This document shows, piece after piece, positions 1 through 15,313 of a DNA stretch of 15,313 nucleotides (its first letter is position 1; each line of letters opens with the position of its first letter). The translations under genes were made by a program, and so were the position numbers. The stretch is taken from positions 1 through 15,313 of the forward strand of contig CAYZVT010000072.1 of assembly GCA_964481585.1 (NCBI GenBank). Direction: 5' to 3'. This DNA is from an uncultured Pirellulales bacterium. GTDB lineage: Bacteria > Planctomycetota > Planctomycetia > Pirellulales > CAYZVT01. The notes under the pieces were generated by a model. It had not been told where the DNA came from. It made no database searches and worked only from the letters and a program-made list of their open reading frames with translations.

Positions 1-94
1 TCACCCTGCCCACGCGCCTCATTGGGGCAAATGCTTTGCCGGTCAAGTGTTACGCCGACCGCCCGCACGCCGCATGGGGCGCTGCGCCCCGCAG

Positions 95-133
95 GGGGGA
101 AAGGCGGAGGGCGGAAGGCGGAGGGCAGAAAGG
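95..133. repeat. purine-rich imperfect tandem repeat (GGCGGAGGG CGGAA GGCGGAGGG ...)
   Basis: Read directly. GGCGGAGGG occurs at 103-111 and 117-125. It lies downstream of the first gene. Confidence 0.6.
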
Positions 134-193
134 ATTTAGGAGATGCGGGCCTTTCGCTCAACTTTCCCGATTTCTGATCCACCGTCCTCAACA

Positions 194-214
194 AAAGCGG
201 AAAGCGGAAAGCCG
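194..214. repeat. (AAAGCGG)x3 tandem repeat
   Basis: Read directly: AAAGCGG AAAGCGG AAAGCCG. Confidence 0.6.
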
Positions 215-233
215 GTATGCCGCTGACGACTGT

Positions 234-270
234 GCCTAGCTCGCAGCCTATAGCTTGCAGCCTACAGCCT
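234..270. repeat. imperfect tandem GCAGCCTA(Y)AG repeats
   Basis: GCCTA at 234, 246 and 260; GCAGCCTA at 243-250 and 257-264. Confidence 0.5.
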
Positions 271-341
271 CCCGCCCCCGCTCCGGCCGCTTCACGATAC
301 CCATTCTGCCCTGAAAAGCAAGACTTTGCCGCTTCCGCCGC

Positions 342-1067
342 TCAATCCTGCGCGGCTTGTTGGCGGAGAATCTGCCACTTCTGCGTTTGCCCGTTGCGGA
401 AGTGGAGCAGCACGGTGCCTTGCGGCTGGGTGAGGCTGCTCAAGGTGGTCTCAAAGATCACGCCGTCGCCGCTGCCGGCGGCCCAGGCGACGCGCTGCGA
501 CTGGGGATCGACTGAGCCGTAGATCGGCTGGCCGGCGTCGCTGAGCACGTCGTAGTAGGTGCCCTGCACCGCGCCGTCTTTGTGGATCGCAAGCTGGACC
601 ATGTGATTCGCCCGCTCCGAGTCGGGCGGCACCAGGGCAAACACTCCCAGCGGCAACCAATCTTCCGCTCGCGTCGAGTTCGGTTCCAAGTCCCCTTCGT
701 GCACCAAGTCGCCGGCCGATTCGACCTGCTCGGCATCGGACGGGGCAACCACGGCCGCCTCATAGACGGTGCTGTAGGAAGCCGTCGCCGGCGCGGCCGC
801 CAGCCCCAGCCATGCCGTCGCGCCGGCGAACGTCGCCACCGTCCACGCATCGGCGTGCGGATGCGTGTACCGCCAGGCTTGCGGATGATCGAGATACCAC
901 TGCGCGGTGAACGGCTGATTCTCCGGCGCGTACTGCTGGAGCCTCTCGTTCGCGCCGGCGCGCGCGTCGCCTCCGCGACGGGGACCGGCCTGACTGACGT
1001 TGGCGAACAGAGCAACAACGAGCGCCGCGCGCAGCGCGCAGCGGCAGAGGTTTCGCGTGGTACGCAT
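342..1067 (-). CDS. secreted hypothetical protein (about 241 aa)
   Basis: Long ORF on the minus strand. The first ATG in frame is at 1067; the ORF-track start at 1112 is a TTG. The N-terminus MRTTRNLCRCALRAALVVALFANVSQA is a classic signal peptide (basic n-region, hydrophobic core, AxA-like cleavage site). The mature part is W/Y-rich with no motif I recognise. Confidence 0.6.
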   Translation of the reverse strand: MRTTRNLCRCALRAALVVALFANVSQAGPRRGGDARAGANERLQQYAPENQPFTAQWYLDHPQAWRYTHPHADAWTVATFAGATAWLGLAAAPATASYSTVYEAAVVAPSDAEQVESAGDLVHEGDLEPNSTRAEDWLPLGVFALVPPDSERANHMVQLAIHKDGAVQGTYYDVLSDAGQPIYGSVDPQSQRVAWAAGSGDGVIFETTLSSLTQPQGTVLLHFRNGQTQKWQILRQQAAQD

Positions 1068-1261
1068 GGAAGGAATCCCCCAGGAAAGTCGCGAAAGCGC
1101 GAACCGCTGCAAACGCCCGAACGGGCACGCGGTTCTGATTTAGATTGTCCGTCGGAGCCGGCAGCAGACCGCAAAAGACAAGAGAAATGTGCCTGCCAAA
1201 TGGCTCTTGCATTTGCAATATAGCTCACGTTTGGCCCACGCCAGCCGGCCGTCTAGCGGTC

Positions 1262-1296
1262 AGCCAGTAGCTGTTAGCTGTTAGCTATTAGCCGTT
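1262..1296. repeat. heptamer tandem repeat (AGCCAGT AGCTGTT AGCTGTT AGCTATT AGCCGTT), 5 units
   Basis: Read directly. It lies in the divergent intergenic region between the secreted hypothetical gene (minus strand) and the LamG gene (plus strand). Confidence 0.8.
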
Positions 1297-1377
1297 GGCC
1301 ATCAGCGGCCAGCAAGACCCCACCCGTCCTTCCCGCGCAGGTGGAAATCCAGTGCGCGTACCCTGTCGCCTCGTCCC

Positions 1378-1434
1378 CCACCCCTCGTCCTCCATCCCTC
1401 ATCCCTCGTCCCCCCATCCCTCAGCCTGCTCTGT
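1378..1434. repeat. C-rich interleaved repeats (CCTCGTCC x3, CATCCCTCA x2); G-rich on the minus strand
   Basis: Read directly. The minus strand carries at least 5 runs of GGG or longer, a G-quadruplex-capable tract. It lies 160 nt upstream of the LamG gene start. Confidence 0.7.
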
Positions 1435-1593
1435 CGCGCCGGTTGTAGCAGTGCTGCGGCGTGCCGGCGCCGCCAGCGCGCTCTCAAAAAAAGTTCCGAG
1501 CTTGAGCGGCACGCGCGGGCGGCTGGCAGACAGTAGAGTTTCAGGGTGCCGGACTCTGCGCACCTTCGGCTTAGCAGAAAGAGACGATTGCTC

Positions 1594-3573
1594 ATGGACC
1601 TACGACGGACGCTGCTCGCGCTGGTGCTCGGCTGCGCTTTTGCGTCTTCCGCCGCAGCCGCCGAAGTGACGGACCTGCTCATGGTCGTGCGGAATCCCTC
1701 CTCGCTTACCTCCGGCGAGTCGGCGCGGAAGGCGCTTTTGGAAAGCTGGGGCTACACGGTCACGCTCCTCGACGACCACGCCGCCGCGAGCAGCTTCACC
1801 GCCGCCGCGTCAGATAACGCCGTGGCCTACGTGCCCGCCGAAGTCGATAGCTCGGCGCTGGGGACGAAGCTCAAAGGCGTCTCGATCGGCGTGGTGAGTG
1901 AGTCGGCCGCGCTGAGCGATACCTACGGCTTCGGCCCCGAGCATCTGCAGGATAAATCGGAAATCGAGATCACCAACAGCAGCCACTACATCACGCACAC
2001 TTGGAGCGTGGGGGCGGCCGTCACGGTCGTCAGTTCCAGTCAGCAGCTGTTGGGCATCAACTACGGCTTGCCCTCCGGCGCGGTGAGCTTGGCCGAGCGG
2101 CACCGAGCCGGGCCGCATTACAAGCCGGCGCTCGTCCTGCTCGAAAAAGGGATCGCCATTTACGGCGGCGGCACGGCCGCAGGCCGCCGGGCACTGCTCC
2201 CCTGGGGCACGACCACGTTCAATTTCTCCGCGCTCAACAGTAATGGTCAGACGATTCTCGCCCGCACGCTCCAGTGGGCTGCCCGGCCGATGCCGTCGCT
2301 CGGCAAGCTCCTGCTGGTCGTCCGCGACACCAGTAACCTCACGAGCGAGGAGCAGGAGCGGCGCTGGATGCTCGACCTGTGGGGCTACGACGTAACGACA
2401 ATCGACGAGGGCGCCACGCAGACGAGCTTCGATAGCGCCGTCGCCACGCACGATGTCGTCTACGTCTCCGGCCAAGTCTCCGCCTCGCTCGTCGGGCCGA
2501 AGCTCAAAAGCCAGCCAATCGGCATTGTGAGCGAACACCCGGCCTTAATCCCGGAACTCGGGCTGGCCTCTAGCTACTCGCTCACTAGCGGCAGTTCGCT
2601 CAGTCTCGCGGCGCTCGATCACTTCCTCACCGCGCCGCTGATGCCGGGGCCGGTGTCGCTCTTTTCGAGCAGCGCGTCGGTCACGGTCGTTGGCCCCACG
2701 CGCTCGAAACATCTGCAACTGCTCGGCGGCTGGGGACTGCAAGAAACCCTTCCCGTGCTCGAAGTCGGCGGCGCATGGCATGACGAGCTAGGCACTGCGC
2801 CCGGCCGTCGCGCCGTGCTCCCCTGGAACGGCGGCAGCGTCGCGGCCGACGCGCTCACGCCCGAAGCCAAACTCCTCACCCGCCGCGCGCTGCGCTGGGC
2901 GACCGGCATGGTCGGCTATTGGAAGCTGGACGAAAGCTCCGGCACGCTTGCCACCGACTCCTCAACCTTCGGCCATCACGGCACGCTCGACGGCACCACC
3001 TTCGATGAAAGCACCGTGAGCAAAGCCCGCGTCGATGCCGGCCTGACCTTCGATGGCTTTGACGACCGCATCCTCGTTGCCGATACCGCCGCACTGCGAC
3101 TGACCGAGGCGCTCACGCTCTCGGCGTGGGTGCGGGCCAGTAGCCTCCCCACCGGGTCGAGTGTCGCCAGTGTAATCCGCAAAGGAGACGCCAACTCGTC
3201 GAGCTATCAGCTCGGCATCCGTGGCGGGCGAGCCGTGTTTTTTCTCGACGCGCTCGACACCGCCGGGTTCGCCGGGGCAAGTGAACTCGACACCGGCCGT
3301 TGGTATCACCTGGCCGCCACTTGGGACGGCACGACCGCGCGGCTCTACGTGAACGGCGTGCTCGACACGTCGCCGTCGCTCTTTTCCGCGCCGTTGGCCC
3401 TCGACACCCGGCCGCTGTGGCTCGGCGGCACGTCCACCGGCGACCACTTTGCCGGCAGGCTCGACGAGCTGCGGATCTACGACCACGCGCTGGGCGAAGC
3501 GGAGATCAGCGGCTTGTGGAACCAGAGCCGCCCGCTCGGCGTGCGGGTCTTGCACTGGCAGGAAATCCGCTGA
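1594..3573 (+). CDS. secreted LamG (concanavalin-A-like lectin/glucanase, Laminin_G_3-type) domain protein with internal tandem duplication
   Basis: ATG at 1594 (MDLRRTLLALVLGCAFASSAAAAEV) gives a signal peptide with an RR motif; the ORF-track start at 1546 is a GTG. Purine-rich AGAAAGAGA lies 10-18 nt upstream. Two homologous modules of about 230 aa are present (DLLMVVRNPSSLTSGE...WGYTVTLLDD...KLKGVSIGVVSE versus KLLLVVRDTSNLTSEE...WGYDVTTIDE...KLKSQPIGIVSE, each ending RRALLPWG / RRAVLPWNG). The C-terminal 200 aa (GYWKLDESSG...HGTLDG...LTFDGFDDRI...LTLSAWV...WYHLAATWDGTTARLYVNGVL...GRLDELRIYDHALGEAEI) matches the LamG-like jelly-roll signature. Confidence 0.8.
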   Translation: MDLRRTLLALVLGCAFASSAAAAEVTDLLMVVRNPSSLTSGESARKALLESWGYTVTLLDDHAAASSFTAAASDNAVAYVPAEVDSSALGTKLKGVSIGVVSESAALSDTYGFGPEHLQDKSEIEITNSSHYITHTWSVGAAVTVVSSSQQLLGINYGLPSGAVSLAERHRAGPHYKPALVLLEKGIAIYGGGTAAGRRALLPWGTTTFNFSALNSNGQTILARTLQWAARPMPSLGKLLLVVRDTSNLTSEEQERRWMLDLWGYDVTTIDEGATQTSFDSAVATHDVVYVSGQVSASLVGPKLKSQPIGIVSEHPALIPELGLASSYSLTSGSSLSLAALDHFLTAPLMPGPVSLFSSSASVTVVGPTRSKHLQLLGGWGLQETLPVLEVGGAWHDELGTAPGRRAVLPWNGGSVAADALTPEAKLLTRRALRWATGMVGYWKLDESSGTLATDSSTFGHHGTLDGTTFDESTVSKARVDAGLTFDGFDDRILVADTAALRLTEALTLSAWVRASSLPTGSSVASVIRKGDANSSSYQLGIRGGRAVFFLDALDTAGFAGASELDTGRWYHLAATWDGTTARLYVNGVLDTSPSLFSAPLALDTRPLWLGGTSTGDHFAGRLDELRIYDHALGEAEISGLWNQSRPLGVRVLHWQEIR

Positions 3574-3650
3574 CTCGTCCTCCCTGGGAAGGTGGAGCGC
3601 GAAATTCCTCTTTCGCCGCCGCCGGAGGTTTTCTATGATCCCCGCCCCCT

Positions 3651-3675
3651 GCGCGGGCCGCGTCTGCGCCCGCGC
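3651..3675 (+). other. GC hairpin GCGCGGGC-(9 nt)-GCCCGCGC between the LamG gene and the pyruvyl transferase gene
   Basis: 8-bp perfect stem. No U-tract follows. It lies 33 nt upstream of ATG 3708. Confidence 0.3.
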
Positions 3676-3707
3676 CCGCGCAAATCGCCCCTGCGAGAGA
3701 GACGCCG

Positions 3708-4781
3708 ATGGCCTATTCTGTGCTCAGCCCGTACCTTGTGCCGGCCGGATCAAAGAAGCGGGTCAACCTCGGCGATGGGTTCATTCTGCACAACATCCAG
3801 CGGCTGCTTGCTCCGCACGAGTGCCGGTTCGTCTTCACGACCCGCGCGCCGCTGAGCGAGCGACAGATCGAGTGCATCAACGACACCGACGCGCTGATTC
3901 TGGCCGGGGCGAACCAGCTCGACGATCACTTTACGCTCTACCCGACTTGCACGGCTGCCGATCTCGCGCGAATCAAAGTGCCGATCGTTCCCTTCGGCAT
4001 TGGCATCAATGGCGAGCCGGACACGGCGCGAAAAATGAGCGACGCGACGCGGGCCGTGCTCGCAGCCATTTTTGAACGGGTCCGCTATACGTCGTGGCGC
4101 TGCGACGACTCGCGGCAGTATCTCGTCGATCAAATGCCCCGGCACGCCGAGCAATGTCTCATGACCGGCTGCCCGGTCCAATACCGCGACGAAATCCTCG
4201 CCCAAACGCCCTTCCAGACGAGCGAAGCCACGGTGGTCGCCACGATCACCGAGCGGGGCGATTTTTGGGAGCGGGAAAAAACCACGCTCGACTTCCTCGC
4301 CGAGCGCTTCGCCCGCTCGCGCCGTATTCTCGCGCTCCACCAAGATTTCACTTCCAGCGGTCGCCGCCCCGGCGCGATGCGGCGGCTCGCAACTTCGCTC
4401 AAACCCCACGCGCCGCAGCGGCTGCACGATTACGCGCGCGCCCTGGGCTTTGAAGTCTACCGGCCCGCCTCGGCCGAGGAATGTTTGGCCGTCTACGCCA
4501 AGTGCGACTTGCACCTGGGCAGCCGGCTGCATGCCCATCTGCACTTCCTCAGCCGCGCCAAGCGCTCCTTCCTCACTCCGGTCGACGGCCGCAGCGCCGG
4601 CTTTGCCCGCACGTTCGGCTTTCCGCTCTGCGACTACCGCCGCCTCGATGCGCATTTTGATTACGACTTTGAGCGCTACGCCCGCCGCGTCCGCGAAACG
4701 TTCGCCACGATGACCGCCTTCACCGATTACCTGAAGCGCGACGTGCTCCGCACGCCGGCCGCGATGATTAGGGCAGCGTAG
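3708..4781 (+). CDS. polysaccharide pyruvyl transferase family protein (CsaB/WcaK-like)
   Basis: ATG at 3708, stop TAG at 4779-4781. The N-terminal motif KKRVNLGDGFILHNIQRLL resembles the G-x-NxGDeai signature. The C-terminal CDLHLGSRLHAHLHFLSRAKRSFLTPVDGRSAGFARTFGFP resembles the RLHa-I-A...P-i-Y-K motif of PS_pyruv_trans. The match is from memory of the family pattern, not a search. Confidence 0.6.
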   Translation: MAYSVLSPYLVPAGSKKRVNLGDGFILHNIQRLLAPHECRFVFTTRAPLSERQIECINDTDALILAGANQLDDHFTLYPTCTAADLARIKVPIVPFGIGINGEPDTARKMSDATRAVLAAIFERVRYTSWRCDDSRQYLVDQMPRHAEQCLMTGCPVQYRDEILAQTPFQTSEATVVATITERGDFWEREKTTLDFLAERFARSRRILALHQDFTSSGRRPGAMRRLATSLKPHAPQRLHDYARALGFEVYRPASAEECLAVYAKCDLHLGSRLHAHLHFLSRAKRSFLTPVDGRSAGFARTFGFPLCDYRRLDAHFDYDFERYARRVRETFATMTAFTDYLKRDVLRTPAAMIRAA

Positions 4782-4790
4782 CAGCACGAC

Positions 4791-4820
4791 GGGTGCCACT
4801 CTCTGGCCTGTCCAGCAGTG
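4791..4820 (+). repeat. palindromic repeat module H1, forward orientation, degenerate copy (GGGTGCCACTCTCTGGCCTGTCCAGCAGTG)
   Basis: Read directly. Consensus is GGGTGCC ACTGCTGG CTTGT CCAGCAGTG. This copy has an extra base and 2-3 substitutions in the left arm. It starts 10 nt after the stop of the pyruvyl transferase gene. Confidence 0.8.
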
Positions 4821-4909
4821 CTTCCAAACGGGCGTGCGTAATTCTCTCTCGATTCTGTAGCAACGCGTTCCGGGGAAGCGAATCACTTGGAGGCGACGGC
4901 AAACGACGG

Positions 4910-4938
4910 CACTGCTGGACCAGCCAGCAGTGGCACCC
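4910..4938 (-). repeat. palindromic repeat module H1, reverse orientation (CACTGCTGGACCAGCCAGCAGTGGCACCC)
   Basis: Reverse complement of the consensus with one mismatch. A second GGCACCC follows at 4945-4951. It lies 30 nt from the nth stop. Confidence 0.85.
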
Positions 4939-4968
4939 GTATTCGGCACCCACTCTGCCGACCTGGCG

Positions 4969-5640
4969 TTAGCGGTGGCTCGTCACTCCCACTTGCCGGC
5001 ACATGTCGAGCACGGGGCAGGTCGAGCATTTGGGCTGGCGGCCGGTGCAGACGTGCTTGCCGAACGGGACGAGTAGCCGGTTGATCTCGATCCAGTACGC
5101 GCGCGGCAGTTTTTCATCGAGGGCGTGCATCGTCTTCTCGGGAGTCGAGGCCGAGATGTAGCCCCAGCGATTCGTGACGCGGTGGACGTGGATATCGACG
5201 CCGATGCTCGGCTCTCCGCAGGCGATACCGAGCACCAGATGGGCACACTTCGGACCCACGCCCCGGAAGGAGAGCAACACCTGCTCGTCGCACGGCACGG
5301 TGCCGCCGAACTCCCCGACCGCGCGACGGGCAATCTCCCGAATCTGCCCCGCCTTCGCCTCGTGAAACGAGCACGCCCCAATCAGCCGATCAATCCGCCG
5401 CTCCGACAGCTTCGCCACCTCCGCCGGCGTCCGCGCCACCTCAACCAGCGCCCGCGCCGTCGGCACCGTCACCTCGTCCCGCGTGCGAATCGAAATCATG
5501 CACGCCACGAGCTGCTCAAACGCCGAATCAAACCCCTCGGCCGCCAATTCAAACAGCGCCGCCTTCGGAAACGGCCGAACCGCCGCGCGGATTCGCTTCA
5601 GCGCCGCATCAATATCAAACCGCCGCTTCCGAGCGGGCAT
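4969..5640 (-). CDS. nth: endonuclease III (HhH-GPD base-excision DNA glycosylase with 4Fe-4S cluster)
   Basis: ATG at 5640. A helix-hairpin-helix GPD region (LLSFRGVGPKCAHLVL) is present. The C-terminal Cys cluster CTGRQPKCSTCPVLDMC fits C-x6-C-x2-C-x5-C of EndoIII/MutY. The length of 223 aa is typical for Nth. Confidence 0.9.
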   Translation of the reverse strand: MPARKRRFDIDAALKRIRAAVRPFPKAALFELAAEGFDSAFEQLVACMISIRTRDEVTVPTARALVEVARTPAEVAKLSERRIDRLIGACSFHEAKAGQIREIARRAVGEFGGTVPCDEQVLLSFRGVGPKCAHLVLGIACGEPSIGVDIHVHRVTNRWGYISASTPEKTMHALDEKLPRAYWIEINRLLVPFGKHVCTGRQPKCSTCPVLDMCRQVGVTSHR

Positions 5641-5674
5641 GAGGTGTCTCGGAGTTAGTTGCTAAGTCGCGGGA

Positions 5675-5698
5675 CACTGCTGGCTTGGCCCAGCCGTG
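5675..5698 (-). repeat. degenerate solo copy of the H1 hairpin (CACTGCTGGCTTGGCCCAGCCGTG)
   Basis: Shares CACTGCTGGCTTG and a decayed right arm. It lies between the nth start and the end of the 87-aa membrane gene. Confidence 0.5.
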
Positions 5699-5718
5699 CG
5701 GCCGAACGTCGAACCAGC

Positions 5719-5982
5719 TCACGGCAACGCCTCGGGCTTGTCGGTGGGGCCGTTGCGTTCTGCATTGAAGTCCTCTTCATCAGCAACCTGCCACTCCCAC
5801 AGCCCCCCTACGAACAGCGACAGAAGCGCACAGATACCGAGCTTGAGCGGCCAATCGTCCCACCAGTTGTTCCACCAAAGCACCGAAGCATAGAGGCACG
5901 TCCCGACCAGACTGGTCACGAAGGCGTGCGCGACCGTGCTACGCCACGTGGCTTTCGGATTGGTCTTGCCTAATAAGCCCAT
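5719..5982 (-). CDS. small hypothetical membrane protein (87 aa, 2 predicted TM segments, Trp-rich)
   Basis: ATG at 5982. Two hydrophobic stretches (VAHAFVTSLVGTCLYASVLWW and LKLGICALLSLFVGGLW). It is co-directional with nth downstream and another tiny membrane ORF upstream. Confidence 0.5.
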   Translation of the reverse strand: MGLLGKTNPKATWRSTVAHAFVTSLVGTCLYASVLWWNNWWDDWPLKLGICALLSLFVGGLWEWQVADEEDFNAERNGPTDKPEALP

Positions 5983-6064
5983 CGGCTAACGAGTGTTCTC
6001 CACTGTGGACGGCAACTCTCCCCCAGTCCCTCCCTGCAAGCGAGGAGGACTGCAAAATTCGTCC

Positions 6065-6241
6065 TCACCGCAGCCCTTCTTCCGGCGATCGGCGTTCGCC
6101 GAGCGGGAAGTTTTCTTCCGGCTGCCGGCGTTTGCGGGTGAAGATGACCAAGAGAATCACGCCGCCGATGATCGGCAGCAGGACCAAGAGCGCGAACAGC
6201 CCGACGAGGATGATGAGTTCGAGCGGCCCGAATCCGACCAT
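6065..6241 (-). CDS. tiny hypothetical membrane protein (58 aa, single TM)
   Basis: An internal ATG at 6241 (MVGFGPLELIILVGLFALLVLLPIIGGVILLVIFTRKRRQPEE...) is preceded by AAAGGAA 7-12 nt upstream. The longer ORF-track version (to 6451) reads through two copies of the palindromic repeat and is an artefact. Confidence 0.4.
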   Translation of the reverse strand: MVGFGPLELIILVGLFALLVLLPIIGGVILLVIFTRKRRQPEENFPLGERRSPEEGLR

Positions 6242-6264
6242 GCCAATTCCTTTCGTGCTACGAT

Positions 6265-6293
6265 GGGTGCCACTGCTGGCTTGTCCAGCAGTG
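6265..6293 (+). repeat. palindromic repeat module H1, forward orientation (GGGTGCCACTGCTGGCTTGTCCAGCAGTG)
   Basis: Exact consensus copy. The 9-bp arms CACTGCTGG / CCAGCAGTG around a 5-nt centre form a perfect hairpin. Confidence 0.9.
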
Positions 6294-6374
6294 CCGTCAA
6301 CGAGCCTCACGGTGGCGCGTCTTGCCACGTCGTTCTCAGGCCAAGCAAATTGCCCCGGCATTGTCTGTCCGTCA

Positions 6375-6403
6375 CACTGCTGGACAAGCCAGCAGTGGCA
6401 CCC
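6375..6403 (-). repeat. palindromic repeat module H1, reverse orientation (CACTGCTGGACAAGCCAGCAGTGGCACCC)
   Basis: Exact reverse complement of 6265-6293, 81 nt away. Confidence 0.9.
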
Positions 6404-6432
6404 GGGGCACGGGCGAGACGCCCGTGGCACCC
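6404..6432 (-). repeat. palindromic repeat module H2, reverse orientation (GGGGCACGGGCGAGACGCCCGTGGCACCC)
   Basis: Hairpin CACGGGCG-AGA-CGCCCGTG followed by GGCACCC, immediately abutting the H1 copy. Its reverse complement occurs at 9738-9762. A third GGCACCC follows at 6447-6453. Confidence 0.8.
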
Positions 6433-6459
6433 TTCTTCCGTCACTGGGCACCCCGCGCG

Positions 6460-8130
6460 TTAGCTCGTTTCTTCCTTTGCTTCGTGCGGTTGTTCGACCG
6501 GCTTGACGACTTGGCTCGGTTCGACAACGCGGGGTGCGACCGGGGCGGCGCCGTTTTCTTTGGCGGCTGGGGCCTCGCCGTCGCCGCCGATTTTGACGAG
6601 CGACTCGGGCAGTTCCACGCCGCCGATGTCCTTGAGCACTTGCATCATCGGCGGCATCGTGCCGGCCATGTTTTGCAGGAAGTTGGCGGTTGAGGACTTG
6701 CCGTTGGAGTTGCCTTCCCAGACGACGACCTTGTCGAACTTGATGTTCGAAATCGCCTTGGCGCTGGCTTCGGCCAGGTTGTCGAGGTGTTCGAGCATGA
6801 GCAGTTGGAACGCCTCTTTCGCGCCGCCGCAGGCGGTGATGATCTGCTGGAGACCTTCGCCCTTCTTGGCGAGAATTTCGTATTGGCCGCGAGCTTCGGC
6901 TTCGAGCTTGGCGAAAATCGCTTTCGCCTCGCCTTCGGCTTCGATGCGGCGGCTTTCGGCGGCGGCTTCGGCTTCGACCAAGGTGCGTGCCTTTTGGGCT
7001 TTGGCCGGAGCTTCCAGTTCCGCCCGCTGCTCGGCTTCGACCCGTTCGGCCTCGGCCAGCGCGGCTTTGGCCATGGCGCGGTTTTGGGCTTCGAGCACGG
7101 CCGCTTCCGCTTCGCGCTTGCGGCGTTCGCCGATTTCGTAAGCCTCGGCTTTTTTCACGAGCAACTGCGCCTGCGAAGCGGCGATGACCGCCTGGGCCTC
7201 GTTTTCGCCTTCGATGGCGAGGGCGTCGGCATCGGCCAGCCGGATGCGCATCTTCTGTTCGGCGTCTTTCACCTGCGCATCGCGCTCGAAGGCGGCCGTC
7301 TGCTCGCCGACGCTCTGTTCTTTTTCCAGTTCCGCGATCCGCACCGCCTGTTCGCGCTCGGCTTCGCGGGTGCCGATGTCGCGGAGCTTGTTGGCGTTGG
7401 CGACTTGAATCGCGCGGTCGCGGTCGGCCTCGGCCACGCGCGTCTCGCCCATCCGCTCCTGTTCGGCCACGTCGCCCCGCGCCTGCTGCACGGCCTGGCT
7501 GGCGGCTTTCTTGCCGATCGCGTCGATATAGCCCGACTCGTCGGTGATGTCGGTGATGTTGACGTTAATCAGCACCAGACCGATCTTTTTCAGTTCCGGC
7601 TCAAGCGAGTTTTGAATGTGTTCGAGGAACGTGTCACGGTCGCGGTTGATGTCTTCGATCCGCATCGAGGCGATGACCTGCCGCAGTTGGCCGAAGATGA
7701 TTTCCTCGGCTTGCTTGCGGATCTCGTCGGTCGTCAGCCCCAGCAGACGAATCGCCGCGTTCTGCATCACGTCGGGGCTGGTGCCAATTGCCACGGTAAA
7801 GACGCTCGGCACGTTGACGCGGATGTTTTCCGCCGACAGCGCGCCGCGCAGCGGAATCTCGATCTGGATCGGCTCCAGACTGAGGTAGGCGTAGTCCTGA
7901 ACCAGCGGCACGATGAACCGCGCGCCGCCATGCACGCAGCGGGCCGTGTTCTGACCGCCGATCTTGCCGTAGATGATGAGCACGCGGTTGCTCGGGCAGC
8001 GCTTGTAGCGCGACGTGAGCAAACGCAGCACGCTGCCGATCAGGATCGCGGCCACGACGAGAATAATCGCCCAGTAAACCAGACCGCCAGCGAGGTCTGA
8101 GACGAGATCGGCAACGAGTAAATTAAGCAT
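6460..8130 (-). CDS. flotillin / SPFH (band-7) domain protein, YqiK/FloT-like
   Basis: ATG at 8130 (MLNLLVADLVS...). The ORF-track start at 8172 is a GTG and would overlap the upstream gene by 50 nt. An N-terminal TM helix is followed by an SPFH core and a long Glu/Ala-rich coiled coil (AEAERVEAEQRAELEAPAKAQKARTLVEAEAAAESRRIEAEGEAKA), typical of flotillins. The start overlaps the stop of the upstream NfeD-like gene (ATGCTTAA). Confidence 0.9.
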   Translation of the reverse strand: MLNLLVADLVSDLAGGLVYWAIILVVAAILIGSVLRLLTSRYKRCPSNRVLIIYGKIGGQNTARCVHGGARFIVPLVQDYAYLSLEPIQIEIPLRGALSAENIRVNVPSVFTVAIGTSPDVMQNAAIRLLGLTTDEIRKQAEEIIFGQLRQVIASMRIEDINRDRDTFLEHIQNSLEPELKKIGLVLINVNITDITDESGYIDAIGKKAASQAVQQARGDVAEQERMGETRVAEADRDRAIQVANANKLRDIGTREAEREQAVRIAELEKEQSVGEQTAAFERDAQVKDAEQKMRIRLADADALAIEGENEAQAVIAASQAQLLVKKAEAYEIGERRKREAEAAVLEAQNRAMAKAALAEAERVEAEQRAELEAPAKAQKARTLVEAEAAAESRRIEAEGEAKAIFAKLEAEARGQYEILAKKGEGLQQIITACGGAKEAFQLLMLEHLDNLAEASAKAISNIKFDKVVVWEGNSNGKSSTANFLQNMAGTMPPMMQVLKDIGGVELPESLVKIGGDGEAPAAKENGAAPVAPRVVEPSQVVKPVEQPHEAKEETS

Positions 8131-8698
8131 GGGTGGTCCCCGCGGTTTCAGGTGCAGGCTCGACTTCCACACGGTCAGGCCCGAGCACCCCTACGACAAG
8201 AATACGACTTCCCGTTGGCAAACGTCCTCCGGACGTAATCGCTTCGCACTCGACGAGCCGGTTTTGCAAGGTGAGATGAACCTTGCCGGCTCCCTTTTGC
8301 TCGGCGGGAATCGGCACATAGACGACCCCCTCGAGGCCGACCGCGCGGGCGAGCCGCACGGTGCCATCGGCGTTGAGCTGGTGCATCGCCTGCATCAAAA
8401 AGTAGACGCCATACATCGCTCCCAACGCGCCGGCCACGGCCACGAATAGCGGCCACGGATCGTCGAAGTTGGAAGCCAGCGCCGCTTTGCCGAACAGCCC
8501 AAAGAACGTCAGACCGATCACGAGCGTGCGGAACGACAGCACGCCAAAGATCCAGCTGGAGCCGTGATGGTCGACGTCGCCTGTGTCGGCGGCCGCGTCG
8601 AGATCGCCGTCGGCCGTTTCGTCGTCGCCGCCGATGAGCGACTGCACCAGCAACAGCGCGCCGCCGAAGAGGGCACAGAGCAGAAACAGCGTGTTCAT
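8123..8698 (-). CDS. NfeD-like / YqiJ-family membrane protein (flotillin partner)
   Basis: ATG at 8698. Hydrophobic N-terminal half with several TM segments, an acidic stretch (GGDDETADGDLDAAADTGDVDHH) and a C-terminal soluble beta-rich domain (GAGKVHLTLQNRLVECEAITSGGRLPTGSRILVVGV...) consistent with the NfeD OB-fold. It sits immediately upstream of and overlaps the flotillin gene, the conserved yqiJ-yqiK arrangement. Confidence 0.8.
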   Translation of the reverse strand: MNTLFLLCALFGGALLLVQSLIGGDDETADGDLDAAADTGDVDHHGSSWIFGVLSFRTLVIGLTFFGLFGKAALASNFDDPWPLFVAVAGALGAMYGVYFLMQAMHQLNADGTVRLARAVGLEGVVYVPIPAEQKGAGKVHLTLQNRLVECEAITSGGRLPTGSRILVVGVLGPDRVEVEPAPETAGTTHA

Positions 8699-8804
8699 CG
8701 CGAGCGGTCCTGCGAATTTCTAAGGGGGCGTGAACGCTTCAACGGCCTATTCGCTCGCCGGCGGCCGAGCTTGGAAAAAGTGCGGCTCGATTTTCGCTTA
8801 TCTT

Positions 8805-8821
8805 CCCCCGCTCGGCGGGGG
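8805..8821. other. GC hairpin CCCCCGC-tcg-GCGGGGG in the nfeD / DUF72 divergent intergenic region
   Basis: 7-bp perfect stem. GGCACCC follows 17 nt downstream (8839-8845). Confidence 0.3.
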
Positions 8822-8937
8822 ATGTCAAACCGATTCGCGGCACCCCCGATCGGCAGCAGCCGTTGAGGCGGTGGTCCGCCGCTGCTGGCAGCGAAATAAT
8901 AGCACGGGCAGCCGCACGGGATGGGCGACCGACAATT

Positions 8938-9681
8938 ATGTCTTATATCCGGATCGGCACGTGCGGGTTTTGCACCCGTCAGGCCGAGTTCTTCCGCCGC
9001 TTTCGGCTCGTCGAAATCCAGCAGACGTTCTACCAACCGCCCCAGCTCAAGACCGTCGAGCGGTGGCGCGAGGCGGCGCCGGAGTCGTTTCGTTTTGCGC
9101 TGAAGGCGTGGCAAGCAATCACCCATCCCGGCGGCTGCCCGACTTTTCGCAAGTCGAAATTGAGCGAAGCCGAGCGCCGCGAGTGCGGCTCGTTTCGTGA
9201 CACGCCGGTCGTGCGTTCCGCTTGGGAGACAACGCGCGTGCTTGCCCGCGCGCTGCGGGCAGAGTGGGTGATTTTTCAGTGCCCGCCGACCTTTCGGCCG
9301 ACGAAGGAGAATCAAGCCAATCTGGAAGGCTTCTTGGGCTGGGCGGAGCGCGACCAGATGCGCTTCGGCTGGGAGCCGCGCCACCCGGACTGGAACGCGG
9401 AACTCGTGCGCGAGCTATGCGCGCGGCTGGAATTGATTCACGTCGTCGATCCGCTCTACGAAGATTCGGCGTGGGGCACGCCGCGCTACTACCGGCTGCA
9501 CGGCGAACCGCGCGGGACCTATCGCTGGGAGTACCGCTACCGCTACAGCGACGAGGAGCTGACGCGCGTCGCGGAAAAATGCCGCGAAGCGGAGACCTAC
9601 TGTCTGCTGAACAACGACCGCATGTGCGACGACGCCGCACGGCTGGCGGCGCTGCTGGGCCAAGAACTGAGCCAAACCTAA
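8938..9681 (+). CDS. DUF72 (UPF0759, YecE-like) family protein
   Basis: ATG at 8938 (MSYIRIGTCGFCTRQ...FY...LKTVERW...FRFALKAWQAITH). The IGTSGW/F start and the FY...F.FALK pattern match DUF72. The ORF-track start at 8863 is a TTG and adds a non-conserved extension. Stop TAA at 9679-9681. Confidence 0.75.
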   Translation: MSYIRIGTCGFCTRQAEFFRRFRLVEIQQTFYQPPQLKTVERWREAAPESFRFALKAWQAITHPGGCPTFRKSKLSEAERRECGSFRDTPVVRSAWETTRVLARALRAEWVIFQCPPTFRPTKENQANLEGFLGWAERDQMRFGWEPRHPDWNAELVRELCARLELIHVVDPLYEDSAWGTPRYYRLHGEPRGTYRWEYRYRYSDEELTRVAEKCREAETYCLLNNDRMCDDAARLAALLGQELSQT

Positions 9682-9685
9682 GCCT

Positions 9686-9708
9686 GGCCGGTGGGGGGCG
9701 GGGGCGCA
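9686..9708 (+). repeat. G-rich post-stop motif GGCCGGTGGGGGGCGGGGGCGCA (copy 1)
   Basis: It begins 5 nt after the DUF72 stop. A near-identical motif, GGCCGGGTGGCGGGGGCGCA, begins 24 nt after the stop of the last gene (15294-15313). Confidence 0.6.
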
Positions 9709-9737
9709 TCGCACAAGCGGAAGCCCCCGGAAACGCC

Positions 9738-9762
9738 GGGTGCCACGGGCGTCTCGCCCGTG
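9738..9762 (+). repeat. palindromic repeat module H2, forward orientation (GGGTGCCACGGGCGTCTCGCCCGTG)
   Basis: Reverse complement of 6404-6432 apart from the loop triplet (TCT versus AGA). The GGGTGCC flank is identical to the H1 flank. Confidence 0.8.
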
Positions 9763-9890
9763 CTGCGGAGCCAGCCGAGATTGCCACGGCACGACGGCCG
9801 ACACCTCGGCCACGGCTTGCTCCGCTCCGCGACGGCAAAGACTCCCGCTTCCTGGCAGGCTCGTGCTCGTGGTCGGTCGAGCCTACGCGC

Positions 9891-9919
9891 GGGTGCCACT
9901 GCTGGCTTGTCCAGCAGTG
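9891..9919 (+). repeat. palindromic repeat module H1, forward orientation (exact consensus)
   Basis: Identical 29-mer to 6265-6293. Confidence 0.9.
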
Positions 9920-10056
9920 CGCCTGGTGAGCATGCGCTAGCCGATCGGTTTTGCCCTGGAAAGAAGGGACGAGGAAGCTCGGCCCCGCAGGCCGATGTTT
10001 CCTCGGTTTCGCATTGCCGCAACAGAATCAAGCGGCAAATCAGGATCGGTGGAGGG

Positions 10057-10085
10057 CACTGCTGGACAAGCCAGCAGTGGCACCC
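10057..10085 (-). repeat. palindromic repeat module H1, reverse orientation (exact)
   Basis: Identical 29-mer to 6375-6403. It ends 4 nt before the kinase stop codon (10089-10091). Confidence 0.9.
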
Positions 10086-10088
10086 AAT

Positions 10089-11537
10089 TTAAGCCTGGGC
10101 GGTGGCGGTGAGCTTGGCGAGCGCTTCGCGCAGTTGCCGCAGCTTGATCGGCATGGTGGCGACCAAGCGGTGCCCGTTGCTCTGGGCGCTCGACTTCCAG
10201 TTGCGCTGGCGTTCGCTCAGCAGCAGCAGCGCGGGCACGTTTTTGAGATCGTTCCGCTGCCCAAAATCGTTGAAGGCCTCGACCGCGCTTTCGCCGAGCA
10301 TGCCGCTGCTAAAGAGCACCACGTCGGCCACTTGGCTATCGTCGGCAAAGCGCTGGGCGGCGCGCTGCGGATCGCTCGTGACGAGCACGCGATAGCCGCT
10401 CTTTTTGAGGCTGTCGCGAAAGAGGTTTTGCATCTTCACGTCGCCTTCGACGACCATCACCGTGCGCTGCTGGCTGTTGTCGCCCTTCAAGGCGCCTTCG
10501 CCCGCCTCTTCGGCGGCGCTTTCGCGCGCGAGCACGCCGCGCAGATCGGTCGCCAACTCGCCCGGCGTCTGATAGCGGCGGTCGGGATCGAAGCTGAGCG
10601 CCTTTTTGACGACCAGGGCAATCGAGTGCGGCAGATCCGGCTTGACCTGCAAGATCGGCGGGATTTCGCGGAAGCGGCTTTTGCGCAGCCGCTGCGAGCG
10701 CTCCCGCGTCTCGACCAACGGCGCTTGCCCGGTGAGCATGTGGTAGTAGATGCAGCCGGCGAAAAAGATGTCGCTACGGGCATCGCCTTTACGCACGCCG
10801 GTCGAGCGTTCCAGTCCGGCGTAGTCGATCGCGCGGGGGTTGTCGCTCTTTTGGATTACCTCGTCCGTCGCGTTCAGATCGGTGCCGGCCAAGCCGAAAT
10901 CGACCAGCTTCGCCTGCCCGAGGCTGGAAACGAGCACGTTCGACATTTTTAGGTCGCGGTGCGAGATGCCCCGGCCGAAAGCGTAGTCAAGTCCGCCGGC
11001 GATATCGAGCATCAGCCGCGTCGCTTCGAGTGGCTCGCAGCTTTTGCGGATGCGGACGAATTCGAGCAGATTGCGCCCCTCGACGAACTCCATGACCAGG
11101 TAATGGTTGTTCCCCTGCGAATCGACTTCGTAGATCGGGACGATGTTCGGATGCCGCAAGCCCTGGCACATCACCCCTTCGCGGTGGAAGCGGTCGGCTT
11201 CTTCTTTGAGTTCGCTGTAGCGTTTGCGAAGTACCTTGACGGCGACTTGTTTCTTGCCGAGCCGGTCGGTGGCCCGGTAGACGCGCGCAAAGGTGCCGGT
11301 GCCCACGAGATAGAGAACTTTGTAGTCCCCGTAGTAGAACGTGGTGCGGTCGCGGGCAATCAGATGCTCGATCTGGTAGAAGGTGAGCAAGTCGCGGCGG
11401 AGGAGCAACTGGCGGAACTCGTCCAGGCTGACGTTCTGGCTGCCGAACTCGCCCCAGATCTCGCGGAGCTGCGTCTCGTCGAGCAGATTCAGGTTCAGCG
11501 CATGCTGAGCCAGTTCCTCTGCTGACGTAATGGCCAT
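10089..11537 (-). CDS. Ser/Thr protein kinase (Hanks type) fused to a C-terminal receiver-like (pseudo-REC) domain
   Basis: ATG at 11537 (MAITSAEEL...) is preceded by AGGGAG 4 nt upstream; an alternative ATG lies at 11558. Kinase motifs are present: VGTGTFARV (G-loop), VAVK, HRDLKMSNVLV, DFGLA, SDIFFAGCIYYHMLTG, DPDRRYQT. The C-terminal 120 aa (TVMVVEGDVKMQNLF...YRVLVTSD...ADVVLFSSGMLGE...VPALLLLSERQ...MPIKL) has the REC topology, with the conserved T/S and K present. The phospho-acceptor Asp is replaced by Ser (VLFSSGM where VLLDxxMP is expected). Confidence 0.85.
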   Translation of the reverse strand: MAITSAEELAQHALNLNLLDETQLREIWGEFGSQNVSLDEFRQLLLRRDLLTFYQIEHLIARDRTTFYYGDYKVLYLVGTGTFARVYRATDRLGKKQVAVKVLRKRYSELKEEADRFHREGVMCQGLRHPNIVPIYEVDSQGNNHYLVMEFVEGRNLLEFVRIRKSCEPLEATRLMLDIAGGLDYAFGRGISHRDLKMSNVLVSSLGQAKLVDFGLAGTDLNATDEVIQKSDNPRAIDYAGLERSTGVRKGDARSDIFFAGCIYYHMLTGQAPLVETRERSQRLRKSRFREIPPILQVKPDLPHSIALVVKKALSFDPDRRYQTPGELATDLRGVLARESAAEEAGEGALKGDNSQQRTVMVVEGDVKMQNLFRDSLKKSGYRVLVTSDPQRAAQRFADDSQVADVVLFSSGMLGESAVEAFNDFGQRNDLKNVPALLLLSERQRNWKSSAQSNGHRLVATMPIKLRQLREALAKLTATAQA

Positions 11538-11547
11538 GGGACTCCCT
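11538..11547 (-). promoter_or_regulatory. AGGGAGTCCC immediately 5' of the kinase ATG (11537)
   Basis: Reverse complement of the plus strand GGGACTCCCT. Same 10-mer as 12556-12565. Confidence 0.45.
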
Positions 11548-11701
11548 TTACGAATCATTTTTCCGATTTGCCTGCTCCCCTAGATCGTATCCCGGATGCT
11601 CATCGAGAGAAGTTCGCCGCGTACTTGTTAATTTATTCCGGCGGCGCGCCGGCCACAATTGATTCGCCGAGCCGGGGGGCGAGATTGCCCAGCCGGGCGG
11701 C

Positions 11702-11780
11702 TTTTTCCCCGCTCTGGCAGCCGCTGGGGAAAAGCCAGCACCCTGCTACCAGTTCCGGTAGCAGGGTGCGCCGGGGTTTT
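11702..11780. terminator. twin GC-rich hairpins with flanking T runs; candidate bidirectional intrinsic terminator / insulator between the coiled-coil ORF and the kinase gene
   Basis: Hairpin A is TTTTTCCCCGC-loop-GC(T)GGGGAAAA (11702-11733). Hairpin B has a perfect 12-bp stem, CACCCTGCTACC-agttcc-GGTAGCAGGGTG (11739-11768), followed by CGCCGGGGTTTTGGG. On the minus strand hairpin B is followed by CTGGCTTTTCCCC. Both T-tracts are short, so this is not a textbook terminator. Confidence 0.35.
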
Positions 11781-11865
11781 GGGAATGGGGCGTGCGCGAT
11801 AGCTAGCGGTGCGATCAGCAGAGGCGGGAGCCGAAAAAAGGCGCCGACGGCAGCCCCGGCCGAGC

Positions 11866-12153
11866 TTACGCCTCGTATTCTTCGAGCTTTTGGCGGTAGT
11901 CGTCGCGCTCGCGGCGGGTCGCTTCCAGGTCGAACATGAGATACTTCATGTCGAGCCGCAACTGGCCGAGCGCATCTTGCACCAGCGTCAGAATCCGCCG
12001 CCGCCGCTGCGTGCTCTCCGCCACCCGATCCACCAGCGGTTCGAGCGAGTCGCGGTATTGAGCCGGCAGGGCCGCGATCGCCGCTTGCAGGCGGAGGAAG
12101 TCGGCGGGCAGTTGTTCTTGAGCGGTCGGGGCAGGACGCGAGGTGTCGTTCAT
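11866..12153 (-). CDS. small hypothetical protein, predicted coiled coil (95 aa; possible N-terminal extension to 12228)
   Basis: The ATG at 12153 is preceded by GGAGAA 9-14 nt upstream. An alternative upstream ATG at 12228 is preceded by AAGGG. The C-terminal half is charged and helical (LDMKYLMFDLEATRRERDDYRQKLEEYEA). No recognisable family. Confidence 0.45.
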   Translation of the reverse strand: MNDTSRPAPTAQEQLPADFLRLQAAIAALPAQYRDSLEPLVDRVAESTQRRRRILTLVQDALGQLRLDMKYLMFDLEATRRERDDYRQKLEEYEA

Positions 12154-12470
12154 AAGCAAGGTTCTCCAGGATGCGAGTTCGGCAGCCACTAGAGCAGACG
12201 CTGTGCCAAAAGGCGGCCGCCGCGCCATGCGTCGCCCTTAACCTCTTTGCCGAGACTCGGTTACGCTCTAGCCTGCAACTCGCGGTCACCGTCGCAGTGC
12301 GGGGGCGAGGGTGAAGATTTACAACGTTTGCTCTGGGCCTATCTCGCAAAGGCTGTTACAAGCCCACCTTACGACGAACTTGCAAATTTCGCAACAAGTT
12401 GGTCTTTCGCCACACGCGGGTTTCCAAAAATCAACGGTTTTTCGCAGTTTGGCCCTCCTGGTAGTCCGAC

Positions 12471-12537
12471 ATAGCCGGCGAGCAACGCTTGCCGGTGCGC
12501 GGCGGTGTTGAACCGGCGAGCGTTGCTCGCCGGCTAT
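12471..12537 (+). promoter_or_regulatory. 19-bp perfect inverted repeat (ATAGCCGGCGAGCAACGCT ... AGCGTTGCTCGCCGGCTAT) with a 29-nt spacer; leader hairpin or operator upstream of the large secreted-protein gene
   Basis: Read directly. The spacer contains a further GCCGGT/ACCGGC pairing. It ends 19 nt before the AGGGAG ribosome-binding site at 12556 and overlaps the alternative GTG/TTG start candidates at 12505-12525. Confidence 0.5.
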
Positions 12538-12555
12538 CCCCCTTCCGTCCTTCGC

Positions 12556-12565
12556 AGGGAGTCCC
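12556..12565 (+). promoter_or_regulatory. AGGGAGTCCC (Shine-Dalgarno-like plus conserved spacer) before TTG 12568
   Basis: The identical 10-mer, read on the minus strand, abuts the kinase ATG (plus-strand 11538-11547). Confidence 0.45.
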
Positions 12566-12567
12566 GA

Positions 12568-15270
12568 TTGTCACGCGGTCGCTGCCCGTGGGTGCTGACG
12601 GTTCTGGCCGTGCTTTTCAGCGGCGGCGTGCTGCATGCGCAGTCCACGTTTCGCGAGGATTTTGAGGGGCCGGCGGCAAGCTGGAGCGTGGTGAGCAGCG
12701 ATGCCGCCTACCGCATCGCCGCTCAAAACCGCGTCCGGCAAGGAGCCTACTCGGGCGAGGCCTGTGAGCAGGTGCAACTGCTCGGCAACAACGGCTCGTT
12801 TGTTTATCTGGGGCATCCGATTCGCCGGGCACGGGTGATCCGCGAACTCGCGCCGAGCCTGTGGCTCAAGGCCGACCGGCCGGGGCTGCAAGTCTTTGCC
12901 CGTGCCGTGCTGCCGCGCACGGAAGACCCCCGCACCGGCAAGCCCGTCACCACGCTGCTGCCGGGCGACCGTTATCTCCAGCCGGGCCAGTGGCAACCGC
13001 TCGCGGTCCGCGACGTGCCGGGGCTGCTCGCCCGCCAAGTGCGCGTGCTGCGCAGCGAACTTGGCCCGCAGGTCGATCCGCGCGAGGCGTACATCGACCA
13101 ACTCCTGGTCAACATCTACGGCGGTCCCGGGCTGACAACGGTCTCGATCGACCGGCTCGAAGTGGCCGGCGTCGTCGAGCCGCAGCCCGGCGCGCACGCC
13201 TATCTGGCTGCCGCCTATGGGCAGCCCGCCACACAAAGCACCTTTAACGCGCCGGTCCGCCAGGTGCAGTTGCAAGGCGCGCTGCTCACGGTCGATGGCC
13301 GGCCCGTACTGCCGCGGATCATTCAGCATCGCGGCGAGCCGCTCGATGAATTGGCGCGGCTCGGCTTCAACGTCGTGCAACTCGCCGAGCCTGCCACCGC
13401 CGCGCTGCTGGCCGAAGCGCGGCGGCTGGGCATCTGGCTCATCGCTCCGCCGCCGAGCGTGGCGCAGCTGGAGCAAGCCGCGATCACGCCCCAGTACGAT
13501 GTGGTCATCGCTTGGAGTCTCGGCAGCCATTTGACGGGCGAGGATCTCCAGCGGGTGCGCGCGTTGGCCCGCGCGCTGCGCCGCCACGATCCGCGCGCCG
13601 GGCGTCCGCTGGTGGCCGACTGCCATTCCGATTTGCGCAGCTACAGCCGCATCGCGGACGTGCTGATCTTGGGGGGCAGCCCGATCGGTACGAGTTTGCA
13701 ACTGAGCGACTACCCGCAGTGGCTCACCGAGCGGACGCAGTTCGCGCGGCCCGGCACGCCGATTTGGTGCCGTATCCAAACCGACTACGATCCCGGCCTC
13801 ACCGCGCAGTGGCGCACGTTCGCCGGCGCGCCGGTGAGCGCGGCGCTCGACAGCGAGCAGATTCGCTTTCTCGTGTACGCTTCGCTCGCCGCCGGCGCGC
13901 GGGGCTTTGTGTTCGATTCGCACCGGCCGCTCAACACTTCCGATGCGACGACGGCCGAGCGGCGGCTGGCGCTGGAGATTGCCAACCTCGATCTGCGGCT
14001 CATCGAGCCGTGGGCCACGGGCGGCAGCACGCGCACCTCGGCGCATGCTTCCGATCCGAACGTGAGCGGCGCGATGATTCAAACCGAGCGGGCGCGGCTG
14101 CTCCTGCCGCTGTCGGCTTACCCGGACGATCAGTTCGTGCCGAACCGCCCCCCGGCCGGGCCGCTGGCGTTTGTCGTGCCGGGCGTGCCGGAGTCGAACA
14201 ACGCGTACGCACTCACGCCCGCGAGTTTGCCGCCGCTGCGGCATCAGCGCGTCACGGGCGGGATTCGCGTCACCCAAGAGCGCACCGATTCCAGTTCCAT
14301 GCTGCTCATGACGAGCGATGCCCACGTCATTAGCAGTTTGACCCGCGAAATCGCGCAGACGCGCCGCCGCGCGGCGGAACTCAAACGGCAGCAGGCGATG
14401 CAGCAGTTCGCCGCCGTGGAGCAAGTCCACCGGCGGCTCACCCCCGGCACGGTTGTCGCCGTGCAGTGCGACCGCTGGCTGGAAGAAGCGCGGGCGAGTC
14501 TTGCGCAGTGCCAAGTGCTTTGGGCGGCGAGCGATTTTTCCGGCGTCTACCGCGAGGCGCGGCGCACGCTCGGCGCGCTGGGCCGCGTGCAGCGGGCGCG
14601 CTGGAACGAATCGGTGGCGACGTGGCCGGCGAAGATCACCAGCCCGTTCTCGGTCACGTATGCCACGCTCCCGTACCACGCCCAGTTCGCCGACCGGCTG
14701 CGGCAGAGTCGCGTGCTGCCGTCGCGGCTGCCGGCGGGCGACATGGAGCGGCTCGACGAAATGCTCGCCGCCGGCTGGAAGCATGTCGAGCATCCCGTTC
14801 CCGGCGTGAGCACGAAGGTGGAGTTGTCGGTCAGTGAACCGCACAGCGGGCGCACCGCGCTGCGGCTGGCCGTGTGGCCGCACGAGGCGGAACAAGCCGT
14901 CACGGCTGTCGAAACCGCGCCCGTCTGGATCACGACCCCGCCGGTGACGCTCGAAGCGGGGCAATTGGTCCGCATTCGCGGCTGGGTCCGCGTCCCCCAG
15001 CCGATCACCGGCAGCCGCGACGGGCTGCTGATCGTCGATTCACTCAGCGGTCCGGCCTTGGCCCAGCGGGTGCGCGAAACGTCCGGCTGGCAAGAGTTCA
15101 CGCTCTACCGCTTCGCCCCCGAGTCCGGCCCGCTCATCGTCACCTTCGCTCTGACCGGCTTGGGCGAAGTCTATCTCGATGATCTCAGCATCGAGCCAAT
15201 CGAGCGCGCCGCGCGAGGTGCTGCCGCGCAAGCGCAGCGCCGACTCGCACCACGACTGCCGCAGCGCTAG
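12568..15270 (+). CDS. large secreted protein (about 900 aa) with N- and C-terminal CBM-like / galactose-binding-like jelly-roll regions flanking a possible glycoside-hydrolase-like core
   Basis: The ORF has no in-frame ATG near its 5' end. Candidate starts are GTG 12505, TTG 12508/12523 and TTG 12568. The TTG at 12568 is preferred because AGGGAG (12556-12561) lies 6 nt upstream and gives a clean signal peptide (LSRGRCPWVLTVLAVLFSGGVLHAQS). The N-terminal region (STFREDFEGPAASWSVV...GAYSGEACEQVQL) and C-terminal region (GWVRVPQPITGSRDGLLIVDS...IVTFALTGLGEVYLDDLSIEPIE) look like carbohydrate-binding beta-sandwiches. The middle (LARLGFNVVQLAEP...RRLGIWLIAPPP) weakly resembles a TIM-barrel glycoside-hydrolase-like fold. 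Stop TAG at 15268-15270. Confidence 0.7.
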   Translation: MSRGRCPWVLTVLAVLFSGGVLHAQSTFREDFEGPAASWSVVSSDAAYRIAAQNRVRQGAYSGEACEQVQLLGNNGSFVYLGHPIRRARVIRELAPSLWLKADRPGLQVFARAVLPRTEDPRTGKPVTTLLPGDRYLQPGQWQPLAVRDVPGLLARQVRVLRSELGPQVDPREAYIDQLLVNIYGGPGLTTVSIDRLEVAGVVEPQPGAHAYLAAAYGQPATQSTFNAPVRQVQLQGALLTVDGRPVLPRIIQHRGEPLDELARLGFNVVQLAEPATAALLAEARRLGIWLIAPPPSVAQLEQAAITPQYDVVIAWSLGSHLTGEDLQRVRALARALRRHDPRAGRPLVADCHSDLRSYSRIADVLILGGSPIGTSLQLSDYPQWLTERTQFARPGTPIWCRIQTDYDPGLTAQWRTFAGAPVSAALDSEQIRFLVYASLAAGARGFVFDSHRPLNTSDATTAERRLALEIANLDLRLIEPWATGGSTRTSAHASDPNVSGAMIQTERARLLLPLSAYPDDQFVPNRPPAGPLAFVVPGVPESNNAYALTPASLPPLRHQRVTGGIRVTQERTDSSSMLLMTSDAHVISSLTREIAQTRRRAAELKRQQAMQQFAAVEQVHRRLTPGTVVAVQCDRWLEEARASLAQCQVLWAASDFSGVYREARRTLGALGRVQRARWNESVATWPAKITSPFSVTYATLPYHAQFADRLRQSRVLPSRLPAGDMERLDEMLAAGWKHVEHPVPGVSTKVELSVSEPHSGRTALRLAVWPHEAEQAVTAVETAPVWITTPPVTLEAGQLVRIRGWVRVPQPITGSRDGLLIVDSLSGPALAQRVRETSGWQEFTLYRFAPESGPLIVTFALTGLGEVYLDDLSIEPIERAARGAAAQAQRRLAPRLPQR

Positions 15271-15293
15271 AATAAGACGCCAAGTGCCTTTGC

Positions 15294-15313
15294 GGCCGGG
15301 TGGCGGGGGCGCA
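15294..15313 (+). repeat. G-rich post-stop motif (copy 2, truncated by window end)
   Basis: It matches 9686-9708 with a small indel. At 9686 the motif is the leading edge of the composite repeat element. Confidence 0.55.

Follow-up and report, generated by a model that had tools for sequence, protein, structure and literature searches.

GGGTGC-tagged palindromes of Planctomycetota, a probable REP/REPIN family associated with RAYT genes

What are the 29-nt palindromes that recur between the genes of a Pirellulales bacterium, and what put them there? They were noticed in a contig of 15.3 kb, analysed as a whole and called the window below. A preliminary description likened them to REP/BIME elements and also to Correia/MITE elements. 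REPs are short palindromes that a domesticated tyrosine transposase (RAYT) spreads through a genome by copying. We consider it very probable that the modules are REP elements, arranged mostly as head-outward REPIN/BIME doublets, and that their cognate enzyme is a Planctomycetota clade of RAYT (HUH/Y1, IS200-like). The kind of element is thus a known one; the sequence family was not found described in the literature.

Units in the window

The repeated 29-base hairpins proved to be real. Without mismatches, the pattern GGGTGCCACTGCTGGNNNNNCCAGCAGTG found five true copies (4910-, 6265+, 6375-, 9891+ and 10057-), against 0.00 expected by chance in shuffles. A sixth match, at 10051+, is the palindromic shadow of 10057-.

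A type-1 unit is 29-30 nt long, with an unpaired head GGGTGC, a 9-bp stem whose first base is the next C, and a 5-nt loop (hairpin, -10.3 kcal/mol). Stem and loop are as first described, but the unpaired head has 6 nt, not 7; the formula then given, GGGTGCC followed by CACTGCTGG, has one C in excess, and a literal search of the window with it gave 0 matches. In all, the window holds nine units in four intergenic gaps: GGGTGCCACTGCTGGCTTGTCCAGCAGTG is present four times exactly and once with a variant loop, two units are decayed, and two are hairpins of a second type. The earlier count of seven near-exact copies and one decayed copy of a single 29-mer was too high, and it overlooked the second hairpin type, GGGTGCCACGGGCG-TCT-CGCCCGTG, with a GGGTGC head as in type 1, located at 9738-9762(+) and 6408-6432(-). 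Relatives of the type-2 unit are present in five other loci (L022, L042, L078, L146 and L167). The units and possible remnants are as follows.

4791..4821, + strand: decayed type-1 unit GGGTGCCACTCTCTGGCCTGTCCAGCAGTGC, left arm of doublet A (sequence read, head match); carries an indel and no longer folds properly (-4.5 kcal/mol, z 0.20); begins 9 nt past the pyruvyl-transferase stop codon
4910..4938, - strand: type-1 unit with loop variant CTGGT, right arm of doublet A, gap 88 nt (pattern match); 30 nt beyond the nth stop codon
4945..4951, - strand: solo GGCACCC head without hairpin, possibly a REP remnant (sequence read)
5671..5698, + strand: decayed single unit GGGACACTGCTGGCTTGGCCCAGCCGTG with a poor fold (sequence read; repeat families D4 and D18)
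6265..6293, + strand: exact type-1 unit, left arm of doublet C (pattern match); 23 nt upstream of the ATG (6241) of a small minus-strand ORF
6375..6403, - strand: exact type-1 unit, right arm of doublet C, gap 81 nt (pattern match)
6408..6432, - strand: type-2 unit GGGTGCCACGGGCG-TCT-CGCCCGTG (repeat family I7; head match; fold -10.3 kcal/mol); 27 nt past the flotillin stop codon
6442..6453, - strand: CACTGGGCACCC, a type-1 unit without the hairpin interior, possibly a deletion remnant (sequence read)
9738..9762, + strand: type-2 unit (repeat family I7; head match); 56 nt past the DUF72 stop codon
9891..9919, + strand: exact type-1 unit, left arm of doublet D (pattern match)
10057..10085, - strand: exact type-1 unit, right arm of doublet D, gap 137 nt (pattern match); ends 3 nt from the kinase stop codon

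Pairing of a forward with a reverse copy was confirmed for 4791/4910, 6265/6375 and 9891/10057, the gaps being 88, 81 and 137 nt. Doublet C can fold back on itself as one hairpin whose stem has 29 bp (-49.9 kcal/mol, z -8.2), and doublet D folds as a long hairpin (-72.6 kcal/mol, z -10.2). The spacers of A, C and D (81-137 nt) are unique and share no homology with one another, and the family mode is 22 nt. Because of these long unique spacers, each pair in the window may represent two independent single insertions, not a doublet copied whole.

All units in the window lie outside Pfam-supported or long ORFs and are therefore extragenic. Placement of the paired loci at the 3' ends of genes held for two of the three: according to Pfam, the pyruvyl transferase and nth genes are convergent, as are the DUF72 and kinase genes. 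At the third locus, described as the end of an operon, the flotillin gene (stop 6460) is followed on the same strand by a small ORF that starts at 6241, and the units occupy the gap between the two. To the three loci we added a fourth, the gap 5641-5718 between the start of nth and a small ORF upstream, both minus-strand genes, where the decayed unit at 5671-5698 had not been listed.

Distribution, orientation and structure of the family

The repeat had been taken for a lineage-specific one, but the identical 29-mer is present in at least 55 species-level genomes, mostly of Planctomycetota: its hosts belong to several families of two Planctomycetia orders, with one Desulfomonile-like genome (Thermodesulfobacteriota) in addition. 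Among the 55 assemblies the copies occupy non-orthologous sites. In the proposed comparison with related genomes, relatives of the window organism with 80-84% identical flotillin showed no units in 59 kb, and at the syntenic sites of loci L029 and L060 one is occupied and the other empty. Such patchy presence, with none in close relatives and with filled and empty syntenic sites, is expected of a mobile element. Unit density is 9 in the 15.3 kb of the window; at loci selected by their RAYT, away from the RAYT gene, it is 1.7 units per 10 kb (range 0 to about 11). Units occur in either orientation relative to adjacent genes.

Orientation of neighbouring units is strict. Within 400 nt of each other, 84 neighbours were head-outward and 0 head-inward, with gap modes at 7, 13 and 20-25 nt. 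Doublets with the 7-nt gap join CACTGCTGG stems with CACGGKTGG stems. Doublets can fold into one long hairpin (z-scores -8 to -11). Units are not always paired, the question raised earlier, since single units and head-to-tail arrays likewise occur.

In a logo of 284 distinct copies the edges of the unit are sharp (positions 1 to 29/30), and the flanks beyond 30 nt show no sequence conservation. Three parts are constant across variants, namely the GGGTGC head, stem pairs one to three (C-A-C/G-T-G) and the CTTGY loop; the rest of the stem varies with compensation. Among units picked by head and loop only, compensatory changes were found at 6 of the 9 stem pairs; cells changed on both sides numbered 58, versus 20.5 +/- 3.1 in shuffles (reached in 0 of 500), and 91% of stem cells were paired, versus at most 63% with the partners slid. 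The hairpin is under selection.

Association with RAYT genes

Employing RAYT protein similarity alone, we picked 84 loci, whose proteins score above the cutoff of the NCBIfam model REP_Tyr_transpos. A GGGTGCC-tagged '+' hairpin lies within 200 nt upstream of the RAYT at 64 of them, and a tagged '-' hairpin downstream at 58; at 54 loci tagged hairpins stand on both sides with heads outward. The chance rate of the hairpin detector, from shuffled sequence, was 0.009 per flank. The stem was identical on both sides of the gene at 48 of 52 loci. Stem class also tracks RAYT clade: CACTGCTGG occurs with the closest RAYTs, and CACTGGCGG, CACTGGC-TCT, CACTGGTGG and others with more distant ones; mean RAYT identity was 60.8% among RAYTs of one stem class and 55.7% across classes. 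The units are thus physically associated, and co-vary, with RAYT genes. Because tagged hairpins flank loci selected by protein, with the stem co-varying with the clade, we assign the units to a REP/REPIN family with a cognate RAYT.

The window's own 29-mer is found at such a locus. In Maioricimonas sp. JC845 (L057) a RAYT gene stands between two copies of it: a truncated unit(+) at 1-25, the gene from ATG 49 to TAA 635, and a unit(-) at 640-668. The gene product scores 24.3 bits against Pfam Y1_Tnp (cutoff 23) and 87.4 bits against NCBIfam NF047646 REP_Tyr_transpos (cutoff 80). In the cultured isolate Blastopirellula sediminis, and in metagenomic contigs whose protein NCBI names for Symmachiella dynata, an exact unit lies 52 nt before the RAYT ATG and another 12-18 nt after the stop.

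The RAYTs scored 82.3-89.6 bits against NF047646 (cutoff 80), and against the IS200 model 20-24 bits, below its cutoff of 55. Their alignment shows PEHVH, with H65 invariant and H67 at least 90% conserved; W123, invariant, followed by Q124 (at least 90%); and Y-x-H-x-N-P-V, with N149 and P150 invariant and Y145 at least 90%. The only solved structure matched by the RAYT profile was E. coli TnpA-REP (4ER8, E 6e-8). As the preliminary description noted, there is no transposase in the 15.3-kb window (RAYT, tblastn best E 0.045); the putative cognate association is based on loci of other genomes and not of the window's own organism.

By analogy with the biochemistry of E. coli TnpA-REP and IS608, the RAYT would bind, cleave and mobilise the units. 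A unit on single-stranded DNA would fold into the 9-bp hairpin, and the RAYT would recognise the parts that do not vary: head GGGTGC, stem base C-A-C/G-T-G and loop CTTGY. Cutting and rejoining of the strand would then copy single units or doublets to fresh locations, mostly between genes. The window's copies would be dispersed products of two REP types, now intact, decayed or reduced to remnants, and the enzyme would act in trans from elsewhere in the genome.

Other explanations, known systems and meaning

Could the units instead be regulatory hairpins evolved by the host at gene ends, as bidirectional terminators or mRNA 3'-end stabilisers, with no mobile origin? Seven of the nine units in the window lie 3-56 nt downstream of stop codons, the hairpins are stable (-10.3 kcal/mol), and E. 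coli REPs are able to protect upstream mRNA. But no T/U tract follows the hairpins: the stem is followed by C or T and then by uninformative sequence, and a terminator scan reported none of the units. Nor does the family keep to 3' gene ends, as had been suspected, because its clusters fall into junction classes in about background proportions (convergent 27, tandem 65 and divergent 19, against 130, 354 and 120, as crudely called genes give them); one doublet, an exception to extragenic placement, is even translated in frame inside an rsmA-like gene. The same 29-mer at non-orthologous sites in 55 assemblies, its absence from the close relatives and the RAYT genes flanked by units likewise speak against a purely regulatory origin, which we regard as improbable. 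A secondary effect at the RNA level alongside the mobile origin is possible, and the units may affect the host, e.g. through mRNA 3'-end protection or protein binding.

Still less probable is a Correia-like MITE derived from a DDE insertion sequence, in which the 29-mers would be terminal inverted repeats and the doublet the element. The inverted ends of doublets would suit such an element, as would conservation of the spacer, and of some 15 nt of the flank outside, within the MAGs CSMAG_2418 and CSMAG_2480. Yet spacers are unrelated between genomes and vary inside the window, the flank logo has no conserved positions marking a fixed insertion target, and no flanking duplications were noticed on reading the doublet flanks by eye. 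Compensatory selection acts on each arm as a hairpin of its own, units also occur singly and in head-to-tail arrays, and the gene between inverted copies encodes a Y1 HUH transposase, not a DDE enzyme. Of the two likenesses first proposed, that to Correia/MITE elements was accordingly given up; that to REP/BIME holds for extragenic palindromes tied to a REP-associated tyrosine transposase.

Equally remote is the idea that the units are part of a structured ncRNA gene, or places where a conserved host protein binds DNA or RNA, with identity kept by function: exact conservation across orders, stem covariation and the invariant head and loop would fit, but a search of Rfam 15 gave no family at its gathering score (only chance, miRNA-like, sub-threshold matches to the hairpin, e.g. 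34.1 bits against 98 on long hairpins), the units lie in both orientations relative to adjacent genes, conservation stops at 30 nt, close relatives have no units, and the protein that is flanked by the units and co-varies with them is the RAYT.

Several known systems come close to the family. Like E. coli REP/BIME with its RayT (TnpA-REP, YafM; 4ER8), the units are short imperfect palindromes, rich in GC, whose conserved 5' tag is unpaired, they form inverted pairs of different REP types with short linkers, and an HUH/Y1 gene stands between inverted copies; the planctomycete RAYT profile matches 4ER8 and the proteins match NF047646. The canonical GT[AG]G foot tag of described REPs is replaced by GGGTGC (GTGC beside the stem), which corresponds to it in position and invariance only. 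The loop has 5 nt and is conserved (CTTGY), the stem sequences are unrelated to those of E. coli, the family gave no evidence of IHF or gyrase binding motifs, and one and the same unit occurs in many genera.

REPIN-RAYT systems of Pseudomonas fluorescens and others (Bertels & Rainey 2011, PMC3116915) share head-outward doublets foldable as one hairpin, a RAYT flanked by its own REPs and several REP types per genome; unlike theirs, the planctomycete spacers differ from genome to genome, and those of the window are unique. In the GTAG superfamily, exemplified by GTAG-20/21 of Opitutus terrae and Rhodopirellula baltica (Di Nocera et al. 2013, PMC3733652), tagged stem-loops likewise form compensatory stem sub-families and mostly tag-outward dimers 20-100 bp apart. 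The planctomycete tag, GTGC, differs; sister clades of the family carry GGGTGG, i.e. a GTGG tag, and most O. terrae GTAG-20 elements were reported with GTGG (PMC3733652). The R. baltica GTAG-20/21 peptides listed and the supplementary files of that paper contain no trace of the planctomycete unit.

IS200/IS605 elements (IS608, ISDra2) also employ a Y1 HUH transposase on subterminal DNA hairpins, whereas the planctomycete hairpins are identical and inverted on both sides and are dispersed as gene-less copies, and their protein passes the RAYT model and fails the IS200 model. Class 3 TnpA-Y1 genes of Planctomycetes and Acidobacteria (Quentin et al. 2018, PMC6006769) similarly lie, in Planctomycetes, amid abundant secondary structures; they have the motifs NHVH / W[TA] / YV..EQ and a CnGA foot, in contrast to PEHVH / WQ / Y(I/V)HxNP and the GGGTGC head found here. 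In these motifs the proteins described here resemble class 2 RAYTs.

A striking repeat of a little-studied phylum, so far a set of unknown palindromes, would thus gain a mechanistic identity as REP/REPIN with a named partner enzyme. There are practical consequences. The units break planctomycete assemblies (many RAYT contigs are just 0.7-2 kb, and one starts within a unit) and mislead gene callers, giving ORFs that read '..GATAGLSSS..'; they can also be placed in frame inside genes.

One identical REP common to different orders and to a Desulfomonile-like genome is notable. We tentatively suggest that a REP base-identical over 29 nt in at least 55 genomes reflects either a RAYT-REP system that crosses phyla horizontally or a recognition pair frozen since before the lineages split. 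The parts of the REPIN-RAYT literature consulted describe mostly vertical inheritance, and one sequence common to different orders, and apparently to different phyla, departs from what those parts describe; horizontal transfer, if true, would run counter to that picture. Under either option, if true, the recognition code of RAYTs could be read off directly from the more than 80 natural RAYT/REP pairs, in which the stems co-vary. For the REPIN-RAYT field, the family would provide a non-GTAG tag, a large natural set of co-varying enzymes and hairpins, and a test case for vertical versus horizontal inheritance.

Repeat copies in the window and their gene context

The formula written in the preliminary description contained one C too many and, searched literally, had no match in the window. 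The corrected pattern, GGGTGCCACTGCTGGNNNNNCCAGCAGTG, gave five true copies with no mismatch at the specified positions (4910-, 6265+, 6375-, 9891+ and 10057-; signs denote strands), versus a chance expectation of 0.00 in 200 dinucleotide-preserving shuffles of the window. Four of the five are identical over all 29 nt, and the copy at 4910 has the loop CTGGT. Seven near-exact copies and one decayed copy had been counted before; the repeats are real, but the count becomes four identical copies, one loop variant and two decayed copies. The 9-mer GGGTGCCAC occurs eight times in the window (0.14 expected), and two of these occurrences open a second hairpin type (type 2), GGGTGCCACGGGCG-TCT-CGCCCGTG.

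Decayed copies, type-2 hairpins, genes and gaps in the window
3708-4781, plus strand: pyruvyl transferase gene (Pfam), convergent with nth
4791-4821: decayed copy with an indel, folding no better than shuffles
4969-5640, minus strand: nth (Pfam), convergent with the pyruvyl transferase gene
5641-5718: gap between two further minus-strand genes
5671-5698: decayed copy, missing from the preliminary list
6242-6459: gap with the flotillin stop on one side and the start of a small same-strand ORF on the other
6408-6432, minus strand: type-2 hairpin, beginning with GGGTGCCAC
8863-9681, plus strand: DUF72 gene (Pfam), convergent with the Ser/Thr kinase gene
9738-9762, plus strand: type-2 hairpin, beginning with GGGTGCCAC
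10089-11558, minus strand: Ser/Thr kinase gene (Pfam), convergent with the DUF72 gene

The forward/reverse pairs stood, as did the convergent junctions (Pfam), but the repeats are spread over four intergenic gaps rather than three loci. The locus that had been placed after the flotillin operon does adjoin the flotillin stop, but a small same-strand ORF starts beyond the gap.

Several other elements were seen in the window. Solo GGCACCC heads lie beside intact units at 4945-4951 and 6442-6453, the latter reading CACTGGGCACCC, a unit without the hairpin interior; these heads may be deletion remnants. A 16-nt direct repeat, TAAGCCTGGSCGGTGG (15/16 identical, 0.01 expected by chance), at 9679-9694 and 10090-10105 flanks the entire stretch of REP-carrying DNA between DUF72 and the kinase and overlaps the stop codons of the two genes. 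It was found in none of the 210 fetched loci. Its appearance is that of a duplication scar flanking an insertion of some 395 nt; such a scar would not arise from HUH transposition. Between the same convergent genes, in mid-spacer of the 9891/10057 doublet, there is a terminator-like hairpin (9979-9995) with T-rich tails on both strands; a real terminator may lie here between the REPs, not within them. At 11738-11780, a 13-bp perfect palindrome, GCACCCTGCTACC-agttcc-GGTAGCAGGGTGC, is followed by GGGGTTTTGGG; it is terminator-like, holds GGGTGC inside its stem and weakly matches Rfam ctRNA_pGA1 (30.3 bits vs 45). An inverted repeat of 26 nt at 12471-12537, with 96% complementarity and a 15-nt loop, overlaps the start of a 921-aa ORF and has weak miRNA-like Rfam matches.

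Hairpin structure and arrangement of units

Folded as single-stranded DNA, the type-1 unit left the GGGTGC head unpaired and formed a 9-bp stem, CACTGCTGG/CCAGCAGTG, with a 5-nt loop (-10.3 kcal/mol); type 2 formed an 8-bp stem with a 3-nt loop, of equal stability. A logo built from 284 distinct copies with 15-nt flanks had sharp edges. Positions 1-29 were near-invariant, with T or C at position 20 in the loop; position -1 was a pyrimidine in 75% and position 30 was C or T, and the flanks beyond these two positions carried no information.

Stem variation was analyzed in 45 distinct sequences chosen on head and loop alone, with the stem left free. These included 10 distinct perfectly complementary stems, among them CACTGGCGG/CCGCCAGTG, CACTGGTGG/CCACCAGTG, CACGGTTGG/CCAACCGTG and CACGGGTGG/CCACCCGTG, and six of the nine stem pairs showed changes on both sides. 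Cells changed on both sides numbered 58, compared to 20.5 +/- 3.1 in shuffles (0 of 500 shuffles reached 58), and 91% of cells paired, compared to at most 63% with the partners slid. Variation was found mainly at stem positions 10, 12 and 13, while the three outermost stem pairs were fixed, as were head and loop. Clearly, selection acts on the REP hairpin. A variable stem core with fixed head, stem base and loop fits the pattern of a hairpin read by a protein.

The orientation of neighbouring units no more than 400 nt apart was scored in 841 kb, made up of the window and 118 public stretches that carry the exact 29-mer: 84 pairs had heads outward, 11 were head-to-tail and none had heads inward. 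Gaps of 7, 13 or 20-25 nt were favoured in this set, 22 nt being the commonest. Doublet spacers were unrelated from genome to genome; inside the MAGs CSMAG_2418 and CSMAG_2480, the spacer recurred together with about 15 nt of outer flank. The doublets with a 7-nt gap joined two different stem types and resemble the mosaic BIMEs of E. coli. The window doublets (4791/4910, 6265/6375 and 9891/10057) had unusually long spacers (88, 81 and 137 nt) with no homology to one another or to any fetched sequence, and hairpins with a 29-bp stem are still possible for the window doublets (z -8.2 for 6265/6375 and -10.2 for 9891/10057). One fetched locus, L037, carries four identical head-to-tail units at 1570-1712, which repeat every 38 nt and are joined by 9-nt linkers, GCCGCAAAG; such a tandem is rare in the REP family.

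Association with RAYT genes

Six-frame translations of all loci were screened for an HUH...Y motif, which gave two ORFs. In Maioricimonas sp. JC845 (locus L057), the contig begins inside a unit (1-25, +), and a 195-aa ORF (ATG at 49, TAA at 635) is followed by a second unit (640-668, -). The protein matched Pfam Y1_Tnp above the cutoff and NCBIfam NF047646, 'REP-associated tyrosine transposase' (RAYT), at 87.4 bits (cutoff 80); it did not pass the IS200 model. Its homologues showed 60-83% identity, and those of Blastopirellula sediminis, B. retiformator and Symmachiella dynata are named REP-associated tyrosine transposases at NCBI. For two homologues, P0132 and P0123, the ORF had been called upstream through the REP, and the N-termini read '..PPGATAGLSSSV..', a translated unit. 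The only solved structure matched by the RAYT profile was 4ER8, E. coli TnpA-REP bound to REP. Many RAYT contigs are just 0.7-2 kb long, which suggests that the repeats break assemblies.

We further collected 84 RAYT loci on protein similarity alone: 80 metagenome loci (alignment A1) and four exact look-ups with the B. sediminis and S. dynata proteins as queries. Only one look-up locus (L202) is from the B. sediminis isolate assembly; the other three are Logan- or metagenome-assembled contigs. A GGGTGCC-tagged hairpin on the plus strand was present within 200 nt upstream in 64 of the 84 loci, one on the minus strand downstream in 58, and both in 54, whereas the detector found 0.009 per flank in shuffled loci. 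The REP/BIME analogy drawn in the preliminary description proved right. Geometry was conserved in the four look-up loci (L202-L205): a unit starts 52 nt ahead of the ATG and another lies 12-18 nt past the stop.

The stem was identical on both sides of the RAYT gene in 48 of 52 loci, and its class shifted with the RAYT clade. The closest RAYTs had CACTGCTGG; more distant ones had CACTGGCGG, CACTGGC-TCT-GCCAGTG, CACTGGTGG (with the head GGGTGG), CACTGCTAA and others. Mean RAYT identity was 60.8% with a shared stem class versus 55.7% otherwise. The type-2 hairpin of the window resembles TCT-loop units beside more distant RAYTs (L146, L167).

As previously stated of transposases, the window contains no RAYT by tblastn; weak matches at 11728-11836, without a Pfam match, were dismissed. 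ORFs between distant head-outward units in four other loci (L056, L066, L019, L026) were not transposases. A further RAYT-like gene, more distantly related, occupies 2813-3424 on the minus strand of locus L028 and has a GGGTGCCATGCCCAG head on either side (2749-2795 and 3437-3452). The two heads share one direction, and one of them closes a longer nested hairpin.

Distribution and nature of the family

A scan of genome contigs found the exact 29-mer in at least 118 stretches from at least 55 assemblies, each of which stands for a single GTDB species. Labels among the listed assemblies were Pirellulales, Thermoguttaceae, Lacipirellulaceae, Planctomycetaceae, Maioricimonas and others. The window makes up a complete NCBI contig of 15,313 nt, and the closest homologues of its flotillin are named Pirellulales or Planctomycetia. 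No unit was found in 59 kb from three relatives with 80-84% identical flotillin (L119-L121). Comparison of orthologous junctions reached as far as flotillin and the adjacent upstream ORF, where synteny was kept and units were absent; the window junctions are not comparable in these relatives because synteny stops beyond that point. With at least 55 species carrying it and no unit in the 59 kb from these relatives, the family has a wide but patchy distribution. At two sites in the syntenic stretches L029 and L060, a doublet is present in one stretch and absent from the other. A doublet at 4867-4931 of L060 is read in frame (..LGATAGLSSSASNTAGQANRGT..) within an RsmA/KsgA-like methyltransferase ORF (4196-5473) and is an 84-nt insertion relative to L029. 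At about 2700-2850, L060 has a GGGTAGTGGATAGTGGGTAGTGG-like run, a different, GTAG-rich repeat, where L029 has a REP doublet. The 29-mer had no match among PLSDB plasmids; five viral-classed IMG/VR contigs (L206-L210) contain it exactly.

Seven of the 55 assemblies listed bear non-planctomycete labels. Large contigs from MAGs of Desulfomonile-like or 'delta proteobacterium' type carried exact 29-mer doublets (L009, L014, L025, L050, L092, L098). In one of these MAGs, MAG101 (L009 and L014; contigs of 237 and 567 kb), a RibBA gene 4 kb from the L014 doublet showed 81% identity to Desulfomonile proteins, genes nearby include sigma-54 activators, and further GGTGCC-tagged hairpins were present on the same contigs; another such MAG had nitrogenase-like genes. 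On this sequence evidence, a second phylum apparently harbours the identical REP. The planctomycete REP was also found in MAGs labelled Enterobacteriaceae or Klebsiella pneumoniae (L003, L053, L063; GC 54-58%), whose contigs are probably mis-binned.

The repeat family is strictly oriented, linked to RAYT genes, co-varying with them and patchy in its presence. Judged from sequence, its units are very probably REPs, mostly in REPIN/BIME-like head-outward doublets, with the RAYT clade described here as the cognate enzyme. That they are instead regulatory hairpins of the host is improbable: the identical sequence occupies non-orthologous sites in at least 55 species, close relatives lack units, and one doublet is translated in frame within the rsmA-like gene. 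Convergent, tandem and divergent contexts (27/65/19) were in roughly the same proportions as the background (130/354/120) with a crude ORF caller; for extragenic restriction, these counts and the stop-free-frame test are both crude. The functional roles suggested in the preliminary description may still apply as secondary effects; as to termination, a terminator scan of the window flagged no unit, and the units have no T-run. A DDE-type MITE is more improbable still. The flanks are uninformative and show no fixed insertion target, duplications were not seen by eye, doublet interiors are unconserved, and the partner enzyme is Y1. There is equally little to be said for a structured RNA gene, since conservation ends at 30 nt and a permissive Rfam scan of the window gave no meaningful match. 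CRISPR-like, sigma-54 promoter (TGGCAC) and uptake-sequence readings were dropped because of unconserved downstream elements and the RAYT result.

If the REP-RAYT reading is right, the RAYT would bind the folded unit on single-stranded DNA via the head, stem base and loop, and would then cut and rejoin the strand, spreading copies; this scheme follows what is established biochemically for E. coli TnpA-REP and for IS608 (PMC3479197, PMC6006769). The planctomycete REP-RAYT system is comparable to REP/BIME-RayT of E. coli, to the REPIN-RAYT systems of Pseudomonas and to the 'GTAG-tagged' repeats described by Di Nocera et al. 2013 (PMC3733652), which typically form dimers with the tags outward, 20-100 bp apart, and fall into stem sub-families with compensatory changes. 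It differs from known REP systems in the tag (GGGTGC in this family, GGGTGG in its sister clades; the GGGTGG form recalls the GTGG tag of GTAG-20 elements in O. terrae from the same paper), in the sequence itself and in its unusual taxonomic breadth. The R. baltica REP families in the supplement of that paper have different sequences. In the class 3 TnpA-Y1 of planctomycetes (Quentin et al., PMC6006769), the motifs are different and the foot is CnGA. A full-text literature search found the unit sequence in no paper and Pirellul* unmentioned in REPIN/RAYT papers. The family is ordinary in kind and newly characterised in sequence.

Follow-up and report, generated by a model that had tools for sequence, protein, structure and literature searches.

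Short tagged hairpins on a Pirellulales contig as probable REP subfamilies with a non-canonical GTGC tag

Hairpin repeats between the genes of the contig

The DNA analysed was a 15.3-kb Pirellulales contig (15,313 bp), which was taken whole and is referred to below as the window. Two kinds of short perfect hairpin recur in it: H1 (CACTGCTGG-ACAAG-CCAGCAGTG), with a 9-bp stem and a 5-nt loop, and H2 (CACGGGCG-AGA-CGCCCGTG), with an 8-bp stem and a 3-nt loop. H1 has seven copies rather than five or six, five of them intact and two degenerate (4791-4820 and 5668-5698). Together with two copies of H2 and two orphan tags these make 11 pieces, all of which (11/11) lie between ORFs, mostly just past gene 3' ends.

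The leftmost element is a degenerate H1 on the minus strand (4791-4820), 9 nt past the stop of a plus-strand gene (3708-4781); its tag GGGTGCC (4791-4797) is followed by CACTCTCTGG-CCTGT-CCAGCAGTG, with a 2-nt insertion in one arm, and its predicted fold (-5.6 kcal/mol) is no better than those of shuffled sequences. It forms an inverted pair, tags outside, with a plus-strand H1 as right member (4910-4938; CACTGCTGG-ACCAG-CCAGCAGTG plus GCACCC), which is located 30 nt downstream of the minus-strand endonuclease III gene (4969-5640). An orphan GGCACCC (4945-4951, plus strand) lies 6 nt past the tag of this H1, and such a re-iterated tag is also present in other planctomycete loci. Further on, a decayed solo H1 (5668-5698, minus strand; CACTGCTGG-CTTGGC-CCAGCCGTG) has one arm mismatch and has lost its tag. 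The second inverted pair consists of a minus-strand H1 on the left (6265-6293; GGGTGCC plus CACTGCTGG-CTTGT-CCAGCAGTG), 23 nt upstream of a small minus-strand ORF (6065-6241), and, across a spacer of 81 nt, a plus-strand H1 with GCACCC on the right (6375-6403).

H2 follows this right member head-to-tail on the plus strand (6408-6432; hairpin at 6408-6426, GGCACCC at 6426-6432), 27 nt downstream of the minus-strand flotillin gene (6460-8172), and has a predicted fold of -13 kcal/mol (z -4.0). Four bases, GGGG (6404-6407), stand between it and the tag of this H1, which ends at 6403. The other orphan GGCACCC (6447-6453, plus strand), with CACTG just before it, is probably a remnant or a partial element copy. 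The second H2 (9738-9762, minus strand; GGGTGCC plus CACGGGCG-TCT-CGCCCGTG) is found 56 nt past the stop of a DUF72 gene (8863-9681, plus strand) and 128 nt before a minus-strand H1 (9891-9919), the left member of the third inverted pair. Its partner, a plus-strand H1 with GCACCC (10057-10085), stands across a 137-nt spacer and stops 3 nt short of the 3' end of a Ser/Thr kinase gene (10089-11558, minus strand). The coordinates previously given by a sequence-only reading for H2, its reverse complement and both extra GGCACCC copies were all confirmed.

Shared architecture and enrichment in the window

Both hairpins are oriented units of 25-30 nt, whose common block is the hairpin foot CAC...GTG followed by GCACCC. 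On the opposite strand this block reads 5'-GGGTGC-CAC(stem), so that the tag strand carries 5'-GGGTGC and then the hairpin CAC...GTG; all intact window copies have the form GGGTGC-CAC..., with GTGC as the foot tetranucleotide. GCAC usually also precedes the stem on its 5' side in both H1 and H2. Orientation is fixed: with the tag placed 3', the loop is always ACAAG-like in H1 or AGA in H2. The predicted folding energies of the hairpins range from -11 to -13 kcal/mol.

The proposal that GGCACCC is the recognised core holds in that a short conserved flank accompanies different stem-loops; the core itself is better described as the GTG foot plus GCAC(CC), a block longer than the 7-mer, the first G of GGCACCC being the final stem base. 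The stems had been taken as interchangeable, and the tag is indeed common to at least four stem types (see below), but H1 and H2 are separate subfamilies and not versions of a single element that exchanges its stem. The stem arms are the same in five H1 copies, and H2 does not vary between its two copies. The argument against copying, that it should give identical stems, fails because the stems are identical within each subfamily, as copying predicts. Another reading, in which the arms are independent 9-mers of the DNA-uptake-sequence type, was rejected: the arm 9-mer occurs in the window only inside H1 copies, the single-arm matches at 4812 and 5675 are parts of the two degenerate copies, and the loop keeps a fixed orientation relative to the tag.

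The association of tag and hairpin is far above chance in the window. The sequence GTGGCACCC occurs eight times, compared with 0.085 expected and a maximum of one in shuffles, and a GC-rich hairpin (H1 or H2) is closed at every occurrence (8/8). GGCACCC is present 13 times versus 3.1 +/- 1.8 in dinucleotide shuffles, none of which (0/200) reaches 13, and a perfect hairpin with 7 bp or more adjoins it at seven sites versus 0.01 in shuffles; an eighth hairpin-adjoining site belongs to the degenerate H1 at 4791-4820.

All three H1 pairs are inverted with tags outside, the commonest type of REP dimer (PMC3733652). No alignment or mutual similarity was found among their spacers (81, 89 and 137 nt), and the pairs do not correspond to REPINs, defined as inverted doublets with a conserved short spacer that replicate as a unit. 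BIMEs, which are alternating REP clusters with conserved linkers, are not found in the window either: it has a single head-to-tail H1+H2 junction (6375-6432), and alternating 63-bp arrays, present in two other loci (L003 and L013), are absent from it. A whole H1 pair is predicted to fold into one long hairpin (-63 kcal/mol, z -8.5), and the two 30-nt ends alone produce this fold.

Further stem types and distribution

In DNA from Pirellulales and other planctomycetes, the same tag accompanies four or more types of stem, namely H1 (CACTGCTGG), H2 (CACGGGCG), H3 (CACTGGCG) and H4 (CACTGG). H3 (CACTGGCG/CGCCAGTG) is one compensatory base pair apart from H2, with an identical tag. The H2 pattern with a free loop was detected in 19 stretches from about 17 species, with about 0.07 matches expected by chance; nearly all of these stretches are from Planctomycetota, plus Kiritimatiellia, and the identity spans 22 bases in about 17 species. 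H1 was found in 11 stretches of a viral collection, single copies among them. Comparison of flotillin-gene loci (L038-L040) showed that the closest relative has H4 and that two others lack the elements; it offered no comparable orthologous sites, because synteny stops at the flotillin operon. Rfam covariance models gave no matches at gathering thresholds over the whole window, a BLAST search of H1 against plasmids and phages returned nothing relevant, and a literature search for the exact element sequences found no paper.

Related hairpins beside RAYT genes

The H2 stem adjoins genes for REP-associated tyrosine transposases (RAYT) in several other loci (L003, L013, L021-26, L121 and L122). The gene in L003, a Kiritimatiellia MAG, reaches 84.6 bits (cut-off 80) against NCBIfam NF047646 'REP-associated tyrosine transposase' and 31.9 bits against Pfam Y1_Tnp, and 4524 homologues were recovered at E <= 1e-5, many of them named RayT. 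Arrays lie on both sides of this gene, in which GTGG-CACGGGCG-TCC/TCT-CGCCCGTG alternates with CATGGGCA-GGA-TGCCCATG-CCAC; this arrangement recurs in L020 (Phycisphaerales), L021-26 and L123, the last with flanking by one stem type. The tag of the RAYT-flanking hairpins with the H2 stem, in Kiritimatiellia, Phycisphaerales and metagenomic contigs, is GTGG or GTAG, and these related elements have CCAC in place of the GCAC of the window. Both versions of the tag also occur together: GTGC-tagged CACGGGCG hairpins are located directly upstream of the RAYT genes in L121 and L122, the matching downstream copy in L121 is tagged GTGG, and one dimer in L007 combines a GTGG-tagged hairpin with a GCACCC-tagged H2. 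Translations of the elements read HCWTSQQWHP, LLDKPAVAP and GATGVSPV, and in relatives GTGVPPV and HGQDGHAT, the last two being peptides that arise where called ORFs of the L003-RAYT homologues extend into the repeats.

A survey of 80 metagenomic RAYT loci covered whole loci, up to 3 kb on either side of the gene, and counted perfect hairpins orientable by a flanking tag. The tags were GTGG (69), GTAG (45), GTAA (20), GTAC (17) and GTGC (4), with many different stems; GTGC is rare among the tag-oriented hairpins (4/166, some possibly by chance), and a GGGTGCC-tagged hairpin stands beside the gene in none of the 80 loci. In sequences anchored on the tag and no more than 400 nt from a RAYT gene, 63% of cells were paired compared with 31-44% in slid controls, and 82 double-sided changes were observed versus 39.8 +/- 5 in shuffled sets (0/500 reach 82). 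A constant tag with many compensatorily changed stems is the rule across these 80 loci.

Neither the 15.3-kb contig nor any examined planctomycete locus with GCACCC-tagged elements encodes a RAYT, and none was found in a search of the viral collection. H1 was not seen beside a RAYT gene among the RAYT loci examined; an H1-like stem had been suspected in P0101 from the peptide 'STAVPAV', and the DNA proved to be GTAG-CACGGCCG instead. A link between RAYT and restriction-modification genes was also rejected as not general, with two ResIII matches among 109 neighbouring ORFs.

Comparison with known systems

Among the known systems compared are the E. coli REP/BIME elements with YafM and the GTAG-1 to GTAG-24 families described by Di Nocera et al. 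(2013, PMC3733652), which also fall under the classification of Quentin et al. 2018 (PMC6006769). In REPs a guide tetranucleotide lies at the hairpin foot, and both parts are read by RAYT/TnpAREP (PMC6006769, PMC3733652); the canonical tag is GTAG or GTGG, 0-2 nt 5' of the foot (PMC3733652, PMC6006769). H1 and H2 agree with REPs in the broad sense, which are GC-rich palindromes of about 20-40 nt with a loop of 2-5 nt, and they are repeated and extragenic (window copies, and about 17 species for H2). The canonical definition by a GT[AG]G tag does not cover them, as the window tag is GTGC, which differs from GTGG solely at the base next to the stem.

Like H1 and H2, GTAG-tagged REPs are GC-rich hairpins of 20-40 nt with a short loop and an unpaired tag at one foot only; they are extragenic and multi-copy, often form inverted tags-outside dimers and comprise several subfamilies per genome. 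A further likeness is that the H2 hairpin is identical to RAYT-flanking hairpins. The differences are the tag (GT[AG]G there, GTGC extended to GGGTGC here), the contig without a RAYT and the unrelated dimer spacers. A second related group is formed by the GTGG REPs of the PVC superphylum (GTAG-20 of Opitutus terrae, PMC3733652, and the RAYT-flanking arrays described above), which have the same CACGGGCG...CGCCCGTG stem with the CAC/GTG foot and, as in H2, a 3-nt pyrimidine-rich loop on the tag strand; GG often precedes their tag, and GTGG and GTGC versions share a dimer (L007) or a RAYT locus (L121). Their stem-adjacent base is G, whereas C is fixed in the Pirellulales elements. H1 differs from them in its longer stem (9 bp) and in its 5-nt loop, which was found beside none of the RAYT genes examined.

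Two other systems were also compared. In IS200/IS605 elements a Y1 HUH enzyme acting on single-stranded DNA reads a 5' guide tetranucleotide and a subterminal hairpin; the hairpin with its 5' guide is the likeness, whereas here the hairpins do not enclose a transposase gene and the elements fall far below the length of an insertion sequence. REPIN doublets in Pseudomonas fluorescens, from the work of Bertels and Rainey in 2011, reportedly multiply as single units with a common spacer. The H1 pairs are similar in being two inverted REPs that can fold into one long hairpin, but their three spacers (81-137 nt) are unrelated.

Alternative explanations

The hairpins might act mainly at the RNA level, as 3'-UTR stabilisers or factor-dependent terminators selected in place without a mobilising enzyme, GGCACCC being an RNA or protein recognition signal. 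Elements lie 3-56 nt past gene 3' ends, the transcript of the nearest upstream gene would presumably read 5'-GGGUGCC-hairpin in 8/9 intact copies, the hairpins are stable (-11 to -13 kcal/mol), and REPs are described as stabilising mRNA and terminating transcription (PMC6006769). However, selection in place fails to account for 22-30-nt sequences that are identical between unrelated loci, across about 17 species and on phage-like contigs, or for the arrays around RAYT genes. Every H1 and H2 lacks a following T-run and is absent from the output of the terminator scan; the sequence on their 3' side is GCACCC or mixed, and they are not intrinsic (Rho-independent) terminators by definition. As the whole explanation this is unlikely, although an RNA-level function can coexist with the REP explanation instead of replacing it.

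Two further readings appear less probable still. In one, which takes up the half-site suggestion of the earlier note, GGCACCC/GGGTGCC would be the half-site of a duplex DNA-binding regulator or nucleoid protein, with the H1 pairs as operators and the hairpins as incidental palindromes. The tags of the pairs do face outwards as an inverted repeat, with orphan tags nearby; but they are 130-190 bp apart at variable spacing, unlike the halves of an operator, only one tag accompanies the solo H2 at 9738, and the sites are at gene 3' ends and not at promoters. The compensatory substitutions in the stems of the related family point to a folded single strand, and nothing favours a duplex operator over the REP pattern of an oriented tag beside a hairpin, so that very little weight is given to this reading. 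It is similarly improbable that each inverted H1 pair bounds a MITE as its terminal inverted repeats, mobilised by a DDE transposase, with H2 unrelated. Three pairs of 30-nt inverted repeats around 81-137 bp and the long fold of a whole pair would suit such elements, but the three interiors are without similarity, the fold arises from the ends alone, H1 also occurs singly (5668-5698 in the window, and on viral contigs), and H2 has the same tag though unpaired.

Proposed REP subfamilies and their implications

It is therefore quite likely that H1 and H2 are two REP subfamilies of a Pirellulales chromosome, with the tag GGGTGC and of the type used as RAYT substrate. H1 is assigned here because its tag and foot are common with the other elements. 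By analogy with RAYT (TnpAREP) systems, the substrate would be a single-stranded hairpin with an unpaired tag at its foot, and RAYT, a domesticated transposase and HUH/Y1 enzyme, would bind the hairpin, use the tag as a guide, and cut and rejoin single-stranded DNA; binding and cleavage of a single-stranded tag plus hairpin are known for E. coli TnpAREP alone (cited in PMC6006769). Such activity would seed and maintain copies between genes, and the different stems probably represent diverged lineages of one element type in which tag and foot were kept, rather than interchangeable parts. A RAYT in this genome presumably acts on H1 and H2, and a single enzyme may serve both. As known for REPs, the copies may also act in mRNA 3' untranslated regions, in stabilisation or termination. 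The earlier idea of a core motif with a structural hairpin partner is therefore essentially the known REP/RAYT model.

H1 and H2 thus represent a known kind of element, and the new part is modest: the Pirellulales REP subfamilies H1-H4 with a non-canonical GGGTGC tag. More tentatively, GTGC might have replaced GT[AG]G as the guide tag of Pirellulales REPs and been extended into an invariant GGGTGC(C), with a putative RAYT variant that reads only the tag and the CAC/GTG foot. For genome annotation, the elements explain many spurious small ORFs in planctomycete MAGs and masking them is advisable; they are probably also behind many contig breaks in these assemblies.

REP/RAYT systems have been studied mostly in Proteobacteria and are here extended to Pirellulales, whose tag deviates at the stem-adjacent base from GT[AG]G, the supposed hallmark, and is shared by four stem types. 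If only tag and foot are read, the inner stems and loops of H1-H4 would be free to diverge under one enzyme, and a switch of the tag would provide a natural experiment on the REP parts read by RAYT and on guide-enzyme co-evolution. Should the cognate RAYT be found, these elements would offer ready-made variants for testing enzyme recognition.

Structure and Placement of the Tagged Hairpins

The window is planctomycete DNA with a GC content of 65%, its closest named relatives being Pirellulales MAGs, and its genes include those for a LamG-domain protein, a polysaccharide pyruvyl transferase, endonuclease III, flotillin, a DUF72 protein and a Ser/Thr kinase. On both strands together, GGCACCC was found at 13 sites (3.1 expected), eight of which read GTGGCACCC (expected 0.085, shuffle maximum 1). 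Seven of these sites directly adjoin a perfect hairpin with 7 bp or more, compared with 0.01 in shuffles, and the eighth GTGGCACCC site adjoins a degenerate hairpin copy. Both the abundance of this heptamer and its adjacency to hairpins, as proposed by the sequence-only reading, were thus borne out, and all of its coordinates were right on rechecking.

Read with the tag 3', the first hairpin type, H1, is (G)CAC-TGCTGG-ACAAG-CCAGCA-GTG-GCACCC (seven copies, of which five are intact and those at 4791-4820 and 5668-5698 decayed), and the second, H2, is (G)CAC-GGGCG-AGA-CGCCC-GTG-GCACCC (two copies). Since all elements of the window have the same layout once oriented in this way, the conserved block is the hairpin foot CAC...GTG plus GCACCC, rather than GGCACCC alone, the core that had been suggested. 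The loops are asymmetric and keep a constant orientation to the tag in every copy, so that H1 and H2 are oriented units. The copy at 5668-5698, a seventh H1 absent from the earlier list, has one arm mismatch, a 6-nt loop and no remaining tag. It is bordered by the start of the endonuclease III gene on one side and by an ORF at 5719-5982 on the other.

Every H1 or H2 piece lies between ORFs, mostly 3-56 nt past gene 3' ends. Six H1 copies retain the tag and are arranged in three inverted pairs, with the tags on the outer side and mutually dissimilar spacers of 81-137 nt; spacers of 20-100 nt have been reported for inverted REP (repetitive extragenic palindrome) dimers (PMC6006769, PMC3733652). 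A role at the RNA level, as 3'-UTR hairpins, is compatible with these positions, and the transcript of the nearest upstream gene would read tag-then-hairpin in eight of nine intact copies. None of the window hairpins of either type is followed by a T-run, and no Rfam family matched the window. In addition, a perfect 13-bp hairpin at 11738-11769 (GCACCCTGCTACC-agttcc-GGTAGCAGGGTGC), has a T-run on the - strand and lies downstream of a small - strand ORF (11866-12153); it resembles an ordinary intrinsic terminator, though the ends of its stem happen to read GCACCC/GGGTGC.

Related Hairpins in Other Genomes

A scan for H2 with the loop left free (22 fixed bases), covering a single genome for each species, identified 19 stretches in about 17 species, against a chance expectation of ~0.07 matches. 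Nearly all belong to Planctomycetota, and two to Kiritimatiellia; arms and tag are fixed, and the loops vary (AGA, AAA, GCA, GGA, CGA, ACA and others). Additional stem types with the window's tag were detected in the flanks of H2 loci and at other planctomycete loci, including H3 (CACTGGCG-NNN-CGCCAGTG), one compensatory pair away from H2, and the shorter H4 (CACTGG-CAAG-CCAGTG + GCACCC). The latter forms an inverted pair at 7021-7036 and 7254-7269 of the closest relative, L038, whose flotillin is 84% identical to that of the window; the arms of this pair also have ~20 nt of interior flank in common. Elements of the H1-H4 kind were absent from two further relatives, L039 and L040 (21 kb each), and tagged H1 also occurs singly in 11 viral-collection stretches.

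Many copies (in L004, L005, L015 and L018) are followed by partial tandem repeats, either of the tag by itself or of the 3' arm together with it. Among 35 planctomycete copies, about 10 have such a re-iteration at a distance of 6-40 nt downstream. The orphan GGCACCC sites at 4945 and 6447 likely derive from repeats of this kind, for which replication slippage and repeated cleavage and rejoining are both possible causes. The re-iterations are often clean partial tandem duplications, for example around 2170-2760 (- strand) of L005.

Association with REP-Associated Tyrosine Transposases

A six-frame motif scan revealed an HUH/Y1 protein in the Kiritimatiellia locus L003, which scores 84.6 bits on the NCBIfam model "REP-associated tyrosine transposase" (RAYT; cut-off 80) and passes Pfam Y1_Tnp. 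Its gene has 63-bp arrays on both sides, in which GTGG-CACGGGCG-TCC/TCT-CGCCCGTG alternates with inverted CATGGGCA-GGA-TGCCCATG-CCAC. The array hairpin is the H2 hairpin, the sole difference being the base next to the stem (CCAC in L003 versus GCAC in the window; GTGG versus GTGC on the tag strand). At E <= 1e-5, 4524 homologues of this RAYT were recovered, many of which their source names "REP element-mobilizing transposase RayT". The ORFs called for them often extend into the repeats, so that the peptides GTGVPPV and HGQDGHAT recur. Similarly, a Phycisphaerales RAYT locus (L020) carries GTGG-CATCGGCA-TCCC-TGCCGATG, and L021-26 carry GTGG-CACGGGCG as well as CCAC- or CTAC-tagged CATGGGCA. In L123, two paralogues 2 kb apart (1678-2307 and 4001-4930) are flanked by separate arrays, GTGG-CACGGCCA for one and GTAG-CACGGCCG for the other; the variant of the tag therefore follows the copy of the gene, which suggests a separate tag and stem for each enzyme.

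Several RAYT genes lie within restriction-modification genes or operons. In Kiritimatiellia MAGs (L003, L013), RAYT and 63-bp (21-codon) REP arrays are in frame inside an MmeI-like gene, a single 1375-codon open frame spanning all three in L003 (186-4313, - strand). RAYT lies between hsdM and hsdS of a type I operon in L021-L026 (around 6001-6681), and between hsdS and hsdR in L121 (9900-10840), where a duplicated segment of ~55 bp from the hsdR 5' end is present on either side. As a general rule this association was rejected, ResIII matching only 2 of 109 neighbours of 80 other RAYTs. The Phycisphaerales gene (L020, 607-4159) adjoins phage-like genes (SU10 major capsid protein, SPP1-type portal).

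In 80 metagenomic RAYT loci, taken with up to 3 kb on each side of the gene, perfect hairpins orientable by a flanking tag carried GTGG (69), GTAG (45), GTAA (20), GTAC (17) or GTGC (4), and many stems were present (CACGGGCG, CATGCGCA, CACGTGCG, CACCGGCG, CATGAGCG and others). Covariation was examined at all GT[AG]G-CA[CT] anchors located up to 400 nt from a RAYT core, the 3' arm not being required: the 8-3-8 structure formed in 63% of cells versus 31-44% in slid controls, and double-sided changes numbered 82 versus 39.8 +/- 5 in shuffles, 82 being reached in 0 of 500. A constant tag with interchangeable stems evolving by compensation is hence a general rule of this REP/RAYT family, in agreement with published REPs, for which a guide tetranucleotide at the hairpin foot is required for cleavage by TnpAREP and several families coexist within one genome (PMC6006769, PMC3733652).

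None of the 80 loci had a GTGC tag beside the gene. A chimeric protein query, joining peptides of GTGC-tagged H1 and H2 to the conserved RAYT N-terminus, retrieved RAYT N-termini preceded by ATGVPPV. In L121, caGGTGC-CACGGGCG-TCC-CGCCCGTG lies directly upstream of a RAYT with one internal stop and a GGTGG-tagged copy downstream; in L122, GTGC-CACGGGCG-TCC-CGCCCGTG and a GTAG-tagged partner are paired upstream of the gene; and in L007 (Planctomycetaceae) one dimer combines a GTGG-tagged hairpin with a GCACCC-tagged H2. The GTGC and GTGG tags are therefore variants within one system.

Classification of H1 and H2

The two hairpin types of the window, H1 and H2, are subfamilies of REPs. Neither a duplex operator half-site nor an origin of the H1 pairs as MITE ends fits well, because the distance between tags varies, solo copies occur, the elements sit by the 3' ends of genes and the interiors of the pairs show no relationship to one another. 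The 3'-UTR role can coexist with the REP reading, but leaves the dispersal and the RAYT arrays unexplained. On the REP reading, a RAYT would most likely recognize the tag and hairpin foot on single-stranded DNA, and the H1 and H2 stems represent diverged lineages. The proposal of a recognised core with a structural stem-loop was broadly right; it amounts to the established REP model and to no new principle. Its argument against copying, that copies would have identical stems, fails since stems are identical inside each subfamily.

The elements are filed as a variant of the REP kind and not as a canonical member, since no RAYT was found on the window contig or on the GCACCC-bearing planctomycete loci examined, H1 never stood beside a RAYT among the loci examined, and the window tag differs from the defining GT[AG]G. 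The H1/H2 observation is real, highly non-random and explained by a known system, its novelty lying solely in a group of planctomycete subfamilies whose tag is altered at one base.

What the first reader, a model, noticed from the sequence alone, without database searches (positions are those of the whole stretch)
9679..10108. Composite element at the DUF72/kinase junction is bracketed by a 19-bp direct repeat that contains both genes' stop codons
TAAGCCTGGCCGGTGGGGG (9679-9697) and TAAGCCTGGGCGGTGGCGG (10090-10108) match at 17 of 19 positions and flank the entire 408-bp repeat-bearing spacer. The left copy supplies the TAA stop of the DUF72 gene. The right copy holds the kinase stop (TTA on the plus strand at 10089-10091) and encodes its last residues. 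This is the expected footprint of an insertion with target-site duplication into a junction where the two convergent genes originally shared overlapping stops (TTAA). A 19-bp duplication is long for a transposon. A site-specific or homologous capture event, or terminal direct repeats that belong to the element, are alternatives.
Basis: partly seen in the sequence, partly recalled or inferred. Interest (0 to 1): 0.7.

Follow-up and report, generated by a model that had tools for sequence, protein, structure and literature searches.

The report
Decayed target duplication around palindromic repeats
The 19-base repeat is real and is most likely the worn footprint of palindromic repeat DNA (typical of planctomycete bacteria) being inserted between two genes that once abutted tail to tail, with the kinase gene's tail copied so that both genes stayed intact.

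Summary
It brackets a 392-nt insert between the DUF72 stop and the kinase stop.

A 17/19 match alone is weak. Five unrelated pairs in the window are as good. The position and outside analogues make the case.

- The right copy is native kinase sequence (tail KLTATAQA*).
- The 19-mer occurs nowhere else, so it is not an element end.
- The spacer is not one mobile composite. Only three roughly 30-nt palindromic units recur, all with the head GGGTGCCAC. The rest is unique.
- The main unit occurs as an exact 29-mer across Planctomycetota.
- Of 243 such clusters elsewhere, five are flanked by locus-specific direct repeats of 19-79 nt. Mismatched-flank controls never exceed 16/19 within 100 nt. Three of the five duplicate a tight gene junction so that both genes survive.

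No empty site exists. The nearest relatives (about 70% protein identity) lack the DUF72-kinase adjacency, and the ancestral neighbour of the kinase is RpiB.

Verdict: probably a decayed insertion-coupled long target duplication (about 0.65), with chance at about 0.2. [quoted passage not shown] Moderate interest.

The parts
9679..9697 (+). Left copy of the 19-nt direct repeat. It is a non-coding relic whose first three bases serve as the DUF72 stop TAA.
   Evidence: It has two mismatches to the right copy. Read on the minus strand it would give ...PTGQA* in the kinase register.
10090..10108 (+). Right copy of the direct repeat. On the minus strand it encodes the last six kinase codons (TATAQA) and holds two bases of the stop.
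   Evidence: The tail is homologous to KLTTTAETK* in L001 and KLTAAEAGSSS* in L004. Nucleotide homology to the L004 kinase starts inside this copy.
9698..10089 (.). The 392-nt block between the two copies. It is a mosaic of hairpins, BIME-like, holding three recognisable REP units among otherwise unique DNA.
   Evidence: Only 9735-9765, 9890-9925 and 10050-10087 match other loci. The region folds at -252.9 kcal/mol against -201.6 for shuffles, z = -8.5. The ORFs across it have flat GC by codon position. There is no Rfam family above noise and no pseudogene relic.
9738..9762 (+). REP unit type B, GGGTGCCACGGGCGTCTCGCCCGTG. It has the same head as REP-A and a different stem.
   Evidence: The second copy is at 6408-6432 on the minus strand. 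About 26 short matches occur in loci from other genomes.
9891..9920 (+). REP-A unit, GGGTGCCACTGCTGGCTTGTCCAGCAGTGC. This is the left arm of the doublet.
   Evidence: It is identical to 6265-6294. The exact 29-mer is found in more than 118 genome and more than 120 metagenome stretches.
10056..10085 (-). REP-A unit, right arm of the doublet. It is 100% complementary to 9891-9920, with 135 nt between the arms. Its head ends 3 nt from the kinase stop.
   Evidence: (I1).
8938..9681 (+). DUF72 (YecE-like) gene, 247 aa.
   Evidence: Pfam PF01904, E = 1.9e-39. The database protein P0121 is 100% identical and 247 aa. GC3 is 0.80.
10089..11537 (-). Ser/Thr protein kinase gene, 482 aa.
   Evidence: Pfam Pkinase, E = 2.5e-41. 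P0001 is 100% identical and 482 aa. GC3 is 0.82.
4792..4938 (.). Another REP-A doublet in the window (arms 4792-4821 and 4909-4938). It lies between the convergent PS_pyruv_trans and EndoIII genes and has no flanking direct repeat.
6265..6432 (.). Another REP-A doublet (arms 6265-6294 and 6375-6403) followed directly by a B unit (6408-6432, minus strand). It has no flanking direct repeat.

Best explanation
The two 19-mers are most likely the decayed remains of a long target duplication. It was made when REP-type palindromic DNA was inserted at the very end of the kinase gene, at a junction where the DUF72 and kinase genes met stop to stop.

Before the event there was one copy: ...CAAACC-TAAGCCTGGGCGGTGGCGG-TGAGC... 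DUF72 ended at TAA. The kinase ended on the other strand at the overlapping CTA or TTA.

The insertion duplicated 19 nt. The right copy kept the last six kinase codons in service. The left copy kept only the DUF72 stop and has since drifted at two positions.

The inserted DNA belongs to a REP superfamily found across Planctomycetota, with the head GGGTGCCAC followed by a 9-bp stem. The present 392-nt block is a mosaic that probably grew by later additions (the B unit and unique hairpins).

What is shown:
- The repeat and its placement.
- The native status of the right copy.
- That the 19-mer is not part of the repeat family.
- That the same kind of footprint recurs elsewhere.

What is inferred:
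- The ancestral single-copy junction.
- That insertion and duplication were a single event.
- The enzymology, which is unknown. Candidates are fill-in of widely staggered nicks with capture of a hairpin element, or a replicative template switch that re-enters upstream.

The likely present role of the mosaic is a two-way RNA hairpin, terminator or stabiliser between convergent genes. That too is inference only.
For: Placement:
- The right copy abuts the kinase stop and the left copy starts at the DUF72 stop.
- The empirical chance rate for a match of at least 17/19 is about 4.5e-8 per position pair.
- That gives roughly 7e-5 for a repeat with its right copy within 3 nt of the kinase stop.

Native right copy: the kinase tails of the two closest orthologues are homologous.

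Not element sequence: the 19-mer is absent from all other REP loci.

Enrichment of long flanking repeats around REP-A clusters, using 100-nt flanks:
- Genome set: 3 at 19/19, 1 at 17 and 2 at 16, out of 131 clusters. The maximum in 513 mismatched-flank controls is 14.
- Independent metagenome set: 3 at 19/19 and 1 at 17, out of 112 clusters. The control maximum in 442 is 16.

Inspected analogues whose repeats are unique to their locus:
- L032: 23/24. The last codons and stop of a purQ-like gene are duplicated, and the convergent SpoVG stop lies 2 nt beyond.
- L059: 79/79. The dnaX stop and ybaB start (GTGA overlap) are duplicated. The insert is a roughly 125-nt element with other copies in the same MAG.
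- L243: 17/19. A junction of stop, 3 nt, then start is duplicated.
- L133: 19/19.
- L215: 71/78.
- L087, identical to L247, carries another palindrome type: 34/35.

That is 5 of 243 clusters, about 2%. The base-rate odds therefore favour a real duplication over chance.

Against: - No empty site is available. The nearest relatives share only about 70% protein identity and lack the DUF72-kinase adjacency. RpiB-Sua5 is the ancestral neighbour of the kinase. A stop-to-stop DUF72-kinase junction must therefore have arisen by rearrangement first.
- The match is only 17/19 in GC-rich sequence. Five unrelated pairs in the window are as good. It does not extend beyond 19 nt.
- The block between the copies is 392 nt with the left copy 193 nt from the nearest REP-A arm. 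The clear analogues have 48-121 nt.
- About 98% of REP-A clusters, including the two other doublets in this window, show no flanking repeat.
- Other copies of the L059-type element lack long repeats.
Confidence: 0.65

Rival explanations
1. Chance resemblance. The sequence just after the DUF72 stop happens to resemble the GC-rich last codons of the kinase, and the two copies have independent origins.
For: - Simulations give 0.23 such pairs within 600 nt per window.
- Five other unrelated pairs of at least 17/19 exist in the same 15 kb, two of them 18/19.
- There is no extension beyond 19 nt.
- The left copy sits in a G-run of low complexity.
- The adjacency of the two genes is evolutionarily derived, so the two flanks may come from different ancestral places.
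Against: - The placement is very specific. Both copies start at the two stop codons.
- The gene-end comparison gives P of 0.0025-0.005.
- A chance repeat in this configuration is expected about 7e-5 times per REP cluster. Genuine long flanking duplications are seen in about 2%.
Confidence: 0.2
2. Two steps. A short tandem duplication of the junction arose first by slippage. This created dispensable DNA between the two genes, which REP units and other DNA later colonised.
For: - In L059, removing the element plus one GACGAG leaves a perfect 76-nt tandem duplication bounded by a GTC microhomology.
- The window's block is a mosaic that looks as if it accumulated over time.
Against: - In L032, L133, L215 and L243 the inserted DNA sits exactly at the boundary between the two copies. 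No partial second copy lies on the left. That is unlikely if insertion had occurred at a random point in a pre-existing duplication.
- No uninterrupted tandem junction duplication was seen in the 1.5 Mb of loci scanned.
Confidence: 0.08
3. The 19-mers are a recombination scar rather than a product of REP insertion. They would be an att-like core left by a site-specific integration at the kinase 3' end whose cargo was later lost, or a microhomology used in the rearrangement that brought DUF72 next to the kinase.
For: - The spacer coincides with a synteny breakpoint relative to every kinase orthologue locus examined.
- Integrative elements typically duplicate gene 3' ends (established knowledge; also discussed in PMC2853133).
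Against: - None of the window ORFs scanned has an integrase or transposase domain, though not every ORF was scanned.
- The block contains only REP units and unique non-coding DNA.
- The analogues at other loci have nothing but the palindromic element between the copies.
Confidence: 0.05
4. The 19-mers are terminal direct repeats that belong to the mobile composite itself.
For: None beyond their position at the ends of the block.
Against: - The 19-mer is found nowhere else in the window with up to 3 mismatches.
- It is not found next to any of about 276 REP-A clusters in 249 loci.
- The REP-A unit has sharp boundaries with no conserved flank.
- The right copy is kinase coding sequence.
Confidence: 0.01

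Closest known systems
[quoted passage not shown] 2000, cited from my own knowledge; Furuta, Abe and Kobayashi 2010, PMC2853133)
   Same: - The inserted DNA is flanked by locus-specific direct repeats far longer than ordinary transposon duplications (26 to over 100 bp there, 19-79 bp here).
- The length varies from case to case.
- There is no mobility gene in the insert.
- The repeats often overlap the 3' end of a neighbouring gene. One example is a 46-bp repeat overlapping 15 bp of HI0105.
   Different: - There the cargo is kilobases of restriction-modification genes, and each case was proven by comparing empty and filled sites.
- Here the cargo is a 50-400 nt palindromic repeat element and no empty site is available.
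- The window's repeat (19 nt) is below their 30-bp cut-off.
REP / BIME / REPIN elements mobilised by RAYT (IS200/IS605-like Y1) transposases
   Same: - A palindromic unit of about 30 nt with a conserved head and a GC-rich stem.
- Hundreds of extragenic copies.
- Inverted doublets that form long hairpins.
- Clustering into mosaics at gene 3' ends and between convergent genes (background in PMC3733652 and PMC3184786).
   Different: - The head is GGGTGCCAC, not GTAG or CGTC.
- The exact 29-mer is shared across several planctomycete families, whereas REPs are usually lineage-specific.
- The doublet spacers in this window are unrelated to one another.
- Y1 transposition makes no target duplication, whereas a subset here carries 19-79 nt duplications.
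- No RAYT gene was looked for.
MITEs, and IS elements with unusually long target duplications (IS1630, 19-26 bp)
   Same: - Terminal inverted repeats: 30-nt perfect arms here, and roughly 17-nt outer inverted repeats in the L059 family.
- Small size and no ORF.
- Flanking direct repeats of target origin. The IS1630 range includes 19 bp.
   Different: - MITE duplications are short and of fixed length for a given transposase.
- Here most copies have none detectable, and those present range from 19 to 79 nt.
- The window's block is not a repeated unit as a whole.
Site-specific integration into gene 3' ends (attL/attR core duplication)
   Same: A direct repeat that includes the 3' end of a gene and restores it after insertion.
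   Different: - No integrase is present.
- Many different targets (purQ end, dnaX-ybaB junction, kinase end) are associated with the same repeat family.
- The insert is tiny.

Membership tests
REP/REPIN-RAYT | Short GC-rich palindromic unit present in many extragenic copies | tested here: met
   There are five exact hairpin-motif matches in the window where 0.01 are expected. The exact 29-mer occurs in more than 118 genome and more than 120 metagenome stretches. The unit boundaries are sharp.
REP/REPIN-RAYT | Two units in inverted orientation that form a hairpin and replicate together as one unit with a conserved spacer | tested here: inconclusive
   Inverted '+-' doublets make up 136 of 276 clusters, and '-+' never occurs. 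Conserved spacers exist in some genomes: L215/L220 at 99% and the L059 family. The three doublets in this window have unrelated spacers of 81-135 nt.
REP/REPIN-RAYT | GTAG or CGTC tetranucleotide head | tested here: not met
   The head is GGGTGCCAC. The GTAG/CGTC definition is from PMC3733652.
REP/REPIN-RAYT | A cognate single-copy RAYT (Y1 HUH) gene flanked by the repeats | not tested
   The window's annotated ORFs include none. The rest of the genome could not be reached, and the 249 loci were not scanned for Y1 transposases.
REP/REPIN-RAYT | Insertion without target duplication | tested here: inconclusive
   About 98% of clusters have no detectable flanking repeat. About 2%, and the window, have 19-79 nt repeats.
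MITE | Terminal inverted repeats bounding a short non-coding element | tested here: met
   The arms 9891-9920 and 10056-10085 are 30-nt perfect inverted repeats. There is no coding signal.
MITE | Short target duplication of fixed length that differs in sequence between copies | tested here: not met
   There is no excess of short flanking repeats over controls. The repeats that exist range from 19 to 79 nt.
MITE | The whole element is present in multiple copies | tested here: not met
   Only the REP units of the 392-nt block recur. The feature is met for the L059 and L215 elements in other genomes.
[quoted passage not shown] | Flanking direct repeats that are unique target sequence, not part of the insert | tested here: met
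   The 19-mer occurs only at these two sites in the window and is absent from 1.5 Mb of REP-bearing loci. The right copy is kinase coding sequence.
[quoted passage not shown] | A related genome shows the empty site with one copy of the repeat | not testable with these tools
   There is no relative closer than 72% (kinase) or 70% (DUF72) protein identity among 5.8 billion proteins. Those relatives lack the adjacency.
[quoted passage not shown] | Repeat longer than ordinary transposon duplications, with length varying between events | tested here: met
   The lengths are 19, 19, 19, 24, 35, 78 and 79 nt across the window and six analogues.
[quoted passage not shown] | No transposase or integrase within the insert | tested here: met
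   The 392 nt are non-coding. The analogue inserts are 48-121 nt.
Site-specific integration (att core) | An integrase or recombinase gene in or beside the insert | tested here: not met
   The Pfam scans of 16 of the larger window ORFs show none. Not every ORF was scanned.

The most novel reading that the evidence does not exclude
REP-type palindromic elements of Planctomycetota would be inserted, at least sometimes, by a process that copies 19-79 nt of the target on both sides. That would let them split overlapping or abutting gene junctions (stop/stop, or stop/start such as dnaX-ybaB GTGA) without harming either gene. It would tie REP spread to the mechanistically unexplained 'insertion with long target duplication'. 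It would also give that mechanism a small, abundant and experimentally tractable substrate.
Probability: 0.35. Interest if true: 0.7.

Novelty: new variant of a known kind. Interest (0 to 1): 0.45.

Why it matters
If the reading is right, this junction is one instance of a recurring way in which compact bacterial gene junctions acquire intergenic DNA. A palindromic element arrives together with a duplication of the gene ends. Two genes that shared or abutted their stops become separated by a structured spacer without loss of function.

It would also extend the poorly understood "insertion with long target duplication" from restriction-modification cassettes to very small repeat elements that occur in hundreds of copies per genome. 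That makes the mechanism easier to study.

For annotation, it warns that short repeats of gene tails next to REP clusters are relics, not coding sequence. If it is only chance, the locus is an ordinary REP mosaic between convergent genes.

Tried and rejected
- **Empty-site search through orthologues.** The kinase homologues and their contigs, and the DUF72 homologues and their contigs, contain no DUF72-kinase junction anywhere. The test could not be done. An exact look-up of the window's own kinase found no record.
- **Terminal-repeat idea.** Rejected.
- **Single mobile composite.** Rejected, because only the REP units recur.
- **Pseudogene relics in the spacer.** A relaxed tblastn for RpiB, the response regulator, Sua5 or the 351-aa DUF72 neighbour gave only noise.
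- **Known RNA families.** Only sub-threshold miRNA-like hairpin hits. There is no sigma-70 promoter, and terminator-like hits are no more than in shuffles.
- **Extension of the repeat with gaps.** None.
- **Flanking repeats at the two other doublets in the window.** None.
- **Empty-site test for the L059 analogue.** It failed because I queried a wrong-frame ORF. The real gene is ybaB on the other strand.
- **High-scoring flanking repeats that were really other repeat families or coding coincidences.** L037, L063, L084, L104, L066, L220, L141, L176 and L069. These were excluded from the analogue count.
- **Literature.** I found no report of long target duplications around REPs or REPINs.
Full report
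**Observation**

- The left copy begins with the TAA stop of a DUF72 gene (8938-9681; Pfam E = 1.9e-39).
- The right copy begins one base inside the stop of a convergent Ser/Thr kinase gene (10089-11537, minus strand). It encodes the last six residues of that kinase.
- The repeat finder stretches the match to 26 nt at 81%. A gapped local alignment stops at 19 nt.

**Is it more than chance?**

On the match alone, no.
- First-order simulations give 0.23 such pairs within 600 nt per window.
- The real window holds five other unrelated pairs of at least 17/19.

On placement, the two gene ends compared as 120-nt stretches reach this score in 0.25-0.5% of controls. The decision therefore rests on independent evidence.

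**What lies between the copies**

The 392 nt are not one element. BLAST against 129 loci from related and REP-bearing genomes shows that only three short stretches recur:
- Two copies of a 30-nt palindromic unit that I call REP-A, GGGTGCCACTGCTGGCTTGTCCAGCAGTGC. They lie at 9891-9920 on the plus strand and 10056-10085 on the minus strand. They are perfectly complementary, with 135 nt between them.
- One unit with the same head and another stem, type B, at 9738-9762.

The rest is unique, non-coding (flat GC by codon position) and strongly structured (z = -8.5). It matches no Rfam family above noise and holds no relic of the genes that flank the kinase or DUF72 in relatives.

The window has two more REP-A doublets (4792-4938 and 6265-6403), a second B unit (6408-6432) and a degenerate single unit near 5663-5690. 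Their internal spacers are unrelated to each other. Neither of the other doublets has a flanking repeat. The region is a BIME-like mosaic.

**The repeat family**

- The exact 29-mer of REP-A was found in more than 118 stretches of species-representative genomes and more than 120 metagenome stretches.
- The sources include Pirellulales, Planctomycetaceae, Thermoguttaceae, Lacipirellulaceae and the cultured Maioricimonas sp. JC845.
- The unit has sharp boundaries and no conserved flank.
- Of 276 clusters, 136 are inverted '+-' doublets and none is '-+'. The preferred arm spacings are 7 and 20-23 nt.
- The 19-mer of the finding is next to none of them. This rejects the terminal-repeat alternative.

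**Comparative test of the junction**

- The closest kinase homologue among 5.8 billion proteins is 72% identical, and the closest DUF72 is 70% identical. No close relative exists in the collections.
- In the closest relative, the kinase is followed by a convergent response-regulator gene, then RpiB and Sua5.
- In two deeper lineages, RpiB directly abuts the kinase or overlaps it by 12 nt.
- In the same sample as the closest relative, the DUF72 orthologue is followed by a 351-aa gene. The window's homologue of that gene lies 8 kb away, at 363-962.
- The upstream side of the kinase (a 94-aa and a 921-aa gene) is conserved.

The DUF72-kinase adjacency is therefore derived, and the spacer sits at a synteny breakpoint. 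No empty site can be shown.

What can be shown is that the right copy is native. The kinase tail KLTATAQA* aligns with KLTTTAETK* and KLTAAEAGSSS* in the two nearest orthologues. Nucleotide homology to the L004 kinase starts inside the right copy.

**The unexpected support**

I asked whether REP-A clusters elsewhere carry flanking direct repeats. For each cluster I compared its left and right flanks, and used flanks paired from different loci as controls. With 100-nt flanks:

| Set | Clusters | Best flanking 19-mer matches observed | Controls | Control maximum |
|---|---|---|---|---|
| Genomes | 131 | 3 at 19/19, 1 at 17, 2 at 16 | 513 | 14 |
| Metagenomes (independent) | 112 | 3 at 19/19, 1 at 17 | 442 | 16 |

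On inspection, several of these are other repeat families and were set aside: L037, L063, L084, L104, L066, L220, L141 and L176. Five REP-A cases are locus-specific duplications:

| Locus | Repeat (matches/length) | DNA between copies | What is duplicated |
|---|---|---|---|
| L032 | 23/24 | 102 nt | The last seven codons and stop of a purQ-like gene. The relic copy abuts the doublet, and the stop of convergent spoVG lies 2 nt beyond. |
| L059 | 79/79 | 114 nt | The dnaX-stop/ybaB-start GTGA junction. The left copy ends dnaX and the right copy starts ybaB. The insert is a roughly 125-nt element with other copies in the same MAG. |
| L243 | 17/19 | 121 nt | A junction of stop, 3 nt, then start. 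Same logic as L059. |
| L133 | 19/19 | 48 nt | Sequence around a single unit. |
| L215 | 71/78 | 98 nt | Sequence upstream of a gene. |

A sixth case, L087 (identical in the independent contig L247), shows a 34/35 repeat around other palindromes inside a gene's 5' end. L051 is a weaker decayed candidate.

About 2% of clusters therefore carry a long, variable target-derived duplication. Where the target was a tight gene junction, the duplication leaves both genes whole.

**Weighing the window's case**

- The empirical chance rate is about 4.5e-8 per position pair.
- A chance repeat of at least 17/19, with its right copy within 3 nt of the kinase stop and its left copy anywhere in the spacer, is expected about 7e-5 times per cluster.
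- Genuine duplications occur about 2e-2 times per cluster.

Against this:
- The window's block is 392 nt and the left copy is 193 nt from the nearest REP-A arm, larger than any clear analogue.
- A stop-to-stop DUF72-kinase junction must first have been produced by rearrangement.
- The identity is low.

I put the insertion-coupled duplication at about 0.65, chance at about 0.2, and the remainder on the two-step and recombination-scar scenarios.

**One step or two?**

In L059, removing the element and one GACGAG leaves a perfect 76-nt tandem duplication bounded by GTC. A prior slippage duplication followed by insertion is possible there. In L032, L133, L215 and L243 the insert sits exactly at the boundary between the copies. 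That favours a single event.

The enzymology is unknown. Y1 (RAYT) transposition makes no duplication. Fixed-stagger DDE transposases make constant lengths. The spread from 19 to 79 nt fits repair-type processes better, such as fill-in of distant staggered nicks with capture of hairpin DNA, or a template switch that re-enters upstream. This is inference.

**Comparison with what is known**

[quoted passage not shown] There, repeats of 26 to over 100 bp, sometimes overlapping gene 3' ends, flank inserts without mobility genes (PMC2853133). The same paper notes the 19-26 bp duplications of IS1630.
- The elements themselves work like REP/BIME/REPIN sequences (PMC3733652, PMC3184786). They lack the GTAG or CGTC head, and no RAYT was examined.
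- I found no report linking REP-type elements to long target duplications. That search covers open-access text only.

**Verdict**

The "composite element" is a mosaic rather than a unit, and the terminal-repeat alternative is rejected. The finding is of moderate interest. Most of that interest lies in the recurring pattern it led to.

Noticed in passing
window 4792-4938, 6265-6432, 9738-10085; loci L012-L249: The exact 29-mer GGGTGCCACTGCTGGCTTGTCCAGCAGTG is shared by genomes of several planctomycete families and a cultured Maioricimonas. Doublets are always '+-' and never '-+', with preferred arm spacings of 7 and 20-23 nt. Such cross-family identity is unusual for REP sequences. It suggests strong constraint or horizontal spread.
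   Followed up: partly
window 10089 (kinase 3' end) compared with L001, L004, L009, L010, L011: The gene downstream of this kinase differs between lineages: a response regulator in L001, an unrelated co-directional gene in L004 and another in L011, and DUF72 here. In L009 and L010 it is RpiB-Sua5, the likely ancestral state. The upstream 94-aa and 921-aa genes are conserved in L001, L002, L009 and L010. The kinase 3' end is a recurrent rearrangement breakpoint.
   Followed up: partly
window 12471-12496 / 12512-12537: A 26-nt inverted repeat, 96% complementary, is centred on the GTG start (12505) of the 921-aa gene. It gives weak miRNA-like Rfam hits. It may be an operator or an RNA hairpin.
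   Followed up: no
L087 3367-3542 (identical in L247): A 106-nt block of other palindromic repeats, with a 35-nt duplication and 141-nt copy spacing (a multiple of 3), lies inside the N-terminal GFTLIEV prepilin-like motif of a minus-strand gene. A second palindromic doublet lies between the start codon and the motif.
   Followed up: partly
L059 2770-2889; L028, L040, L072, L199: A roughly 125-nt MITE-like family has outer inverted repeats CTAGTAGTCCGACAC...GTGTCGGACTACTAG. These enclose a REP-A unit and a variant unit (CACGGTTGGGCAAGCCAACCGTG). Several copies occur in one MAG, and only the L059 copy has a long flanking duplication.
   Followed up: partly
L014, L064, L074, L020, L025, L036, L061 (record titles): Contigs labelled Enterobacteriaceae, Klebsiella pneumoniae, Thermodesulfobacteriota or delta proteobacterium MAGs carry the planctomycete REP-A 29-mer. 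They are probably mis-binned or contaminated assemblies.
   Followed up: no
L066 6230-7450; L063 2445-3300: Long tandem arrays, with units of about 209-275 nt in L066 and a 602-nt duplicated unit in Maioricimonas L063, lie next to REP-A units.
   Followed up: no
L004 1875-2234: The 360-nt spacer after the kinase orthologue contains a promoter-like TTGCAA-17-TATACT followed by GC-rich structured sequence. It may be a small RNA gene.
   Followed up: no
window 363-962 (minus strand): This is a homologue (67% identity over 201 aa) of the 351-aa gene that sits convergent to DUF72 in the closest relative. Here it lies 8 kb from DUF72, showing the two genes have been separated in one of the lineages.
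   Followed up: partly

Follow-up and report, generated by a model that had tools for sequence, protein, structure and literature searches.

The window, by which we mean the whole stretch of 15,313 nucleotides that was analysed, carries on its minus strand a gene for a protein that joins a Ser/Thr kinase domain of the Hanks type to a C-terminal domain with a receiver fold. A short gene lies directly upstream in the same orientation, followed by a long divergent gene. The features that concern us are as follows, with residues numbered from the first ATG of the kinase gene.

10089..11558, minus strand: kinase/pseudo-receiver ORF, 489 aa from the first ATG, stop codon at 10089..10091 (ORF list)
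11349..11531, minus strand: N-terminal four-helix domain, about residues 10-70 (AF2 model, homologue conservation)
10569..11324, minus strand: Hanks-type Ser/Thr kinase domain, residues 79-330 (Pfam Pkinase, Foldseek, motif residues)
10464..10565, minus strand: long post-kinase helix (332-354), then a variable linker modelled with low confidence (355-365) (AF2, alignment columns)
10095..10463, minus strand: aspartate-less pseudo-receiver domain, residues 366-488, (beta-alpha)5 fold
10443..10448, minus strand: codons of Glu371 (DD1, acid kept) and Gly372 (DD2, lost) (alignments, family columns)
10308..10310, minus strand: Ser417 codon, phospho-acceptor (D) position (alignments, DSSP, column counts)
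10218..10220, minus strand: Leu447 codon, conserved Thr/Ser (T) position (RR468 profile alignment, family column)
10152..10154, minus strand: Met469 codon, conserved Lys (K) position (alignments, family column)
11866..12153, minus strand: upstream co-oriented gene for a 95-aa protein with a nearly invariant core (ESTKRRRRILTLVQDALGQLRLDMKYLMFDLEATRRERD) (synteny, column conservation)
12505..15270, plus strand: divergent gene for a 921-aa protein with a hydrophobic N-terminus (tblastn, gene calls in loci L001 and L002)

The two ORFs downstream of the kinase gene match no Pfam or NCBIfam family, and a search of Rfam over the window returned no RNA family.

An earlier note on this DNA had placed the kinase gene at 10089-11537. 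There is indeed a single minus-strand ORF, in which position 11537 corresponds to a start at Met8, but the first ATG extends the frame to 11558. Judged from the sequence context, Met8 is probably the true start, which would yield a protein of 482 aa. NCBI protein P0001, which is 482 aa long and 100% identical, begins at this residue, an AAGGGAG Shine-Dalgarno-like motif lies upstream of the 11537 start, and Met8 is the first residue of the homologue consensus. The sequence strings quoted in the note (VAVK, HRDLKMSN, DFG, VVEGD, VVLFSSGM, LLLLSERQ and MPIKL) are all present. The protein begins with a compact domain of four helices (13-22, 28-38, 45-54 and 60-67; AF2 pLDDT about 95) that is conserved among homologues. 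This domain has no Pfam match, and a comparison of the N-terminal 73 aa with PDB sequences gave chance-level matches only.

The domain that follows scores 142.3 bits against the Pfam Pkinase profile (PF00069; cut-off 31.7, E 2.5e-41, residues 79-330), and its model superposes on PknB (Foldseek, 6i2p_A: E 4.9e-21, target TM 0.82) with a bilobal kinase fold. A codon check located the catalytic residues K108, E127, H200-R201-D202, K204, N207 and D220-F221-G222, and hence the complete set of kinase motifs described earlier (K108, D202, N207 and D220) is confirmed. These motif residues are invariant in 120 homologues. Likewise, the K/E/HRD/N/DFG set is kept in 147 of 147 full-length members, bar three conservative substitutions, irrespective of the residue at the acceptor position of the tail, such that members with Asn, Cys or Gly at that position also have a fully intact kinase. 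From these motifs, the protein is a Hanks-type Ser/Thr kinase with predicted phosphotransfer activity. It resembles PknB-like kinases in carrying the complete catalytic motif set, and its kinase domain superposes on PknB, PknA and Stk1, to which it is 26-31% identical. In contrast to these enzymes, the present protein has no transmembrane segment and no PASTA domains, its activation segment closes with an invariant D-Y-A-G-L-E rather than with APE, and its catalytic loop reads HRDLKMSN. The kinase domain is followed by the long helix and by a linker whose pLDDT falls below 50 at residues 355-361 in the AF2 model and whose columns vary among homologues.

The C-terminal domain adopts an intact (beta-alpha)5 CheY-like fold in the domain model (pLDDT 94), and the receiver topology that had been proposed for it was thus borne out. 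The domain covers the whole of the Pfam Response_reg profile (PF00072), although with a score of 19.5 bits (E 1.2e-3) that falls below the curated cut-off of 30.2; correspondingly, PF00072 is listed for none of the 120 homologues in precomputed Pfam annotations. Single-sequence and profile alignments both place Ser417 opposite the acceptor Asp of 5t3y and D53 of RR468. The acceptor column, whose residue the note had asked to confirm, holds Ser417 and no Asp. Ser417 is the final residue of beta3: DSSP assigns a strand to residues 413-417 and a helix to 418-421 in the models, and the helix starts at 418 in both AF2 models.

Other assignments made earlier for the active site did not hold. The Ser of LLLSERQ had been taken for the conserved Ser/Thr, but when the profile is aligned to RR468, without gaps, Leu447 falls at the T position (family column L95 V33 I7), and Ser448 is the T+1 residue, where the family has Gly or Asp. 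Similarly, the Lys of MPIKL is Lys472, three residues beyond the K position (K+3), which is occupied by Met469 (family column M87 L27) and followed by the near-invariant Pro470. The EGD string was only in part an acidic pocket: Glu371 is DD1 and retains the acid, but Gly372 is DD2 (Ser in most of the family) and Asp373 is DD+1, outside the acid-pocket positions. The aromatic switch position, K-3, is Val. With T as Leu447 and K as Met469, the tail therefore lacks four of the five residues of a receiver active site, through replacement of DD2 with Gly or Ser, D with Ser, T with Leu and K with Met. The codons of Glu371, Gly372, Ser417, Leu447 and Met469 were checked at the coordinates listed above. 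Of what a canonical receiver requires, the fold is present, whereas the acceptor Asp, the acidic DD pair and the conserved Thr/Ser and Lys are absent. By the definitions in PMC12632262 and PMC4395418, which call for receiver homology or fold without the D residue or any other member of the quintet, we class the tail as an aspartate-less receiver, or pseudo-receiver. It is incapable of aspartyl phosphotransfer, as had been concluded from the acceptor Ser, and the loss of DD2, T and K adds to the case.

Two possible substitutes for the missing residues were considered and rejected. A nearby replacement Asp, such as Asp55 of FrzS, was discarded when no Asp was found at D+1 to D+5. Lys472 might have stood in as a phosphate-binding Lys, but the residue at K+3 does not co-vary specifically with Ser/Thr at the acceptor position, because Lys or Arg is also found there in the Gly and Cys forms. 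A change to Thr or Ser at K+3 is confined to the Asn clade, and from the distribution of residues we regard it as a clade signature rather than a functional coupling.

The earlier note had asked whether homologues keep Ser or Thr at the acceptor column, and the outcome of this survey speaks largely against a switch. Ser is found in 89% of 120 close homologues (S107 N10 C3), but a set of 150 diverse representatives, taken by clustering at 50%, shows a mixture (S70 N28 C23 G14 T8 D3 R2). An intermediate picture emerges from 82 loci, nearly all of them syntenic (S61 N13 C4 T4). At least six state changes are needed at this column on a rough NJ tree, and its conservation ranks 64th of 127 by entropy, which is the median. 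The near-invariant positions of the tail lie elsewhere (Q377, R381, P470, L392, G388, E371, R390 and Y389, and likewise R399 and R403). Comparison of orthologues thus indicates that a phosphorylatable residue is not conserved at the acceptor site. Ser or Thr is present in about 52% of the diverse representatives and in about 79% of the 82 loci, and therefore a phospho-site specific to certain clades is possible.

A structural role for Ser417 is suggested by its position. Since a helix begins directly after residue 417, the S/N/C/G/T spectrum at this column fits a helix N-cap, for which S, T, N, D and G are reportedly the classical residues. Cys falls outside this classical set, and the reading therefore does not account for all the observed states. 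Even so, on the evidence of the models and the alignments, Ser417 looks like a structural residue, a predicted helix N-cap, rather than a new phosphorylation switch.

The swap of Asp for Ser had been described as one that could not be placed in any known family, but it is covered by the work of Maule et al. (2015), who reported that Ser is the third commonest substitution in aspartate-less receivers, that these domains are enriched beside Ser/Thr kinase modules, and that the Pkinase~Response_reg architecture with such receivers occurs in Planctomycetes (PMC4395418). The same authors also speculated that Ser/Thr/Tyr forms might be phosphorylated on Ser or Thr at the former Asp site (PMC4395418). 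All three elements, receivers with Ser for Asp, their association with Ser/Thr kinases and the suggestion of phospho-Ser, have therefore been in print since 2015. More generally, pseudo-receivers commonly work by contacting other proteins, by dimerising or by binding ligands (PMC12632262).

Our preferred reading, to which we assign a probability of roughly 60%, is that the protein is a cytoplasmic Hanks-type kinase whose C-terminal aspartate-less pseudo-receiver no longer works by phosphorylation of the old active site. The tail would instead be a fixed interaction or regulatory module of the kinase that acts independently of phosphorylation. We favor a model in which it could keep the catalytic domain under control, by analogy with ShkA, a histidine kinase that is bound at its core and inhibited by its own pseudo-receiver (PMC12632262), although it might alternatively serve in kinase dimerisation or in the recruitment of a partner. 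Ser417 would be retained not to accept phosphate, but presumably because it caps the short helix directly after beta3. The working surface would comprise the conserved Arg-rich alpha1-beta2-alpha2 face (Q377, R381, Y389, R390, R399 and R403), and a second part of it may be the remodelled loop face (E371, G422 and M469-P470). If gene order is a guide, the most likely partner or substrate would be the product of the adjacent upstream gene, the nearly invariant protein of 95 aa.

The earlier note had proposed that Ser417 is a target of the attached kinase and, once phosphorylated, serves as a switch or docking output, an idea that Maule et al. (2015) had raised for aspartate-less receivers with Ser, Thr or Tyr. 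The reaction would take place in cis or in trans and would leave a stable phospho-Ser. We consider this very unlikely. Ser does sit exactly at the acceptor position in this protein and in 89% of its closest homologues, but the column drifts, with only median conservation, and positional orthologues carry Asn, Cys or Gly there while their kinases stay intact regardless. The T+1 residue is small (Ser here, Gly or Asp in the family), which in true receivers gives access to the site (PMC12632262). With Leu at T, Met at K, no DD2 and no metal site, nothing is left to hold a phosphoryl group. The residues of Y-T coupling are also missing, as Leu stands at T and Val at K-3, and the basic residue that is common at K+3, which might seem to compensate, is kept equally as Lys in Gly and Cys forms. 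Furthermore, a Ser at the strand/helix junction of a folded domain is expected to be a poor substrate for Hanks kinases, because these enzymes bind extended peptides. A narrower version would confine the event to the clades that bear Ser or Thr, including the present genome, in which the kinase would phosphorylate its own pseudo-receiver and a stable phospho-Ser at the helix N-terminus would replace the labile acyl-phosphate trigger, the step having been lost or bypassed in Asn, Cys and Gly clades. We give this version equally little credence, but if phosphorylation of Ser417 did occur, the protein would be a one-protein analogue of a two-component system.

A different possibility is that the pseudo-receiver senses a small molecule, with a cyclic dinucleotide or an anionic metabolite on the Arg-rich alpha1-beta2-alpha2 face freeing or activating the kinase. 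A review from 2025 in J Bacteriol describes this surface as a region of pseudo-receiver-specific covariation and ligand contact, and also ties the beta3-alpha3 region to ligand binding (PMC12632262). Q377, R381, R390, R399 and R403 are near-invariant, and canonical receivers are acidic or neutral at the positions of R390 and R399 in the RR468 alignment, but a conserved basic patch would suit an interface for a protein or phospho-protein equally well. Activation of ShkA by c-di-GMP offers a precedent, although on a different surface (alpha4-beta5-alpha5), and the tail resembles known ligand-binding pseudo-receivers, in sequence and in structure, no further than in the general fold. We therefore hold a sensor of this kind to be unlikely. 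Another candidate function was suggested by a match that runs end to end, over residues 8-486, on positions 1-485 of the 496 in the PADLOC model PDLC04055 (E 2.1e-181), as if the gene were a single-gene anti-phage kinase of the PD-T4-6 type. This we judge highly improbable. The PD-T4-6 models of PADLOC are known to flag housekeeping Hanks kinases as well, and in S. thermophilus they do so in every genome, for a kinase that carries PASTA-like modules (PMC11514479). The 95-aa and 921-aa neighbour proteins have no PADLOC match, and the gene occupies one conserved chromosomal locus with two neighbours that are constant in 77-79 of 82 Pirellulales species, a pattern that indicates a vertically inherited core gene rather than a defence island. 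Least of all do we credit the notion that the tail is what remains of a receiver in decay and has no function. The loss of four of five catalytic residues and the Pfam score under the cut-off might be read in this way, but conservation already contradicts it: identity across the order is about 50-60%, 16 columns are invariant among 26 sequences, and 125 species representatives retain the domain, which is also modelled with a pLDDT of 94.

An interaction or regulatory role for the tail, as we prefer, can be set beside several known systems. Pseudo-receivers in general share with the present tail a receiver fold without the acceptor Asp and other residues of the quintet, but in this family the T and K positions are the hydrophobic residues Leu and Met instead of the commoner Ala and Arg (PMC12632262), and the beta3-alpha3 loop is modelled as a helix. 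The FrzS receiver from Myxococcus xanthus (PDB 2gkg) is among the best PDB matches to the tail in both sequence and fold. Its D residue is Ala, DD2 is Ser and T is Gly, and it functions independently of phosphorylation (PMC1974792); it is reported to bind neither Mg2+ nor BeF3 and to act through protein contacts (PMC1974792; PMC9811614). Like the present family, FrzS thus combines Ser at DD2 with a small, non-acidic residue at D (Ala53). Unlike the present protein, with K as Met and K-3 as Val, FrzS retains both the conserved Lys and the switch Tyr, and its receiver is fused to a coiled coil rather than to a kinase. ShkA from Caulobacter crescentus offers a parallel in arrangement, because its pseudo-receiver (REC1) lies within the kinase polypeptide and regulates the kinase by binding the catalytic core. 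However, ShkA is a hybrid histidine kinase whose pseudo-receiver binds c-di-GMP on alpha4-beta5-alpha5, and for the present protein the docking of the tail on the kinase is a working model. Fungal kinases of the Rim15p type have the same domain order, a Ser/Thr kinase and then a C-terminal aspartate-less receiver, but Rim15p is a eukaryotic Greatwall-like kinase with a D position that is usually Glu, and we see no sign that the two fusions share descent.

The kinase/pseudo-receiver family extends across Pirellulales, with at least 125 species and 373 representatives at E<=1e-10, and the pseudo-receiver lies C-terminal to a Pkinase domain in all 10 long representatives scanned. Because the family falls below the PF00072 cut-off, Pfam-based censuses probably miss it, and would therefore underestimate both the number of pseudo-receivers and the extent of their association with Ser/Thr kinases. 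A literature search on Ser/Thr kinases with receiver domains in Planctomycetes gave no matching papers. If our reading is right, the protein is an unremarkable member of the aspartate-less pseudo-receivers, a class already known, and comparison with its relatives argues clearly, within one large family, against a phospho-Ser role.

The gene neighbourhood is similarly constant. In 79 of 82 loci the gene for the 95-aa protein precedes the kinase gene in the same orientation, and divergent tblastn matches to the 921-aa protein are found in 77 of the 82. Neither protein belongs to a Pfam or NCBIfam family, and a PDB sequence search with the 95-aa protein gave chance-level matches only. The smaller protein corresponds to NCBI protein P0271 and has 6022 homologues, some of which are labelled ‘transcriptional regulator’. 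By gene order, it is a likely candidate for a functional partner of the kinase. To our knowledge, almost nothing of Ser/Thr signalling in Planctomycetes has been characterised. The kinase, the 95-aa protein and the 921-aa protein form a conserved gene trio that offers a tractable entry to this subject, and a cultured host exists in Bythopirellula polymerisocia Pla144.

The kinase and its C-terminal tail are encoded by a single minus-strand open reading frame that yields 489 amino acids when read from its first ATG, and residue numbers here are counted from that codon. Judging from the sequence, however, this ATG at 11558 is probably not the start, because a Shine-Dalgarno-like AAGGGAG motif immediately precedes the ATG at 11537 (Met8) and the consensus of the homologue alignment begins at the same residue. 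Position 11537, where the earlier note had ended the gene, is also the start of the corresponding NCBI protein (P0001; 482 aa, 100% identical to the query protein). Pfam recognizes a Pkinase domain at residues 79-330 (E 2.5e-41) and, at residues 367-480, a weak match to Response_reg that spans profile positions 1-110 of 111 (E 1.2e-3) and scores 19.5 bits, below the curated cut-off of 30.2.

Features of the kinase/pseudo-receiver gene
10089..11558, minus strand: whole open reading frame
11538..11558, minus strand: stretch from the first in-frame ATG, probably not translated
11349..11531, minus strand: N-terminal four-helix domain (residues about 10-70), confidently modeled, ahead of the kinase
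10806..10901, minus strand: atypical activation segment (residues 220-251)

As far as its motifs and predicted structure can indicate, the kinase domain is an active-looking Hanks kinase. No variation is seen across 120 full-length homologues at K108, E127, H200-R201-D202, K204, N207 and D220-F221-G222, and the catalytic loop reads HRDLKMSN. The AlphaFold2 model of the protein (mean pLDDT 91.9, pTM 0.71) superposes in Foldseek on Mycobacterium tuberculosis PknB (E 4.9e-21, target TM 0.82, 31% identity), although the query protein lacks the transmembrane and PASTA parts of the PknB type. In place of the usual APE end, the activation segment carries invariant N240, R242, D245-Y246-A247, L249 and E250 (PNPRxIDYAGLE), and position 243, Thr in the family consensus, is Ala in the query. 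The four-helix domain is kept in all homologues with T59 and Q62 invariant, and it matches no family in Pfam or in a PDB sequence search.

The tail has a receiver fold. We mapped its residues by a single-sequence alignment to PDB receivers and by a 26-sequence profile alignment to RR468 and FrzS, which agree with each other and are ungapped around the key receiver positions.

Receiver active-site positions in the tail
DD1: Glu371, acid kept
DD2: Gly372, Ser in most family members
D (acceptor): Ser417, aligned with RR468 Asp53 in both alignments and the final residue of beta3 in both models
T: Leu447, with Ser448 at T+1
K: Met469, followed by conserved Pro470, with Lys472 at K+3
K-3 (switch): Val466, aromatic absent

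Of the five active-site residues, four are lost, two of them to hydrophobic replacements, and the Y-T coupling pair is missing as well; the metal site and the side chains that hold the phosphoryl group are therefore absent. By definition, the tail is an aspartate-less receiver, or pseudo-receiver, as the earlier note had read it. All the sequence strings quoted in that note are found in the open reading frame, and its placement of a Ser at the acceptor position stands. Its statement that the domain retains the conserved Ser/Thr and Lys does not, since the residues it took for them are displaced by one and three positions, respectively.

The note had further proposed that the attached kinase phosphorylates this Ser as a switch or docking output. 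Such phosphorylation at the former Asp site was raised as a possibility by Maule et al. 2015 (PMC4395418), but the variability of the acceptor column speaks against it. Among the 120 best hits (about 480-530 aa, 53-72% identical, all from Pirellulales-type Planctomycetes), this column holds Ser in 107, Asn in 10 and Cys in 3. When 1.84 billion cluster representatives were searched with a profile built from the tail, 1279 proteins were recovered at E<=1e-3, of which 373 reach E<=1e-10, and the best 150 carry S70, N28, C23, G14, T8, D3, R2, L1 and Q1 at this column. By entropy the column ranks 64th of 127 in conservation, far behind Q377, R381, P470, L392, G388, F429, E371, V391, R390, Y389, R399 and R403, and a rough neighbor-joining tree with Fitch parsimony requires at least six state changes. 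Across 82 loci (80 from a species-representative scan plus two further homologous loci, L001 and L002), the residue is Ser in 61, Asn in 13, Cys in 4 and Thr in 4. Members with Asn or Cys there are positional orthologues, because the same upstream gene is common to the loci, three cut by contig ends aside. Whichever residue is present, the catalytic motif set of the kinase is complete in all 147 full-length members, three conservative substitutions aside. We also rejected the idea that Lys472 tracks Ser/Thr at the acceptor, as Gly and Cys forms likewise retain Lys or Arg, and Thr/Ser occurs there only in the Asn clade.

A structural role may better explain the preference at residue 417. Canonical receivers have a gamma-turn loop at this place and Pro at D+4 (PMC12632262), whereas this family has Leu at D+4. 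The two models agree on a short helix (418-421) that begins right after beta3 and breaks at near-invariant Gly422 ahead of alpha3, which would make residue 417 a helix N-cap. Classical N-cap residues are Ser, Asn, Thr, Gly and Asp, and the acceptor-column spectrum would fit this role, Cys excepted.

Nor is the Asp-to-Ser swap without a place in described families, as had been supposed. In Helicobacter pylori HP1021, too, Ser occupies the acceptor position, and the protein works without being phosphorylated at that site. Maule et al. 2015 reported Ser as the third most common acceptor-site substitution, with Ser, Thr and Tyr together making up 12% of aspartate-less domains, found such receivers enriched beside Ser/Thr kinase modules, and recorded the Pkinase~Response_reg architecture in Planctomycetes (PMC4395418); the phospho-Ser hypothesis is likewise not new. 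What is new, if modest, is a large family, present across the order, whose receiver domain goes unlabeled in Pfam, together with an unusually thorough hydrophobic remodeling of the active site and a constant set of gene partners.

By analogy with described pseudo-receivers, we consider it reasonably probable (roughly 0.6) that the tail serves the kinase as an interaction or regulatory module independent of phosphorylation. Its working surface would comprise the Arg-rich alpha1-beta2-alpha2 face plus the remodeled loop face, with Ser417 playing a structural part. In ShkA the pseudo-receiver binds to the kinase core of the same protein and inhibits it, and many pseudo-receivers dimerize without phosphorylation (PMC12632262). 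FrzS, with Ala at D, Ser at DD2 and Gly at T, acts via protein contacts (PMC1974792).

The kinase gene keeps constant company on its upstream side, and no conservation of downstream genes is seen across the loci.

Neighboring genes
11866..12153, minus strand: 95-aa protein (P0271), directly upstream of the kinase gene
12505..15270, plus strand: 921-aa protein, divergent from this pair, with a hydrophobic, signal-like N-terminus
1546..3573, plus strand: Laminin_G_3 protein (Pfam)
3708..4781, plus strand: polysaccharide pyruvyl transferase (Pfam)
4969..5640, minus strand: endonuclease III-like HhH-GPD protein (Pfam)
6460..8172, minus strand: SPFH/Band_7 protein, 570 aa (Pfam)

The 95-aa gene precedes the kinase gene in 79 of the 82 loci; two of the remaining three end at a contig edge and one has only about 680 bases upstream. 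Judged by gene order alone, its product is the most likely candidate for a partner or substrate of the kinase. Residues 46-84 (ESTKRRRRILTLVQDALGQLRLDMKYLMFDLEATRRERD) are almost invariant among 120 clusters, and conserved S47, T48 and T79 could, speculatively, be kinase targets. Some NCBI records name the protein 'transcriptional regulator', and it has no match in Pfam, NCBIfam or PDB. The 921-aa gene, also without a family match, keeps its divergent position in 77 of the 82 loci. Of the four other genes listed, synteny with the kinase was checked for the Band_7 gene, which shows none in other genomes.

Along its full length the protein also hits PADLOC model PDLC04055 ('PD-T4-6'), at E 2.1e-181. 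We take this label to be database over-reach, because the gene belongs to the syntenic core and PD-T4-6 is also what the housekeeping kinase of every Streptococcus thermophilus genome is called (PMC11514479). This housekeeping-like family apparently supplied the sequences behind the model, and the model would yield false defense-system calls in Planctomycetes.

In all ten long representatives scanned, the tail is preceded by a Pkinase domain. Among the long members P0234, P0245, P0201, P0207 and P0225, two have a second kinase domain beyond the pseudo-receiver, and three are extended at the C-terminus by 500-750 aa in which Pfam finds nothing. The species-representative scan places the family in 125 species, including the cultured Bythopirellula polymerisocia Pla144, and all are Pirellulales-type Planctomycetes except one bin labeled as an uncultured Granulosicoccus sp., a gammaproteobacterium (L043). 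This bin has the same three-gene arrangement and probably reflects misbinning, not transfer.

Follow-up and report, generated by a model that had tools for sequence, protein, structure and literature searches.

The 67-nt hairpin upstream of a gene for a predicted secreted 900-aa protein is probably a copy of a REP-type doublet in a variable portion of the 5' leader; whatever influence it has on expression is probably incidental. It was studied in a 15,313-nt stretch of DNA from an uncultured Pirellulales bacterium (the whole stretch is called the window) and is most likely a dispersed palindromic repeat and no conserved regulatory switch or operator. The assignment is supported by the nested anatomy of the element (a tag plus a palindrome, an inverted pair, and one transition that keeps the pairing of the + strand RNA), by the lack of a flanking direct repeat, and by the presence of a second tagged family in the window. 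Comparison with other genomes points in the same direction: four full matches were confined to Planctomycetota, three of them in the same tag-out doublets at unrelated loci, the hairpin is missing from five orthologous loci with conserved blocks, and the extra 67 nt would account for the distance gap to the closest relative.

Anatomy and folding of the hairpin

The element is built from the following parts:
12471-12537, no strand assigned: whole element, two inverted 25-nt tagged palindromes with outward tags, forming one 67-nt hairpin
12471-12495, + strand: left unit with tag ATAG (12471-12474), stem CCGGCGAGC (12475-12483), loop AAC (12484-12486) and stem GCTTGCCGG (12487-12495)
12496-12512: 17-nt spacer TGCGCGGCGGTGTTGAA, whose end bases T12496 and A12512 pair, with four further apical pairs
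12513-12537, - strand: right unit in inverse orientation, reading ATAG-CCGGCGAGC-AAC-GCTCGCCGG on the - strand

Each arm is a 25-nt unit composed of a 4-nt ATAG tag and the 9-3-9 palindrome CCGGCGAGC-AAC-GCTYGCCGG, with the tags pointing outward. The right unit has the canonical palindrome with no mismatches and is identical to units of other Planctomycetota MAGs; the left unit contains one G.U pair inside its own stem. An earlier note on this DNA had described a 19-bp perfect inverted repeat, which is real and forms part of larger arms (26 nt, one mismatch). Exactly two occurrences of the 19-mer ATAGCCGGCGAGCAACGCT were counted in the window (12471-12489, + strand; 12519-12537, - strand), and none of 200 dinucleotide shuffles contained any match with three mismatches allowed. 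A repeat finder returned arms of 26 nt (12471-12496 and 12512-12537) that are 96% complementary and separated by 15 nt. The single T/C mismatch becomes a U.G wobble in the + strand RNA and the 26-bp stem is continuous; the inner 6-bp pairing given in the note does exist, though within this one stem and not as a separate pairing.

The RNA minimum free energy of the segment 12465-12545 was −60.1 kcal/mol versus −32.0 ± 3.3 kcal/mol for shuffled sequences (z = −8.5, 0 of 200 as low), and the DNA fold of the same segment gave −36.1 kcal/mol (z = −7.4). RNA of the - strand folded more weakly (−54.6 kcal/mol) because the arm mismatch becomes A.C there. Since each arm is itself a tagged 9-3-9 palindrome, two small hairpins are possible as an alternative to the long one (−16.3 kcal/mol for the left and −18.4 kcal/mol for the right unit alone).

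Two 25-nt units, each with an RTAG-like 4-nt tag, a 9-bp stem and a 3-nt loop and with the tags outward, would correspond to an 'HH dimer' (Di Nocera et al. 2013); only 17 nt lie between the units here, so the doublet would fold as one long hairpin. The 25-nt unit falls within the short (20-40 bp) stem-loops that define REPs, and two inverted units in one hairpin, as in a REPIN, are present. No direct repeat was found around the element (flanks ...GTCCGAC and CCCCCTT...), i.e. there is no target-site duplication, another REP property. The agent that spreads such units would be a REP-associated tyrosine transposase (RAYT), working on the single-stranded DNA hairpin by a mechanism that leaves no target-site duplication.

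Copies of the unit at other loci

A genome collection without this contig's own MAG was scanned with the pattern RTAG plus 15 nt. The scan gave 21 matches, 17 of which were coding coincidences without the palindrome; the other four completed the 21-nt palindrome and all came from Planctomycetota MAGs (two MAGs). In MAG JBCCQE01, the loci L011, L021 and L022 each carried a second perfect copy in inverted, tag-out orientation at a distance of 103-163 nt from start to start, giving six perfect units at three unrelated extragenic loci, and a single unit was present at L019 (MAG JBCCOW01). The spacers of the doublets (17 nt in the window; 82, 112 and 142 nt among L011, L021 and L022) are alike neither in length nor in sequence. 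Wholly different spacers are not what a REPIN replicating as one unit would show and count against the REP-type assignment to that extent; the REPIN as a replicating doublet was accordingly rejected (spacer not common to copies, 17 versus 82-142 nt). A MITE was also rejected, given the missing target-site duplication and a core that is not conserved between doublets.

The genes next to the copies (ilvD, 2-hydroxyacid dehydrogenase, TPP enzyme, aquaporin and superoxide dismutases) are unrelated to one another and to the window locus, and a tblastn search of the window proteins against the unit-bearing loci revealed no genes in common. Convergent genes flank some of the copies, and some sit directly on a stop codon.

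Both window units carry ATAG, and ATAG or GTAG was found at L011, L019, L021 and L022, where RTAG was imposed by the pattern; the partner copies, free of this bias, have GCAG, GCAG and AAAG. In a search without tag requirement, ATAG was also found at the metagenome loci L024/L029/L044 and L034, the last of which is another tag-out doublet of the unit. The deviation from the canonical GTAG, the GCAG/AAAG partners and the pattern-imposed RTAG of the genome matches all count against the REP-type assignment. So does a scan of metagenomes for the 21-nt palindrome without tag: most of its 23 matches were single hairpins whose flanks differ from those here, and T-runs accompany some of them. These single hairpins are probably convergent terminators, some of classic form, and the bare palindrome alone is therefore not diagnostic.

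A scan of viral contigs for the 25-nt unit gave no matches, and no paper mentioning the unit sequences was found in the literature. Within the 15-kb window, this family is represented by one doublet, and no Pfam match to a Y1 transposase or RAYT was obtained among the 17 window ORFs scanned; both findings count against the assignment. Separately, a second tagged-palindrome family was observed, with three tag-out doublets in the same 15 kb, so the genome is rich in such elements; this second family was also found on phage-like contigs.

The divergent intergenic region and the 900-aa gene

The hairpin lies between two divergent genes, and the locus has the following features:
10089-11558, - strand: Ser/Thr kinase gene, located after the 95-aa gene, gene order conserved
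11866-12153, - strand: divergent small gene (95 aa, no known family)
12193-12208, - strand: sigma-54-type −24/−12 promoter of the divergent small gene (TGGCAC-N5-CTGCT)
12329-12373, no strand assigned: conserved block TGmTCTGG-N8-CGCAAA-N4-TGnTAnAAG-N7-TTACG, upstream of the hairpin
12556-12561, + strand: Shine-Dalgarno-like AGGGAG, 6 nt upstream of the TTG
12568-15270, + strand: gene with TTG start for the 900-aa predicted secreted protein (glycoside-hydrolase-like barrel with flanking beta-sandwich domains), conserved in Pirellulales

Five orthologous loci have kept the order kinase, small gene and divergent 900-aa gene and share intergenic blocks. The sigma-54-type motif is the sole match in the window (0.03 expected) and is present at the homologous place in all five. 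The block at 12329-12373 contains invariant columns over six loci whose proteins are approximately 45-67% identical; it may contain the promoter of the 900-aa gene, an enhancer that serves the sigma-54-type promoter of the divergent gene, or both. Its TGnTAnAAG resembles an extended −10 element. A sigma-54 promoter on the + strand was rejected for this block, as a hand count put GG and GC one base too close together and the sequence at −12 does not match. A sigma-70 promoter scan of 11800-12900 found no promoter, and the transcription start is therefore inferred only; the position downstream of the conserved promoter-like blocks suggests that the hairpin is probably transcribed within a 5' leader of about 200 nt.

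The earlier note had proposed to check the conservation of the inverted repeat in orthologues: neither the hairpin nor a comparable inverted repeat is present in any of the five orthologous intergenic regions. In the window, the element occupies the non-conserved part of the region, downstream of the promoter- and enhancer-like blocks. TAnAAG precedes the start codon by 79-144 nt in the orthologues and by 211 nt here, and 211 − 67 = 144 nt equals the value of the closest relative. A comparison of the window minus the hairpin with this closest orthologue (L001) gave 104 versus 104 nt. The flanks of the two did not align better than the null (score 5.0 versus 5.5) and were unalignable past approximately 12465, and measured to a conserved coding motif the window and L001 differ by only 7 nt (hand count). 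Thus, no clean insertion boundary can be drawn against L001, which counts against the REP-type assignment, and insertion rather than replacement is not proven.

The description of a hairpin of about 67 nt that ends 19 nt before the ribosome-binding site was accurate (end at 12537). The noted lack of an ATG over 200 codons extends to more than 500 codons in the downstream ORF, and TTG 12568 was supported as the best start. In addition to AGGGAG at 6 nt, it gives an N-terminus with a 25-aa signal-peptide-like segment, places the conserved FEGP motif at residue 32 (28-37 in four ATG-starting orthologues) and coincides with the annotated start of an identical 900-aa protein in the database (P0001). 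The mechanically assigned ORF start, GTG 12505, was discarded, as it falls within the loop of the hairpin, lacks a Shine-Dalgarno sequence and would make the N-terminus longer than in most homologues, leaving about 43-45 residues ahead of the conserved motif, a length also seen in P0002 and P0007. The note had also considered pseudogenisation by loss of an upstream ATG. No lost ATG was found, and the gene is intact; it has a GC3 of 0.84 and 148 homologues. A carbohydrate-binding module (CBM) claimed for the product had no support at sequence level. At fold level its presence is plausible: in a high-confidence structure model the barrel has beta-sandwich domains on either side, and in the PDB it matches CBM-carrying modular glycoside hydrolases best.

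Alternative readings and comparison with known systems

The earlier note had suggested translational or attenuation-type control. As a rival to the REP-type reading, a lineage-specific cis-regulatory leader RNA would tune translation or mRNA decay of the TTG-initiated gene or act as an attenuator without U-tract, the change between two small hairpins and one long one being the switch. The great stability of the hairpin 19 nt before the Shine-Dalgarno sequence, its two alternative folds, the lone arm difference that is G.U in the + strand RNA and A.C on the other strand, and probable transcription from the conserved promoter-like block upstream speak for it. Such a role is nevertheless unlikely, as the hairpin is missing in all five orthologous leaders and the 25-nt unit occurs at the 3' ends of unrelated genes elsewhere. 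An intrinsic terminator or attenuator was rejected: a terminator scan of 11800-12900 did not call the hairpin, no U-tract follows it (the sequence there is CCCCCUUCCGUCC), and the downstream fold was not significant. The Shine-Dalgarno region showed no significant sequestering fold (z = +0.9). A known cis-regulatory RNA was rejected as well, since no Rfam family matched at the gathering score; a permissive search returned microRNA-precursor matches only (16-30 bits versus cut-offs of 70-90), which were judged spurious.

There is also a small chance that a conserved trans-acting protein or nuclease, and not selfish copying, keeps the unit identical across Planctomycetota genomes, where it occurs almost always in tag-out pairs with unrelated spacers, the pairs serving as functional intergenic punctuation. 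The pairs would then be sites of RNA processing, termination or supercoil relief, and the leader copy an exapted control point of the glycoside-hydrolase-like gene.

Paired palindromic sites for a dimeric DNA-binding protein, either at the divergent promoters, as the note had suggested, or in a genome-wide role that keeps the motif identical across genomes, are rather improbable. Each unit is a near-perfect 21-bp dyad (9-3-9 centres 38 bp apart), identical across Planctomycetota genomes and usually paired, and E. coli REPs provide a precedent as known targets of a protein, gyrase (PMC3733652). The units are, however, not conserved at the orthologous promoters while other blocks are, they lie outside these blocks and approximately 260-340 bp from the sigma-54-type promoter, copies elsewhere are found between convergent genes, on stop codons and beside unrelated housekeeping genes, and the asymmetric tag and loop keep an orientation that a symmetric dimer site does not need. 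A one-off local palindrome (from a replication template switch or hairpin-primed duplication), with the identity elsewhere due to convergence of GC-rich terminator-like hairpins, is very improbable: the near-perfect arms suggest a young event and the bare palindrome occurs with other flanks on many unrelated metagenome contigs, but the genome matches sharing tag and palindrome over 25 of 25 nt are Planctomycetota-only, and coincidence does not explain three tag-out doublets in one MAG.

As a REP-type doublet, the hairpin is an example of such an element within a probable 5' leader, and an undescribed tagged-palindrome family (ATAG/GTAG tag, CCGGCGAGC-AAC-GCTCGCCGG) would join the few REP families known in Planctomycetota. 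It also cautions that striking, perfectly paired leader hairpins of planctomycetes can be dispersed palindromic repeats instead of riboswitch-like or operator elements, which a comparison of orthologues quickly distinguishes. Should the transcript be processed at the doublet, the locus would offer a natural experiment on the changes in expression that follow from insertion of a repeat. Biologically, more use than from the hairpin may come from the by-products, namely the sigma-54-type promoter with its upstream block in a neighbourhood of kinase, small-protein and glycoside-hydrolase-like genes, and the second palindrome family.

Among known systems, the repeats compiled by Di Nocera, De Gregorio and Rocco (2013) include GTAG-20/21 of Rhodopirellula baltica and the SMAG repeats of Stenotrophomonas (PMC3733652). 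In R. baltica, a member of the Pirellulales, REP families with a GTAG tag have been described, together with genes for tyrosine transposases that are flanked by the corresponding repeats, and HH dimers that adopt a single large stem-loop are known among REPs (PMC3733652). The present family resembles GTAG REPs and HH dimers in its 21-nt stem-loop (9-bp stem, 3-nt loop), one end of which bears a 4-nt tag that is unpaired, its opposite-orientation pairs with tags outside, variable spacers and no target duplication, its extragenic position, often just past stop codons, and its folding into two hairpins or one large one. It differs in the tag (ATAG here and GCAG/AAAG in some partners, whereas GTAG is strict there), in a unit sequence unrelated to those retrievable from the supplements of PMC3733652, and in the siting of this copy between divergent genes, where REPs are reported to be rarer (PMC3733652).

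An inverted REP pair with a short spacer in one hairpin of about 70 nt is likewise typical of REPINs (Bertels and Rainey 2011, PMC3116915; PMC3337134); these replicate whole with a spacer common to copies, unlike the dissimilar spacers found here. With intrinsic terminators and leader attenuators the element shares a GC-rich leader hairpin, but it has no U-run, leader peptide or conserved alternative pairing and is not conserved in orthologues. E. coli BIMEs, Neisseria Correia/NEMIS and enterobacterial ERIC elements are set apart by conserved linker motifs or internal sequences of their own, and in the case of Correia and ERIC by greater length and by target duplications; like the present doublet, which is probably transcribed, all are transcribed inverted repeats beside genes that form long duplexes. 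According to work cited in PMC3733652, repeats of the BIME/Correia/ERIC type can alter mRNA fate by RNase III cleavage or transcription attenuation. The doublet could extrude as a cruciform between the divergent promoters, and its duplex of about 30 bp would be a good RNase III substrate; by analogy with these repeats, an RNase III- or attenuation-type effect on the mRNA would be the most likely route by which the element affects the gene.

A pair of tagged palindromes upstream of the 900-aa gene

A search of the window with the 19-mer ATAGCCGGCGAGCAACGCT returned one copy per strand, at 12471-12489 (+) and 12519-12537 (−), and no match among 200 shuffles. The inverted repeat described in the earlier note is present and stronger than stated there: its arms, 26 nt long once extended (12471-12496 and 12512-12537), contain a single mismatch and are 15 nt apart, and the 67-nt hairpin RNA has a minimum free energy of −60.1 kcal/mol versus −32.0 ± 3.3 kcal/mol for shuffles (z = −8.5). 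Folded as DNA, the same stretch gave −36.1 kcal/mol. The sole arm mismatch is a U·G wobble in the + strand RNA and an A·C mismatch in the − strand RNA, the latter folding at −54.6 kcal/mol. The hairpin ends, as had been noted, 19 nt before the ribosome-binding site (AGGGAG, 12556-12561). No direct repeat was found in the sequence on either side of the element. Because each arm is itself palindromic, a feature absent from the earlier note, the element consists of two units:

12471-12495, + strand: left unit, ATAG-CCGGCGAGC-AAC-GCTTGCCGG
12513-12537, − strand: right unit, ATAG-CCGGCGAGC-AAC-GCTCGCCGG when read on the − strand

This 25-nt unit, referred to as family 1, comprises a 4-nt tag, a 9-bp stem and a 3-nt loop. 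The two units are inverted with their tags outward, lie 17 nt apart and each folds alone (−16.3 and −18.4 kcal/mol).

The open reading frame downstream, said to lack an ATG candidate for 200 codons, in fact runs for more than 500 codons without one. Its proposed start, TTG 12568, is supported by an identical 900-aa protein in a public protein collection (P0001) that begins there, and by the conserved motif FEGP, located at residue 32 from this TTG versus residues 28-37 in four orthologues; the translated N-terminus reads LSRGRCPWVLTVLAVLFSGGVLHAQ. These four orthologues start with ATG at the equivalent place. GTG 12505, the mechanical start of the reading frame, was rejected, as it falls within the loop of the hairpin and no Shine-Dalgarno sequence precedes it. 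The gene is intact (GC3 = 0.84). A search returned 148 homologues of its product, those with a source name being assigned to Planctomycetales, Planctomycetaceae, Pirellulales, Pirellulaceae or Thermoguttaceae. Searches of Pfam, NCBIfam and PDB sequences gave no match. An AlphaFold prediction drawing on 36 homologues (mean pLDDT 88.8) shows, by our reading of its secondary structure, an N-terminal beta-sandwich followed by an alpha/beta barrel, a beta domain and a helical bundle, with a jelly roll at the C terminus. Since modular glycoside hydrolases carrying carbohydrate-binding modules were its top Foldseek matches in the PDB (~10% identity), the earlier description as a secreted, CBM-bearing protein is reasonable at the fold level only.

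Orthologous loci and the divergent promoter

The gene order of 10089-15270 is conserved in Pirellulales: four loci with ~45% protein identity (L047-L050) keep a Ser/Thr kinase (−) whose C terminus weakly matches a receiver domain, a small protein (−) of ~95 aa that matched no known family (predicted length 93-97 aa, or 166 aa in L048), and the divergent, glycoside-hydrolase-like and predicted secreted 900-aa protein (+). L001, the nearest locus at 67% protein identity, covers part of the intergenic region and ends before the upstream genes; it shares 23 identical nt with the window at 12189-12211 and clearly alignable DNA at 12310-12420, and its upstream region has no hairpin. A predicted promoter and its counterparts were located as follows:

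12193-12208, − strand: sigma-54-type −24/−12 promoter, TGGCAC-N5-CTGCT
L001 13-27; L047 1271-1285; L048 1245-1259; L049 1224-1238; L050 1270-1284: sigma-54-type motif

The motif lies ~40 nt ahead of the start codon (ATG 12153) of the small divergent gene, which precedes the kinase gene. It is the single match of its type in the window (0.03 expected) and recurs at the corresponding site of each of the five orthologous loci. Aligning the six intergenic regions (window, L001 and L047-L050) revealed a conserved block AGCAGA..TGCC and a non-coding block at 12329-12373, TGmTCTGG-N8-CGCAAA-N4-TGnTAnAAG-N7-TTACG, conserved in six loci with protein identities of only 45-67%. The latter block, 120-180 bp upstream of the sigma-54-type promoter, may act as its enhancer, as promoter for the 900-aa gene, or in both roles.

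The hairpin lies outside all conserved blocks, and conservation of the inverted repeat, a check set in the earlier note, was not observed: none of the five orthologous intergenic regions has a comparable one. TAnAAG lies 79, 79, 102, 123 or 144 nt from the annotated start in the orthologous loci and 211 nt from it in the window; subtracting the 67-nt hairpin leaves 144 nt. This spacing fits a hairpin insertion, the boundaries of which are tentative because the flanks after ~12465 cannot be aligned with confidence between the window and L001. A 61%-identical orthologue (L002) carries a different 19-nt inverted repeat at 4-22 and 140-158 (CGCCAAGGCGCAAAGACGC / GCGTCTTTGCGTCTTGGCG, arms 117 nt apart) just upstream of the signal peptide, where the gene caller read through to an upstream ATG; it may be another repeat element at a similar position.

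Copies of the palindromes in other sequences

The pattern RTAG + 15 nt, scanned against 185,579 species represented by one genome each, gave 21 matches, 17 of which were coding coincidences in which the palindrome did not continue. The remaining four completed the 21-nt palindrome, all in Planctomycetota MAGs, their RTAG tag being required by the search pattern. In MAG JBCCQE01, a second perfect copy was present at each of three loci (L011, L021, L022), inverted, tag-out and 103-163 nt away start to start, with spacers unrelated to one another. In MAG JBCCOW01, a single unit separates an aquaporin gene from a convergent one. Unrelated housekeeping genes flank these copies (ilvD, 2-hydroxyacid dehydrogenase, TPP enzyme, superoxide dismutases). 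In L011 (242-245) and L021 (4818-4821), the TAG of the tag serves as stop codon for the gene upstream, and the second unit of L011 sits 37 nt ahead of the following ATG, much like the arrangement in the window. A metagenome scan with the bare 21-nt palindrome gave 23 matches, the majority single hairpins with differing flanks that are probably convergent terminators. An ATAG tag was found at two metagenome loci, L034, where a degenerate partner in inverted orientation lies at a distance of 132 nt, and a locus represented by copies L024, L029 and L044. Viral contigs contained no family-1 unit, and a literature search with the family-1 and family-2 unit sequences gave no match.

The window is rich in tagged-palindrome elements. 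The family-2 unit, GGGTGCC-ACTGCTGG-CTTGT-CCAGCAGT-G, forms three intergenic doublets:

4792-4938: tag-out inverted doublet
6265-6403: tag-out inverted doublet
9891-10085: tag-out inverted doublet

Their spacers (81-131 nt) are dissimilar, and as hairpins they fold at −73 to −90 kcal/mol. A degenerate copy lies near 5660-5690. Directly adjoining the doublet at 6265-6403 is a further hairpin (6407-6433, CACGGGCG-AGA-CGCCCGTG), with a stem unlike family 2 followed by the same GCACCC tail. The exact 29-nt unit was found in 11 stretches of nine IMG/VR contigs (L051-L061, GC 57-67%), so that a palindromic element is common to planctomycete-like chromosomes and phage-like contigs. In L055, with copies at 633-661 and 1412-1440, neighbouring products look like phage structural proteins, judged by appearance and not by family search.

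A probable REP-type doublet in the leader

The sequence comparisons indicate that the element at 12471-12537 most likely belongs to the REP-type (repetitive extragenic palindrome) repeats, as an ordinary member not described before. We read it as a doublet placed within a variable portion of the leader, a candidate assignment from one doublet in the window, on account of its anatomy, dispersal beside unrelated genes, tag-out pairing, lack of target duplication and absence from orthologous leaders. Translational or attenuation control, proposed in the earlier note from the stable hairpin and the non-canonical start, is not supported: sequence and terminator scan gave neither a U-run nor a called terminator at the hairpin, folding over the Shine-Dalgarno region was not significant (z = +0.9), no Rfam family matched the hairpin, and it is not conserved. 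Nothing indicates a designed switch. The alternative of an operator for the divergent promoter pair fails because the repeat is not conserved and because of where its other copies sit. The observation holds; the gene start has support, and the regulatory readings lack it.

The conserved upstream block, with its TGnTAnAAG motif resembling an extended −10, suggests a transcription start near 12370, and the hairpin would then lie within a ~200-nt leader of the 900-aa gene. The near-perfect ~30-bp duplex would suit RNase III well as a substrate, and the repeat could extrude as a cruciform between the divergent promoters.

Tagged REPs and HH dimers, pairs of inverted REPs with tags outward, have been described by Di Nocera et al. 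(PMC3733652); the units of an HH dimer may form separate hairpins or a single large stem-loop, and GTAG families and tyrosine transposases were reported in Rhodopirellula baltica, a Pirellulales species (PMC3733652). A REPIN in the strict sense, an inverted REP pair replicating as a whole, does not fit, as its copies share the spacer whereas those of the family-1 doublets differ. The tag of the described families is GTAG, that of the window units ATAG. In their anatomy, tag-out pairs, dispersal beside unrelated genes, lack of target duplication and absence from orthologous leaders, the family-1 units resemble tagged REPs and HH dimers.
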